A stretch of 64,000 bases of DNA from an uncultured Chthonomonadaceae bacterium (GTDB lineage: Bacteria; Armatimonadota; Chthonomonadetes; Chthonomonadales; Chthonomonadaceae). The stretch spans positions 1,536,001 to 1,600,000 of the forward strand of contig CAWFQB010000001.1 in assembly GCA_963817895.1 (NCBI GenBank). The letters run 5' to 3'. Numbering within the stretch: position 1 is the stretch's first letter; each line of letters opens with the position of its first letter. Made by a program: the position numbers and the translations under genes. Shown one piece after another: positions 1 through 64,000 of this stretch. The notes under the pieces were generated by a model, which saw only the letters and a list, made by a program, of their open reading frames with translations, was not told the DNA's origin and searched no databases.

Positions 1-488
1 ACCTTGAACACTTCGCGCGTCATCATGAGGTCCGTGACCGCCTCTTCAGTCATGTCCATCATGCGTGCGATTTCAAGATTGGTGGGCGGGCGGCTCAACT
101 GTTGGCCGAGCGCGGCTATGGCGCGCGTCATGCGCTGGTTCAGTTCCTGCAACCAGGCAGGCTCCTTGATGATTTTGCCCCGGTCGCGCAGGCAGTGCTT
201 GATCTGTCCAATGATAAAGTGCGTTGCGTATGTGGAGAACTTGACTTTTTTCGCCGGGTCGTACAGGTCTATGGCTGTCAGCAGGCCGATGTAGCCCTCC
301 TGCGCCAGATCCTCCACGGGTTCGGAAGCCCCGGCAAATCGCCGCGCGATGCTTTCCACCAGATTGGCGTACTGCGCGACAAGCCGTTCTCTCGCTTTCG
401 GGTCGTGTTTTTGGCGATATGTCAGCAACAACGCCGCCGTATTCTCCTCCTGACGTTTGCGCGTCATGGCAATATCAGGGGTCGTCAT
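1..488 (-). CDS. SigB/SigF/SigG-family RNA polymerase sigma factor, runs off the left edge
   Basis: Manual minus-strand translation from ATG 488: MTTPDIAM...ARERLVAQYANLVESIARRF...EDLAQEGYIGLLTAIDLYDPAKKVKFSTYATHFIIGQIKHCLRD...LSRPPTNLEIA (sigma70 regions 2 and 3). Missing from the ORF track because its stop lies outside the window. Confidence 0.9.
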   Translation of the reverse strand, partial: MTTPDIAMTRKRQEENTAALLLTYRQKHDPKARERLVAQYANLVESIARRFAGASEPVEDLAQEGYIGLLTAIDLYDPAKKVKFSTYATHFIIGQIKHCLRDRGKIIKEPAWLQELNQRMTRAIAALGQQLSRPPTNLEIARMMDMTEEAVTDLMMTREVFK

Positions 489-1038
489 GTCCCGTGTCTG
501 AAATTGATTTGCTATCGGCATTGCTCCCTGTTGGACGCGCGCCTTCGTTCCCATCGTACGCGACGCGCCCCTGGCTTTCTTTGACCCCGCAATTCATCCG
601 TGCTTGCGAAGACGGATTGATTATTGCCAGAAGTGGGAAGCGGCTAGAGACCTGCCGCGAATTCCGATTCTTTAGCCGTATTTTCACTCTCTTTTGCTTC
701 AAATTCCGAATTCCGAACACCGAACGCCGTTTTTTTCTGGTAGAATGAAGCAGAACGCTTAAAGTTAAATTAAGTATTCCTGCGGGCTGATACGAGGAGG
801 GCGCGAAATATACGCTTGCTTCTCCCGCAACAAAACCGGACGCCCCTTTGCCGCGTAGTGTCTTACGCGCTTGCGCGTATTCTGTTTGGGTTTGGCGCGT
901 TTGTGTTTGACGCGCATGTGCATCGGCGCAATTTCCGCCAGGTTATAGCCATACAGGGTTCTCCCCGGCGCAGGGTTTCCATACTCGAACCCGCGTCCCG
1001 CCCTGTGCGCCGTTTGTGCTGAAAGGAGTTATGACAAC

Positions 1039-1782
1039 GTGAATTTTCTGTTGACGCAGGTTGTTTCCGGCCTGGTTTGGATCCTCTACGGCAGTTTCTT
1101 CGAGTGGTACTGGCACAAGTATTTCATGCACCAACCCCGTTTCCCCATGCAGGCTTTCAAGGGCCATACCATTGTCCATCACGGGCTGTACAAGGGCGAA
1201 CAGGACTATTTTTGCAGGGAAGACCGCCACCCGGAACACATTCTGCTCAAGCCCTACGCGCTGCCGGGCCTGGTCGCCACGCACATCCCCTTAATGTTGC
1301 TGGTTGAGCACTTCGTGCCGCATACCTTCATCGGCGCGTTTACGGCGATGCTGGGCTACTTTGTGGTCTATGAGTACCTGCACTATAACATGCACGTTCC
1401 GCGCAAACAGTGGGTGGAGCGCTTCGGCTGGTTCCAATTTCTGCGCAACCACCACAAGCTGCACCATACGCACTACCAGAAGAATTTTTGCGTCCTCTTT
1501 CCTCTGGCCGATTATGTGATGGGTACGATGGTCACGGAAGCGGACCTGGCCCGCGCCAAAGCCGAACGCGAAGCCGACATTGCGAGCGGCAACATCCGCG
1601 TGGAGCGCAAGCCGCGCAATCGCCACGCTGCCCGCTCGATGCCCCGCGATTACAAACTGGCGCGCGAGTTCTTCAAGTTCAAGACGCGGCGCGTCCGGGC
1701 AGGCCGGGTTCGCCGCAAAGTGGGCGACTTGAACGACCTGCGCGAAATGCTGCACATCGGCAAGAACCGCCGGGGACGCTGA
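1039..1782 (+). CDS. Fatty acid hydroxylase/sterol desaturase family membrane protein
   Basis: His boxes HKYFMH, HTIVHH, HYNMH, HHKLHH; TM segments; AGGAG RBS upstream. Confidence 0.85.
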   Translation: MNFLLTQVVSGLVWILYGSFFEWYWHKYFMHQPRFPMQAFKGHTIVHHGLYKGEQDYFCREDRHPEHILLKPYALPGLVATHIPLMLLVEHFVPHTFIGAFTAMLGYFVVYEYLHYNMHVPRKQWVERFGWFQFLRNHHKLHHTHYQKNFCVLFPLADYVMGTMVTEADLARAKAEREADIASGNIRVERKPRNRHAARSMPRDYKLAREFFKFKTRRVRAGRVRRKVGDLNDLREMLHIGKNRRGR

Positions 1783-2167
1783 ACACAGTTGATAGTTGAT
1801 AGTTGATAGTTCCGGTTTACTCATCGCTTTGTGTCAGGCTGTAAATAACTTTATGGCGTATTGCGAGTGGGACTGAGACTGGAACACTTTTGTAAATGAC
1901 GCCGCAGTGTACCGATACACTGCGGCGTAAAACGTTGGCTCATCGTTCATGTCCGCGCCTGTAACCTTACCGTCAGCCACAATTGCAAAACTTCCACAAT
2001 TGCAGAACTTCCCCCTGCGCCGCCTGAAACGCCGCAGGGCGCGTAGGTTGCTGTCGCTATCGGAAACGAATAATACGGATGTTGGGTATACAGGTGTTGA
2101 GACAATGCGCGAGTTGAACAACAATCTCCTCAACACTCAACACCTGACACCCAATACCGGAGGTTTT

Positions 2168-3244
2168 ATGAGCGAACTGAACTTTGATTTGTTGAAGCGT
2201 TTGTGCGAAACACCCGGCATCAGCAGCCGCGAAGAGCAGATGCGCAGGCTGGTGGCGGACGAACTCCGGCCCCTTGCCGACAGCCTGGAAGCCGATGTGA
2301 TGGGCAATGTCATCGCGACGAAAAAAGGCGCGGAGGGCGGGCCGCGCGTGATGATCGCCGCGCATACGGATGAGATTGGCTTTGTGGTCAAGTATATTGA
2401 CGACCGGGGATTTATTCGCCTGTCCCCTGTGGGGGGCTGGGACCCGCGCAACATGGTGGCGCAGCGCGTATGGGTGCATGGATTTGCCGGACAGAGTCTG
2501 CGCGGCACGCTGATGCCCGGAGGCAAGCCGATACATTTGCTGACTCCTGACGAAGCCAAACAAGGCCCGAAAATAGAAGAGTTCTTTGTGGATCTGGGAA
2601 TGTCGGGCGAAAAAGTGAAGGAACTGGTCGAGTTGGGCGATATGGTGACGATGGATCGGACGTGCGAACGCATGGGCGATATGGTCGTCAGCAAAACGCT
2701 GGATGACCGCCTGTGCGTGTTCGTGATGATTGAAGCCCTGCGCAAATTGCAGGGAACCAGCCTGCAATCCACGATCCTTGCGGTCGCCACCACGCAGGAA
2801 GAGGTGGGGTTGCGGGGCGCGATTACGTCCGCGTATGCGCTGAAGCCTGACATTGGTATTGCGCTGGACGTGACGCTCGCCGTTGACTTCGTTGGCACGT
2901 CTGAAAGCGAGCGCGTTACCAGTCTGGGCGGGGGCGCGGCGATCAAAATTATGGATAGTTCGCTGTTGTGCCATCCCAAAATGGTGCGCCATTTCCGCGA
3001 CGTGGCGCAGGCGAAGAATATCAAAACGCAACTGGAAATTCTGCCGCGCGGCGGCACGGACGCGGGCGGTATTCAGCGCAGCCGGGGCGGAGTCCCCTCG
3101 TTTACGCTGTCCATTCCTACGCGCTATATTCACACCGTCAATGAAATGGCGCACGTCGAGGATATTCAGGCCGCCATAGACCTGCTGGCGGCGTATCTGG
3201 AAGAGGCGCATACCCGCAATTACGGGTATGCGGATGAGATTTAG
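2168..3244 (+). CDS. M42 family aminopeptidase/endoglucanase-like protein
   Basis: Motifs AAHTDEIG, LDDR, QEEVGLRGA, GGTDA, RYIH; GGAGG RBS before ATG 2168. Confidence 0.92.
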   Translation: MSELNFDLLKRLCETPGISSREEQMRRLVADELRPLADSLEADVMGNVIATKKGAEGGPRVMIAAHTDEIGFVVKYIDDRGFIRLSPVGGWDPRNMVAQRVWVHGFAGQSLRGTLMPGGKPIHLLTPDEAKQGPKIEEFFVDLGMSGEKVKELVELGDMVTMDRTCERMGDMVVSKTLDDRLCVFVMIEALRKLQGTSLQSTILAVATTQEEVGLRGAITSAYALKPDIGIALDVTLAVDFVGTSESERVTSLGGGAAIKIMDSSLLCHPKMVRHFRDVAQAKNIKTQLEILPRGGTDAGGIQRSRGGVPSFTLSIPTRYIHTVNEMAHVEDIQAAIDLLAAYLEEAHTRNYGYADEI

Positions 3245-3372
3245 TTGATAGTTGTAGTTGATAGTCTATGCTCTTTCCTGTAAGTCGTGTCCATTAGATG
3301 TTCAATGCGCAAATCCGGCAGGGAAGAGATATCAACTATCAACTATTAACTATTAACTCTAAAGGAACAGAC

Positions 3373-4005
3373 GTGGAAGTTCAGATTGCGAGCGAAACGT
3401 ACCAGACGGCAGGCTATCAGCACAAATGGCGTCTGTACAGTTTTGTGGAGCAGATACACGAAACCTTGCAGCTTCATCCGCGCCGTGTGATGGAAGTGGG
3501 AATCGGCAACCGGTTCACCACGCAGGCTTTGCAAAGCGCCGGCGTAGAGGTGACGACGGTTGATTTCGATGCTGATTTGAAGCCGGATATTGTGGCTTCG
3601 GTGCGCGACATCCCGCTTCCTGACGCCTGCGTGGATGTGAGTTTGTGTTTTCAGTGTCTGGAACATCTGCCGTTCGAGCAGTTCATACCTGCGCTGCGCG
3701 AACTGGCCCGCGTGAGTCGGGAATACGTTTTCCTCTCCATTCCCGACTGTCGCCCCCATTTTCGGCTGGAAATCGCGCGCGGCTGCCATTATCAGACGAT
3801 CTAGCGGCGCAGTATCAGCCGCCTGCCTTGGCGTAAGCCCGCCGCGCATGAGTTCGATGGACAGCACTACTGGGAGTTGGGCAAAGCGCAAACGCCCGAA
3901 GAGGTTGTTCTCGCTGCCATAAAGCAATCCGGCCTGCATCTGGAACGCCACTATCGTTTACCCCTCAATCCGTACCACCATTTCTTTTTGCTGCGCAAGT
4001 CCTGA
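3373..4005 (+). CDS. Class I SAM-dependent methyltransferase with an internal in-frame TAG at 3802-3804
   Basis: EVGIGNRF SAM motif and QCLEHLPF; the same frame continues after the TAG as RRSISRLPW...HEFDGQHYWELG...PYHHFFLLRKS*. Confidence 0.75.
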
Positions 4006-4136
4006 AATATTTTCCTGAAAACCTGTGTAAAATCCTCTAATTAGCAAGGCGAACTCTGTCGTGGTATGATAAGAGTTGGAACAATCTGGTTTGCAAAAGT
4101 GATTGTAGACAGATTGCTGATAAGGAATACGGCACG

Positions 4137-5484
4137 GTGATATTGACGGGAAAACAACAAAAATTAGGACGAAATCGCGTAGGGCGCGTGTGGCTGCTGA
4201 CAATGGTATTTTGCCTGCCGATTTTGCTGATGGGTGGATTGCTGCTGGCGCAGGATTACGCGGAAGACCCTGTCAACTACCTGAAAACCTCGCCCTCGGA
4301 TGCGGTTGCCGATTTGCAGCAAAAGCTGGACAGCGGGCAGGCGCAGTTGAAGTTCGACAGCAAGCGCGGGTATCTGCTTGCCGTACTACAGGCGCTGCAT
4401 GTTCCCGTCTCATCGCAAATGCTGGTGTTTTCCAAAACCAGTTTTCAGCGCGACCTGATTACGCCGCAAACTCCCCGCGCCGTGTATTTCAATGACCGCG
4501 TGTATGTGGGGTGGGTGCAGGAGGGCAATTATGTCGAAGTGGCCTCAGCAGACCCGCAATTGGGCGCGGTGTTCTATATTCTCAAGCAGGAGCCGACCGA
4601 CAAGCCGAAGTTTATGCGGCAAACGTATGAGTGCCTGCAATGCCACGACTCCAATCTGGCGGGGAGTGTGCCGGGGCATCTGATGCGTTCCGTGTACCCC
4701 GACCGGACGGGCAACCCGATCTTTTCCGCAGGCAGTTACGTCACTTCGGATCAGAGTCCGCTTGGCGAGCGGTGGGGCGGCTGGTACGTGACGGGGCGGC
4801 ACGGCGGGCAGTTCCACATGGGCAACATGGTGGCGCAATCCGAAACCGCGCCGCAGCAGACAGATTGGGCAAAGGGCGGCAACCTGACGGACTTGAGCAA
4901 AGTCATTAATGTGACGCCATATCTGAGCAAACATAGTGACATCGTGGCCCTGATGGTGGCCGAGCATCAGACGCAACTGCAAAACCGCATCACGCGGGCC
5001 AATTACGGGACGCGGCAGGCGCTGCAATACGCGAAATTGCTCAACAAAGATTCTGGGACGCCCCGAAGAGTTTCTATCCGACAGCGTGAAAAGCCGGATT
5101 AAAAGCGTGTGCGAACCGTTGGTAAAAGCCATGCTGTTTTCGGGCGAAACCAGACTTACGGCTCCCATTACAGGCACGTCGGCTTATGCCGCGCAGTTCG
5201 CGAGTTACGGCCCGTTCGACCGGCAGAAACGCAGCCTGCGCGAATTCGATCTGCAAACGCGCCTGTTCCGCTACCCGCTGAGTTATCAAATCTATTCCGC
5301 CACGTTCGACGGCCTGCCCGACATGGCAAAACAGTACGTCTACGGGCGCTTTGAGGAGATTTTCACCGGCAAGGACAGGAGCGCGGATTGGGCGCATCTA
5401 TCGGATGCCGACCGCCGCGCCCTTCTGGAAATCCTCCGCGACACCAAGCCGGAGTTTGCCACCTGGGAAGGGGGGAAGCGGTAA
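4137..5484 (+). CDS. Secreted protein with a CxxCH heme-c motif, frameshifted near 5060-5090
   Basis: N-terminal hydrophobic signal and CLQCH; the second part (ORF 5086-5484, SLREFDLQTRLFRYPLSY) continues the protein in another frame. Confidence 0.65.
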
Positions 5485-5548
5485 GAGATAGGGATAAGAA
5501 GAATTAGATTTTACTTATCCCTTACCCCTTCTCCCTTATGACTTCCTC

Positions 5549-5577
5549 TTGACAAACTCTTGCCGCCGTGCTATACT
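5549..5577 (+). promoter_or_regulatory. Sigma70-type promoter of the tRNA-Val/tRNA-Asp pair
   Basis: TTGACA-N17-TATACT with TG extended -10, about 30 nt upstream of tRNA-Val. Confidence 0.85.
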
Positions 5578-5609
5578 ACATCTGCTTGCGGCGCAGCGGA
5601 CGAGAGAGC

Positions 5610-5682
5610 GGGCGAATAGCTCAGTCGGTAGAGCGCTTCGTTTACACCGAAGATGTCACGGGTTCAAGTCCTGTTTCGCCCA
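5610..5682 (+). tRNA. tRNA-Val(TAC)
   Basis: Acceptor GGGCGAA/TTCGCCC, anticodon arm CTTCG-TTTACAC-CGAAG, T-loop GGTTCAAGTCC; no encoded CCA. Confidence 0.97.
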
Positions 5683-5710
5683 TGTGTTGGTGTGCGATGT
5701 TTGTGGTTGT

Positions 5711-5784
5711 GGGGGTGTAGCTCAGTTGGTTAGAGCGCCAGCCTGTCACGCTGGAGGTCGCGGGTTCGAGCCCCGTCATCCTCG
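5711..5784 (+). tRNA. tRNA-Asp(GTC)
   Basis: Acceptor GGGGGTG/CATCCTC, anticodon arm CCAGC-CTGTCAC-GCTGG, T-loop GGTTCGAGCCC. Confidence 0.97.
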
Positions 5785-6311
5785 TTCTTGATAGTTCTTG
5801 CTAAATGGTGAGGCTTATAGTACAAAACTATGAGCCTCATTTTCACGTTTAGAGTGTTCCCCGTCACCTATTGCGCCCCCGTAATATAGCGCTACAAACA
5901 GGAACCGGAAAGCGGCAAACGCTTCGCCGATTTTCTTTGCCCTGCTTTACTGCCTGCCAATGCAACCGTCGTTTAGCACAACAGCCACAAGAGCGCCGTC
6001 AAGCGTTCTCTATGGCTGATTTAGCGTGTAAAACTCTCCTTGCGCTATGCGTGACTCGTGGATTTAAGGAGAGGCATCAGAACGGCCTGAATGTCGGCGG
6101 GAACAGATGCAGGCGAACGGTTTCCCGGTTTGCGTTCCAGGCAGTTTTTGCGCGTGATGTATTTTCTTCAACATCGCGGGCTTTTCTTTTTTGACACGGC
6201 AGGAGTATCGGCGGAAACTTCTGCCATCAACCAATCAGCCACAGGCCGCATGTTCGCGGTTCCTGTGGCTGTTGTCTTTGCAGTCTCGATTAGGAGCGTT
6301 CTTGCAGTCGT

Positions 6312-6980
6312 TTACGCGGCTTTGCTGGCAGTCTTGCGACGGCGCAGGAAGGCGGCTCCGGTGAGGCTCAGTCCGGTGAGGAGGGCGATGGAGCCGGGTT
6401 CGGGAACCGGAGCCACAGTTACCCGAATGTTGTCATAGTAGACGCTGTTCGGAAAGGACGTGCCGCCGCCAATCAACGTAATGCTGAGGATGTTGGAGGC
6501 CGACACAGAAATGGTATCAAAGATAGGAAGGGAGGTATTGCCGTAGTTGTCGCTTCCTGTCCCCAACAGAGTGCCGGTTCCATTCAGACCGCTAAAGGCA
6601 TTAAGTGTGAAGGTGTCGCTATCCCCGCCAAAATCGCCATAATCCAGACTGACGGAAGACAAAGGAGCGGAAAAGTTGACCACAAACGGGGTTGCACTGG
6701 ATGAATCGTTGAACGGAGAGAGACTGTGGTTGCCAAAAGTAGCGGGGAAGGAGCCTGCGGGGGCAGTCGTTGTGTCCACAATATCAAACGCGCTGCCGGG
6801 TCGGGTGAAGGTGGCGGTCACGCCCCCGCTGGTTTGTGGCAGCGTTGTCAGGCTGCCGGGAAAGCCGCTACCGAAAGTGGTTGTAGCCGTTGCCCCCTCA
6901 AAATTGAAGGTTTGCGCCTGCACAGTGGAAGCGGCGGCAAGAGCGCAGACAGTGACGAAGGCCAGTTTAATGAAGCGCAT
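6312..6980 (-). CDS. PEP-CTERM sorting-domain surface protein 1
   Basis: Signal peptide ending AQ; C-terminus VPEPGSIALLTGLSLTGAAFLRRRK. Confidence 0.92.
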   Translation of the reverse strand: MRFIKLAFVTVCALAAASTVQAQTFNFEGATATTTFGSGFPGSLTTLPQTSGGVTATFTRPGSAFDIVDTTTAPAGSFPATFGNHSLSPFNDSSSATPFVVNFSAPLSSVSLDYGDFGGDSDTFTLNAFSGLNGTGTLLGTGSDNYGNTSLPIFDTISVSASNILSITLIGGGTSFPNSVYYDNIRVTVAPVPEPGSIALLTGLSLTGAAFLRRRKTASKAA

Positions 6981-7060
6981 GAACGAGTCTCCTAGTTAAG
7001 ATTAGTGAGAGAACACAGAAGCGGGGAGGGTATCAAAAAGACTACCGTTACCTCTATGTA

Positions 7061-7077
7061 TTGCAAGATTTATGCCA
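7061..7077 (-). promoter_or_regulatory. Sigma54 -24/-12 promoter of PEP-CTERM gene 1
   Basis: Minus strand reads TGGCATAAATCTTGCAA, matching the TGGCAC-N5-TTGCW consensus spacing. Confidence 0.8.
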
Positions 7078-7341
7078 AACTGCCACGTTTGCGCCCTGTG
7101 CCTCACTTTTTCTGCAAAATCCCGCATTTCTCCAATGGAGAATACTTCTTGTAGACGCCTTTGCGTTCACATAAGAGGACGTACAAACATGCGGCTTGCG
7201 GCTTTGGCGGGGCAGTGGCTAGAATGGAGAGGGCTATAACGCGCAACGTGAACGGTGACAGCGCGACAACAGGCCCTTACCCGGTGACAGCACAACGCTT
7301 CAACAGCGAACAGTTCAGATTGAGGACGGCGAAAGCGGCAG

Positions 7342-7406
7342 TCAGTTGGTTAGAGCGCCAGCCTGTCACGCTGGAGGTCGCGGGTTCGAGCCCCGTCATC
7401 CTCGTT
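7342..7406 (+). repeat. Exact 65-bp direct repeat of tRNA-Asp lacking its first 11 nt; att-like site
   Basis: Identical to 5722-5786 (TCAGTTGGTTAGAGCG...CATCCTCGTT), 1620 bp downstream. Confidence 0.92.
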
Positions 7407-7493
7407 GGTAATTATTCAGTCAATCAGCCACAGTTCCCAATAATGGGTACTGTGGCTGATTTGTTGTGTCAGACCAGGAATTATTGTTGGCGC

Positions 7494-8093
7494 TCAGGCG
7501 GCTTTGCGGGCCTGTTTGCGGCGGCGCAGGAAGGCGGCTCCGGTGAGGCTCAGGCCGGTGAGGAGGGCGATGCTGCCGGGTTCGGGAACGGCGGCGGGGG
7601 CGAGAACTCTCACATCATCCAGATACGTCGTAGTCGGGGCAGTGGCACGTGAGTAGCCGAAAATGGAAAACCCGGAAAGAACTTTCGTAGTATCGAGGTT
7701 GGAAGTAACGTCAAAAAAATCAAAGTTGGTATCGGGGGTAGTAACCGTGAATCCCGTATTGCTGCCATCCGTGTAGAACAGCGATACGAAAGCGGGCTGT
7801 TGACTTTCAGTGGGATGTTCCAGCCAAAACGAGACTTCCGTGATTGTACTAGCGGCGGTGGGCGTGAAGTTTTGCCGGATTTCCTTGTTACCTATATCGG
7901 TAGCGCTGAACGTGCCGGAATGTGATACAGCGGAAGTAACGGTCCAATCTTCACTACCGTCAAGATTACGGTCTTGGAACCAGGGCGAAAGACTGCCTGT
8001 TTCAAAGCCGGGATTGATAATGAGGTTCTGTGCCTGCGCCTGTGAGACAGTCAGAACGAACAGAGTAGCAAGCGCGAGTTTACCGAAACGCAT
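7494..8093 (-). CDS. PEP-CTERM sorting-domain surface protein 2 with CBM-like NLIINPGFE start
   Basis: MRFGKLALATLFVLTVSQAQAQ signal; C-terminus VPEPGSIALLTGLSLTGAAFLRRRK; AAGGAG RBS. Confidence 0.92.
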   Translation of the reverse strand: MRFGKLALATLFVLTVSQAQAQNLIINPGFETGSLSPWFQDRNLDGSEDWTVTSAVSHSGTFSATDIGNKEIRQNFTPTAASTITEVSFWLEHPTESQQPAFVSLFYTDGSNTGFTVTTPDTNFDFFDVTSNLDTTKVLSGFSIFGYSRATAPTTTYLDDVRVLAPAAVPEPGSIALLTGLSLTGAAFLRRRKQARKAA

Positions 8094-8171
8094 GAAGAAT
8101 GTCTCCTTAAAGGTGAATAGGAAATAGAGAAACGGCGAGGGCATCGAAAAGACTACCGTTAAATACACCTA

Positions 8172-8188
8172 TTGCAAGATTTATGCCA
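8172..8188 (-). promoter_or_regulatory. Sigma54 promoter of PEP-CTERM gene 2
   Basis: Same TGGCATAAATCTTGCAA as at 7061-7077. Confidence 0.8.
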
Positions 8189-8445
8189 AACTGCCACTTT
8201 TGCGCCCTTTGCCTGAAAATCTACCAAGCTTTCTGATAAAAACTGGTAATGAAGAAGGGTTTCGCAAATTGGAGAAACTTCCGTAGACACAAACTTACGC
8301 ACATAAGGGACTGTACAAACATGCGGATTGCGCATTTCTCGATATAGTGGCTAGAATCCGGGCGGCTGTAAGACGCGGCTTCTGCGACCATTCCTGAACA
8401 CATGGAACGTAATGGGTTACAGTGTGGCAACAGACGGCTAATTTC

Positions 8446-8496
8446 AACGCGTAAAGGGCGCGGGCAGAAATTTTCTGCCCGCGCCCTTTACGCGTT
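8446..8496. terminator. Perfect 25-bp-arm palindrome downstream of the Ro60 gene
   Basis: AACGCGTAAAGGGCGCGGGCAGAAA-T-TTTCTGCCCGCGCCCTTTACGCGTT; terminator role is inferred from position. Confidence 0.65.
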
Positions 8497-8570
8497 ATGC
8501 CCCGATTAGCGACCCCAATAGGAATCAGACTGCTGCTTCAAACGGCCCGCTTGTCTGTCTGCTCACTTTC

Positions 8571-10202
8571 TCAGATACGCCCTGCCGCAAACTCGGAAAT
8601 AACCGCAGGCGCGCTCGTATCGAACCCTACCAGATCGAGCATATTGGGGTTGTTGGGATCGGCGATGCTGAATTCATTGGACACCATGCCGACGACTATC
8701 AGCCGGGCGGCTATGCCCATCTTGTCCTGATACTGCTTTAGCGCCTGCACGGGGTGAACCTTTCCCGCGTAGGTTTCGCTATCAGTAAAGATAACGAAAG
8801 CGTCCGCCTCCACCTTGTTTTGCATGGCCCAGACCATAGGCAGGGAGCAGTCGGTTCGGTCAAACGGCATTCCGTTCATACGGGCGGTCACAGCATCCAG
8901 ACACTCGTTCCTGCCGACTGCGAACGGAACGAACTTGTTGGAAAACGCCATTGTCGCCACGTTGTTTTCCACCCGGTTCGTTGCCATTGCCATCGCCGCC
9001 GTTCCGATGCGCGGCGTGATACCCGGCATTCCCGCAATCAGGCCCCCGGCCATCGAACCGGACACGTCCAGCCCCAACACGAAGCGCATACCGGTTGGCG
9101 CAATCGCGTCGAACGCCATGTAGAAGGCGGCATCCAGCGCCTCCACCACTTTGGGTATCACCGGCCATTCCCCGTTGCCCCGGATGCCGCGCCCACTGCT
9201 GTACGTGTTCAGAGCCACCAGCAGCGACAGGGGGTGAACTCGCCCGCGCCGTATCTGTTCCCCGTCCGTCAGCCGAGCGATAACCGCGTTCAGGTTGCTG
9301 TACTGGCCTTCGGCAATCGCGCCGGTCTTGCTCAGGTTGCTCAGGTTGCGCAGCAGCCACGTCATGCCCGCCGAGGGAATCAGCGCCTCATAGACCGCCT
9401 TGCTCCGCTTCTCCGACGGCACACACTCCATCGGCAGGCGATAGGTCTGGATCAGGTGAACCAGTTCCTTCTCGTCGGCTGTTTTGGCGCGTTCTGCCGC
9501 CCATATGATTTGCAGCGCCTCATTTTCATGTGGAACGATCCCGACACCCGGCCAACTGTCCACCATGTAAGAAAAGATGGCGTTGCGCGTGTCACTGGCT
9601 GCGGCAATGCCCTGATTACGCGCCTGAACGTGCGCCAGTCGCAGCATGTCGGCGTGCGCCCACCCTCGCGCTGCCGATACTTCACCGCCTGAAGCGCCAG
9701 CACGGCCTCAGTCTTCTCCATATACCAGTGGGAAATCGCCTTGCGCAGCCCCTTGCCCCATCCGCGCAGGGCGTTGACGTAGCGGGCGTACTCGAACAGG
9801 TGCGTTCCCGTCCGCGCTACGCGAGGCAGGGCGGCAAACGCCGACTGGCGCGTCCGGTCATCGCCGGTTGCCGAACACAGCGCGAGCGCGAACAGGGCAG
9901 GCGAGTTCTTTGCGGCGCGGCCCGTATCGGAAATCTCCACAATCATGGCAACGGCGCGCGCTCCGTCTTCCGCAATCGCGGCAAGAGAAGCCGCCATGTT
10001 GTCCCGCGTGAGTTTCTGTTCACTGAGCATAGTACGAGCCGCCCTCCGAGCCGAGAATCAGAAAGCGATGCAGGCGGGTGAAGTTGTCTACCGCATAGAC
10101 GTAGCCGCCCGCGTCGTTCTTCACCTGGTTTGCGCCGGGAATGGGATCGGTCTGCGGGGTTGCCTTCGGGTTCAGGATGTTGTTCAGATACGCGGTAGAC
10201 AT
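8571..10202 (-). CDS. rsr: Ro60/Rsr TROVE-domain RNA-binding protein, two apparent frameshifts (~10025, ~9660)
   Basis: Three overlapping ORFs give RFLILGSEGGSYY, RTGTHLFEY, GWGKGLRKAISHWY, KYRQR, the vWA MIDAS LDVSGSM, TDCSLPM, FTDSET and GFD. Confidence 0.92.
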
Positions 10203-10226
10203 GAGTTTGCTTTCAGATTGACAGGT

Positions 10227-10318
10227 CAGTCGAGACAAGTGGCGCGTTGCGTTTTTTCTTAAAGGCTGGTATTCACAGCGCGTTAAGCCATGAGAACACA
10301 ATGCTGCGGCCCCGACTG
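10227..10318 (-). ncRNA. Y-RNA-like RNA 1, about 92 nt, nearest to Ro60
   Basis: 5' CAGUCGGGGC-C pairs with 3' CACUU-GUCUCGACUG; upper stem GCAUUGUGUU/AACGCAACGC; distal GCUG-UGAAUAC-CAGC hairpin. Confidence 0.75.
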
Positions 10319-10325
10319 CAAAAAT

Positions 10326-10395
10326 GGGCGGAGACAAGTTGATTGAAGCGCGGCTTTCTTTTTGGATGAGAACACACTTCATTCGGCCCCCGCCC
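10326..10395 (-). ncRNA. Y-RNA-like RNA 2, about 70 nt
   Basis: GGGCGGGGGC-C-GA pairs with AAC-UU-GUCUCCGCCC; upper stem UGAAGUGUG/CGCGCUUCA. Confidence 0.8.
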
Positions 10396-10404
10396 GTACA
10401 GAGT

Positions 10405-10479
10405 TTCGCAGACAAGTGAAATGTCGGGCGAGCATTTTATCTTAATAGGATAACGCTCTGTTGACGTTCGGCCCGCGAA
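10405..10479 (-). ncRNA. Y-RNA-like RNA 3, about 75 nt
   Basis: UUCGCGGGC-C-GAA...GUUAUC...CAC-UU-GUCUGCGAA; upper stems GAGCG/UGCUC and UUAUC/GAUAA. Confidence 0.8.
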
Positions 10480-10687
10480 CACAGCGGAATGGTGATAGAT
10501 TGGCGGTCTGTCTGTTCCAATTTCATTTGCACAGAACTGAAGTTGTCGCCACTTGCATAAGAGACAGTCTGCCGCCGCGAAAAGTTGCGCCATCAGTTCG
10601 CGCTTATACACTGTTATCCGTATTGTTGCGGTTTCTGCTCCGTAGGGTTGCGGGAGTTGGGCTGATGAGAGGCAAAAAGGCTGCGGT

Positions 10688-10703
10688 TGGCACGGTTCTT
10701 GCA
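10688..10703 (+). promoter_or_regulatory. Sigma54 promoter of PEP-CTERM gene 3
   Basis: TGGCACGGTTCTTGCA, consensus -24/-12. Confidence 0.85.
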
Positions 10704-10769
10704 ACTAACGCACTGTACCGCCGGCTATTGGCGGGATAAAGTTTCTCATCTGAAAGGTTTTCTCTTTAC

Positions 10770-11480
10770 ATGAACGTTCAAACTCTCAAGACGCTATCCG
10801 TCACATCCATCGCTGTTCTGATGATGGCCGGTGGAGCGCGCATTAGTCAGGCGCAGTCCAACTTTATTGACACTAATATCGACCTCAACTACGTCAGCAC
10901 CGCTTCCGGTTCGCCCACCGTAATATCCTCCGGCAACAGCATCAATGTGTCTTATACGTCCGGCGATTTTTACAATATTAACGGCGCGGGCGCGTCCGAT
11001 GCCGACACGCGGGATGGTTCGGGCGCGGGCGCGTTTATTCGCCTGACCCCTGCCGGCAACGGGCTGCGGGAAACCAGTACCCAGAACGCCGGGATGAACA
11101 CGTCCCTGATCAACTACCGCTTCGACATTACCATTCAGGATGTTTCCAGCGGTATCAGCCAGTTGGTAAGCCTGCCGTTCCAGTTCAACAATGCGTTCAA
11201 AGAGGGCAGCAACGGCGGCGACGGCGTCCCGGCGTTCACGCTTCCCAACCCCACGCAGATCGGCAACAACCTCTACACGTTCTCCGGCTTCGCGTTCACG
11301 CCCGCCAGCGCGCCGCGAACAACGGGTGGCACATCGGCAACAGATGGCTCGTTCGGTTTGCGCGTACAGGCCACGCCGGTTGCGGTTCCCGAACCCGGCG
11401 CGGTTGCCACGCTCGTCGGCATGGGCATGACCGGCGCGGGTTTCCTGCGCCGCCGCAAGTCTGCGCTAAAAACCGCCTGA
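10770..11480 (+). CDS. PEP-CTERM sorting-domain surface protein 3
   Basis: Signal peptide ending AQ; C-terminus VPEPGAVATLVGMGMTGAGFLRRRK. Confidence 0.92.
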   Translation: MNVQTLKTLSVTSIAVLMMAGGARISQAQSNFIDTNIDLNYVSTASGSPTVISSGNSINVSYTSGDFYNINGAGASDADTRDGSGAGAFIRLTPAGNGLRETSTQNAGMNTSLINYRFDITIQDVSSGISQLVSLPFQFNNAFKEGSNGGDGVPAFTLPNPTQIGNNLYTFSGFAFTPASAPRTTGGTSATDGSFGLRVQATPVAVPEPGAVATLVGMGMTGAGFLRRRKSALKTA

Positions 11481-11696
11481 CGTCCGGCGCAATGCAGGTT
11501 CCTGCCTGCCGGTAAATTCAGAGCCACAGCGCCCATCAACGGGTACTGTGGCTCTGATGTTTTATTGCGAGGGTTCAGCAATGTGTCGCGAGGGTTCAGC
11601 AAGCAGAACCCCTACAACGTATCTTGGCATTCACCCTTGATGAAGCGCGAAACGCGGTTGCGCGGCAGTAAGCGATGAACCTGTTAAAGTTGGTTG

Positions 11697-12701
11697 CTAT
11701 CTGCCTGCGTGAATGTCGCGTTCAATGGCAGCCGTAAAGTCGTGAAAACGGAGCGCGATTTCACGATCCGAACACTTGCGATGCCTGGCCTCGCGGCGGC
11801 GGGCGCGTAACGCTTCGCCCAAACGCGGAAGCGCATGGAACAGACCTATCAGGTACAGGGTGTCACGGCGTTTGATGGCCCACAGCAGGCCGCGCGGAAG
11901 CGCCAATGCGATATAGGACAGGAGGTAGCCGGTATCGGAAATGTTCTTGAGGATAAATAAATGCTTGTTCCTTGCGCTGATCAGCGCCTTGCGGCGCACT
12001 GTCGTGACACGATGAATGGTGCTGCTCTCTTCATGCCATACGGTTGCCCCCGGCTCGTACAGGCATTTCCATCCCCGCTTCCAGGCGACATAGCCCAGAT
12101 CAACATCCTCCTCATAGTAGGGGCGGTAGAGCAGGTCGACGCCGCCAACCGCGCGCAGTTTGGCGGCGTCGAAAAGCGCGCACGCGCCCGTGCAAAACAG
12201 CACGGGCGTCACCTCGCGGCTTTCGGGATTACGCTGCCAGAACAGCATAAAATAGCCCAGGCGAAAACGAAAGGAGGTGAGCGATTGGCACTGCGGATGC
12301 GTATCAGGCCGTTCCACATGGGGCGACACCGCAAACACGTCGGGATCGGCGAAATGCCGAAGCAACGGGTCGAGAAAGCCGGGAGAGACCCGCGCGTCGG
12401 TGTTGAGCAGCAGGATGTAAGGATACCGCGCCGCCGCAATTCCGGTGTTGCAGGCCGCGCCAAAGCCGCCGTTCGTCGTATGGCGCAGATACGCCACGTT
12501 CGGATACCGATCCTGGAGGAACTGCCGCGTATCGTCCTGTCCGGCGTCGTCCACGACAATCACCTCATCCGCGTTGCCCCTTTCCGCCAGCGCTTGCAGG
12601 AGGAACGGCAGATATTTTTCGAGCAGCGCGCGGTTGTTATAGGCCGGCAGCACGATACTGACAGGTTCTTGTTCCCTCTTATCCGAAAGCGCCTGCGTCA
12701 T
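11697..12701 (-). CDS. GT2 family glycosyltransferase
   Basis: SIVLPAYN, VVDDAG, LLNTD, YEEDVDL; ATGA overlap with the upstream flippase stop. Confidence 0.9.
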   Translation of the reverse strand: MTQALSDKREQEPVSIVLPAYNNRALLEKYLPFLLQALAERGNADEVIVVDDAGQDDTRQFLQDRYPNVAYLRHTTNGGFGAACNTGIAAARYPYILLLNTDARVSPGFLDPLLRHFADPDVFAVSPHVERPDTHPQCQSLTSFRFRLGYFMLFWQRNPESREVTPVLFCTGACALFDAAKLRAVGGVDLLYRPYYEEDVDLGYVAWKRGWKCLYEPGATVWHEESSTIHRVTTVRRKALISARNKHLFILKNISDTGYLLSYIALALPRGLLWAIKRRDTLYLIGLFHALPRLGEALRARRREARHRKCSDREIALRFHDFTAAIERDIHAGR

Positions 12702-14227
12702 TTCGGCTTCCTTTGATTGCGCGAGACCGGCAGGCGAGCCATCACGTTTGCGCCACGTTGCCGCATGGCTTCCCGCATCCATTGGGGCGCGCAGCGCCAC
12801 ACGCCGAAGCCATAACCCAGGGTGGCGGCGGACAGGGACATCAGGACATGGAGCGGGAGAGGAAGGGGCAAAAGCGCAGCCGCTTCCCCGCAGGCAAGTC
12901 CGAGCAGCGTGGGAACCGTCAGCCAGGTCAGCGGGAGGACGACGCGGCGCAACACGTCCGGCCCCAGGGCGCGCGCGAATAATGGTATCGAAACCCCTTC
13001 CACGATCAGGGCCGTGACCGCGATGCCATTAAAGCCGAGCCAGATCACCATAGGGATGCCCATGGCGAACTGGCAAATCGTGCGCCCGGTAACAAGGCGC
13101 GCATTGACAGCGACCCGGCCTGTGCCGGTCAGCGCGGTTCCCAGCATCCAGACGATCACATGCAACGCGACGGACGCGGCGTAGCAATGGAGCGCCGTAA
13201 TCGCAGGCATCCATTTGATGGTATAGATCAGGGGAACGACAAAAGAGGCTCCTACCGAAATCAGGGTAAACCAGAGCAGAGCGGGCATGACCAGATAGTT
13301 GAGGTAACGCGCCAGGATGCGATTTACCTCCTGTGGATCGTGCTGAAGGCGGGAAAAGTGGGGAAAGGAGACGCGGACAATGTTATCCACAAGCACGAGT
13401 GGCTTGTTGCCGTTCGCCGAGGCAAAATTGAGATAGCCGACTGCCTGCATCCCGATGCGATGCGCGACCAGAGTGGGGGTAAGCGCGGAACCCAGGCTGC
13501 TGATAATGGCTCCGGCCTGAAAGGGCAGGCCAAAACGCAGCAGTTCACGCGCCAGGCGGGGATCGTAGACTAATTTAAGGGGCCAGGGCGCGGCGCGATA
13601 CACGAGGAGAGTTCCCAGGAGGGCGCGGGCGAGCGTGGCCCATACCAAACTCCAAACGCCGCAATGCGCCAGGGCGAGGCCGACGGACAGCGTAATATAG
13701 AGCAGGATTTCCGTGACCTCAATCCAGGCCAGACGGTTGAACTGCATCTGGCGTTCCAGTTGCAGCGCCCCCATCGCGCGCCAGGACATGAGGAAGACAT
13801 TGAGGGCAAGGGCGCGTACCAGCCATACCGTTTCCGGCGGCGCGGTGGCGTAGAGATGAACCATCAAGGGGGCGCTGAACCATAAGACAAGCGCGACGGC
13901 AAAGGTGAGCGTTTGCTGAATGGTAAAAGCAACCTGAAGGTCGCGCTCCTGAAGGGTCTGTTTACGCTGGATGAGCGAGGGCGCGAGGCCAAAATCGCCG
14001 AATTGCGCGATTATGGAAACAAGAAACTGCGCCGTCGCGAAGAGGCCGAACAGACCGGGCGTAAGGACGCGGGCGAGTATGATGCCGCCGAGAAAAGTAA
14101 TGATTTGGAGCGCAACCTGCCGAACCATCATCACGCTGATGCCGCGTCGCGCCTGCTGGTTGACATGTTCAATGGAGGAGGCGTCACTCTCGTCCCCGGC
14201 TGTCTGATTGATGGGTTCCGCGTTCAT
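12698..14227 (-). CDS. Wzx-type polysaccharide flippase
   Basis: LARVLTPGLFGL, DFGLAPSLIQ, about 12-14 TM helices. Confidence 0.88.
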   Translation of the reverse strand: MNAEPINQTAGDESDASSIEHVNQQARRGISVMMVRQVALQIITFLGGIILARVLTPGLFGLFATAQFLVSIIAQFGDFGLAPSLIQRKQTLQERDLQVAFTIQQTLTFAVALVLWFSAPLMVHLYATAPPETVWLVRALALNVFLMSWRAMGALQLERQMQFNRLAWIEVTEILLYITLSVGLALAHCGVWSLVWATLARALLGTLLVYRAAPWPLKLVYDPRLARELLRFGLPFQAGAIISSLGSALTPTLVAHRIGMQAVGYLNFASANGNKPLVLVDNIVRVSFPHFSRLQHDPQEVNRILARYLNYLVMPALLWFTLISVGASFVVPLIYTIKWMPAITALHCYAASVALHVIVWMLGTALTGTGRVAVNARLVTGRTICQFAMGIPMVIWLGFNGIAVTALIVEGVSIPLFARALGPDVLRRVVLPLTWLTVPTLLGLACGEAAALLPLPLPLHVLMSLSAATLGYGFGVWRCAPQWMREAMRQRGANVMARLPVSRNQRKPK

Positions 14228-14466
14228 GAGGCTATGCTTTCTCCTTCCTGATTATACCTCTTCCAGCCGTCCTGTTATGTCAAACTTATAAATTTTGACA
14301 CATTGGCAGGAATCACAGGGAGCAACAGTGAATAGAAGCGAAGTTTTCAAGACGGAAGATATGCAATGCTTCTTTCGTACTCCCGTTTAAGAATTTCGTC
14401 TTGATTGCGCGTAATCGGCAACAAGAACAAAAAGGTACTATCTACCGCAAGGAAAGAGACGTGACA

Positions 14467-15066
14467 ATGCGAAAATTTCAACTGAGTATTGTGCTGCTGT
14501 CCGGCAGCCTGCTGCTTGGCGCCAGCATCCTTACCGGGTGCGGCGGCGGCTCGAACAACAGCAGCAATGCCGGCGTTCCCAACGGCAAGGCCACGCGCGA
14601 TCAAGTGCTGCGCGGACGCTATCTCGTAACCTCCATCGGTTGCACCGACTGCCACAGCAACGGCGCGGACCCCGGCAGCGCCAACTGGCTGGCCGGTTAT
14701 CACAACGGCGCGGCGAACAGCGTGTTCACTCTGGGGCCGAACACGGTTTACACCGCCAACCTTACCCCGGACAAGGCAACCGGCATCGGAACGTGGACGG
14801 CAACCGACATTTTCAACGCCCTGCGCAACGGCAAGGACAAGGACGGCAAGTTCCTCGCGCCCGTCATGCCTTGGACGGCCTTCCGCAACCTGACGGATGC
14901 CGACATCTACTCCATCGCCGCTTACCTGCAAAACCTCCGCGCCGTCACCAACGCGGTTCCCGCCAATACCGGGCCGGGCGGGGGTGAACCGGACTGGTCT
15001 CACGCTTACGATACCTTGAAGCCGCTCCCGACCTATCCGGCTGCCGGCGAAAACAACGTGCCATAA
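14467..15066 (+). CDS. c-type cytochrome lipoprotein
   Basis: Lipobox LTGC, GRYLV..GCTDCH, NLTPD..TGIG.W, MPW. Confidence 0.88.
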   Translation: MRKFQLSIVLLSGSLLLGASILTGCGGGSNNSSNAGVPNGKATRDQVLRGRYLVTSIGCTDCHSNGADPGSANWLAGYHNGAANSVFTLGPNTVYTANLTPDKATGIGTWTATDIFNALRNGKDKDGKFLAPVMPWTAFRNLTDADIYSIAAYLQNLRAVTNAVPANTGPGGGEPDWSHAYDTLKPLPTYPAAGENNVP

Positions 15067-15085
15067 TCAGGGTTCAGCGTACGGC

Positions 15086-15119
15086 AAAAGGCTCAGGGCA
15101 GACTGTCCTGAGCCTTTTT
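15086..15119 (+). terminator. Intrinsic terminator
   Basis: AAAAGGCTCAGGGCAG-A-CTGTCCTGAGCCTTTTT. Confidence 0.8.
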
Positions 15120-15223
15120 CTTGCTATAAATTTTTCAAAATGCGGCGAGAGCGAGGTAAGGCTGTGGCGGCGTTTCGCCGACAATAAACGGCAGAAACCA
15201 CAGGAGGTGGAGGGAGAAACGCT

Positions 15224-15460
15224 ATGGACAGCCTACGCATACAACGCATCGTACACGACATCAACTGCTATCTTGCCAGCAAGCAGCAGGCGGACGCGCT
15301 CTGGGAGCAGGTGGAGATGCACCTGCAAACTTCGCATCTGGCGGAGCGTTTGGGCCATTCGGAAGTGGTTCCAAAACATCTGGACGCCGCCGCCCGCCTG
15401 ATGGTGCAGGCCAATCACGCGCAGCAGCAGATACAGCAGCATCTTCCCGCGTCTCAGTGA
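15224..15460 (+). CDS. Small helical hypothetical protein
   Basis: 78-aa ORF with GGAG RBS; no recognised motif. Confidence 0.55.
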   Translation: MDSLRIQRIVHDINCYLASKQQADALWEQVEMHLQTSHLAERLGHSEVVPKHLDAAARLMVQANHAQQQIQQHLPASQ

Positions 15461-15551
15461 CAGGGCTGCCGGTGGGGGTGTCCGCGCAGCCAACGGGAAC
15501 AGGGAATTGGGAAAGGCGGCGGACGCGCATACGCGTCCGCCGCCTTTTTCC

Positions 15552-16100
15552 TTACGCTTTGCTTTTGGCGGGCTTCTGGTGTTCGTTCGCGTACTGCTTC
15601 AGGGCGCGATCCAGCGTTCGCAGGGTAATGTTCTGTTGCGCGGCCAGTTCCCGGCAGAACTCCACGTATTCCAGCCAGAATTCCAGCGTGTACACTTTCG
15701 GGGGCGCGTCGTAGCCAAGCGACCACAGAGTCGGCCCGTTGAGCATCGGGTAGCTGTTCTCGTAGCCGAAGTGCAGCAGCAGGGTGGCGGTGGGGTAGGA
15801 TACGCCCCGTAGCGAGGTCAGCACCTCCATGCGCAGGGCTTCGTTGTAGGTGGAAAGCGCCGTGCGCGTATGGCGCTCCACATGGGCCGGATCGTTTTCG
15901 GTCAGCAATTTCTGGTTGCGCGCGGTCGTCCACTTGCCCACTTTCAGCAGTTCCTCATACGTGTAGTAGCCGCGCTTTCTGGCGTCCGCGCCAATCGCTT
16001 CCACTTCCGCCTCCTCCGCGACGTTGTACCGTTCCGCCCAATGTTCAAGCTCTTTCTCATCGAACTGCAGTTGAAACAAGGCTCTCCTCCTTTTCGGCAT
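15552..16100 (-). CDS. HhH-GPD-like (DNA glycosylase fold) hypothetical protein
   Basis: LTSLRGVSYPTATLLLH helix-hairpin-helix followed by YPMLN; start uncertain. Confidence 0.6.
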   Translation of the reverse strand: MPKRRRALFQLQFDEKELEHWAERYNVAEEAEVEAIGADARKRGYYTYEELLKVGKWTTARNQKLLTENDPAHVERHTRTALSTYNEALRMEVLTSLRGVSYPTATLLLHFGYENSYPMLNGPTLWSLGYDAPPKVYTLEFWLEYVEFCRELAAQQNITLRTLDRALKQYANEHQKPAKSKA

Positions 16101-16289
16101 GACGCCGTCATGCGTTTTTGCCGTAATCCTCCTTTATCATAGCAGATAATCGCCTTTCCTCGCCTGTTGTAATCTCCCGCGTTTTGAAGCATAATACTTG
16201 CCAACGCAATTGCCATCCGCGAAACATGGCCGCAGGGGATCAGACGCGCCGCTGTTTTGCGGGTATTTGATGGGATAAAGGAGTTCGCT

Positions 16290-17246
16290 TTGACTGCAAC
16301 GATGCCGACACAGGAGTTTGGGCCGGAGAAAATCCCGGTAAGCCGCATTGCGCTTGGCTGCATGGGGCTGGCCGGGACGTGGAACCCCTCAGAAGTGGGG
16401 CCGGAAAACCGCAAGCGGGCCATTGCCAGTTTCGAGGCTGCGCTGGAAGCGGGCATTACGTTTTATGACCACGCCGACATTTACGGCGGCACAGCCTGCG
16501 AGTCCATCTTCAAGGATTGTCTACAGGCGGTTCCGGGCAGCCGAGAGCGCATTTACATCGCGACCAAAGTGGGTATCCGTTCGGGGTACTACGACCATTC
16601 GCCCGAACATATCCGGCAAAGCGTGGAGGGGTCGCTACAGCGCATGGGCATTGACTTCATTGACCTGTACCAATTGCACCGTCCCGATCCGCTCGGTCAT
16701 CCCGCGCAAACGGCAGAAGTGCTGGATGGGCTGATTGCCGAAGGCAAAATCAGAGCGGTTGGCGTGTCCAACTACTATCCGCAGCAGACGCTTGCCCTGC
16801 AAAAGTATTTGCAAGCGCCGATTGTGTCCAATCAGATCGCGCTATCCCTCCTGCACCTGCCTCCCATTTACGAGGGGCGCGAGGGGCAGGGCGGCGACGG
16901 CGTTCTGGATCAGTGCGAACAGTTGGGTATCACGCCCCTCGCGTACAGTCCGGTCGGCGGCGGCTGGCTGTCGGGGCGGCGCGACGTTCCCGCCGACAAT
17001 CCCAACCGCGAACGCATCGAGCGGGTTCTGGCCGCGTTGCGCGAACTCGCCCCCGCGTACAACGACGCCACACCCACCCAACTTGCGCTTGCATGGCTGC
17101 TCCGCCATCCCGCCAAAATTATCCCCCTCGTAGGTTCCAACAAACCCGAACACATCCACGAGGCGGCGGGCGCGGCGCATATCGAACTGAGCCGAACCGA
17201 CTGGTATAAATTGTGGGTCGCGTCGCGTGGTCAGCGCGTACCCTGA
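16290..17246 (+). CDS. Aldo/keto reductase
   Basis: LGCM, DHADIYG, IATKVG, DLYQLHRPD, GVSN, AYSPVGGG. Confidence 0.93.
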   Translation: MTATMPTQEFGPEKIPVSRIALGCMGLAGTWNPSEVGPENRKRAIASFEAALEAGITFYDHADIYGGTACESIFKDCLQAVPGSRERIYIATKVGIRSGYYDHSPEHIRQSVEGSLQRMGIDFIDLYQLHRPDPLGHPAQTAEVLDGLIAEGKIRAVGVSNYYPQQTLALQKYLQAPIVSNQIALSLLHLPPIYEGREGQGGDGVLDQCEQLGITPLAYSPVGGGWLSGRRDVPADNPNRERIERVLAALRELAPAYNDATPTQLALAWLLRHPAKIIPLVGSNKPEHIHEAAGAAHIELSRTDWYKLWVASRGQRVP

Positions 17247-17365
17247 TTCTGATTGTTGCAAGAATCCGGCGCGTCCATAGCGCAATAACACTCTATCCCT
17301 GCCGCCATTCCCATTCTGCGGCTTGCGACGAAGCGAACTTAACAACCAATGGAGGTTACAGCGCG

Positions 17366-18457
<1,092 letters not shown>

Positions 18458-18608
18458 ATAGGAGTTTCTACCCTAAGGTGGGCGAAGCCCGGATGAGGGT
18501 AGAAGCCCCGTCATACCGTTCAAACAAGCGTTCGCAGGGACACAACAAACGTGTTCCTGCGAACATTTCTTTTGAGGTAAATACTGCTTTATCTGAACCG
18601 AAACGCGT

Positions 18609-19847
18609 TTAAGGCACGGACGCGACAAGTTCAATTTGGGTATCTGTGGCGGGGGCGACGGGCTGCGCGGTTCCGGTTACGACGGCCTGAGTAGGCTTGC
18701 TCGGCGACATTTTCCACTCTTCGCGCAGCAGGTCGGGGACGTGGAACTGCGGGCGGCTGTCCGTGCGCTCGTAATCTTCCAATCCGTGCAACATCAATCG
18801 GCCCAACGAATCGGTAGCGAGTCCGAATAATTGATGGTCGCGCAGAAACGTATGTTCGATGCCATGCACGAACTTCACCACGTCCAGCAGGTGGGGCGTT
18901 ATCGCATACGGCGATACTTTTGCCACGCCGAGCATGTCCGCTACCTTATCCCCCATATACAGCCGAATTTTGGCGGGAATAATCTGATCCAACACCACGC
19001 CGGGTACGATGTCCTCCATCAGTTTCACCAGCGAAGTCGTCAGGGCAATGCCGGCAGGACTGGACGCATACACTCGATCCGCGATGGTATGGTACAGGGC
19101 GCTGCCATCCGCGACGCTTTCCGGCAGCAGCTCCTCCTCGACGCCCATCAGGTAGCCGACATAGCGCCACAGGTGCATGTAACTCTCCTGCTCTTCGGGG
19201 GACACGTACAGGTTGAGTTTGGCGAGACTGTCCAGTACCACAGTGGCGAACGTCATCAGCGTGAGCGCGAGGTCTTCCTGATTGAGCGGCAGGCCCCACG
19301 CCTTTTCGTTCCACCGCGCTTCCGGCTGATTGCGCAGCATACGCCGATTGGTGGCGTGCAGCAGACGCACTTTTTTGCACACAACCGCGCCGTGTCCATT
19401 TTCCAGCAGTGTGCCGGGCAGCAACACTTCCAAAACCATACGCACGGTTTCCACCACGCGGCGCAGGGGATGTTTGGTCAGTTGGTGGGTTTGATCCAGC
19501 GCGGCCACGCCCGCCGCGTCCGCATAGCAGGCAGGCAGGGACGCGCACAGCAGAATCATACAGATTTCCACGCCGTTTCGCCGGAACAGTTCGTTTGCCA
19601 GCGCGAACTGATTTGTGTCCACCCATGCCGGTCGGGTCGTATCGTTGAAATACGCTTTCATTTTCGCGGGCATATCATCCGGCACGGTAGAATGGACGCT
19701 GACGATCTGCCCTATCAGCCGCCCCATGCTCGCTTCGCCCGCATACTCCGACCCGCCCGCCGAGACGATCTCTTCCACCAGGCCGTCCGCCCACGTATCG
19801 CCCACATTGCGCTTGTTTTGCAGCGCGGCTGTCCAATCTTTTGCCAT
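18609..19847 (-). CDS. Oxygenase MpaB/DUF2236 (Lcp-like heme protein) family
   Basis: RRVVET, KVRLLHATNR, WGLPLNQEDL, LWRYVGYLMG. Confidence 0.88.
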   Translation of the reverse strand: MAKDWTAALQNKRNVGDTWADGLVEEIVSAGGSEYAGEASMGRLIGQIVSVHSTVPDDMPAKMKAYFNDTTRPAWVDTNQFALANELFRRNGVEICMILLCASLPACYADAAGVAALDQTHQLTKHPLRRVVETVRMVLEVLLPGTLLENGHGAVVCKKVRLLHATNRRMLRNQPEARWNEKAWGLPLNQEDLALTLMTFATVVLDSLAKLNLYVSPEEQESYMHLWRYVGYLMGVEEELLPESVADGSALYHTIADRVYASSPAGIALTTSLVKLMEDIVPGVVLDQIIPAKIRLYMGDKVADMLGVAKVSPYAITPHLLDVVKFVHGIEHTFLRDHQLFGLATDSLGRLMLHGLEDYERTDSRPQFHVPDLLREEWKMSPSKPTQAVVTGTAQPVAPATDTQIELVASVP

Positions 19848-19995
19848 TATGTCTCCTCCTGTTTCACCGTAAATCCACATCGAACGTTTCTATCCCGTAT
19901 TTATACCATTCTATCCCGCATTTACACCATACGGGAAACGGATTTTTCAAATAGCGTTGAGGGCTACATAGCATTTGAGAGTATAATAAACACCT

Positions 19996-22518
19996 ATGGA
20001 CGACAACAGTACCAATCGCGAACAGGTTGCCGAAGCCCTGCGCCAGAGCGAAGCCCGCTACCGCCGCATCGTCGCCAATGCCCCCGGCATGGTGTACCAG
20101 TTCGCGCGCCGCGTGGATGGTTCCGTCGCGTTTCCCTACGTCAGCACGGGTTCGCTGGCCCTGTTCGGCGTAGCCCCGCAAAGCATCATGGCCGATCCCC
20201 TCGCGCTTGTCGGGCTGGTGCATCCCGACGATATGGGCAGCTTTATGCAGACAGTGGAAACCTCGGCGCAAACGCTGGGCGAGTGGAAATGGGAAGGGCG
20301 GTTTGTGTTGCGTTCCGGGGAAACGCGCTGGATTGGCGGCGCATCGCACCCGGAACAGGAGGCGAATGGCGACGTGCTGTGGGATGGCCTCCTTCTTGAC
20401 ATCACGCCCACCAAAATCGCCGAGGAGAGCCTGCGCCTTCAAAACGAGTATTTCGCCGCCCTGCACGAAACCACGCTTGTCCTGATGCAACGGCTCGATC
20501 TGGAAGATTTATTAGAGCATCTGGCGGCGCGGGCGGGGCGGATGTTGAACGCGCCACACGGCTATATCTATCTGGTCACGCCCGACAGCGAATTCATGGA
20601 ACTCCGAGTCGGGTTGGGAATCGGCGCGGCCTTTCGCGGGCATCGGATGCGCAAAACTGAGGGCGTCGCGGGTCGCGTGTGGGAAAGCGGGCAAACGTGT
20701 ATTGTCAACGATTATAAAGCGTGGAGCGGGCATGTCGCCGACTTCGATACCACGCCCCTGCGGGCAATCATGGCCGCGCCTCTTCTATCGGGCGGGCAAA
20801 TCGCTGGCGTTATCGGGCTTGGCTACGGTTCCGAATCGCAGCAAACGTTTGGCGCATCGGAAAGCGAATTGCTGAACCGCTTTGCCCAACTCGCGTCCAT
20901 CGCTCTGGACAATGCCCGCCTGTATACCGCGCTGCAAACGGAACTGGGCGAACGCAAAAAGGTCGAGGCCGCCCTGACGCTGGCGAAAGAAGAGGCGGAA
21001 ACGGCCAACCGCACCAAAAGCCAGTTTCTCGCCAACATGAGCCACGAACTGCGGACGCCGCTCAACGCCATCATCGGCTACAGCGAAATGCTGCAAGACG
21101 ACGCGGCAGATGCGGGGCAAGAAGAAATCATTCCCGACCTGCAAAAAATCAACAGCGCGGGCAAGCACCTGCTGACCTTAATCAACGACGTGTTGGACCT
21201 GTCCAAAATCGAAGCGGGCAAAATGGAATTATACGTGGAAACCTTCGATGTTGCCGCGATGATTCAGGAGGTTGTCAGCACGATTCGCCCCCTCGCGCAG
21301 AAGAATGGCAACACGCTTGAATCACGCTGTAGCCCGGATGTGGGCGCGATGCGCGCCGACCTGACCAAAGTGCGCCAATCGCTGTTCAACCTGATTTCCA
21401 ATGCCGCCAAATTTACCAGTCAGGGGCGCATTACGCTGGACGCGAAGCGCGAAACGGGCGAAAGCGATTGGATCGTGTTTCAGGTGTCGGATACGGGCAT
21501 CGGCATGACGCGGGAGCAGATGGACAGGCTGTTTCAGGCGTTCGCGCAGGCCGATGCGTCCACCACGCGCAAATACGGCGGAACCGGGCTGGGGCTGGCG
21601 ATTACCCGCCACTTTTGCGAAATGATGGGCGGCGCAATCACGCTGGAAAGCGCGGCCGGCGAGGGAACCACCTTTACGATTCGCCTGCCCGCCGGGGTTC
21701 ATGCCGAAGCCGCCGTCGTGGAAGAGTTGCCGGCAGAAACAATGGATGCGCGAACGCAATTGGAAAGCGCGAAAAAACCCGCCGCGATTCTGGTGATTGA
21801 CGATGACGCCGCCGCGCGTGACCTGATGCGCGACGCGCTGACGAACGCGGGCTACCGCGTTGAGTGCGCGGCTTCGGGCGAGGAGGGGTTGCGCATTGCC
21901 CGCAAAATCCATCCCATTGCCATCACTTTAGACGTGATGATGCCGCACATGGACGGATGGGCAACCCTGTCGGCGATGAAAGCGGACCCGGAACTGGCGC
22001 ATATTCCCGTTGTGATGATGACGCTGTCCGAGGATTCGAGCATGGGCTACTCGCTTGGCGCGGCGGACTACCTGACCAAGCCCGTGGAACCCCTGCGTCT
22101 AGCCGCGATTCTGGACAAATTCCGCGCCCATCCGTCCGTGAAAACCGTACTTGTTGTGGAAGACAATGTGCCAACCCGTCAAATGCTGCGCCAGATGCTG
22201 CAAAAGGCGGGCTGGAGAGTGCTGGAAGCGGAAAACGGGCGCGTTGGTCTGGAACGAGTGGCGGAACATCTGCCCGACCTGATTCTGCTGGACTTGATGA
22301 TGCCGGAAATGGACGGCTTCGAGTTCACGGCAGAGATGCGCGAGCGCGAAGAGTGGAGCGCGATTCCCATCATCGTTATCACCGCCAAAGATATAACGTC
22401 CGAAGACCGTCACCGATTGGAAGGCCGCGTCACGCAGTTGCTGCAAAAAGGTACCTACAACCATCAGGCGCTTATCGGGAGAATTCGTGAATTGTTACGG
22501 AGCGAAAAAGATGCCTAA
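19996..22518 (+). CDS. Hybrid sensor histidine kinase (PAS-GAF-HisKA-HATPase-2xREC)
   Basis: [33 protein letters not shown], two receiver domains. Confidence 0.95.
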
Positions 22519-22888
22519 AATATTGCTGGTGGAAGACAATGAGGATAATCGCGATATGCTGTCCCGGCGCTTGACCAAAAAGGGGTACGAGGTCGTGTGC
22601 GCAGCCGATGGAGCGCAGGGCGTGGAAATGGCGCGTTCCGATGCGCCCAACCTGATTTTAATGGATATGAGCCTGCCCATCGTGGACGGTTGGGAGGCTA
22701 CGCGCCGTATCAAGACCGACGCGGCGACGCAGGCCATCCCCATCATCGCGCTGACAGCCCACGCGATGGCCGGGGATCGGGAAAAAGCGCTGGCTGCGGG
22801 CTGTGATGATTACGATACCAAGCCGATTGAACTGCCCGGCCTGCTGAACAAAATCGAAACGCTGCTCAAGACGGGACAAAATAAATAG
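22511..22888 (+). CDS. Single-domain response regulator (DivK-like)
   Basis: [24 protein letters not shown]. Confidence 0.93.
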
Positions 22889-24289
22889 ATGAATTCTCAG
22901 ACCCCCCTCCATTCCAATGAGGAAGGCAGCGACGAACTTGCGCTGGCGGCGGAAGTGGCGCACGTTCGCCACGACCTGATGAACCCGATTAATCAGATTA
23001 TCGGCTATGCGGAGATGCTGATCGAGGAGGCCGAAGACGCGGGGCAGGATAGTTTTGTCCCCGACCTGCACCGCATCCGCAACGCCACCAATACGCTCGT
23101 GATGCTGATAAACGAGTTTTTCGGCTCACAGTCCGATAAAGGCGAGGGAGAGAATACTCCTCCCACGCTGGACAGGGCGGTTGTCGGCGCGTTGATTGCG
23201 CCCGAAACTGGTGGAGGCCTTCCGCGACCGGGGCAGAGTCGTTTGCTTGTCGTGGACGATCTGCCCGAAAACCGCAATGTGCTTTCCCGGCGATTAGAGC
23301 GGCAGGGGCATTATGTGGCGACGGCGGCAAACGGGCGCGAGGGGCTGCAAAAACTGCGGGCGGAACCGTTCGATCTGGTGCTGCTGGATGTGCTGATGCC
23401 CGAAATGGACGGTTATCAGATGCTGCAGCAGTTGAAGGCCAGCAAGCGTATGCGGCATATTCCCGTGATTATGATTTCCGCGCTCGGCGAACTGGACAGC
23501 GTTGTCCGCTGCATCGAACTGGGGGCCGAGGATTATCTGCCCAAGCCGTTCAACCCCATTCTGCTGCGCGCCCGGTTGGGCGCGTGTCTGGAAAAAAAGC
23601 GGCTGCGGGATCGGGAGCAGGAGTATCTGGAACTGATTACGCGGGAGCGTGAAAAGGCCGACAGCCTGCTGCTCAACATCCTGCCCGACGCCATTGCGCA
23701 GCGTTTGAAAGCGGGCGAAACGCCGATTGCCGACCGATTAGAAGACGTGACGGTTCTGTTCGCCGACATCGTAGGATTTACTCATCTCGCCAGCCATACG
23801 CCGCCGGACGACGTGGTAGGACTGCTGAACACCATCTTTTCCCGCTTCGATCAGCTTGCCGAGGAGTACGGACTGGAAAAAATCAAGACTATCGGGGATG
23901 CCTACATGGTGGTCGGCGGCCTGCCCACGTACCGCCCGGATCACGCTGAAGCCCTTGCGGATGTGGCGCTGGCAATGTGTACGGTTACGTCGGAGATTGA
24001 AGCGAAATACGGAGGCAGCCTGCAAATCCGTATCGGCATGCACACCGGCCCCGTCGTCGCGGGCGTGATCGGCAGGAAAAAATTCGCCTACGATCTATGG
24101 GGCGATACGGTCAACATCGCGCACCGGATGCAGACAACCGGCGAACCGGGCCGCGTCCATACTACCCGCGCGGTTCGGGAACGCCTGCAAGCGCATTTCA
24201 CATTCGAGGAGCGCGGCGACACGGAGATTAAGGGACAGGGCTTAATGGCGACGGCGTTTCTGGTGGGGAGGAAGGAAGAAGGTTGTTAG
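22889..24289 (+). CDS. HisKA-REC-class III adenylate/guanylate cyclase
   Basis: RHDLMNP, a REC domain, LFADIVGFT, KTIGDAYM, YDLWGDTVNIA. Confidence 0.92.
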   Translation: MNSQTPLHSNEEGSDELALAAEVAHVRHDLMNPINQIIGYAEMLIEEAEDAGQDSFVPDLHRIRNATNTLVMLINEFFGSQSDKGEGENTPPTLDRAVVGALIAPETGGGLPRPGQSRLLVVDDLPENRNVLSRRLERQGHYVATAANGREGLQKLRAEPFDLVLLDVLMPEMDGYQMLQQLKASKRMRHIPVIMISALGELDSVVRCIELGAEDYLPKPFNPILLRARLGACLEKKRLRDREQEYLELITREREKADSLLLNILPDAIAQRLKAGETPIADRLEDVTVLFADIVGFTHLASHTPPDDVVGLLNTIFSRFDQLAEEYGLEKIKTIGDAYMVVGGLPTYRPDHAEALADVALAMCTVTSEIEAKYGGSLQIRIGMHTGPVVAGVIGRKKFAYDLWGDTVNIAHRMQTTGEPGRVHTTRAVRERLQAHFTFEERGDTEIKGQGLMATAFLVGRKEEGC

Positions 24290-24385
24290 TTGTTAAGTTG
24301 TTAGTTGTTAGTGTCAGGATTACAGCTGAATTACCTAACGACTTAACAACCTAACAACTAACAACCTAACAACTAACAACCTTCT

Positions 24386-24877
24386 CTAATCGTGCCGCAG
24401 TCCGACAATCTCATAACACGCTTTGCCGTCGGGGATGGGGACTTCCACTTTATCGCCCACTTTTTTGCCGCGCAGTTCCCTGCCGACGGGGGAATTGACG
24501 GAGATTCGGTTGTTGCCGGGGTCGGCGGAGGTGGCGTCTACGAGCGTGTACTCCCACTCGTCTTCCATTTCCAGATCGCGCACCTTGACGATGGAACCCA
24601 GTCCCACCATGTCGCCGCCCGCCGATTCATCCGCAACCACGCGGGCGCGTTCCAGCAGCGATTCCAGTTCGGCAATGCGTCCGTTGTTGATGGCCTGCGC
24701 CTGCCGCGCCGACTGGTACTCGAAGTTTTCCGACAAATCCCCGTACTCGCGCGCTTTACGGATGGCTTCGGTAATCTCAGTGCGCTTCACGGTACGCAGC
24801 AGCGTTAATTCTTCTTCTTTCTGCTTTTTGCTGCTGGCGGTCAGAACAATTTCGTCATGCTGCATGGCCTCTGCCAC
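24386..24877 (-). CDS. greA: Transcription elongation factor GreA
   Basis: AREYGDLSENFEY, ISVNSPVG. Confidence 0.95.
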   Translation of the reverse strand: MAEAMQHDEIVLTASSKKQKEEELTLLRTVKRTEITEAIRKAREYGDLSENFEYQSARQAQAINNGRIAELESLLERARVVADESAGGDMVGLGSIVKVRDLEMEDEWEYTLVDATSADPGNNRISVNSPVGRELRGKKVGDKVEVPIPDGKACYEIVGLRHD

Positions 24878-24986
24878 TCCTTCAAGCCAATGTTGAAATA
24901 GGTATCAACGCTTATAAGAATTAAGAACCGCCAAAAATAAAAGACGCGCGAACGCCGCGTTCAAAAACGCTCGTTCGCACGTCTCT

Positions 24987-25015
24987 AAGATACCATACCC
25001 GCGCCTGCCTGTCAA
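24987..25015 (-). promoter_or_regulatory. Sigma70 promoter for greA
   Basis: Minus strand TTGACA-N17-TATCTT with TG extension. Confidence 0.7.
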
Positions 25016-25228
25016 CGAAATTTATAAAACTATGTGGACATTCCGGCACGTAACTGACCTGCCCCCGGTATTTTGGTTCACCAAAAGCAGCGGTGAACCA
25101 AATTTTCAGGGGCATATCATTAGATTGTCAGGTGTTCTGCTAATAGTCCGCCGCGCAAAAACAAATGTGTTACTCTTGCGCTGTCCTGAACACCTGAAAA
25201 CTTAACAACCTGACAACCTGTTATTAAC

Positions 25229-25515
25229 CTACCGTTTACCGATGGTCACGCCTCTGCGCTGCAAGGCCACGCTGAACGTGTCGGCCAGCGTCGCTTTGGT
25301 AATGACGGTACTCAGGTCTACGCCCAGATGGATAATTCCAGCATATCCTCCTGTCGCGGAACAGACTCAGGAATTCGCGGCACTGGTCGCGCAGTTCCGA
25401 ACCCTCAATCAGGTTGCTGCGCATCGCGCGTCTGCGCGGCCAGCCACTCTGCCAGCAGGTCGGCGTAGCGCGTTCGTAAAATCTCCGGCAGGCGACTCGC
25501 GCCGTCAGATGTCAT
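25229..25515 (-). pseudogene. Internally deleted RsbR-type (RsbRD_N + STAS) stressosome gene relic
   Basis: AAGGAG RBS and ATG give MTSDGASRLPEILRTRYADLLAEWLAAQ.., then ..SNLIEGSELRDQCREFLSLFRD, then in another frame IIHLGVDLSTVITKATLADTFSVALQRRG* (STAS C-terminus); the middle is missing. Confidence 0.7.
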
Positions 25516-25746
25516 CAGCGAAACTCCTTTGGGTATGATACGGCACAACGGAAAATGAGGGCAGTCCTTCAGCTCCTCTAAAGCGAACAGCGAGGGGTGG
25601 AAGAGGGACTGGAAACACGATAAACCGTCTGTTTACCGGAACCCTGCCATCGTACCATAAGCGGGCGGGAAACGCAAATAGTTCGTCGGGCATATTCGGT
25701 TTGCAGGCGGTACAGGTATACTGTATTCGATCAACGAAATCAAACC

Positions 25747-26733
25747 ATGGCTCAAATTCCACAGCAAAATCAGAATACGGCGACTGCGCAAGTTCATGGC
25801 GTGGTCGTGGTGGACAAGCCGCAAGGCATGACCTCGCATGATGTTGTCGCTATTGCGCGTAAGATGTTTCGGACCAGGCGCGTGGGGCATACGGGAACAC
25901 TGGACCCGGATGCGACGGGCGTGATGGTGTTGTGTCTGGGACACGCGACAAAAGTTGCCGAATACCTCAGCGCGGCCCGCAAACACTATACGGCGGAAAT
26001 CGTTTTCGGCGTGGAAACCGACACGCAGGACGCGGGCGGGCAGGTTATCGCCACGCGGGATGCGAGCGAGGTGACGGAAGCGCGGGTACGCGCTGTTTTG
26101 CCCGCTTTCCGGGGCGCAATTCAGCAGGTTCCCCCGATGGTTTCCGCTCTGCACCATGAGGGCAAGCGTTTGTACGATCTGGCGCGGCAGGGCATTACCG
26201 TAGAACGGGCGGCCCGAACGCTTCATATTGATGAACTGGAACTGACCGCTTTTACGTCCGGCGCGCATCCCGTCGCGCAATTGGAAATAACCTGTTCTAC
26301 GGGAACGTATATACGCTCGCTTGCGTCCGACATTGGAACCGCAGTGGGAACGGGCGGCATGATGCAGTCCCTGCGCCGAACGTGGGTAGGCGAACGGCTG
26401 GACGAGCCGAACCGTCCGTTTACGCTGGCAAACGCGCATACGCTGGAAGAGTTGCGTGACCGGGCGCAGGCGGGAACGCTGGCAGACGTAGTTTTGCCGC
26501 TGTCTCTTGCGCTTACCGGATGGGCGCAGGCGCAACTCAATAGCGAACAAGCAGGGCGTATCCGGCGCGGGCAAACCGTTACGCTTGCCGATATAGACGC
26601 GCAGCGCTTGACGAATTGGCCTCCTGCAACAACGGATACGCCGGTTGCCCTGCTCGACGAAGCGGGTGAGGTGATTGCGCTGGCCCGTGTGGAGGTGGCG
26701 CACCTGCAACCGTATAAGGTTTTCGCGGCGTAA
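25747..26733 (+). CDS. truB: tRNA pseudouridine(55) synthase
   Basis: DKPQGMTSHDVV, GHTGTLDP, CSTGTYIRSL. Confidence 0.96.
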   Translation: MAQIPQQNQNTATAQVHGVVVVDKPQGMTSHDVVAIARKMFRTRRVGHTGTLDPDATGVMVLCLGHATKVAEYLSAARKHYTAEIVFGVETDTQDAGGQVIATRDASEVTEARVRAVLPAFRGAIQQVPPMVSALHHEGKRLYDLARQGITVERAARTLHIDELELTAFTSGAHPVAQLEITCSTGTYIRSLASDIGTAVGTGGMMQSLRRTWVGERLDEPNRPFTLANAHTLEELRDRAQAGTLADVVLPLSLALTGWAQAQLNSEQAGRIRRGQTVTLADIDAQRLTNWPPATTDTPVALLDEAGEVIALARVEVAHLQPYKVFAA

Positions 26734-26771
26734 GTCAAACACAAATATGAGTATTATTCCAAAGGCTGAGA

Positions 26772-27813
26772 ATGAACGTTTACGATGGATTGGAGGCGGT
26801 CACGACGCCGTTTCCCGCCTCTTCGGTGGCTATTGGAACTTTTGACGGCGTACATGTCGGGCATCAGGCGATTATTCGCGCGGCGGTGGCGGATGCGCAG
26901 CGTCACGCGCGCCCCGCGCTGGTTTTTACCTTCGACCGTCACCCGGCGGAACTGTTTGCCCCGGAACACGCGCCCGCCCTGCTGACCACGCCCGAACAGC
27001 GCAATACGTTGATTGCTGAATTGGGCGTGGATGGGCTGGTTATCGCGCATTTCGATACCGCGCTGGCGCAACTATCGCCGGATGATTTCGTACAGCGTAT
27101 TCTGAAAGACAAACTGGGCGCACAGGCCATTGTGGAGGGCGCGAACTTCTGCTTCGGCAAGGACCGGGCGGGCAATGTGGCGTATCTGCAGGCCGCGCAG
27201 TCGCAGTACGATTTTACCCTGACCGCGCTGGAACCCATTATGGCGGCGGGAGCGCCGGCAAGCAGTACCCGCATCCGCGAGGCGCTGCGGGCGGGCGATG
27301 TGGCCTTAGCGGAAACCGTTTTGGGACATGCGTATCAGCTTGTCGGCACAGTCGTAGGCGGGCAGCAGTTGGGCCGGACATTGGGCTACCCGACCGCCAA
27401 TCTGGAACTGACGCTATCGGCAGGCGGTTCCCGGCGATGGCATTTACGCGGTTGTCGCTACGCTCGACGATGGCCGCAGGGTTGGCGGGGCATGCAGCAT
27501 CGGGGAACGCCCGACGGTCGAGGGCGCGGGCCGCTCGATTGAAACGTATCTGCTGGATTTCGCGGAAGATATTTACGGGCAGCAAATGTCGCTGCGCTTC
27601 GTGGAAAAGTTGCGCGACGAACTGCGCTTCGCTTCGCTGGCCGAACTCACCGTCCAAATGGCAAATGACGTGACGCAAACCCGCTATATTCTGGCAGAAA
27701 AGAAATTTGGGATGAGACATCAGCCCTTATCCTTCGCACAAGGAGGGGAGCGCTTACATTTAAGGGGGACGAAGGCTTTTCATAATCTCTTTTCTCGAAT
27801 GAATGGGGAATAA
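26772..27813 (+). CDS. ribF: Riboflavin kinase/FAD synthetase, frameshift near 27415
   Basis: GTFDGVHVGH, SSTRIR, GRTLGYPTAN; continues as GIYAV..SIGERPT..IETYLLDF..LRDELRF in another frame. Confidence 0.92.
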
Positions 27814-27845
27814 TTCAACGCGGAAAGATGAAGAGGGCAGTGGCT

Positions 27846-28716
27846 ATGAACTTTGCGCGTTACAACGATGGCAGCAGTAATCCGCCGCGCCTGCGCGTTC
27901 AACATTCGCTGTGGTCGCTGCGCAAACTGCCCATGAACGGCGCAGTGGAATGGACGCTGGCGGAAAAGTTTCGGCGCGTGAAGGCTGAAGGGTTTGAGGC
28001 GGTGGAGTGCTGGCTCACGGACGAGGATGAGCGGGAACACAAGGCCGCGCTGGATGCGGAAGGGTTGAGGCTCGTGTTGGGACACCGCCCGTTCACGCTC
28101 GACGATGTGAAGAAGACGGTTGACCGCGCGGTTCGATTGGGCGCGGATTATATGTTTGCGCAGCCTGCCGACGCTTTCACGCCCCTTGAAACGGTTGCCG
28201 CTCTGTGCCGTGACGGGCGCAAAATCGCCAACGACGCGGGTATTCCCTTTTTCGTGGAAACGCATCGCAACAACTTTACGGAAACCCTGCCGCAAACGCG
28301 GCAGTTGATAGAACAGGTTCCCGACATCCGCTTTACGGGCGACCTGTCGCATTTCGTGGTCGTGGGCGAGTTTTATGGCTGGAAGGACGAGCGGGCTGTA
28401 GACCGCATGATGCCGGTTCTGGAACGCGCCTCGCATCTGCACGGGCGCATTTCCAACGGCGAACAGGTACAGGTGGATGTGGGTGAGGGAACCGGCGACA
28501 CGGCGCAATTTTTCGTCAACCTATGGGCGACAGCCATGCGCCACTGGCTCAAAGACGCGCAGACCGGGCGACGTATTTCCCTTCGCCAGCGAACTCGGCC
28601 CGCCACGCTACGCCATTACTACGCCCGATGGCCGCGAATTCAGCGACCGTTGGGAACAGAGTCTCGTGATGAAGCGTCTGGCAGAACAAGCGTGGGAGGA
28701 AGGGAGGAGGGAATAG
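27846..28716 (+). CDS. Sugar-phosphate isomerase/epimerase-type TIM-barrel protein, frameshift near 28560
   Basis: VETHR, GDLSH, HGRISN; C-terminus ELGPPRYAIT in a shifted frame. Confidence 0.75.
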
Positions 28717-28804
28717 AGAGTAGGGAGTAGGAAAAGCGTTGTTCAACTCGCGCATTGTCCTACTCCCTACCACCTACTCCCTATTCCCTACCCGGAGGAT
28801 AACG

Positions 28805-30028
28805 ATGCCCAGTTTTAACATCGGGATTGAAGAAGAGTACCAGACCATTGATCCCGAAACGCGGGATTTGCGCTCGCATATTGACGCGGAAATTATCGGC
28901 AAGGGCAAGACGCGGCTGCGCGAAGAGGTCAAGGCCGAAATGCACCAGTCCGTTGTCGAGATCGGGAACCGGCATTTGCGCCAATGTGCAGGAGGCCAAA
29001 GAGCAGGTCACGGAGATGCGCAGCCAGATTATCGCACTGGCGCGGGAAAACGGCCTGCTGCTTGCCGCGTCGGGGACGCATCCGTTTGCCGACTGGCGCG
29101 AACAGGAGATTTATCCCGATGAGCGCTATCGCGTGATTGTGGAAGATTTGGCGCAGGTGGCGCGGGCGAACCTGATTTTCGGCCTGCATGTCCATATCGG
29201 CATCGAAGACCGCGAAGAGGCCATTCATGTAATGAACACGGTGCGCTACTTTCTGCCGCACATTCTGGCCCTGTCCACCAATTCGCCCTTCTGGATGGGC
29301 ATGGATACCGGCCTGAAATCGTATCGCTGCAAAGTGTTCGACAAGTTTCCGCGCACCAATATTCCCGACTATTTTCTCAGTTGGGACGAGTTTGAGAATT
29401 TTATTGAGATGCTGGTGCAGACCAACAGCATTGACAACGCCAAGAAAATCTGGTGGGACATTCGCCCGCATCCGTTTTTCCCCACGCTGGAATTTCGCAT
29501 CTGCGACGTGCCGATGCGCGATAGACGAGACCATTGCCATTGTCGCGCTGATACAGGCGACCGTCGCCAAATTGCACAAGACTGCACGCGGCCAATCAGG
29601 ACTATCGCCAGTATCGCCGCGACCTGCTGATGGAGAACAAGTGGCGCGCGCTGCGCTACGGCGTGGAGGGCAAACTGATTGACTTCGGCAAGAAGATCGA
29701 AGTGCCGTTCAAAGATTTGATGCTGGAGTATCTGGATTTCGTGGACGATGTGGTAGACGAATTGGGTTCCCGCAGGGAACTGGAATATATCAAAACGATG
29801 CTGGAAGTGGGCAGTGGCGCCGACCGACAATTAAAGGTATATCGTGAAACAGGAGATTTGAAGAAAGTGGTAGATTACATTGTTGCGGAAACGGCCCTGC
29901 CCCCCGGCAGCCCGGTAGGTTCGACTTCACTGCCTACAACCGGACATGACAATCCGAATGCGTGGCCGGATATTACCAGCCATGCGGCGGTGAAAACATC
30001 CACAGCGGAAGGGGGCGTAACGGCATGA
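28805..30028 (+). CDS. Carboxylate-amine ligase (GCS2/YbdK family), several frameshifts
   Basis: GIEEEYQ, GTHPFADW, FGLHVHIG, STNSPFW, WWDIRPHP, LEFRICD, ENKWRALRYG. Confidence 0.9.
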
Positions 30029-31041
30029 GCATGTTAAGCGCGTATCCCTTTAACCCGGCTTACACGCTTGGCGCGAACAACGCCGTGAAAGTGTGCCTGC
30101 GCATACAGCCGTCCGAAAAAGTGACCGTGATTACGGATCGCGCCTGCCTGGAAATCGCGGCCAGCCTTGTCCGCGAACTGGATGAGTTGGGCGTCGCCTA
30201 CAATCCCTTTATTCTGGAAGACCTTGCCCCGCGTCCACTCGTTGATATGCCCCGCGAAGTGCTGGACGATCTGGAAACCAGTCAGGTCAGCATTTTCGCG
30301 GTGCAGGCGCAAACCAACGAACTGAAAACGCGGATGCAGATGACGGAAGTGGTCAATCGCCGCAGTATCCGCCACGCCCACATGGTCAACATCGAGCCGC
30401 AGATCATGGTCGAGGGGATGCGGGCGGACTTTCTGGAAGTGGACGCCCTGAGCGTCCGCGTGTTCGACATTGTGACGCAGGCCAAAGTGATCCGGGCGAC
30501 AACCCCGGCGGGAACCGACATTACCGCCCAACTCAACCCCGATTACAAATGGCTGAAAACCAGCGGCATCATCAGCCCGCACAAGTGGGGCAATCTTCCG
30601 GGCGGGGAAGTGTTCACCACCCCGCATGAAGTGAACGGAACCTTCGTCATTGACGGCGTGGTGGGCGATTATCTGTGCGCCAAATACGGCAACCTGCGCG
30701 AAACGCCGCTGACGATTCGCGTGGAGGGCAACCGTCTGGTATCCGCCGATAGCGACAACAAGGAACTGGTCGAGGAGTTCTGGAACTACACGCATACCGA
30801 CGAGAACAGCGACCGCGTGGGCGAGTTCGCCATTGGAACCAACATCGGCCTGACCGACGTTATCGGCAACATTTTGCAGGATGAAAAATTGCCCGGCGTC
30901 CACATCGCGTTCGGCAATCCCTACGGCCTGCACACGGGCGCGGAGTGGGACTCCTCCACGCACATTGACGTGGTCGGCCTCAAATTCGACATCTGGGCCG
31001 ATGATTTTCAGATCATGCGGGCCGGGAAGTTTCTGATATAA
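30025..31041 (+). CDS. M29-like (thermophilic metalloprotease) aminopeptidase
   Basis: NLPGGEVF, GEFAIGTN, DEK..GVHIAFG, HID; ATGA coupling to the ligase. Confidence 0.88.
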   Translation: MSMLSAYPFNPAYTLGANNAVKVCLRIQPSEKVTVITDRACLEIAASLVRELDELGVAYNPFILEDLAPRPLVDMPREVLDDLETSQVSIFAVQAQTNELKTRMQMTEVVNRRSIRHAHMVNIEPQIMVEGMRADFLEVDALSVRVFDIVTQAKVIRATTPAGTDITAQLNPDYKWLKTSGIISPHKWGNLPGGEVFTTPHEVNGTFVIDGVVGDYLCAKYGNLRETPLTIRVEGNRLVSADSDNKELVEEFWNYTHTDENSDRVGEFAIGTNIGLTDVIGNILQDEKLPGVHIAFGNPYGLHTGAEWDSSTHIDVVGLKFDIWADDFQIMRAGKFLI

Positions 31042-31123
31042 GAGGAGTAGGGAGTAGGGAATGGGGAGTCAAAAGGATACCCTATCCTGGTTCTACTCCC
31101 TCACTCCCTACTCCCTACTCCCT

Positions 31124-32308
31124 ATGATTACCTCCCTACGCCCGCCTTCAACGCCAATTTCACCCCGGAAAAGTACCAGACGTTTTTGCAAATGCTGGAC
31201 GCGGGGTGCGGCAGTCCTGTGCCGTTTCGTAACTGTGAAACGCCGTGCTTTTTTCCGACTGCGCTGCTGGAGCAGATGGCGGAGTACGGGAAAGAACTGG
31301 TCGGGCAGTTGATGTCCAATGAGGAGTATTTGCGTCGCGCGGCGGAAACCATTCCCCCCAACTTTCGGGTACGCGACGATGGCAAGCCGCCCCTGTTCGT
31401 GCAGGTGGATTTTGGGCTGACTGAGGACGCGCAGCCGCGACTGGTGGAGATACAGGGGTTTCCGTCCCTGTACGCGTTTCAGCCGTTTCAGGCGGAAGTA
31501 TACCGGCAGGCGTATGGTCTTGGTCGCGGAACTTGCAAACGTTTCTCGGCGGTTTGGATGCACGACAGTTATAATGACCTGCTGCGCACGGCGATTTTGG
31601 GCGGGCATGACCCGGAAAACGTCGTTCTGCTGGAAGTTGATCCGTACGGGCAAAAAACCCTGTGCGATTTCCTGCTCACGCAAAAGCTGTGCGGGCTGGC
31701 GATTGTGGATGTAACGCGAAGTTCGGCAGCAGGGGCGCGAATTGTTTTATGAGCGCGACGGCAGGCAGATTCCCATCCGCCGCATTTACAACCGCGTGAT
31801 TGCGGACGAACTGGAACGCCGCAACATTCAGCCCGGTTTCGATTTACGCGCGGATTTGAACGTAGAATGGGCGGGGCATCCCGACTGGTACTTCAAAATC
31901 AGCAAGTTTTCCCTGCCGTTTCTGCAATCACGAGTGCGTCCCCAAAACATGGTTCCTGAACGAACTGGAAACCCTGCCCGCCGATCTGGAAAACTACGTC
32001 CTCAAACCCCTGTTCTCGTTTGCCGGGCTGGGCGTTCGCATCGGCCCGACACGCGAGGAGATCGAAGCCATAGCCAGACCGTTCGCAGTACATATTACAG
32101 GAGAAAGTCGCGTTCGCGCCCCACATCGCAACGCCGTTCGGCCCGACCAAAGCGGAAATCCGTATCATGTATATCTGGCAGGACGAACTCCGCGCCGTCT
32201 GCCCCCTGATTCGCATGGGCCGGGGCAGCATGATGGGCGTAGACCAGAACCGCAATCATGGAATGGGTCGGCGCATCCGCCGGTTTTCATCCTGTTGCCG
32301 CCGGTTGA
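31124..32308 (+). CDS. Circularly permuted ATP-grasp-like protein, multiple frameshifts
   Basis: QVDFG, LVEIQGFPS, RIYNRVI, SKFSLP, VLKPLFSFAG, YILQEKV, EIRIM across frames. Confidence 0.7.
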
Positions 32309-32357
32309 TGAAGTCAGATACAGGGAATTGCGTATTTCTTTAAGTCAGGAGGCTGCC

Positions 32358-32570
32358 ATGTTGGACATAACGGAAGTTCAGTATGTGTCGGATGCAGAAG
32401 GCAAGAACATCGGGGTGATTGTGCCGATAGCATTATGGCGCGAATTGGCATCCGAACGGGAAACCGCGTACCTGCTGAAAAGCGAGACGATGAAGCGTCG
32501 CCTGCTGGAAGCCAAAGATCGCAACGAAGGTATATCGCTTGAGGACGCCCGTGAAAAACTTGGAATTTGA
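32358..32570 (+). CDS. YefM/Phd-type antitoxin
   Basis: ERETAYLLKSETMKRRLLEA; AGGAGG RBS; overlaps the toxin gene. Confidence 0.85.
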   Translation: MLDITEVQYVSDAEGKNIGVIVPIALWRELASERETAYLLKSETMKRRLLEAKDRNEGISLEDAREKLGI

Positions 32571-32814
32571 CGCCAATGCTTTTGAGGATTTGCAGTGGTG
32601 GGTAGAGCATGACCGCAAAGTTGCTTTGCGCGTCTTCAAGTTAATACAGGAAGCGCAGCGTGCGCCTTACGAGGGTACAGGCCAACCAGAGCCGTTGAAA
32701 CACGAGTTGACAGGCTGTTGGTCACGGCGCATCACGCAGGAACACCGACTTGTGTACCGCGTGAGTGAGGAAGAAGACAAAATTCGCGTACTGGCCTGTC
32801 GCTACCACTACTAA
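32551..32814 (+). CDS. yoeB: Txe/YoeB family toxin
   Basis: GTGQPEPLKHELTGCWSRRITQEHRLVY...CRYHY. Confidence 0.93.
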   Translation: MKNLEFDANAFEDLQWWVEHDRKVALRVFKLIQEAQRAPYEGTGQPEPLKHELTGCWSRRITQEHRLVYRVSEEEDKIRVLACRYHY

Positions 32815-32840
32815 ACAACCTTGTAAACGAGGCAGATACG

Positions 32841-33092
32841 ATGCAAACCTTGAAATCAAAACTGCTTGAACGTTTATTGTGGCCGATTATGACAGGGTTG
32901 TTGTGGGTTGGCCCAATCATGCTTGTTGCAGCATTTGCGTTTCTGCCCATTTACTGTTCAACTTTGTCACACAATCAGGCATGGGCGCATTTAGCAGACA
33001 TTGCTTTCTTCTCTTTCCTGGTTTGGGTCGCAGGTGTAATCTTCGTGTACATTCTGATGAACTTATGTGGATTTGATGAGCGTGGTTTTTAA
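32841..33092 (+). CDS. Small two-TM hypothetical protein
   Basis: 83 aa, two hydrophobic helices, GAGG RBS, lower GC. Confidence 0.6.
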   Translation: MQTLKSKLLERLLWPIMTGLLWVGPIMLVAAFAFLPIYCSTLSHNQAWAHLADIAFFSFLVWVAGVIFVYILMNLCGFDERGF

Positions 33093-33138
33093 CTTTCAAC
33101 CTTGTCGCAAACCAGATTAGCCATATAAGGGAGCAGAA

Positions 33139-33519
33139 ATGCAAACGGACCAGTTGATTGAGGAAGCGCGTAAGCGCGTCGGGCAGTTTTCGCTTTCAGA
33201 AGCGGATTTGACGGCGGGATCAGTGTCTGCCGCGCTTGTCACGGAAGCGGGAAACGTGTACACGGGCATCTGTCTTGATCTGGCCTGCGGCATCGGCTTT
33301 TGCGCGGAACATTCCGCCATTGCCGCCATGCTGCTCAACCGCGAAACGGTTATCTGGAAAATCGTTGCTGTCTCTGTTAGCAGGATTTTGCCGCCGTGTG
33401 GACGCTGCCGCGAATTGATGTTACAGGTTGACCGCCGTAATCTCGACTGCGAAGTTCTCTTACCGGAGGGTAGAACGGCAACCTTGCGCGAGTTGCTGCC
33501 CCATGCGTGGCTGCTTTAG
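33139..33519 (+). CDS. Cytidine deaminase family protein
   Basis: CAEHSAI and PPCGRCRE zinc motifs. Confidence 0.9.
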   Translation: MQTDQLIEEARKRVGQFSLSEADLTAGSVSAALVTEAGNVYTGICLDLACGIGFCAEHSAIAAMLLNRETVIWKIVAVSVSRILPPCGRCRELMLQVDRRNLDCEVLLPEGRTATLRELLPHAWLL

Positions 33520-33540
33520 CAGCAAAGGCGTATCGGAATT

Positions 33541-33894
33541 ATGCCCGGTTCGTTCAACAACAACGCGCGCAAAGCACACAACAGGGGACTCCCTCTATCG
33601 GTTCGGTACTCGGCGCTGAGTTCTTGTATGTTGCGAATGGGTTGGCTGACGGGAAGAACGTTTCTACTGATTCGTTCACGTTATGCGCCACAACTGGATA
33701 CCGGCAGTTCTATCAGGCTGAATGAAGCGCAGTTGCTTGTCGCCATTGAGCGTGACCGTAACATCTATCTTGAAGCGTTACGAAGATTCGAGCGGCTGCG
33801 TATTCGCCAGAAGCAACGCGGGCTGCGCCATCCACTCAAGAGGGATAAAGAAGTTCTGGCTGTGACGGCACAAGCGTTGCTGCATCGTTTATAA
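33541..33894 (+). CDS. Hypothetical protein
   Basis: 117-aa ORF followed by terminator AAATACGCCGG...CCGGCGTATTTT; start and integrity uncertain. Confidence 0.45.
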   Translation: MPGSFNNNARKAHNRGLPLSVRYSALSSCMLRMGWLTGRTFLLIRSRYAPQLDTGSSIRLNEAQLLVAIERDRNIYLEALRRFERLRIRQKQRGLRHPLKRDKEVLAVTAQALLHRL

Positions 33895-33956
33895 ATACGC
33901 CGGTTTGAAACCCGGCGTATTTTGTTGGTAACAGCTTGAAGGAGCGAGAAAGTAGT

Positions 33957-34970
33957 TCAGGGCTTTACGGTGAAATGCCATATCTGCATGGTTCTGTTGC
34001 CCGCCCGGTCGGATACTTGAAGTTCGACGGTTTGTTCGCCTTCACTCAGAGCCATCATGGGCGTGTACATAATGTGGTCTGCCGTCACCTGCGCGCTGCC
34101 GGTCACGTCGCGCCCATTGACGCGCAGATGGAGGGAAGCAATGTCAATGCCGCTGCCCTCGTCGCGCAGGTCGGCGGCGATTGCAGGTGTGGCGGACGCG
34201 GTTTCCTGTGGGCTTATGTTTGCGATGGTCGGGGGCAGCGCGTCAATTTGCAACGCGCACGACGCGGGCATCGGGTCCGCCGCTTTGCCGTTCGCGCGGA
34301 GTTCGCCCGTCACCGTAAACGGCGTTGTCGGAAACGGTTTGTCGGCGGGAACGATCCACGAACCGAGATATTGGCCGGGGGACGATTCGCGCATGACGAC
34401 ATTGCCCGACAGCGTTCCCACATGAAAGACCGCCTGCGCGCCGGGTGTACCCTGCATCGTGACATAAACGGTTTCACCCACCCGCAGCCATTTTTGCGCG
34501 TCCTGATTGAAATAGGTAATGACCGGCGCATTGACGGGAACGGGCGCGGCGACCGGCGGTTTCGTGGGCATCACGCGGGGAGGAACCGCACCGGCAAGCA
34601 AAGCAAGGGGTTGCTGTCCATTGCCTTTTGATTTTTGGCTTGCGCCACTGGTGATTTTAACCTGCTTGTTTTGCTTTGCGCCGCGTTCCGCATGGCTGCG
34701 CGATTTGGTTTTTGCCGATTGAGCCGCGCTTACAGTTTTCATCCGCGATGTTTCCGATGTTACCGGCGATATGTTGAATTGCGCAGAACCCGGCGCAGTT
34801 GGAACCGCAGCTTGTCCGTATGTGGGGACGGGCAGAAACGAAAACGTTGCCATTCCTGCCGCGCCCATGATTCCCGCCACAACGATTGTCAACGCGCCGC
34901 GTTCCGCCCTGTGCGCTCCGATAATTTTACGCGCAGACTGAAGCCTGCTTGATCTACACATTTCCGCCAA
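33957..34970 (-). CDS. Membrane-anchored protein with C-terminal Ig-like domains
   Basis: N-terminal TM, low-complexity linker, DEGSGID..LRVNG..VSDRAGN. Confidence 0.7.
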   Translation of the reverse strand: MAEMCRSSRLQSARKIIGAHRAERGALTIVVAGIMGAAGMATFSFLPVPTYGQAAVPTAPGSAQFNISPVTSETSRMKTVSAAQSAKTKSRSHAERGAKQNKQVKITSGASQKSKGNGQQPLALLAGAVPPRVMPTKPPVAAPVPVNAPVITYFNQDAQKWLRVGETVYVTMQGTPGAQAVFHVGTLSGNVVMRESSPGQYLGSWIVPADKPFPTTPFTVTGELRANGKAADPMPASCALQIDALPPTIANISPQETASATPAIAADLRDEGSGIDIASLHLRVNGRDVTGSAQVTADHIMYTPMMALSEGEQTVELQVSDRAGNRTMQIWHFTVKP

Positions 34971-35136
34971 AACCTCATTATCCTAAATTTCAGGGCGATG
35001 CCCCTCTGCATCATTGTAGCGCATAATTCGCAAATGCGCTATTTCCGCTACGGAATTTGTCCGTTTGCAATATTGACACGCGAAAATAGAGGCTGCCTCG
35101 AAAGGCAACCTCCTAATTTGTTGTGTATGTCTGGTT

Positions 35137-35907
35137 TCAACCCGCCAGAGCGTAATTGTTCGCGGACTGCTCCTGCGCGGACAACATCGCAAGCGAATCA
35201 GAGACGCGGCGGGCATGGGCGGCTTCTTCGCTCAACGCCATCTCGTCACGCTCCTGCGCCTCTTCCTGACTTTGCAGTTTCAGGATGTTCTGGCGCAGCA
35301 ACTGCCGTCCGCGATGCAGGCGGCTGCGAATGGTTCCTACCGGGCAGCCCACATACTGCGCGATTTCTTCATAACTGTAACCCTGCACATCGGCCAGAAC
35401 GACGGCTTTGCGATAATCGCAGGGCAGAGCGGACAGGGCGCGGCGAACCCGCCGCCCGGTTTCCGCTCGCAGATACGATTGTTCCGGCATAGCGCTGGGA
35501 CGATCATCGGCAAGGCAGGCCAGCAACGGCGCGCCCGCGCCTTCCGCGCCTGAGCGCCCGCCCGCCCGCGCGCCGCGCGAACGCCCCCCGCCCGTACCCT
35601 CGGCGTCCAGTGAACAGACGGGCATCCCCGAATGTCGTCGCCAGCGATCAATGGCAAGATTGGAAATAATGCGGAACAGCCAGCCCTCGAAGGGACGGGA
35701 GCGGTCATAGCGATCAAAAGCGGACCACACGCGCATAAACGCTTCCTGCGTTAAATCCTCGGCATCGGTCGCGTTGCCCATCATGCGGTAAGCGGCGCTA
35801 TAGGCCCGACTGTAGTTGCGCCGCAGCAGGTCTTCGAATTCAGCGGTCGTCTCGGCGGGCCGGCAGTCCCGGTCTGTTGCGCGCCCTTCGTGGGTAGCTA
35901 TCGTCAT
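35137..35907 (-). CDS. ECF sigma factor
   Basis: DAEDLTQEAF, FEGWLFRI, YEEIA..GCPVGTIRSRLHRGR. Confidence 0.93.
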   Translation of the reverse strand: MTIATHEGRATDRDCRPAETTAEFEDLLRRNYSRAYSAAYRMMGNATDAEDLTQEAFMRVWSAFDRYDRSRPFEGWLFRIISNLAIDRWRRHSGMPVCSLDAEGTGGGRSRGARAGGRSGAEGAGAPLLACLADDRPSAMPEQSYLRAETGRRVRRALSALPCDYRKAVVLADVQGYSYEEIAQYVGCPVGTIRSRLHRGRQLLRQNILKLQSQEEAQERDEMALSEEAAHARRVSDSLAMLSAQEQSANNYALAG

Positions 35908-36547
35908 TCGTGTGTCCCCCTGATTCCTTTGCAATAGGCTGCAATAAGTGCAGATTCAACTCTGTTCTGCGTTTCGGGCGCGACGAGCATGGCCGCGTGC
36001 TGGTGAATGTCGGCGTGGATGAACAGCCGAAACCTCTGTGTCTTAAACTCTGTCATCAACGCAAACGCTGCCCTGCGCGAGTATGGCACAGGAGATGGGA
36101 AAGGCGCGATGCGGAAAGTGTCGTTGGATTTGTCTAAGGTTCGCCCTGTGGAAAAGAATTTTTAAGGGCAATGCGGGAGCGTTGCTGATATTCCTTTCCG
36201 GGTTTCGTATGGTAGACGCCGCGCGTTCAAGTGAGGTTCCCGGTTTTCAGGCAAGAATTTAGAAGAAATCGGGAAAGAAAACAGCCGCGAATATACGCGA
36301 ATGAACGCAAATATACGGAAACAACCGAAGCGGGCTGTCATTAAGGAACAAATGTTCTGCTTCACCTGTCTTATGCGCGACACGGGAATAGTTCTAAGGA
36401 TGTATTTTTGTGTTGCCTCACCTGCTATTCTTTAGCAGGCGCTTTCAATAATGAGGACACGATTAGAACGCAGGCACAATCCGAACGTGGACACAACAAG
36501 TTGTGTCCCTACTCTATCTCCTCTGCATACTCAAGAAGGCCGCTCTG

Positions 36548-36907
36548 ATGCAAATCGTTTACTGGATTTTTCTTATTTTGACCGGGCTGATCTTTGTTGT
36601 CGGCATTGTGGCCCTGACGATCAGCGGGGTTGGGTTCTACCGGCTGGTTTCTGAAACCGCGCCCTTTCTGGATGAAACGAAGGACAACGTTCAGGATTTG
36701 GGCGATCTTGCCGCCAACACGGTGGGGCGAGTGGCGGATACCGTTGATCTTGTCGAAATGCGCGTGTCGCAAACCATGGCGCAGGCGACGCAGGGCGGCA
36801 TTTCCGCAACCAAACAGGCGTTGAGCGTGGGTACGGTTCTGGCCGGTATCTACATGGCCTCCCGCGTCCTCGGCCTTGCGCGGCAACAGTTTAAGAAGAG
36901 GCACTAG
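36548..36907 (+). CDS. Membrane-anchored coiled-coil hypothetical protein
   Basis: N-terminal TM plus amphipathic helix. Confidence 0.7.
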   Translation: MQIVYWIFLILTGLIFVVGIVALTISGVGFYRLVSETAPFLDETKDNVQDLGDLAANTVGRVADTVDLVEMRVSQTMAQATQGGISATKQALSVGTVLAGIYMASRVLGLARQQFKKRH

Positions 36908-36986
36908 ATACGAGATACAAGGTCAATGCCCTGGTACATCAGAGTTTTACTCATATCTCGTGTCTCATATCTCACAAAGGCGCACT

Positions 36987-38375
36987 ATGCTGGAAATAAG
37001 AATTCACGCTTCGGACGGCAGGCGATGGCGGCGCAATGGGGCGCTGCTGCTTGGCCTGCTGTTCGCGGTGTATGTCGGGTATGTGGTACGCGAAATTTGG
37101 CTGCCGTTGATGATCGCGTTTTTGATCGCGATGGTGCTGGACCCGCTTGTAGATAAGATGGAGAGCCGGGGCTGGTCGCGCTTAAAGGGCGCAGTCGTGA
37201 TTTACGTGCTGTTCTTCGCCCTGCTTGGCGGTGGATTGACGTTCGCGGTTCCCGCTGTTGTAAGCCAGACTACCGCCATCACGCGAGAAATCGGACAATA
37301 CCTGCCCAGCGATACGGGCAAAGATGCCGAGTCGAAAACTCGGCATAATCTGAAACTTCTGCTGATACGCATGCGCGCTACGCCTGTTGTGGAGAATACC
37401 GTTCTACGGGCAAGCGGGCAGATCAGTAATGCTTTTACCCATGCCAACTCGTGGTTCGGCAAGGCGGCGGAATCCGCGCTTGAAAATCTGCTATGGGTGA
37501 TTATCATTCCGCTCGTTTCGTTTTACGCCTTGAAAGACCTGCATCTGATTTATGCCCGCCTGCTGTTGATGATACCGCGCCAGAACCGGGCAACGGCGCA
37601 AAACCTGCTCAATGAGGTCAGTTCGATTTTTGTGCGCTATCTGCGCGGCCTGATGATCGTGTGCGCCCTGAATGGACTGGCGACGTTTTTGCTGCTGTGG
37701 AAATTCGGGGTTCCCAATGCGGCGGGGTTGGCGGCGATTTCGGGCGTAATGTACATGGTTCCTTATATCGGGGCTGCGCTGACGATTCTGCTGGTCGGCG
37801 GCGTATGCCTGATGGCAAGCAAGCCGGTTCTGCTGATCGTGTTTCTGATGGTATTGCTGCACCATGTCTTTTTTGATCAGTTCGTCACGCCGCGCATTGT
37901 CGGGCAGCATGTCGGCCTGCATCCCATTCTGAGCATTATCGCGCTGCTGATGGGCGCGACCCTGCTCGGTATTCCGGGCATGATTCTGGCCGTTCCCATT
38001 GCCGCAACCGTGCAAATGATTCTGCTGGCGATTTTTCCGAAATTGGGCAGTCCGATTGAAGTGCCGACCGGCGAGGAGTTGCACAACCGCGTGGAAGCGG
38101 CGAGCAATTTGCCCGCGCCCTCAGACGAACCGAGGCAGGCGAGTACAGCGCAGCCCACCGGCACAATGGCGCAGGTGAGCGCGGTGCATCAGACCATTGT
38201 GGACGCAGTGGATGAGGCCGAAATCGCGGAAGCAACCGCGTCAAAGCCCGTTTCACCCCTGCTGTCGCAATCCCCGGCGCAGGCGCAGGTGTTGGATGAC
38301 GAGGCCGAAGAGGGCCGCAAGCAGGCTCCCGGCCTGCTGACCGGAACCAACAAAACGCATTATTCATCTTCATAA
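36987..38375 (+). CDS. AI-2E (PerM) family transporter
   Basis: LDPLVD, YLRG, VPYIG, PRIVGQHVGLHP, GMILAVP. Confidence 0.9.
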   Translation: MLEIRIHASDGRRWRRNGALLLGLLFAVYVGYVVREIWLPLMIAFLIAMVLDPLVDKMESRGWSRLKGAVVIYVLFFALLGGGLTFAVPAVVSQTTAITREIGQYLPSDTGKDAESKTRHNLKLLLIRMRATPVVENTVLRASGQISNAFTHANSWFGKAAESALENLLWVIIIPLVSFYALKDLHLIYARLLLMIPRQNRATAQNLLNEVSSIFVRYLRGLMIVCALNGLATFLLLWKFGVPNAAGLAAISGVMYMVPYIGAALTILLVGGVCLMASKPVLLIVFLMVLLHHVFFDQFVTPRIVGQHVGLHPILSIIALLMGATLLGIPGMILAVPIAATVQMILLAIFPKLGSPIEVPTGEELHNRVEAASNLPAPSDEPRQASTAQPTGTMAQVSAVHQTIVDAVDEAEIAEATASKPVSPLLSQSPAQAQVLDDEAEEGRKQAPGLLTGTNKTHYSSS

Positions 38376-38474
38376 TGCAGGTATTCAGGTGTTCGGGTGT
38401 TCAGGACAATACATGAGTACACGTTTGCTTTAGCGCGGAAAATCTATCAACCCAATACCTGAACACCTGAATAC

Positions 38475-39347
38475 CTATTCCACCGGAGGATGATCGGTGT
38501 CGCCGTTGGCATGGCCGCCGTTCCAGTTGTAGATTTCGCCGCCGATGCGTCCGTAGCGGGGATTGTGCGGGCCGGAAGCGGGCGCGTAGTGTTCTACGGA
38601 CAGGCTGACGGCGTGACCATCGGCGGCGACCACCGCAAGTTTGCCCCCGTGCGTGGCGGGATACGGCCACAAATCCTCTACGCGGTCCGCCACATCGCCG
38701 TATTCCAACCGCGCAAGGTTTCGGCTTTCCGCTTCCGACTGTGGGGCGCGTAACCTATCGGCAGACATCGGGCCGGCCTCCACAAACAGCGCGGTTTGGG
38801 CGGATAGTTCCAGATTGTCTACGGGAAACGGCCCGGGCGCGAACGTGTCCCAAAAGCGCGTATTGAGCGCGTAACCGGTTTCAACATCAAACCCGCGAGT
38901 AGGGTCATGCAGCGCAGGCCGCCGTTCCCCGGCAGGATTGGCAGGGTTGTCCAGAATGGCCGTCGTCGCGCCATACGCGCCCAATCGCTTGTTCCACGTC
39001 AGCCAGTATGCTTTGCCGCCCTTCTCCTCTCCGCGCCGTTCCACTGTAGGAACCGGCGCGCCATCCCAATCCTGCGCATACAACTGCCACGCATCCGCCA
39101 ACCGCCGCATATTCGACAAACTCCGCGCCCGCTGTTCCCCCGTCCGTTGCCACATCAGCAACGGCGGCAAGCCGATAATCAGCCCGACAATCAGCAGCGC
39201 GAAAACGAGAATACGCCATTTGAAGGGAAAAGGGAAGAGGGAAGAGGGAAGAGAGACAGTCTTCCCTTCTCGTATCTCGTATCTCGTATCTCGTATCTCG
39301 TCTTTTCCCTCTTCCCTTTTCCCTTTTCCCTCTCCTAATGTTCCCAT
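38475..39347 (-). CDS. DUF1559/H-X9-DG-like protein with a repeat-derived N-terminus
   Basis: TM, then SLSNMRRLADAWQLYAQDWD, and HGGKLAVVAADGHA. Confidence 0.7.
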   Translation of the reverse strand: MGTLGEGKGKREEGKDEIRDTRYEIREGKTVSLPSSLFPFPFKWRILVFALLIVGLIIGLPPLLMWQRTGEQRARSLSNMRRLADAWQLYAQDWDGAPVPTVERRGEEKGGKAYWLTWNKRLGAYGATTAILDNPANPAGERRPALHDPTRGFDVETGYALNTRFWDTFAPGPFPVDNLELSAQTALFVEAGPMSADRLRAPQSEAESRNLARLEYGDVADRVEDLWPYPATHGGKLAVVAADGHAVSLSVEHYAPASGPHNPRYGRIGGEIYNWNGGHANGDTDHPPVE

Positions 39348-41005
39348 TCGTACCTCGCAATCCGCCTTGCGCCAATTTCCATAGGGATGCCGATGACCAG
39401 AAGCGTGAGCAGCAGATGCACGGCGAAGGCAATAGCGAGAATGGGAACGGGAGAAACGGCGGAACCTCCACTGGCAATCGCCAAAATCGCGAACCCGAAG
39501 CACAACAGCGTGAGCAGCATATAGCCCGTCGTGGCGAAAAAACTGACGATGAGCGCCCACGGGCTGACGCGCAGAGCGGGGTTGTCGTGCAGGAAGCGAG
39601 GCAGGGCGGCGGAAATACCCACGCCAATCCCGCACAATCCCGCCGCGCACAGGGCAATGATGCCCGACCTCGACTCCCATCCACAGGGGTTCCGCGCCGA
39701 AACTCGCGCCCGCGATCACACTCAAGATGATGGCAAGCCCGCCTGAAAGGGTCACGCTGATAAGGAATTTTGCCCATAGCAATGCGCGGCGCGAGGAGGG
39801 GGCGAGGAGCAGCAGCCAGAAACCCTGCGCTTCCATGCCGAGCAGCGACAGGGACAAGATACTTGTCTGGATAAACAGAATAAACGTGATGATCACGGCG
39901 GAAAATGGAAACAGTTCGGAACGGGCTGCGCTCGTGCCGAGCGCGCGGTTTTGCAGGCCGATGAGATAGGGGACGAGGAACAGAATCAACGGTACGCTGA
40001 GTTGGGACAGCAGCATGGTATCGCGCCACACGTACTTCATGTCCTTGACCAGAATGGCGGCAATGGGAGGGCCGACAAGTCGCCGCAACCGCCGCGCGTC
40101 ATCCTTTCCCGTTGGCGCGATATGCCCGCTGTTCTGATGCTCTTCGCCAACACTGGCATTGGACAGCAGCAACCCGCCAAGCGTCATGCAGGCCGCGAAC
40201 AGACCGCCGCATAAGAGCAGAATGCGCAGGAGACAGCCAGACGGCCTGAACGGTCGCGGTCGGTTCGCGCTGCGCCAGTCCCACAACCACGCCCGCGAAC
40301 CACGCGGAGGGGAGCAGATGCGCGGAAACGGATGTGGCATGAAGCGCGGGCTGAAATGCGGCCGGTTGTCCGCTCAAACCGCCGAACTTGAACGGCAGGT
40401 TACGCGCTTCCAGCACAAAGGTCACGCACACGCCAATGCCCATCAGCACATTGACAAGGGTAATCACGCCCCGCAGCCGCGCCATGCCCAACCCGGCGAG
40501 GGCAAGCAGCAGGGCAAGGGCGGTCAGCAGGGCGGGCAGCAGCACGAACAGCGCGATGAGCAGCAGGACAAGCGGCCACTGCCAGGCGGGACAGGCGCAG
40601 GGCGAACGCGCCGGCAACGATGGCGGGCAGGCCGATGATGGTGAATTGCAGCGAGTTGGTGATGGTGGCGTCCAGCAGTTTGGCGGCGACAACGGTTCGG
40701 GGCGGAATGGGCGCGGCAAACAGCAGGCTGTAATCGGCGGATTGGAACAGGGTCGAGGCGACAAACGGCACGGCTCCCGCGAACAGCAGCAGGAACAGAT
40801 AATAGAACGCCTGATAGATGGTTTCGGGCAGGACGCCCGCGCCTTTGGCGAACTGAAAAAAGAACAAAAACCCAAGAAACATGCCGCCGAACAGACAGAT
40901 ACCCGTCACGCCCAGCGACATGGCGACAACCGGGCGGTTGCGCCACGTTTCCAACACCACATTGCGCCCGGACAGCAGGCGCGTTCGCATCAACAGCCAG
41001 AACAT
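39335..41005 (-). CDS. Putative ABC exporter permease, multiple frameshifts
   Basis: LLFAAPIP..VVAAKL, KDMKYVWRD, EAQGFWLL, many TM helices over four frames. Confidence 0.75.
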
Positions 41006-41084
41006 TCGCGCAGCACACTCATTTCCCGCAAGGTTTACGAAACTCTCGTTCTATTATAGCAAACCGACGGGAAAATAGTTGCTT

Positions 41085-43298
41085 TTACTTCCTTGCCAAT
41101 TTCTCCATCTTAACCGCGCCGGGTTTGCCGATTTTGAGCAGAACGCAGCCGTGCGCGGGAACGGACACGCTGTACTTGCCATCGTACATGCCCAGGTTTT
41201 TGTGCAGCCACAGATCGCGCACGGGCTGCCTGCCTTTCAACCCCAAATCCGCCCAGTTCGCCGTGACTTCGGTTGCTTCCACGCCGCTGTTGACCAGGCC
41301 GACGGCCATTGTGCCATCCGCGAGCGGACGCGCCCAGACTTCTTTGCCCCCGTCGAGCAGGACGCGGCCGGCGGGTTTGCCGAGCGGGTCCTGATTGATG
41401 TCGAGCGCTTCGTCGTTGGACAGCAGCGCAACGGTAAACTTCGACATTTGCGACATGTCACAGCCGATGAGCAGGGGCGAGGAGAGCAGGCACCACATCG
41501 AGATGTGCAGTATCTGCTCGTTGGGCGTCAGGCGCGACTCGTGCAGGCTTGGCCCCCAGCCCACTTTGCCGACGACCAGCATATCCGGGTCGTTCCAGTG
41601 TCCCGGCCCGGCGAACTTCTCGTGTCCGTTCTGGCTGGAATAGATGCCGTGCAGGCTGCCCCAACTGTCGTTGATGTCGCCGGTCGTGCGCCAGCAGTTG
41701 CCTTTGATTTCGTCGCTGCCGCCCCACTTCCACACGTCCGCCATGCCGTACTGGCACAGGCTGTACACAATGTCCCGGTCGGTTTTGTCCAGCGCGTCGC
41801 CCATGACGTGATAGGGGAGTTTCTGCTTTTCCAGTTCGGGCAGGGTCTGCTCGTCCGCGATGCCGCCATACGAACACCAGTCGTATTTGAGGTAATCAAT
41901 GCCCCATTTGGCGTACGTATTCGCGTCCTGCTGCTCGTGCTGGTAACTGGCCTCGAAATTGGCGCAGGTTTTGGGGCCGGGGGAGGAGTAAATGCCCAGT
42001 TTCAGGCCCTTGCTGTGAACGTAATCGGCCAAGGCTTTCATGTCGGGGAATTTGGAGTTGGTTTCGATTTCGCCGGTTGCGCTCCGTCCCGCTTCCCACG
42101 TATCGTCAATGTTGACGTACTGAAAGCCGTGTCCCGCCAGTCCGCTTTTGAGCATCCCATCGGCGGCGGCTTTCACTTTGTCGCTGTCTACCGCGCCCGC
42201 CCAGCAGTTCCAACTGTTCCAGCCCATGGGAGGCGTGAGCGCGAGTTTGTGTTTGCCGCCCACAATGGTCAGTTTGCGGGTCGCCTTGCCCTGCGCACTG
42301 GTAACGGTCAGGGTTACGTCCGTCATGCCGTCCTGCTGCAACGCGCCGGAAATCACGCCGGTTTGCGCGTCCAGTTTCAGGCCGGTCGGAAGGTTTTTCG
42401 CCGCGTAGGTAAGCGGGCCATCTCCCGTTGCCGGAATCAGGAACAGGAACGGGTGTCCGGGCGTGGCTCCCGTGATGCGCGGGCCGTGAATGGCGGGCTT
42501 TGGGTCGGCGGGTTCCGTTTCCATGCGCGGCGGGTCAACGGGAACGGTCATCACGGTCGGCTTTGCGGTCGCGCCGTCTACTAATTCAATACGCGCGCCC
42601 GCCCAATCGCCGTGATCGCTGTCCATGCCGTCGCCCGCATCCGTCACGTGCAGCAGCATTTTTTTCGCGCCCGTCAAATCCACGGAGATCAGTTTAGCCA
42701 AAGCGCCGCCCCGCATCACGCCGCTGTCGGCCACTTTTTTGCCGTCCAGCCATACTTCAAAGGTCACGGAACCCGAACCGGTCTTTTCATCGTCCACGCC
42801 CACCATTGACAAAAACCGCTTGCCCGCGCCTTTCAAATCAATTATCAGCGTACTGTTCGCATGAGTGCCGACGCCATGCGCGTAAACCCGATTGTGAAGC
42901 CGAATTGGGCTGTTGTCTACGGAGCGGCGGCGCATGGGCGTACCGTATCCCTGCTCCATCTGCCGAATGTCCAAATCTTCCAGCCACATCGTATTCGCGG
43001 GGAGTTGTTCGCCCACCATCGTGTCTTCGTCAATCTGACCAGACTGCGCAAACGCAATCGTGGTGACGGAAGCGCGGGACGTGGCGAAAACGCCCGCGTC
43101 CGGCGGGTTTGGAACGGCGTAGCGCGCGGCGGAACAGCACGAATTTCGCGCGTTGTCCGTCTTTTCGGCGTCCTGCGCATGGGAGGGCGCGTTCAGCAGC
43201 GCGGCAAATGCGCCCGATACCGCCACAGCGGAAACCGCGCCGATTATAAATTTATTGTGAGCGGCTGGAATTTGTTTTCTCAAGACTCTTCTCCTCAT
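41085..43298 (-). CDS. GH27 alpha-galactosidase with NPCBM/NEW2 and Ig-like domains
   Basis: TPPMGWNSWN, NIDDTW, YLKYDWC, WRTTGDI, WNDPDML; GVGTHA (NPCBM). Confidence 0.93.
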   Translation of the reverse strand: MRRRVLRKQIPAAHNKFIIGAVSAVAVSGAFAALLNAPSHAQDAEKTDNARNSCCSAARYAVPNPPDAGVFATSRASVTTIAFAQSGQIDEDTMVGEQLPANTMWLEDLDIRQMEQGYGTPMRRRSVDNSPIRLHNRVYAHGVGTHANSTLIIDLKGAGKRFLSMVGVDDEKTGSGSVTFEVWLDGKKVADSGVMRGGALAKLISVDLTGAKKMLLHVTDAGDGMDSDHGDWAGARIELVDGATAKPTVMTVPVDPPRMETEPADPKPAIHGPRITGATPGHPFLFLIPATGDGPLTYAAKNLPTGLKLDAQTGVISGALQQDGMTDVTLTVTSAQGKATRKLTIVGGKHKLALTPPMGWNSWNCWAGAVDSDKVKAAADGMLKSGLAGHGFQYVNIDDTWEAGRSATGEIETNSKFPDMKALADYVHSKGLKLGIYSSPGPKTCANFEASYQHEQQDANTYAKWGIDYLKYDWCSYGGIADEQTLPELEKQKLPYHVMGDALDKTDRDIVYSLCQYGMADVWKWGGSDEIKGNCWRTTGDINDSWGSLHGIYSSQNGHEKFAGPGHWNDPDMLVVGKVGWGPSLHESRLTPNEQILHISMWCLLSSPLLIGCDMSQMSKFTVALLSNDEALDINQDPLGKPAGRVLLDGGKEVWARPLADGTMAVGLVNSGVEATEVTANWADLGLKGRQPVRDLWLHKNLGMYDGKYSVSVPAHGCVLLKIGKPGAVKMEKLARK

Positions 43299-43358
43299 TT
43301 GGGTTTCTTATGTTCTGTCCCATACTACGCAGGGGCGCGAGGAATGGCGGCATGGTCA

Positions 43359-44459
43359 TTATTTCAGCGGCGTGAGCAGGTAGGCGTGGGGCGCGCCTTT
43401 GTAGTTGCCCGTGCCGCAAATCTGACCGCTGTTATTGATGGCTTTGGCGCCAATCAGTTCCCAGCCTGAGTTGGCGTCAATGCGTGTATTCAAATCGGTG
43501 AATTGACCATTCTGATACACGTAGGCATGAAAGCGCGGCAAATTGTTGACCGGCGTAAGTTGGCGCTGTCCGACAATCTGGCCGGAATCGTTGACGCCCT
43601 GCGCATTGAGGGCAAGGCCGGCAGAATCCATGTCGTGTATCTGCCCGTTCTGCCAGTAAACGGCGTGAAACGCGCCCGCTCTGGTCAGGACGGATTTGCC
43701 CACAATCAGGCCGTTGTTGTTGATCGCCGAGGCTGAACTGTAATCGCTGCCCAAAGTGCCTAAATCCGACATTTTGCCATTTTGCCACACAAAAGCGTGC
43801 TGAACGGGTACGCCGTTCGCCTGCAAAACGCCGGTTGCGGACACACCGACAATCTGGCCCTGATTGTTGATACTCGTGGCGCGACTGCCGCCCGAACCGC
43901 CGGTTTGCGGCGGCGAGGTTGCGCCCAACACGCCCAGATCGGTTGCTTGCCCGTTCGCGTATAGAACCGCGTGTACCACATAGGGTTGATCTTCGCGGCC
44001 AATGCCGGAAAAGCCTGCAATCTGCCCCTGATTGTTGATGGCGGCAGCGCTCAGGCTGATAACGCCGCCATCCGGGGTAGTGGCGAGCGAGGGAATCAGT
44101 TTGAGCGTTCCGTTCTGGTACAGTCCACTGCTGCCCACAATCACGCCGCTGTCGTTGACCGCGCTCAATCCAATAGCGTTGAGGGGCGTGACGTTGCCAT
44201 CGTACAGAAAAGAAACCGGCTGATTCTGCCCCGGCTGCGCGTTGGTATTGGGCTGCACACTCCCGATGTTATGTACAACTCCTTCGCCAACAACAATTCC
44301 GGTACTGTTCAAGCCCAGCGCCGAACTGCTGCTGAACCGGTCGCCTAAATCCGTAATCGCGTAGCGCGTTGGCAGTGATGTTGAATTGCCGCCATTGCCG
44401 CCGCATCCATTCAGCAACAGCAAGCCCGCAAGTGCGCCGAACATAAGTTGCGCTCTCAT
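43359..44459 (-). CDS. HAF-repeat extracellular lipoprotein
   Basis: Lipobox LNGC; repeated INNQGQIVG...HAF..NG...DLG. Confidence 0.88.
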   Translation of the reverse strand: MRAQLMFGALAGLLLLNGCGGNGGNSTSLPTRYAITDLGDRFSSSSALGLNSTGIVVGEGVVHNIGSVQPNTNAQPGQNQPVSFLYDGNVTPLNAIGLSAVNDSGVIVGSSGLYQNGTLKLIPSLATTPDGGVISLSAAAINNQGQIAGFSGIGREDQPYVVHAVLYANGQATDLGVLGATSPPQTGGSGGSRATSINNQGQIVGVSATGVLQANGVPVQHAFVWQNGKMSDLGTLGSDYSSASAINNNGLIVGKSVLTRAGAFHAVYWQNGQIHDMDSAGLALNAQGVNDSGQIVGQRQLTPVNNLPRFHAYVYQNGQFTDLNTRIDANSGWELIGAKAINNSGQICGTGNYKGAPHAYLLTPLK

Positions 44460-44489
44460 AGTATCTCTCCCTTCTCGCAAAGCCCGAAA

Positions 44490-44891
44490 TCATTTCGCGG
44501 GCTGCAAATCCGCTTCCAGCGATACGGTTCTGACGCCGCACACTTCCCTGACCACGCGGACGTTCTTCATTTCATAAGGCTGATAGCCGGTTTTCGTAAC
44601 GCGAACGGTGAACACGCCCCCATCGAAGGCTCCCTGAAAGCTGAGAACTTTCCCCTGAGCGTCGGTGGCATGAGGGCGCAGGGTTTCCACAACCGTTCCG
44701 CTTTGAGCCGTGGCGACCGCGCCATCCGCAATAGAGGCGTGGGTCTGCGCATCTACAACCGTAACCACAATCCCCGGCAGAACAACATCGCCGCAGGTGA
44801 AAGCATTGGAACTGCCGCAGCCCCCGACAGACAGCGCAGACAGTATCAGCAGGCAAGCGGCAATCAAGCGTGAGAAGAAAAAACGTTTCAT
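44490..44891 (-). CDS. Lipoprotein with carboxypeptidase-regulatory-like beta domain
   Basis: Lipobox VGGC; VTVVDAQT...VTKTGY. Confidence 0.7.
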   Translation of the reverse strand: MKRFFFSRLIAACLLILSALSVGGCGSSNAFTCGDVVLPGIVVTVVDAQTHASIADGAVATAQSGTVVETLRPHATDAQGKVLSFQGAFDGGVFTVRVTKTGYQPYEMKNVRVVREVCGVRTVSLEADLQPAK

Positions 44892-45035
44892 GGGCAGGCT
44901 TTCTACAGGAGATGTGACCGAGCGGGCGCAGCCGGGGAAGCCGCGCCTGTCAGGTCATGGTGAGCAAACAGGGAGAACGAGGGGGATTGGGGAGAACGTT
45001 TACAAGCCGGTTACAGGGACGGACGGCGCGGAGCG

Positions 45036-46291
45036 CTACCAGTCGGATTTTACATACTCCTTCCAGCAGCGGACGTACACGTCATTGGTTTGTTTGGCGA
45101 TGTTGGCCCAGTTGAACACGGTTGCGATACGGGTCAGGGCTTCTTCGGCCATCGCTTTTGCGCGTTCGGGGTTGTACAGCACATACAGAGGCCGTCCGCC
45201 AAACTGCCGGGATTGTCCGCGAACGTCGTAATGCCGGTCACGTTGTTTTCCACCACTTCGGGCAAGCCGCCCGCATTGGAAACCACTACCGGAACATGCG
45301 CCGCCATGCCCTCCAGAGCCACAATGCCGAACGGCTCGTACAAACTCGGGAAACACGCGATGTCGGCCACTTTATACAGGCGCAACAGCGCGTCATCGGG
45401 AATGAAACCCGTAAACAGAACATGCGCGCTCATGCCGATGGCGGCGGCCTGATCCACCAGATGCTGCCGATACCCGCCGCCCGCGATCACCAGTTTGGCG
45501 TCGTGGTAGGACTGGCGCACACTGGGCAGGGCGTCAATCAGAACCTGCGCCCCTTTTTCCCGTACCCCCCTGCCGACAAACATGATGATTTTTTCATTGG
45601 GCGCGGCGAACTGCGCCCGAAATGAAGCGGCTTCTTCGGGCGGAAAATCGAAGGCGAACTTGTCGGGATTGACGCCGTTGGGGATGATGTCCAGTTTGTC
45701 GGCAGGCGAGTGGAGGGCATGCATCACTTCATGCTGCATGAAATGGGTGCAGACGATCACGCGCCACGATTCATACACCAGTTTCCATTCGATGCTGTTG
45801 ATATAGGTTTGCATTTCGTTGTGGATGCCGTTGTTGCGCCCGTACTCCGTCGCGTGAATCGTGCCAACAAGCGGCAGTTTGTACGTGTGCTTCAATTCGT
45901 TGGCCGCGAACCAGACGAGCCAATCGTGCGCGTGAAGAACAATGGCGTCTTTGTTGGAGAGTTTTTTCGGGTCGCGGAGGGGATCGCCCGCTTTCTTGCC
46001 CGCCAGCCATTCGCGGCAAAGCGCGTCCGCCCGGTCGCGCATGGCGGCATTGAGCTGGTGTATCCAGTGGAAAAAGTCTTTATGCCCGCCCGGAGCGTCA
46101 TACGCGGCAACCCGGTGGACATGGACGCCCGCCACGATCTCTTCCGCCGCCGCGCCCGGAAAGTCGCAGGTCACGACATGGACCTCTACGCCCGGCAGTT
46201 TCGCCAGTTCCCACGACAACTCTTCCACATGGCGGGCAATGCCGCCCACGATTTTGGGAGGATACTCCCACGAAAGCATTAGTATTCGCAC
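45036..46291 (-). CDS. GT4 family glycosyltransferase, frameshift near 45190
   Basis: SWEYPP..GGI, HAHDWL, PSLYEPFGIVALEGM; C-terminus VFNWANIAKQT in a shifted frame. Confidence 0.9.
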
Positions 46292-46491
46292 GATTGGCCT
46301 CCTGTCGCTTCGCCGCGATCTATTCCTGACGCGCTAATTCCACATACCGCTTCCGTCCTCCTGCACGAATTCAAATACAAAAACAACTTTCACCACCGAG
46401 ACACAGAGACACAGAGGTTTCACAGAGGAATACGAGGGAAAGAACCGCTAAACACACGAAGTAAACGAAAAGAAGAGCGGAGTTTTTGCGC

Positions 46492-46520
46492 TTGACGTTT
46501 CCGGCGTTTCCCGCTACAAT
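46492..46520 (+). promoter_or_regulatory. Sigma70 promoter for xisH-xisI
   Basis: TTGACG-N17-TACAAT. Confidence 0.75.
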
Positions 46521-46546
46521 TGAGAAGGGAAGCGGAAGGAGATTCT

Positions 46547-46963
46547 ATGTCGCGGCGAGATTTGTTTCATACGGCGGTGGTTCATGCGCTGGAACGGGAG
46601 GGCTGGACAATTACGGATGACCCGTACTATCTGGAATATGGCGCTCAGATGCTGCAAATTGATCTCGGCGCACAGATGCCGATTGCGGCGGAGCGAGCGG
46701 GGCGCAAAATCGCGGTTGAGATAAAGAGTTTCGCGGGTAAAACGGAGATGGTAGAATTTTACGCGGCGGTGGGGCAGTTTGTGACGTATCAGGACGCGCT
46801 GCAAGCGCAGGAACCGGAGCGGGTCTTGTATCTTGCGGTTCCTGATGAGGCTTTTGCCGCCCTGTTCGATACGGCGCGAGGCCGCAGTTTGCAAAAAAGG
46901 CTTTCGCTCTTTTTGCTGGTGTATCATTCCCAAAAGGAGACAATCACGCAATGGATAGAGTAG
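46547..46963 (+). CDS. xisH: XisH family PD-(D/E)XK protein
   Basis: DLFHTAVVHALEREGWTITDDP, IDLGA, IAVEIKSF, RVLYLAVP. Confidence 0.92.
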   Translation: MSRRDLFHTAVVHALEREGWTITDDPYYLEYGAQMLQIDLGAQMPIAAERAGRKIAVEIKSFAGKTEMVEFYAAVGQFVTYQDALQAQEPERVLYLAVPDEAFAALFDTARGRSLQKRLSLFLLVYHSQKETITQWIE

Positions 46964-47286
46964 CGGATTACGGGGCTATCGTGAAACATATTGTGGACGG
47001 AATTGCCGACCAAATCCCTGAAGACGAGGAGGTGCGAACAGAACGCAATTACGACGCAGAGCGCGGTCATTATGAACTGTTGCGCGTGGGCTGGCGCGAC
47101 ACGCGCCGTCTGCATGGAATCGTGCTTCATGTTGATATTCGGAACGACAAAGTCTGGATTGAGCATGACGGGACGGAAGACGGAATTGTGGATGAACTGC
47201 TGGAAGCGGGAATTCCGAAAGAGCATATCGTGCTGGCATTCCACCCGCCTTACAAGCGCCCCTATACCGGCTTTGCGGTCGCATGA
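46951..47286 (+). CDS. xisI: XisI family protein
   Basis: HVDI..KVWIEHDGTEDGIVDELLEAGIPKEHIVLAFHPP. Confidence 0.93.
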   Translation: MDRVADYGAIVKHIVDGIADQIPEDEEVRTERNYDAERGHYELLRVGWRDTRRLHGIVLHVDIRNDKVWIEHDGTEDGIVDELLEAGIPKEHIVLAFHPPYKRPYTGFAVA

Positions 47287-47504
47287 GGCTCTCTAAGAGG
47301 TTTCACAGAGAAACAAAGAAGAGAGGAGGATGAGCGACTGTTGCGTCTTCAGCGTTTTCCTCACTCCTCGTTTTCTCTCCTTAAATCTCTGTGAAACCTC
47401 TGTGTCTCTGTGTCTCTGTGGTGAGACGCATTTTACGATGATTTCATGTTACAATAAGGTATGTGCGTACCCCTTGCTTGTCGTGGCGTTGAAGGAGTTC
47501 AAGC

Positions 47505-48865
47505 GTGAAATTTCGGATGATAAAGTTGTGGCTGATGTTGCCTGTTTCGTTGGCGGGGGCAGTGGCCGGGGGGCTGACCGTTGGTGCGTTCTATAGCGCG
47601 GGCGGAAACCCCGGCGAATACCGTTGCGGTCAAAGCCAAAGCGGGCGCGGAAGCGGGGCGGAATCTGACGTTCACGCGGGACATCGCGCCCATTATGAAC
47701 CAGAATTGCGCGGTTTGCCATCGCGCTGGAGAAGTGGCCCCGTTTACCCTCGCGTCTTATAAGGATATGCAGAAACGCGCGCAGCAGATCGCGCTGGTCA
47801 CGGCAAAACGCATCATGCCGCCCTGGAAGGCCGACTCGCATGGCGAATTTCAGGACGAGCGGCGTTTGACGGATGGGCAAATCGCTTTGATTCAGGAATG
47901 GGTGAAGCAGGGCGCGAAAGAGGGCAAACCTGCCGACTTGCCACCCGCGCCCGAAATTTGCCGCCGGGTGGTCGTTGGGAACGCCGGATATGATGGCGCA
48001 GCCGCCTGCCGAGTTCAAAGTCGGCGCGGAGGGGCGCGACGTGTACCGCTGCTACGTGGTTCCCACCAGATTTTACCGAAGACCGTTGGGTATCCGCTAT
48101 TGACGTGCATCCGGGCAATCGCGCGGTCGTGCATCATATCATCGCGTATGTGGATACGACGGGCAAGGCCAAACGCCTGAACGCCGACGCCAGAGACACC
48201 GAGTTGGGACCGGGCTATACCACAGGCGGCGGCGTCGGGTTTATGCCGTCCGGCATGTTGGGCGGATGGGCGCCGGGGGCAATGCCGCACCGCCTGCCTG
48301 CCGATACGGGTATTCTGCTGCCCAAAGGTGCCGACATTGTTCTGGAAGTGCATTACCACAAGAACGGCAAGCCCGAAATCCGACCGCTCGCAGGTGGCCG
48401 TGTACTTCAACAAGGGCGAAGTGGACCATCCCTTCCGTATTGTGCCGCTGTTGCAGCACAACCTGAATTTGCAGCCGGGGGCAAGCAATCAGGAGGTTCG
48501 TTTCGACCTGCCGATTCCCGTTCCCGCGAATACCACGCTGATGACTGTGTTCCCGCACATGCACATGCTGGGCCGCAACATGACCGTCACCGCCGACCTG
48601 CCGGACGGCGCAAAGAAAACGCTCATTGACGTGCCGGATTGGGATTTCAACTGGCAGGGCTTTTACTATTACAAGCAGCCGGTGAAACTGCCCGCCGGTT
48701 CCAAACTACATCTGGTGGCGCACTACGACAACTCGACCGGCAACCCGCGCAATCCGAACAGTCCGCCCCAAATTGGCGCATTGGGGCGAACAGACAACGG
48801 ATGAAATGTGCCTGTGCTATCTGGGCTTCACCTTAGACGCCGAACACGCGCGCGAAATCCGCTAA
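47505..48865 (+). CDS. CxxCH plus copper type II ascorbate-dependent monooxygenase-like protein, frameshifted
   Basis: CAVCH, APF, MPPW, VVHH, EVHY, PHMH, WDFNWQ, DEMC. Confidence 0.82.
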
Positions 48866-48908
48866 AACCGAAGCCGCCCAAAATCGCGGACAAAGCCGCT
48901 GGAGCGCA

Positions 48909-50840
48909 ATGATGAAGCGTCTAGTGATGGCGCTTCGCATTGTGCTGGCAATGTTGGCGCAGGGGCGCGGGGCAAGCGCTGAGTCGCTGACGTTTACCCA
49001 AAACATCGCGCCTATCATTTTCAACAACTGCGCTAATTGCCACCGTCCGGGCGAAGTGGCGCCGTTTTCCCTGCTCACGTATCAGGATGTTGCCAAGCGG
49101 GCGAAGCAGATCGGCATTGTCACGCAAAAGCGCCTTATGCCGCCCTGGAAACTGGAACCTGGCTATGGCGAGTTTCAGCACGAGCGGCGGTTGACGGACA
49201 CGCAAATCGCCCTGATACAGCAGTGGGCGAATGAGGGCGCGAAAGAGGGCAATCCTCCGATTTGCCGCCCGCTCCGCAGTTCCCGGATGGCTGGCAGTTG
49301 GGCAAGCCCGACATGATTTTGACGATGCCCAAAGCCTTTACGGTTCCCGCCGAGGGCAAGGACGTGAACCGGAGTTTCGTGGTTTCCCTGCATCTGCCCG
49401 CCGACAAGTATGTTCGCGCAACCGAAGTTCGGCCCGGAGATCGCCGCGTGGTTCACCATGTCACGTTGATGATGGACAAAAGCGGCAAAGCAAAGCAATT
49501 GGAAGCGCAGCAGGGCGGGCCGGGAGCGGGCTACGTCAGTTTCGGCGGGCCGGGATTTCTGCCCTCCGGCGGCCTGCCCGGATACGTGCCGGGAGTGGGC
49601 GCGGAAGTTTTGCCCGCCGATGCATCTGGCGTGTTGCCCAAAGACATAGACCTCGTATTCGGGATGCACTACCACCCTGACGGGCAGGCAAGCGCAGGAT
49701 CAAACATCCGTCGGATTGTATTTTACGGACAAGCCGCCAACAAAAATCGCGTCGCTGATTGCGATGGGCGTTCTCAACATTGACATTGCGCCGGGAGAGA
49801 AAGACCATTTAGAGGAGACGACGTACACCCTGCCCGTCGATGTGGAAGTGGAAAGCGTTTATGAACACATGCACCTTATCGGCAAGACCTGCAAACTGTG
49901 GGCCGAACTGCCGGACCATTCCACCAGACCGATTATCAAAATCAACGATTGGGATTTCAACTGGCAGTCCACCTACCATGTGAAAGAGCGTTATCGCCTG
50001 CCCAAAGGAACCATTCTGCATGGCGAATGGACGCACGACAATTCCGCCGACAATCCCGCCAACCCGAACCATCCGCCCAGAGAGGTAAAGAACGGCGAGG
50101 ATTACGTAAATGAAATGGCGGGCGTTCTGGTGAATGTGTATGTGGACACCCCAACTGACAACGGCATATTATGGGTCGCCAATCTGGGACATTTAGGCGC
50201 GGCTTCCGTCCGCCCGGCCGCGCTGCGCCGCGAAAAACGTTCCAATCTGGGCGCGATCCTGCTGGAAAACGGCGTAAACGGCGCGACGGGACTGGCGATA
50301 GACGGCATGGCGAACCCGCGCGGTTGGCTGGCAAAGGGCGCGTTGGCGCTGGCGGCGTTTCTCGCCCTGCCCGGACTGCTGGCTCTGCTGCTGCCCCATG
50401 CCACAACCCGCGCCGCCGACAAACTCGATCAATCGTTCGGGCGTTGCCTCGGTTTCGGACTGGCGGTTCTGCTCGTGTTGCCTATGTCGGTATCGGCTCT
50501 GCTGTTCTCGTTTACGCCGTTCGCGCAACTGTTGGGAATGGGATTGCTGCTGTATTTGTGCGCGTTGTGCGCAACGGGCGCGGGCGGATGGGCGCGGTGG
50601 ATGGCCCGCCGTCTGCGCGGCAATAAGACAAAAGCCGCGAACAGAGCGGAAACGGCGGGGAAACTATTAGCCGGTGGACTGCTCGCGGTTCTGACGTGTC
50701 TGGTTCCCTACGTCGGCTGGCTGCTCCTCGCGCCCCTGTGCCTGACGCTCGGTTTGGGCGCGGGAGTGAGCGCGTTACGCTTCCCTCGCCTCCATTTTCG
50801 CCGTTTTGCCCCTGCCCTTGCCCCGCCGCAACGCGCCTGA
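48909..50840 (+). CDS. Second CxxCH/Cu-monooxygenase-like paralog with a C-terminal multi-TM domain, frameshifted
   Basis: CANCH, VVHH, MHYH, HMH, WDFNWQ, NEM, then several TM helices. Confidence 0.8.
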
Positions 50841-50857
50841 GAAAAGCGCAAACGTTG

Positions 50858-51060
50858 GTTTCTACCCTCATCCGGCCTCCGGCCACCTTCTCCCTGCAAG
50901 GGAGAAGGCTAAATTCTTCAATGGGCGGCTGAACAGGGGATTGGAAACACGCAGGCAAAGCCCACGCCGAAACTAATCCCGTAACCAACGCACTCAACCT
51001 CCACGTTAGCCTTCTCCCTTGCAGGGAGAAGGTGGCCGGAGGCCGGATGAGGGTAGAAAC
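50858..51060. repeat. Pair of perfect 55-bp inverted REP-like repeats
   Basis: 50858-50912 GTTTCTACCCTCATCCGGCC...GGGAGAAGGCTAA is the exact reverse complement of 51006-51060. Confidence 0.9.
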
Positions 51061-51119
51061 TATCGTTTAACGCGCAACATTTCCGTATAGCTACGAGGTA
51101 ACGCAAGGACAGACTGCAT

Positions 51120-51478
51120 TTATGAAGATTTCAAACTTGCCAGCAACGCTAAGGCAGCAGCAATAGTGATTGTGATGCCTAAGAGCGTTTAGAAAAAGTA
51201 AAATCCTGCGTTTCTATTCGGCCTCAATGTCGCCTCGCAACGTATTGAAAGCGTTGCGCTTTCACTTCGATGATGCGCCTGCACGGGGCAAAGTAGGCAT
51301 CAGAAAAGACTTTTTCTAAACGCTCTAATACGCGGTAGGCAAGATCACTGCAATCTTCAGCAAGTTTGCGCACCCATGCAAACGCGCTGAGAGCAACATA
51401 AACCTCCCTCGCTTGCTTCGGAAACAGAGCAATTCCGATTCCGCCTGAAATGGGGATGGCAAAAAACATGTGTTCCAC
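51120..51478 (-). pseudogene. Small two-TM membrane protein gene interrupted by a MITE
   Basis: Removing the MITE and one TAA restores MEHMFFAIPISGGIGIALFP...AYRVLGITITIAAALALLASLKSS*. Confidence 0.7.
51183..51325. mobile_element. 143-bp non-autonomous MITE, IS5-family-like
   Basis: 17-bp TIRs GAGCGTTTAGAAAAAGT / ACTTTTTCTAAACGCTC flanked by TAA direct repeats (51180-82, 51326-28). Confidence 0.82.
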
Positions 51479-51564
51479 GCCATTACTCTCCTAATTCGTT
51501 TTCTCCGTACCCGCCGTAGTTTGTTTCTCCTTTTCTCCTTTTCTCCTCTTCTCCTTTTCTTCTC

Positions 51565-54232
51565 CTACTCTCCACTCTGCTGTATTAGTTTTGCTACTAA
51601 TGCCGTCCAGCCGGTTTGGTGACTGGCTCCTAATCCCTTGCCGGTATCGCCGTGAAAATACTCGTGGAAGGGGATGTGGTCGCGCCAGGCGGGGTCGTTC
51701 TGGAAGGTGGACACGTCGCCGAAGACGGGGCGCGTGCCGTCTTCGCGGCGCAAAAACAGGTGGGTCATGCGGCGCGACAACTCTTCCGCCACCTGCCACA
51801 GGGTCAGCATCGCGCCGGAACCTGTGGGACACTCCACCGTCAGGCCGTCGCCATAATAGTAGTGGAAGCGCTGCAAGGCTTCCACAAGCAGGTAGTTGAT
51901 GGGGAACCAGATGGGGCCGCGCCAGTTGCTGTTGCCGCCGAACAGCCCGGACGTGCTTTCCGCAGGCTCGTAATCGGCGATGCGGGCCTGCCCATCCACG
52001 TTCAGCACATACGGATGGTCGTGATGGTATTTGCTCAGGCCGCGCAAGCCGAAGTCGCTCAGGAATTCGGCGGGGTCGAGGGCGCGGTTGAGCAGGGCTT
52101 TCATGCGATGGGCGCGGACGAGGGCCAGCAACCGCCGATCCGCCTGCCCCGGAACCGTCATATACGACACCAGATCGGACAGGTCTTTGCGTTCGCGCAG
52201 GAACCAGTTCATACGCTCGGCGAAACCGGGGAAGCGGTCAAGGTCGGACTGCTCGATGGTTTCCACCGCAAGCAGGGGAATCAGGCCGACAAGCGAACGC
52301 ACTTTTAGGGAAATGGCGTGTCCATCGGGCAGGCGCAGCACATCATAAAAAAACTGGTCTTCCTCGTCCCACAGCGACACGCCCTCCTCGGCCAGATTGT
52401 TCAACGCTCCCGCGATATACATGTAATGCTCGAAAAACTTGGTGGCGACATCCTCATACACCGCATCCTGTCGGGCGAGTTCGAGGGCAATGGCGAGCAT
52501 GTTGAGGCAGTACATGCCCATCCACGCCGTGCCGTCCGACTGTTCCAGCCGTTCGCCATTGGGCAGGGGCGCGCTGCGGTCGAACACGCCGATGTTGTCC
52601 AGTCCCAGAAAGCCGCCCTGAAACACGTTGCGCCCATCCGGGTCTTTACGGTTGATCCACCACGTAAAGTTGATAATCAGCTTGTGGAAGATGCGCTCCA
52701 GAAAGGCGGTGTCGCCCTTTCCCGTCCTGCGTCGCTCGATTCGGTACACGCGCAGGGCGGCCCAGGCGTGAACGGGCGGGTTCACATCGCCGAACGCCCA
52801 CTCATACGCGGGCAGTTGGCCGTTGGGGTGCATGTACCATTCGCGGCACAGGAGGAGAAGCTGCCGCTTGGCGAATGCGGGGTCAATCATGGCAAGGGGG
52901 ATGCAGTGAAAGGCCAAATCCCAAGCGGCGTACCAGGGATATTCCCACGTATCCGGCATGGAAAACACGTCGAAGTTGTCCAGATGCCGCCAGTCGGCGT
53001 TGCGTCCGTGTTTGCGCTCCGGGGGCGGGGGCGGCTGGCCGGGGTCGCCGTCCAGCCAAGTGCGCACGTCGTAGTGGTAATACTGCTTGCTCCACATCAA
53101 GCCGGCCAGAGCTTGCCGCTGTACCATCTTGGCGTCGTCGGAAACGTCGGGCGGGGCAATCGTGGCGTAAAATTCATCGGCTTCGCGGCGGCGCACGTCC
53201 ATGATGGCATCGAAAGAGCCGCTCAGGGGCGTGGCTTCGCCCGTACCCGGCATCAGGCGCAGGCGCAGGGTATGGGTTTCGCCGGGCTGCAGGGCCAGGT
53301 GGTAGCGCGCGCTGGCTTTGGTTCCGGTCTGCGCGGGGTTGACGGCCTCGGTTTTGCCGTTCACAACGTAATCGTTGATGCCATCCTTAACGTAGGGAGT
53401 CGGATTTGACGCGCCATACAGTCGCGCGTTATTGGTGTCGTTTTCGGTGAACAGCAGTTCGGGCGCGGGATTGAGCGACTGGCAGGCGAGATAGTAGTCG
53501 CCAAGATACACATGCTCGACCCTGATAATCTGCATGTCGTTGGCGTGGGACATCGAATCCTGCGGTAGGAGCGACAGGTTGGGGCGGGCTGTTTTCTCGC
53601 CCCAGTTCCAGCAGTTGCGAAACCAGAGAGTCGGCAGCACGTCCAGTTCGGCAGCATTCGGGCCGTGATTGGTGACGGTAATCTGTATCAGAATATCGTG
53701 CGCTTCGGCTTTGGCGTACTCGACAAACACATCGAAGTAGCGGTTCTCATTAAACACGCCCGTATCAATGAGTTCGTATTCCGGCTGCATCCGGTTGCGC
53801 CGTCCGTTCTCCTCCACCAGATCGCTGTACGGGTACGCGGCCTGTGGATACTTGTACAGCGCTTTCATGTACGAGTGCGTGGGCGTGGAATCTGAGATAG
53901 AAATAGTATTCCTTGACATCCTCGCCGTGATTGCCCTGCGGTCCGGTCAGCCCGAACAGGCGCTCTTTGAGAATGGCATCTTTGCCGTTCCACAGCGCGA
54001 GGGCAAAGCACAGATGCTGCCGTCGTTCTGAAATTCCCATCAGGCCGTCTTCGTTCCATCGGTACGCTTTGGAACGGGCATGGTCGTGCGGAAAATAGTC
54101 CCACGCGCTGCCGTCCGGGCTGTAATCTTCGCGCACGGTTCCCCACGCGCGGTCCGCCAGATATGGCCCCCACTCTTTCCAGTCCACGCTATGTGAATTG
54201 GCCTCCTGCAAACGCTTCTCTTCTTCCGTCAC
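51565..54232 (-). CDS. GH63-like (MGH1-type) glucosidase, frameshift near 53895
   Basis: [63 protein letters not shown]. Confidence 0.9.
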
Positions 54233-54365
54233 GGCCTGACTCCTTACAAAGAATAGCAGGCCGGTATTTCTCCGGCCTGCGTAATGTGGGTTCATGTTCC
54301 ATTTTGTATAGCGTTATCCCTCTACGAATAACGCCCATTTATGAGAAATCAATGAGAAACGATAC

Positions 54366-55303
54366 TCAGGAGGAAGAGGAGAGCGTTGCCTGCGCCGCGT
54401 GAAGGGTGTTGCGCAGCAGCATGGCAATGGTCATGGGGCCGACGCCGCCGGGAACGGGCGTAATGCAGGCGGCAACACGGGCCGCGGACTCGAAATGCAC
54501 GTCGCCCACATCGCCGCCCCTGCCTTCCACGCGGTTGTAGCCCGCGTCCATGACTGCCGCGCCGGGTTTAATCATGTCGCCTGTAATCAGTTCCGCGCGT
54601 CCGACTGCGGCAACGAGAATGTCGGCCTGCCGCGTGTATTCGGCCAGATTGGGAGTGCGCGAGTGGCAAATGGTGACGGTGGCGTTGCGGTTGAGCAGCA
54701 TCAGCGCGACGGGCTTGCCTAAAATGATGCTGCGCCCAACTACAACCGCGTGTTTTGCCCTCAATGGGAATGTTGTACCGATCCAGCAGTTCGATGATTC
54801 CCGCCGGGGTGCAGGAGGGAAACGCGGGTTCCCCATTCATCAGGCCACCGAGCGAACTGCGGCTGATGCCGTCAATATCTTTGTGGGGCGAAACGCTGAT
54901 CCAGAACCGCCGGTTCATGCAGATGTTTGGGCAGGGGATGCTGCACCAGAATCCCGCTGATGGCCGGATCGTTATTCAGCCGTTCTACCAGGTCTTCCGC
55001 TTCGGCCTGCGTTGCTGTATCGGGCAGGCGGTGAATGCTGCTGTCCATGCCGACCCATTTACACGCCTTTTGCTTCATGGCGACGTAGGTTTCCGAGGCG
55101 GGATCGGCCCCGATCAAGACAGCGGCCAGATGCGGCGTCACGCCCTTCGCCTTGAGTTCGCTTACCTGCGCGGCAATCTCGGCGCGGAGGGTTCGCGCGG
55201 TTGCCATACCGTCAAGTAGCAAGGATGAAGGATGAAGGATGAAGGATGAATCCTCTCCTTCTGTTTCCTGTTCTCTGTTCCCTGTTTCCTTTTCTGCTGT
55301 CAC
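54366..55303 (-). CDS. folD: Methylenetetrahydrofolate dehydrogenase/cyclohydrolase, frameshifted
   Basis: [49 protein letters not shown]. Confidence 0.93.
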
Positions 55304-56895
55304 TATACGTTCTCCTCATCTATGCTGTTTTCATCAGATGTGGCTTCGTCTAAATCTACGTCTTCGTCTTCGGTAAGGTCAATCATGTCGTCGCTGTCAT
55401 CGGTCATGTCAGCGGTTGCCGGGTTTGTTTTCGCGGAGGCTTTGCTGCCGACTTGAACGGCGAGCGCGCCGAGTACGCCGTTGACGAAACGCCCGGATTC
55501 GGTTGTGCTGTACTTTTTGGCGAGTTCTACGGCCTCGTTGATGGAAGCGGCGGTGGGAACGCTCTTCCATAAACAGCATCTCGTAACCGCCGATGCGCAG
55601 AATGTTGCGGTCTACGGCGACCTGCCGCTCCATGTTCCAACCCGCGGACAATCCGGCAATCGCGGCGTCAATTTCGGTTTGTTTTGCGGACGCGCCCTGT
55701 ACCAGTTTCAGCGCGAAACTTGCCGTTCGCAGCCAGTCCCCGGCCTGCTTTTCCACAATCGCGCCCACTTTTTTCCAGCGTTCGATTTGGACGCGGTTGA
55801 AGGTTTCGCGCTGCGTCCGCAGATACGCCTGCATGTCCGCATGGGATACGCCGGACGGACGGTTGGCGACAATATTCTGCACAAACGCGACGCCCTCTTT
55901 GCGGAACTCCGGTTCCAGGCGTTCGGGCAGTTGTTCGCGCGCCTGCCGCGCAAACGCCTGCAAGCGTGTCCGGTCTTCGGCAGACAACTGTTCAAGGAGG
56001 GCGTTCAGCGAATTCGCGACCCTGTCCGCTTTCCGGCGCGACAAGGCCCGATCGGCGCGGGAGTCAGCAGGCGCGGCGGCTGTAGGGCGGGCAGGCCGGA
56101 AATCTCCCCTTCCGACAGGTCGAACGTCTGCGCAATCGCGCTGATACGCATTCTTCGCGCCGTGTGGGGCAGCACGGAAGAGGGTTCGCGGAACAGGCGA
56201 TCAATGCGCTGCTCCTGCCAGTACGGGGCGTCCCCAAGCAGGCGGGAGCGAGCAGAGACAGGGCGCGTTCCTGCGTGTGGTTCAGTTCCGGCAGCATGTC
56301 GCGCAGGCCGGACGTGAACACGTCCAGACAGATTTGCTCCACAAGCGAACCGCTGGCCGCATGGGAACCGCGCTGCACAAATTCCAGCCGCAGCCGTTCC
56401 AACGCGCCCTCGACCACCTCTTGCTGCAAGCGACCGCGCACGATGCGGGTATGGTCTTCCAGCCGTTCCCGCGCTTCGGCAAGATACGCGCCCACTTTGT
56501 CTGCCCGCAACGGGTGCTGGCAGTCGCTCGCCCTGTATGCGCAATTCGTCCAGCAGGGCAAACGCCTGCGCCAGTTCTCGAACCACGAAGGGAACCGGGC
56601 GCTTGCTGCGGACGGCGTTTCCCCCGTTGCGCAGGTCTTGCAGCAGTTCGCGGGTTTCGGTAAAGCTGTATCCGGCCTGCGTCACTTCGCGCTCCAGATG
56701 CTCCTGCCCGTTTCCCAATCCCACAACGGCAACCTCAACGGCCTCGCGCATTAGCTGCTGGCGCAGCCGTTCTCCCGCCTGCCCGATGTCGCGCAGGGTG
56801 GCTTCGAGAATGGATTGCGCGGCTGGCGTAAAATGCTCCCGCTGATATAATATTTTCAAGGCCCATTCACGGGCCAATCGTCTTGAACTTATCAC
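55303..56895 (-). CDS. nusB: NusB with a very large internal helical insertion and acidic tail, frameshifted
   Basis: N-terminus SRRLAREWALKILYQ; C-terminus WNMERQVAVDRNILR..INEAVELAKKYST.ESGRFVNGVL; TAGTG overlap with folD. Confidence 0.85.
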
Positions 56896-57193
56896 GGAAA
56901 AACCTTTGTGTCAGGTTGTTAGGTTGTTAGTTGTTAGGTTGTTAGGTAAATAGGATTTTTGAGCGTCTTTTCCTGCGCGATAAGCGTTTCTTAACCTAAC
57001 AACCTAACAACCTAACACCTGCCCTTACGGGTATACTAGAAACAGGCCAGTCGCCTGCCATTTTTATCACTGCGTCATGCGCCGTAGCGTACTCGGATGC
57101 TTTTGCCGCCGCGCTTCCCACAGGTTTGCGCGTTTGTGGCGGCACTCTCTATTGTACTCTAATTGCGGCGCGGCGTGAAGCGAGAAATACGTT

Positions 57194-57985
57194 ATGCCTG
57201 TGTTATCTGCTATGCCTGACAATTCCGAAATGCCTGCTGCCCTGCCTGTGATTCACATTCTCGATATGCCCGTTCATCATGTCACGATGCGCGACGCGCT
57301 GGAAACCATTGACGGCTTCATCCGTTCCGGCGTGTCCCACCATGTCGTAACCGCCGATGCTTCCATGCTCGTTATGGCGCAGCAGGATGCGGATTTACGC
57401 GCCATTGTTGGCGGGGCCGATCTGATTACGCCCGACAGCGAGGGCATTTTGTGGGCGTCACGGCAGCAGGGGCAAGCGTTGTCCGAGCGCGTGTCCGGCG
57501 TAGAAATCGTCGAGCGATTGTGCGAACGTTCCTCACATCACGGGCAGAAGATTTACTTTTTAGGGGCCGCGCCCGGTATCGCGGAGGGCGCCAAAGCCCG
57601 TATGGAAGCGAAATACCCCGGCGCGCAAATCGTCGGAACGCGCAATGGATTTTTCACGGATGCGGATTTGCCGCAAGTGTTAGCCGACATTCGCGCCTGC
57701 CGTCCCGATGTGCTGTGCGTGGCGATGGGCATTCCCAAACAGGAAAAATGGATCGCCCGTCACCGCGAAGCGCTGGGCGTACCTGTTCTCATTGGCGTCG
57801 GCGGAACCTTAGATGTGCTTTCCGATACGGTGAAACGCGCCCCGAAAATTATGCGGCAACTAAAGCTGGAATGGCTGTGGCGCGTCCTCAAAAACCCCCG
57901 CAAAATCGGCAAAGTGATGCTGCTCCCCCGCTTCGTGCTGCTGGTGCGCGGGCATAAGGGAAAAGGGAAGAGGGAAGAGGGATAA
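57194..57985 (+). CDS. WecB/TagA/CpsF family glycosyltransferase
   Basis: ADLITPD, ERVSG, AMGIPKQE, GVGG, KRAP, LEWLWR. Confidence 0.93.
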   Translation: MPVLSAMPDNSEMPAALPVIHILDMPVHHVTMRDALETIDGFIRSGVSHHVVTADASMLVMAQQDADLRAIVGGADLITPDSEGILWASRQQGQALSERVSGVEIVERLCERSSHHGQKIYFLGAAPGIAEGAKARMEAKYPGAQIVGTRNGFFTDADLPQVLADIRACRPDVLCVAMGIPKQEKWIARHREALGVPVLIGVGGTLDVLSDTVKRAPKIMRQLKLEWLWRVLKNPRKIGKVMLLPRFVLLVRGHKGKGKREEG

Positions 57986-59698
57986 GTGAAGATACGAGAT
58001 ACGAGATACGAGATACGAGCAGGAGAGGATTCCTCAACACCCAACACCCAACATCCAACACCCGGAACGGTCTATTTGATCGGGGCGGGGCCGGGCGATC
58101 CGGGGTTGATTACGGTGCGGGGGCGGATGTTGCTGCAAACGGCGGATGTGGTTGTGTATGATCGGCTGGCGCATCCCTCCCTGCTGGATTATGCGCGGGC
58201 GGACGCGGAAAAGGTTTATGTTGGGAAGGTAAGCGCGCATCACGCCATGAAGCAGCCGGATATCAACGCGCTGCTGCTGGATCGGGCGAAACAGGGCAAA
58301 AGCGTGGCGCGGTTGAAGGGCGGCGACCCGTTTGTGTTCGGCAGGGGCGGCGAGGAAGCCGAAGAGTGCCGGGACGCGGGAGTTCCGTTTGAGATAGTGC
58401 CGGGGGTTACGTCGGCCATTGCCGCGCCCGCGTATGCCGGTATTCCGGTCACGCACCGGGATATGGCGTCGTCATTTGCCATTGTCACCGGACACGAGCG
58501 GGATGACAGCCGCGAGTCGGGAACCCGCGCGCCGGGAGAGGCGGAACAGCGCCGCAACTGGGCCAATATCGCCAAAGCGGGGGATACGCTGATTTTTCTG
58601 ATGGGCGTGGAAGCCCTGCCCGATATTGCCGCCCGATTGCAGGAAAACGGACGCGATCCGCAAACTCCCGTCGCTCTCGTGCAATGGGGAACGTGGACGC
58701 GGCAGCAGGTCGTGACCGGCACACTGGCAACCATTGTGGAGGACGTGAAACGAGCCGGCCTGACGCCGCCCGCCGTGTGCGTGGTTGGCGAAGTGGTGAA
58801 ACTGCGCGAACGCCTGCGCTGGTTCGACGATCCCGCCTCGCGTCCCCTGTTCGGCAAAAAAATCGTCGTCACGCGAGCGCGGGAACAGGCGAGCGCCCTC
58901 TCCGATTTGCTGCGTTCGCGGGGCGCGGAACCCTTAGAATTTCCCGCCATCGAAATCGCCCATCTGGACGACATGAGCGAACTGGATGCCGCGCTTGCCA
59001 ATCTGAACTCCTACCAGTGGATGATTGTCACCAGCGCGAACACGGTTCCGGTTCTGGCCGAACGCCTGAACGCGCTGAATTTGGACGCCCGCGCCTTCCA
59101 CGCCACGCGCATTGCCGCCATCGGCCCCGCCACTGCCGATGCCCTCCGCCTGCATCTGGGACTCCGCGCCGACTTCATGCCGACCGAAGCCGTTGCCGAA
59201 GCCATTCTTGCCGAGTGGCCGGACGCCGATGTGACCGGGCAGCGCATCCTCCTGCCCCGCGCCCGCGAAGCCCGCGAAATTCTGCCCGACCAACTGCGCG
59301 AACGGGGCGCAACCGTAGACGTAATCGCCGCCTACGAAACCCGCATGGATGGCGCGGCGTCCGACCGCTTGAAGCAGCAGTTACAAAACGGCGAGATAAA
59401 CGTCTTAACCTTCACAGCCTCGTCAACGGTACGCAATTTTGCGCAAGCGTTGTAGAAGGAGAAAGGGAACAGGGAAAAGGAGAAAGCGTAGGGGAGCATG
59501 ATTGCGCCCAATCCCCAACCTCCAACCCCCAACACCCTTGCAGAGCTTGTTGGAGAAACAACCATTGCGGCCATTGGGCCGGTTACGGCGCAAACCCTGC
59601 GCGAGTTCGGCCTGAACGTGGACATTGAAGCCGAAGAACATACCATTCCCGGCCTTGTTGCGGCGATTGAAAAGCATTTCGCCACGACGCGGAAATAG
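57986..59698 (+). CDS. cobA: Uroporphyrinogen-III C-methyltransferase/synthase fusion (CobA-HemD); HemD carries a repeat insertion with two in-frame TAGs
   Basis: GAGPGDPGLIT, RLKGGDP, VVTRA, FTASSTV, then IAAIGPVT in the same frame from 59498. Confidence 0.9.
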
Positions 59699-60706
59699 GT
59701 TGGTACACAGATGCGTAAATTTCTGCGCCGTAGCCAGCATATAAAATGCCGGTTATCAGGACTGCGGCCAACCGTCCTGCGGACGAGAAATTGTACACGC
59801 GGTCAATTGGGAGGAACGTGCTGGTGAGCGAGGTTATGGTTTCTGTGGAAACGATGCGGTGCCTCCCTCTGCCAACGCCAGAACAACACGTTGCTTCATT
59901 ACACATCTACGTAGCGCGCATAGTTGGTATAAACATTTGCCTTTACTGACGGGAGGAACGTTGTCGTCTTCCTTGCGCCAGATGCAGGTTGTCAGCTATA
60001 CCATCCCAGACATCCTTGCGCTTGCCCTATGGATAATAATCCTCGTGGGCTATCAGACGTACGCCTTCGGCTACCGTTGATTACATGTGGCGCGGCGGAC
60101 ACCTTGAATTTCGAGCGGGATGGTAGCAATCCCATTGAGCTTGCCGCAGCAAGTGGTTATCGCATGCGGAATGCGAGTTTTGTAAGTACAAACCTGTATA
60201 AACACCTCCAGCTGTGGCTGGACCCTGAGCGAATTCGTGGCCACCTCCGCCACTGTTGCTGAGGTCAGAATGAATGCACCCCTGAATCGGAGACAGTCCG
60301 GCCTGTCTTCGCGCATTCGGGATTGGTATTCATCCACCCGGCTTGGACTATACGCGCTTTCGCTGACATTGACATGGCTGAAAAGCCGATTGCCCTTGAA
60401 GCGTAATGTGAGAACGTGAGCCTGATCATTGAGCCTTACATCTTGAACGCACGATGGATATCGCATTATCATGCATTAGCATGGTTGTCCATTTTGTACG
60501 TGGACGAAGACAAACATTGCAATCTGGCTGGTAGTTGGGTCTCGAGGTGGCCGATGTATGAATTGCAAGCATGCAGGTCTGACGAGTTGCGCAGAAATTG
60601 GTGAGTCGTGATTGTTTGTAACCGTCTCTACGAAGTCATCATGATAGCATAGGCGCGTCGTTAGCAGCAACTGTAGATGAGACAAGCGAGGCTAAGGAAG
60701 TATGAC

Positions 60707-61684
60707 ATGATGAAACGCGGGCGACGATTGCGCAGCAGCGAGGCGATGCGGCGATTGGTGCGCGAACATGGCGTGACAACCGATGATTTGCTGTATCCGA
60801 TGTTTGTTACCGAAGAAAAGCAGAGCCGGGAAATCGCTTCTATGCCGGGGATATTTCGGTATACCGTTGATGATTTGTGCCGCGCGGTGGAGGAAGTGGC
60901 GAGCCTGAATATTCCCGCCATTATGCTGTTCGGCATCCCGGCGGAAAAGGATGAGGTTGGCAGCGGCGGGTATCATGCGCAGGGGATTGTGCCGCAGGCG
61001 ATACGCGCTGTTCGGCGGGCGGTTGGCGATAAACTTCTGATCGTGCCGGACGTGTGTTTGTGCGAGTATACCAGTCACGGGCATTGCGGCGTGTTGGAAG
61101 TGCGCAACGGCGTTCATACGGTTGCCAACGACCCGACGCTTGAACTTTTGGCCCGCGCCGCCGTCACTTATGCGGAAGCGGGCGCGGACATCATCGCGCC
61201 CTCCGACATGATGGACGGGCGCGTTTCCGCCATTCGCCGCGCGCTGGACGCGAACGGTTTTGAAGGCTTGCCGATTATGGCGTACAGCGCGAAATACGCC
61301 AGCGGCTTTTACGGGCCGTTCCGTGAAGCCGCCGACAGCGCGCCGCAAATGGGCGACCGCCGTTCCTACCAGATGGACCCGCCCAACCGCCGCGAAGCCC
61401 TGCGGGAAATCGCGCAGGACATTGACGAGGGCGCGGATATGGTGATGGTCAAGCCCGGACTGGCGTATCTGGACATTCTGCGGGACGCCCGCGAAACGTT
61501 CGACGTGCCGCTTGCCGTTTATAATGTATCGGGCGAATACAGCATGGTGAAAGCCGCCGCCCGCAACGGCTGGATTGACGAAGCCCGCGTCATTGATGAA
61601 ACCCTCACCGCCTTCAAGCGCGCGGGCGCGGACATTATTTTGACGTATCATGCGGTGGAGTATGCGAGGATGGCAGGCAGGTAG
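60707..61684 (+). CDS. hemB: Porphobilinogen synthase
   Basis: DVCLCEYTSHGHCG, APSDMMDGR, YSAKYAS.FYGPFR, MVKP, YNVSGEY. Confidence 0.97.
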   Translation: MMKRGRRLRSSEAMRRLVREHGVTTDDLLYPMFVTEEKQSREIASMPGIFRYTVDDLCRAVEEVASLNIPAIMLFGIPAEKDEVGSGGYHAQGIVPQAIRAVRRAVGDKLLIVPDVCLCEYTSHGHCGVLEVRNGVHTVANDPTLELLARAAVTYAEAGADIIAPSDMMDGRVSAIRRALDANGFEGLPIMAYSAKYASGFYGPFREAADSAPQMGDRRSYQMDPPNRREALREIAQDIDEGADMVMVKPGLAYLDILRDARETFDVPLAVYNVSGEYSMVKAAARNGWIDEARVIDETLTAFKRAGADIILTYHAVEYARMAGR

Positions 61685-64000
61685 ATGATTGGAACAACCG
61701 TCGCGGGCCGGTATGAAATAGAAGCGCAAATCGGCGTGGGCGGCATGGGGATCGTGTATCGCGCCCATGATACGCGCCTGCGCCGGGATGTCGCGCTGAA
61801 AGTGATCGCGCCGCACCTGATGCAGCAGGAATCGGCGCGCGTCCGGTTTTTGCGGGAAGCGCAGGCGCTTGCCGGCCTGATGCACCCCCATATTGTCACC
61901 ATCTTCGACATGGCCGAGGATGCGGATTCCAATACCGTGTTTCTGGTCATGGAATTGCTGTCGGGCCATTCTCTGCGCGAGTTTTTGAGCGATGGAACCT
62001 GCCCGAACACTCCCGATTGCCCCCGCTTTTCCGAGATTGCCCTGCCGCTTTGCCGCGCACTGGAAGCCGCCCATAAGCGCGGCGTCCTGCATCGGGACAT
62101 CAAGCCGGAAAACATCTTCGTGTGCGACGACGGCGAATTGAAACTGATGGACTTCGGGCTTGCCCGTTTGCTTGGCGACATGTCCAAAAACCAGTCCAGC
62201 ACGGTGGCGGGAACCCTCGCGTATATGGCTCCCGAACAATTGCGCGGCGACAAACTGGACGCCCGAACGGATTTATACGCGCTGGGGGCCGTGTTCTTCG
62301 AGTTCGTGACGGGAACGCAGCCGTTTATGGGCGACAATCCCGGCACGGTTCTGCTGAAACATCTTACTGAACCGCCGCCCCACTTGCGGGATCGCCTGCC
62401 TGCCCCTCTAAACGCCGACGATGAAGCCACCCTGAACGCGCTGGATGATCTGATTACGCGGCTAATGGCGAAAGAAGCGGGCGAACGTCCGGCAAGCGCT
62501 GGCGAAGTTCGGGACGCGCTGGCGCAAGTGTTGCCGGGGCGCGATACGCTTGCCTTCGCCATAGACCGCCTGCTTGCCACGCAGGGCATAAGGGGCGCGG
62601 GCGCGGCGTACAGCATGACGCGATCTATGCCGCCGGTTTCAATTCCCACCGAGGTTCTGGCCGCGCAGTTAGCCCCCCGGCAAACGACGGAAGTGGCGCA
62701 GGACGCAGAGCAGCCTGCGATTTCAGTTTTGACGCCTGCGGGTTCCCCTTCTCAGGCGGCGGAACTGCTGCCTGAGAATCCGCCCGCCCTCAAATCCTTG
62801 CCCGCATGGAAGCGGCGCGGGGTGGTTGTGGCGGGCATCAGCCTGTTAAGCGCGGCGTCCGTGCTGGCCGCCGTTCAGTTCCGGCCCCATTCCGACACGA
62901 GCGCGGACACGCCGGGTTCTGTTTCCGCTTCCGGTAAGCGGCAGCCTGTACGAAGCGCAGGGTAAAACTGCGGTTGGTTCCGCGCAGCCGGTATCCTCCG
63001 GTTCTTCCGTCGCAGCCGTTCCAGAATCCACGCCACCGGTTTCCGCGCCGTCTCTGGTCAGCAAAACCGGCGCATCCACGCAGCCATTAAAGCAGCCGAT
63101 AAAAACTAACGCTTCTACGCCCGCCGGGGATAACCACGCGCCTGCAACTGCAACCGGCGCAGCCTCCGGCAAAACAGCTTCCGTGTCACCGCCACAACGA
63201 ATTGCCGCTGCAAACGCCCAGTCCTGCAACCTCCTCTCCTCTTTCCAACAGCGCGGAACAGGAAGCATCGCGCAGGGCGCAAGAGGCGCTTATCAAAAAG
63301 CTACAGCAGCAGTTGGAGGCCGAGCGGGCGCGGAAAACGCCTGTGGTTACAAAGACAAAACCCAGCGTATCCGGCGCGACCGCCACCGACATCGGGAGCC
63401 GGTAAGAGCGGCAAGCCTGTCAAGTTGCCGCCCCTGCCCAGTGTCGCGGATGAGGCCACGCCGCCGCTTGTCATCGGCATGAAGGTGACGCGCATTGACA
63501 GAAACGACCCGAAAGCCATTCATATCAGCCTGCAAAACGACGCGGATTGCTACGCTTACTTCTATCTGCTTCCCCCGCCCGCGCATACGGCCACGCGCCT
63601 GTTTGCCGGGTACGAATACTTTCCCGCCGCGCCCAAAACGCCCTACGCGCTCTCACTGTTGCTGCCACATGGCATTGCAAACAGTCGCGGCGCGATTCTG
63701 ATTGTGGCGGCGAAAAAGGAATTGAAAAACCTGCCGCCCACCTTTGATTTACAGCCGCCGCAAACGCAGGCGATTACGCCGGGGATGAGCCGGGAACAAA
63801 TCCAACAAATTGTTCGCCAGAATATTCATCTGTTCAGCGATCAGGTGGCGCAGCAATTAGCCGCAAGCCAGACGCTGCAAGGGGGACAATTGATGCAATC
63901 GCACAACGTATTCGTCCGGCTCATCGGCAACTTCGCGCTGGTATCGGGCCGCCCTCTGGACGGCAGCCGCCGCGATCTCAATGGCGGGCGACGTGGATCG
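61685..64000 (+). CDS. Hanks-type Ser/Thr protein kinase with TM and long C-terminal region; frameshifted, runs off the right edge
   Basis: IGVGGMGIVY, VALK, HRDIKPEN, DFGLA, YMAPE, TM near residue 385. Confidence 0.88.

Follow-up and report, generated by a model that had tools for sequence, protein, structure and literature searches.

The 64-kb stretch of DNA analysed here (the window) carries, directly upstream of its rsr (Ro60/TROVE) gene, three tandem units which are probably genes for hairpin-class bacterial Y RNAs. We predict that they are made as one transcript with rsr and cut apart, that they bind Rsr by way of a bulged helix and gate its RNA-binding ring, and that they are not tRNA mimics; this is the reading which we consider likely. 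The units very likely belong to the hairpin class represented by Yrn2 and YrlB, and not to YrlA, and that class is already known. Their structure, position and conservation are established at the level of sequence and comparison, and their expression, processing and binding by Rsr are proposed by analogy with D. radiodurans, Salmonella and M. smegmatis (PMC4201824).

Units, motifs and folds

The array shares its strand with a PF05731/PF25045 gene and lies between 24 and 277 nt ahead of its start. An earlier note on this DNA, made from the letters, had described three tandem units of about 92, 70 and 75 nt, spaced 7-9 nt apart, with unit 1 ending about 25 nt before the start codon. All of this is borne out on the minus strand, where the spacers are 9 nt (units 3/2) and 7 nt (units 2/1) and unit 1 ends 24 nt from the rsr ATG (10202). 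The units are listed below with their scores for R1, a covariance model of relatives' hairpins that is described in the next section.

10405-10479, minus strand: unit 3 (transcribed first), 75-nt hairpin Y RNA candidate with the exact UUAUC loop motif; fold z -2.62; R1 27.1 bits, E ~0.002
10326-10395, minus strand: unit 2, 70-nt minimal hairpin Y RNA candidate with loop variant UUCUC; fold z -3.95; R1 50.2 bits, E ~5e-8
10227-10318, minus strand: unit 1, 92-nt hairpin Y RNA candidate with loop variant UUCUC; fold z -2.36; R1 34.3 bits, E ~7e-5

The motifs GGGCCG(A/C)A, GUU(A/C)UC and ACUUGUCU are common to all three units, as had been claimed, and so are the terminal helices. In every unit the folded terminal helix leads, past a bulged C and a short step, to a bulge of 3-5 nt and then to an upper stem. 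The 5' motif GNCGAAN0-1G is exact in units 2 and 3; in unit 1, which has an added distal hairpin without a T-loop, CGCA replaces CGAA, a variant often seen among relatives. At its 5' end the loop reads UUAUC in one of the three units and UUCUC in two; the upper stem of units 1 and 2 has GUG opposite CGC, and that of unit 3 lacks GUG. None of the window units has a T arm, a D arm, an acceptor-like stem or an oligo-U tail. Units 2 and 3 had been called metazoan-like and free of a tRNA-like domain, which is right and, by the lack of T and D arms, holds for unit 1 as well. An unguided alignment of the three units put unit 1 in the wrong register and was set aside.

Folding each unit had been proposed as a check; the z-scores given above, against shuffles, correspond to 7 of 200 shuffles folding as well as unit 1, none of 200 for unit 2 and 2 of 200 for unit 3. 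Two control stretches upstream of the array folded no better than shuffles (z +0.10 and +0.84), and the same was true of 10490-10620, which was rejected as a fourth unit. None of the units has an Rfam match at the gathering score. No Y-RNA family was found in the window, nor in 10150-10780 with the threshold relaxed to E<=10 (RF02553, RF01656 and RF00019 included), in agreement with the description of the units as unannotated. Weak Rfam matches to SNORD110 and bxd_2 are unrelated and were judged to be chance.

That two of the three z-scores are merely moderate, and that Rfam gives no match, would suit an alternative in which the units have nothing to do with Ro60 and are hairpins arisen by chance, terminators or REP-like repeats. 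Against it, the three-part motif has three matches in the 7,479,055 bases of the whole genome (both strands), all of them in the array; a looser pattern has 14 matches in the genome, and at least four of five flanking pairs are found in the array's three only. Together with the matches to a model from which the window was held out, the covariation in relatives and the linkage to rsr in unrelated contigs, which follow, the uniqueness of the motif has already largely refuted the chance reading, to which we give almost no credence.

Relatives, covariance model and linkage to rsr

A search with PF25045 matched 96 of 401 genomes in a sample of the phylum, 90 of them over the cut-off, and the 80 best non-self places were fetched. 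By a motif-plus-stem script, 138 hairpin-order units were found in 55 of the 80 loci and 61 tRNA-shaped units in 42, with 119 core matches unassigned. The loop of the 138 units, for which the pattern required one of three forms, is UUAUC in 109, UUACC in 20 and UUCUC in 9. The family core can bear a plain loop, a T arm, a YrlA domain or an entire tRNA frame, a variety that the interchangeable effector modules suggested earlier, as a putative function, would fit. The tRNA-shaped Y RNAs have normal acceptor ends and a permuted Ro60 helix in place of the anticodon arm (e.g. L038:2826-2948:+, L045:3214-3335:- and L059:3701-3809:-).

R1 was built from 44 hairpins of relatives, with the window sequence left out; 46 short plain hairpins were taken, of which 44 were aligned and two atypical rows dropped. 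Run on the 64-kb window, R1 ranks the array units first to third (50.2, 34.3 and 27.1 bits), the next match scoring 18.1 bits, and units 1 and 3 score below most relatives' units. An R1 match at 8457-8485 is a palindrome and not a Y unit. In the 44-row alignment the share of cells that pair is 89.5%; shuffles reach 71.4% and slid registers 37-53%. Outer stem and motifs served to pick the training set. The upper stem played no part in that choice, and two-sided changes occur there in 8 of 9 pairs across these 44 units, whose source relatives are not independent.

A metagenome scan was made by motif alone, blind to rsr; at least 80 loci with flanks were obtained, 75 of them were re-matched, and these were then checked for rsr. 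Among the matches listed, 28 of the 34 whose closing stem has 4 bp or more are accompanied by an rsr gene on the same strand, as against 2 of the 41 without the stem; the matches are not independent, since 11 Rsr proteins from these loci form one clade in a tree. In viral contigs rsr was present at 12 of 80 loci and the stem criterion did not separate them (2 of 11 with the stem, 10 of 69 without). The breadth beyond the phylum rests on the metagenome contigs and on seven named plasmid or phage records, five of which (from Proteobacteria, Actinobacteria and phages) have R1 hairpins upstream of rsr, with scores of 44.7 bits in phage Yaboi, 26.8 in Bosea, 21.0 in phage Sparky, 20.0 in Nonomuraea, and 17.5 and 15.9 in Rhizobium; R1 had no match upstream of rsr in the other two, Picosynechococcus and phage Forza. 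The Y RNA identity first proposed from the letters is supported by the held-out R1 ranking, by covariation in relatives and by the rsr-blind linkage in metagenomes.

Several loci of relatives have arrangements of their own. In 5 of 8 same-family loci hairpin units are located on the downstream side of rsr, and so they are in L220, which has a three-unit tandem array like that of the window (L220:2909-3157:-); in L034, L036, L038, L044 and L077 hairpin units lie about 1.65-1.75 kb past the rsr start. In L037 and L076 arrays of tRNA genes directly precede the Y RNA-rsr locus. A scan of named genomes yielded a single locus, from an Abditibacteriaceae MAG (52% identity), by which the phylum of the window would likely be Armatimonadota.

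Comparison with known Y RNAs

The papers compared in this section are represented by excerpts, to which the statements about them refer. Chen et al. 2014 (PMC4201824) describe the hairpins Yrn2 and YrlB, made from polycistronic precursors, with Rsr-dependent stability and a role in gating. The hairpin class was found mainly by immunoprecipitation, in three species. Like Yrn2 of D. radiodurans and YrlB of S. Typhimurium and M. smegmatis, the window units have a long hairpin in which the 5' end pairs with the 3' end, a predicted Ro60-binding helix and a small loop, and they share the siting beside rsr on the same strand and the tandem, probably polycistronic arrangement. The window differs in having three units in a row and no tRNA-like member that we could find. 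The interest of the array had been over-rated in the earlier note: for D. radiodurans, hairpin Y RNAs of metazoan-like form, in tandem and polycistronic, had already been published from the region upstream of rsr.

With YrlA (RF02553; Chen 2014; Wang et al. 2018, 10.1101/312249) the window shares the GNCGAA(N)G-type 5' motif (units 2 and 3), a YUAY-like start of the loop and the place adjoining rsr; its units, however, lack the T arm, the D arm and the acceptor-like stem, and stay below the RF02553 gathering score of 69 bits. The excerpts of PMC4201824 give a conserved YUAY in YrlA, and the supplementary alignment has a UUAUC pentamer in actinobacterial YrlA; in these excerpts YUAY is not equated with the UUAUC of animals. 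One YrlA is listed there for an Armatimonadetes species.

The animal families RF01656 (nematode stem-bulge RNAs) and RF00019 (vertebrate Y RNAs) have the same order of elements as the window units: a lower stem with a bulged C, an upper stem, a loop that begins with UUAUC and, in the 3' strand, ACUUG-C. The window units differ in scoring below both families, in having UUCUC in two of three loops, in GUG/CGC rather than GUG/CAC, and in the missing oligo-U tail, and the A/GUG-CAC/U upper-stem motif of animal Y RNAs is absent from them; in relatives U-A and G-C dominate at the two corresponding pairs (28 and 37 of 44). Six related bacterial units pass the RF01656 cut-off (38 bits), which the window's three do not.

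RF01656-passing hairpins: L045:3614-3683:-, L045:4447-4518:-, L043:1094-1163:+, L208:928-999:+, L150:2281-2354:+, L183:2536-2606:+

Three of them were picked solely by their place beside rsr (42.8, 40.7 and 39.4 bits; 20 loci scanned), and three further ones were motif-selected from the metagenome (16 loci scanned). The related bacterial units align with the RF01656 consensus at the bulged helix, the upper stem, UUAUC and the 3' strand; their best RF00019 score was 26.4, against a cut-off of 38. Excerpts of PMC4450293 and PMC4726728 define the animal motifs by DNA-replication assays, a role for which the window units have no support, and the latter paper states that bacterial Y RNAs are not homologous to the vertebrate clades. 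A literature search, whose scope did not take in two reviews, found no work tying UUAUC to bacterial Y RNAs.

In Thermus phage phiLo (PMC12135203) two Y-like RNAs, Yrl1 and Yrl2, were found by motif and folding upstream of a Ro60 gene, and their binding was shown by EMSA. The phage protein, phiRo60, is a distant homolog (E 6e-4 to a relative's Rsr), and UUAUC is not mentioned in the passages of that paper compared here.

The rsr gene

8571-10202, minus strand: rsr (Ro60/TROVE), with a three-frame reading in the assembly; PF05731 in two pieces, PF25045 209 bits

The earlier note had overlooked two frameshifts in rsr, near 10025 and 9662, which leave it in three reading-frame pieces. The gene has TROVE and Ro60 vWA domains and is the sole match in the genome, and in a tree its protein groups with same-family Rsr proteins. 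In Ro60, residues K170, R174 and H187 have a role in RNA binding, and the residues aligned to these of the Xenopus protein are present in the gene pieces. The neighbours of rsr encode an M42 peptidase, a methyltransferase, a glycosyltransferase and a flippase, and no RtcB-type repair gene is found among them.

Frame changes are frequent in this assembly. Among 107 genes with orthologs in two relatives, 22 have a frame change and 4 have two changes, which is 0.22 breaks per kb; when the DNA was compared with that of congeners, 55 isolated single-base indels turned up over 92 kb, of which some may be real differences. At the error rates measured, a hand Poisson estimate puts the chance of two breaks in 1.6 kb at 5-26%. 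Single-base indels recur elsewhere (e.g. window 4137-5484), with about one gene in five having a frame change, so that the apparent pseudogenes of this genome need caution. The rsr frameshifts are likely assembly errors, although this is unproven.

A related contig in DNA run X1 is colinear with the window over all three units and the promoter region and has no extra unit (130 letters against 131); no unit therefore seems to have been lost from the assembly. It differs from unit 1 by many indels, and five substitutions in a partial list, placed by hand in the stems, keep the pairing. The X1 run comes from a diverged relative and so cannot settle the frameshifts.

An alternative is that the locus is decaying, with rsr a true pseudogene and the three units relics of once-functional Y RNAs. 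The two frameshifts would be expected on this account, and several absences go with them: rsr and model matches were found in neither of two same-genus genomes (91% and 97% complete), no GGAG ribosome-binding site precedes the rsr ATG, and the tRNA-shaped unit of the nearest relatives is missing in the window. The lower R1 scores of units 1 and 3 point the same way. The indels, however, are common throughout the assembly, the C-terminal domain at 209 bits is inside the range of intact relatives, the helices and motifs are kept in all three units, and the same array is kept in the diverged X1 contig. We judge decay to be unlikely, and retain the reading of the units as genes for hairpin Y RNAs.

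Two further features lie near rsr. Just past its stop a near-perfect 51-nt palindrome (8446-8496), preceded by a lone GGGCCG at about 8545, is possibly a terminator, a repeat element or a remnant of a downstream unit. At 7340-7396 there is a truncated copy of tRNA-Asp (5711-5784), between genes whose C-termini we take to be PEP-CTERM-like, which is possibly an integration scar.

Transcription and proposed mechanism

10563-10589, minus strand: promoter-like motif (C/U)GCAAC-N16-CTGTC, inferred; the same motif and spacing in same-family loci

This motif, with its 16-nt spacing, stands ahead of the array in all eight same-family rsr loci fetched, and among 70 loci with at least 1 kb upstream it occurs in 12 in sense and in 4 in antisense. 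It likely serves an alternative sigma factor, which we take to be of the ECF type. Genome-wide its enrichment is weak (22 sites have spacer 16, and spacers 10-22 give 7-19), and a regulon is not supported. The motif also occurs at G000:C5:346553-346579 and G000:C14:192094-192120, 31 and 44 nt before ORFs whose N-termini presumably resemble aspartyl- and prolyl-tRNA synthetases, and near tRNA-Ser on contig C7 of the same genome. No sigma-70 promoter was found for the array. From the conserved promoter-like motif upstream, from the minus strand between array and rsr, on which no terminator-like site was found, and from published precedent, we infer that array and rsr are likely co-transcribed.

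Transcription would start just downstream of the motif, and endonucleolytic cuts in the 7-9-nt spacers would free RNAs of about 70-92 nt. Rsr would then bind these hairpin RNAs and stabilise them, and the bound RNA would close or open the Rsr cavity to RNA that is misfolded or damaged; the variable loop may recruit partners. This scheme supposes that the window's lineage has lost the tRNA-shaped member which its nearest relatives retain, and that the frameshifts in rsr are errors of assembly.

The tRNA-like partner

Among 62 loci of relatives with a full upstream region, a loose pattern found a unit followed by a T arm in 57, hairpins only in 3 and neither in 2; a tRNA-shaped unit is retained in each of the three nearest Rsr relatives (L084, L098 and L106). 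Searches for a tRNA-like Y RNA found none in the window units or elsewhere in this genome, which is 81% complete and in which one of the genome searches missed unit 1. The YrlA model RF02553 reached at best 29.6 bits over the genome (cut-off 69), the matches listed for model R2 were all ordinary tRNAs of 71-75 nt (150 of 1626 candidates scored), and patterns for tRNA-shaped units, which recover 46 of 61 known ones, found none. In the excerpts of PMC4201824 each species has at least one tRNA-like RNA, and a hairpin-only locus would be an exception to this published rule, the absence not being proven.

A candidate at G000:C2:314719 (L110:3157-3220:-) has a Y-like 5' half and no closing stem and scores 7.2 bits; it was rejected. 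Its 5' half shares a short stretch with the distal hairpin of unit 1. An array of 16 tRNA genes at G000:C4:227906-230044 has no Y unit in the part scanned.

Regulation of rsr

Among 69 relatives the 5'-strand motif lies within 32 nt of the rsr start in 25, and in 20 of these at 17-27 nt; for control ORFs the count is 69 of 3155. In 19 of the 20 the motif pairs with a 3'-strand motif upstream of it and so closes a hairpin of 5-8 bp, which immediately precedes the ribosome-binding site and has varied outer pairs. This permuted mini Ro60-binding helix looks like a candidate Y-mimic translational operator for Rsr, of which a literature search found no description at rsr. The 20 relatives come from four families, 11 from one.

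Operator-like loci: L035, L036, L037, L038, L039, L044, L050, L054, L055, L057, L059, L065, L068, L069, L074, L076, L077, L079, L082, L092

The order of parts in these hairpins is 3' strand, short loop and GGGCCGA, within the last 45 nt before the rsr start (e.g. L036:2598-2647:-). The hairpin is absent from the window and from its three nearest Rsr relatives, which leaves the autoregulation that had been suggested for the window locus unsupported there; in the phylum Rsr autoregulation is plausible.

These observations bear on a second alternative, by which the units act mainly in cis, as Rsr-binding leader sites that control the translation or stability of rsr, and not as free RNAs. The short distance from unit 1 to the ATG would fit such a role, as would the Y-mimic mini-hairpin that 20 of 69 relatives have where the ribosome-binding site of rsr lies, but that element is missing where the window and its three nearest relatives are concerned. 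Moreover, the same hairpin units lie downstream of rsr in the same-family loci and L220 named above, where a leader role is impossible, and the published hairpin Y RNAs are, in the excerpts of PMC4201824, processed into discrete species. An action mainly in cis is very improbable, and free hairpin Y RNAs bound by Rsr remain the preferred reading.

Significance

A wider reading, which we put forward tentatively as possible rather than probable, is that hairpin bacterial Y RNAs, with their UUAUC, are direct homologs of the stem-bulge RNAs of nematodes and the Y RNAs of animals and represent the form ancestral to both; that the organism of the window runs Ro60 on the hairpin form alone, without a tRNA mimic; and that the Rsr of its relatives represses its own translation through the permuted Y-mimic hairpin. 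If true, the homology contradicts the review statement of non-homology with vertebrate Y RNAs. UUAUC would then predate its role in DNA replication in animals, and a partner for it could be sought in a bacterium.

The hairpin class is known, but no Rfam model detects these members; with R1 the class is detected beside rsr in metagenomes and phages as well as across a phylum. Whether Rsr function needs the tRNA-like domain is a question for which a hairpin-only locus would offer a natural test, and the operator-like hairpin of the relatives makes Rsr autoregulation directly testable.
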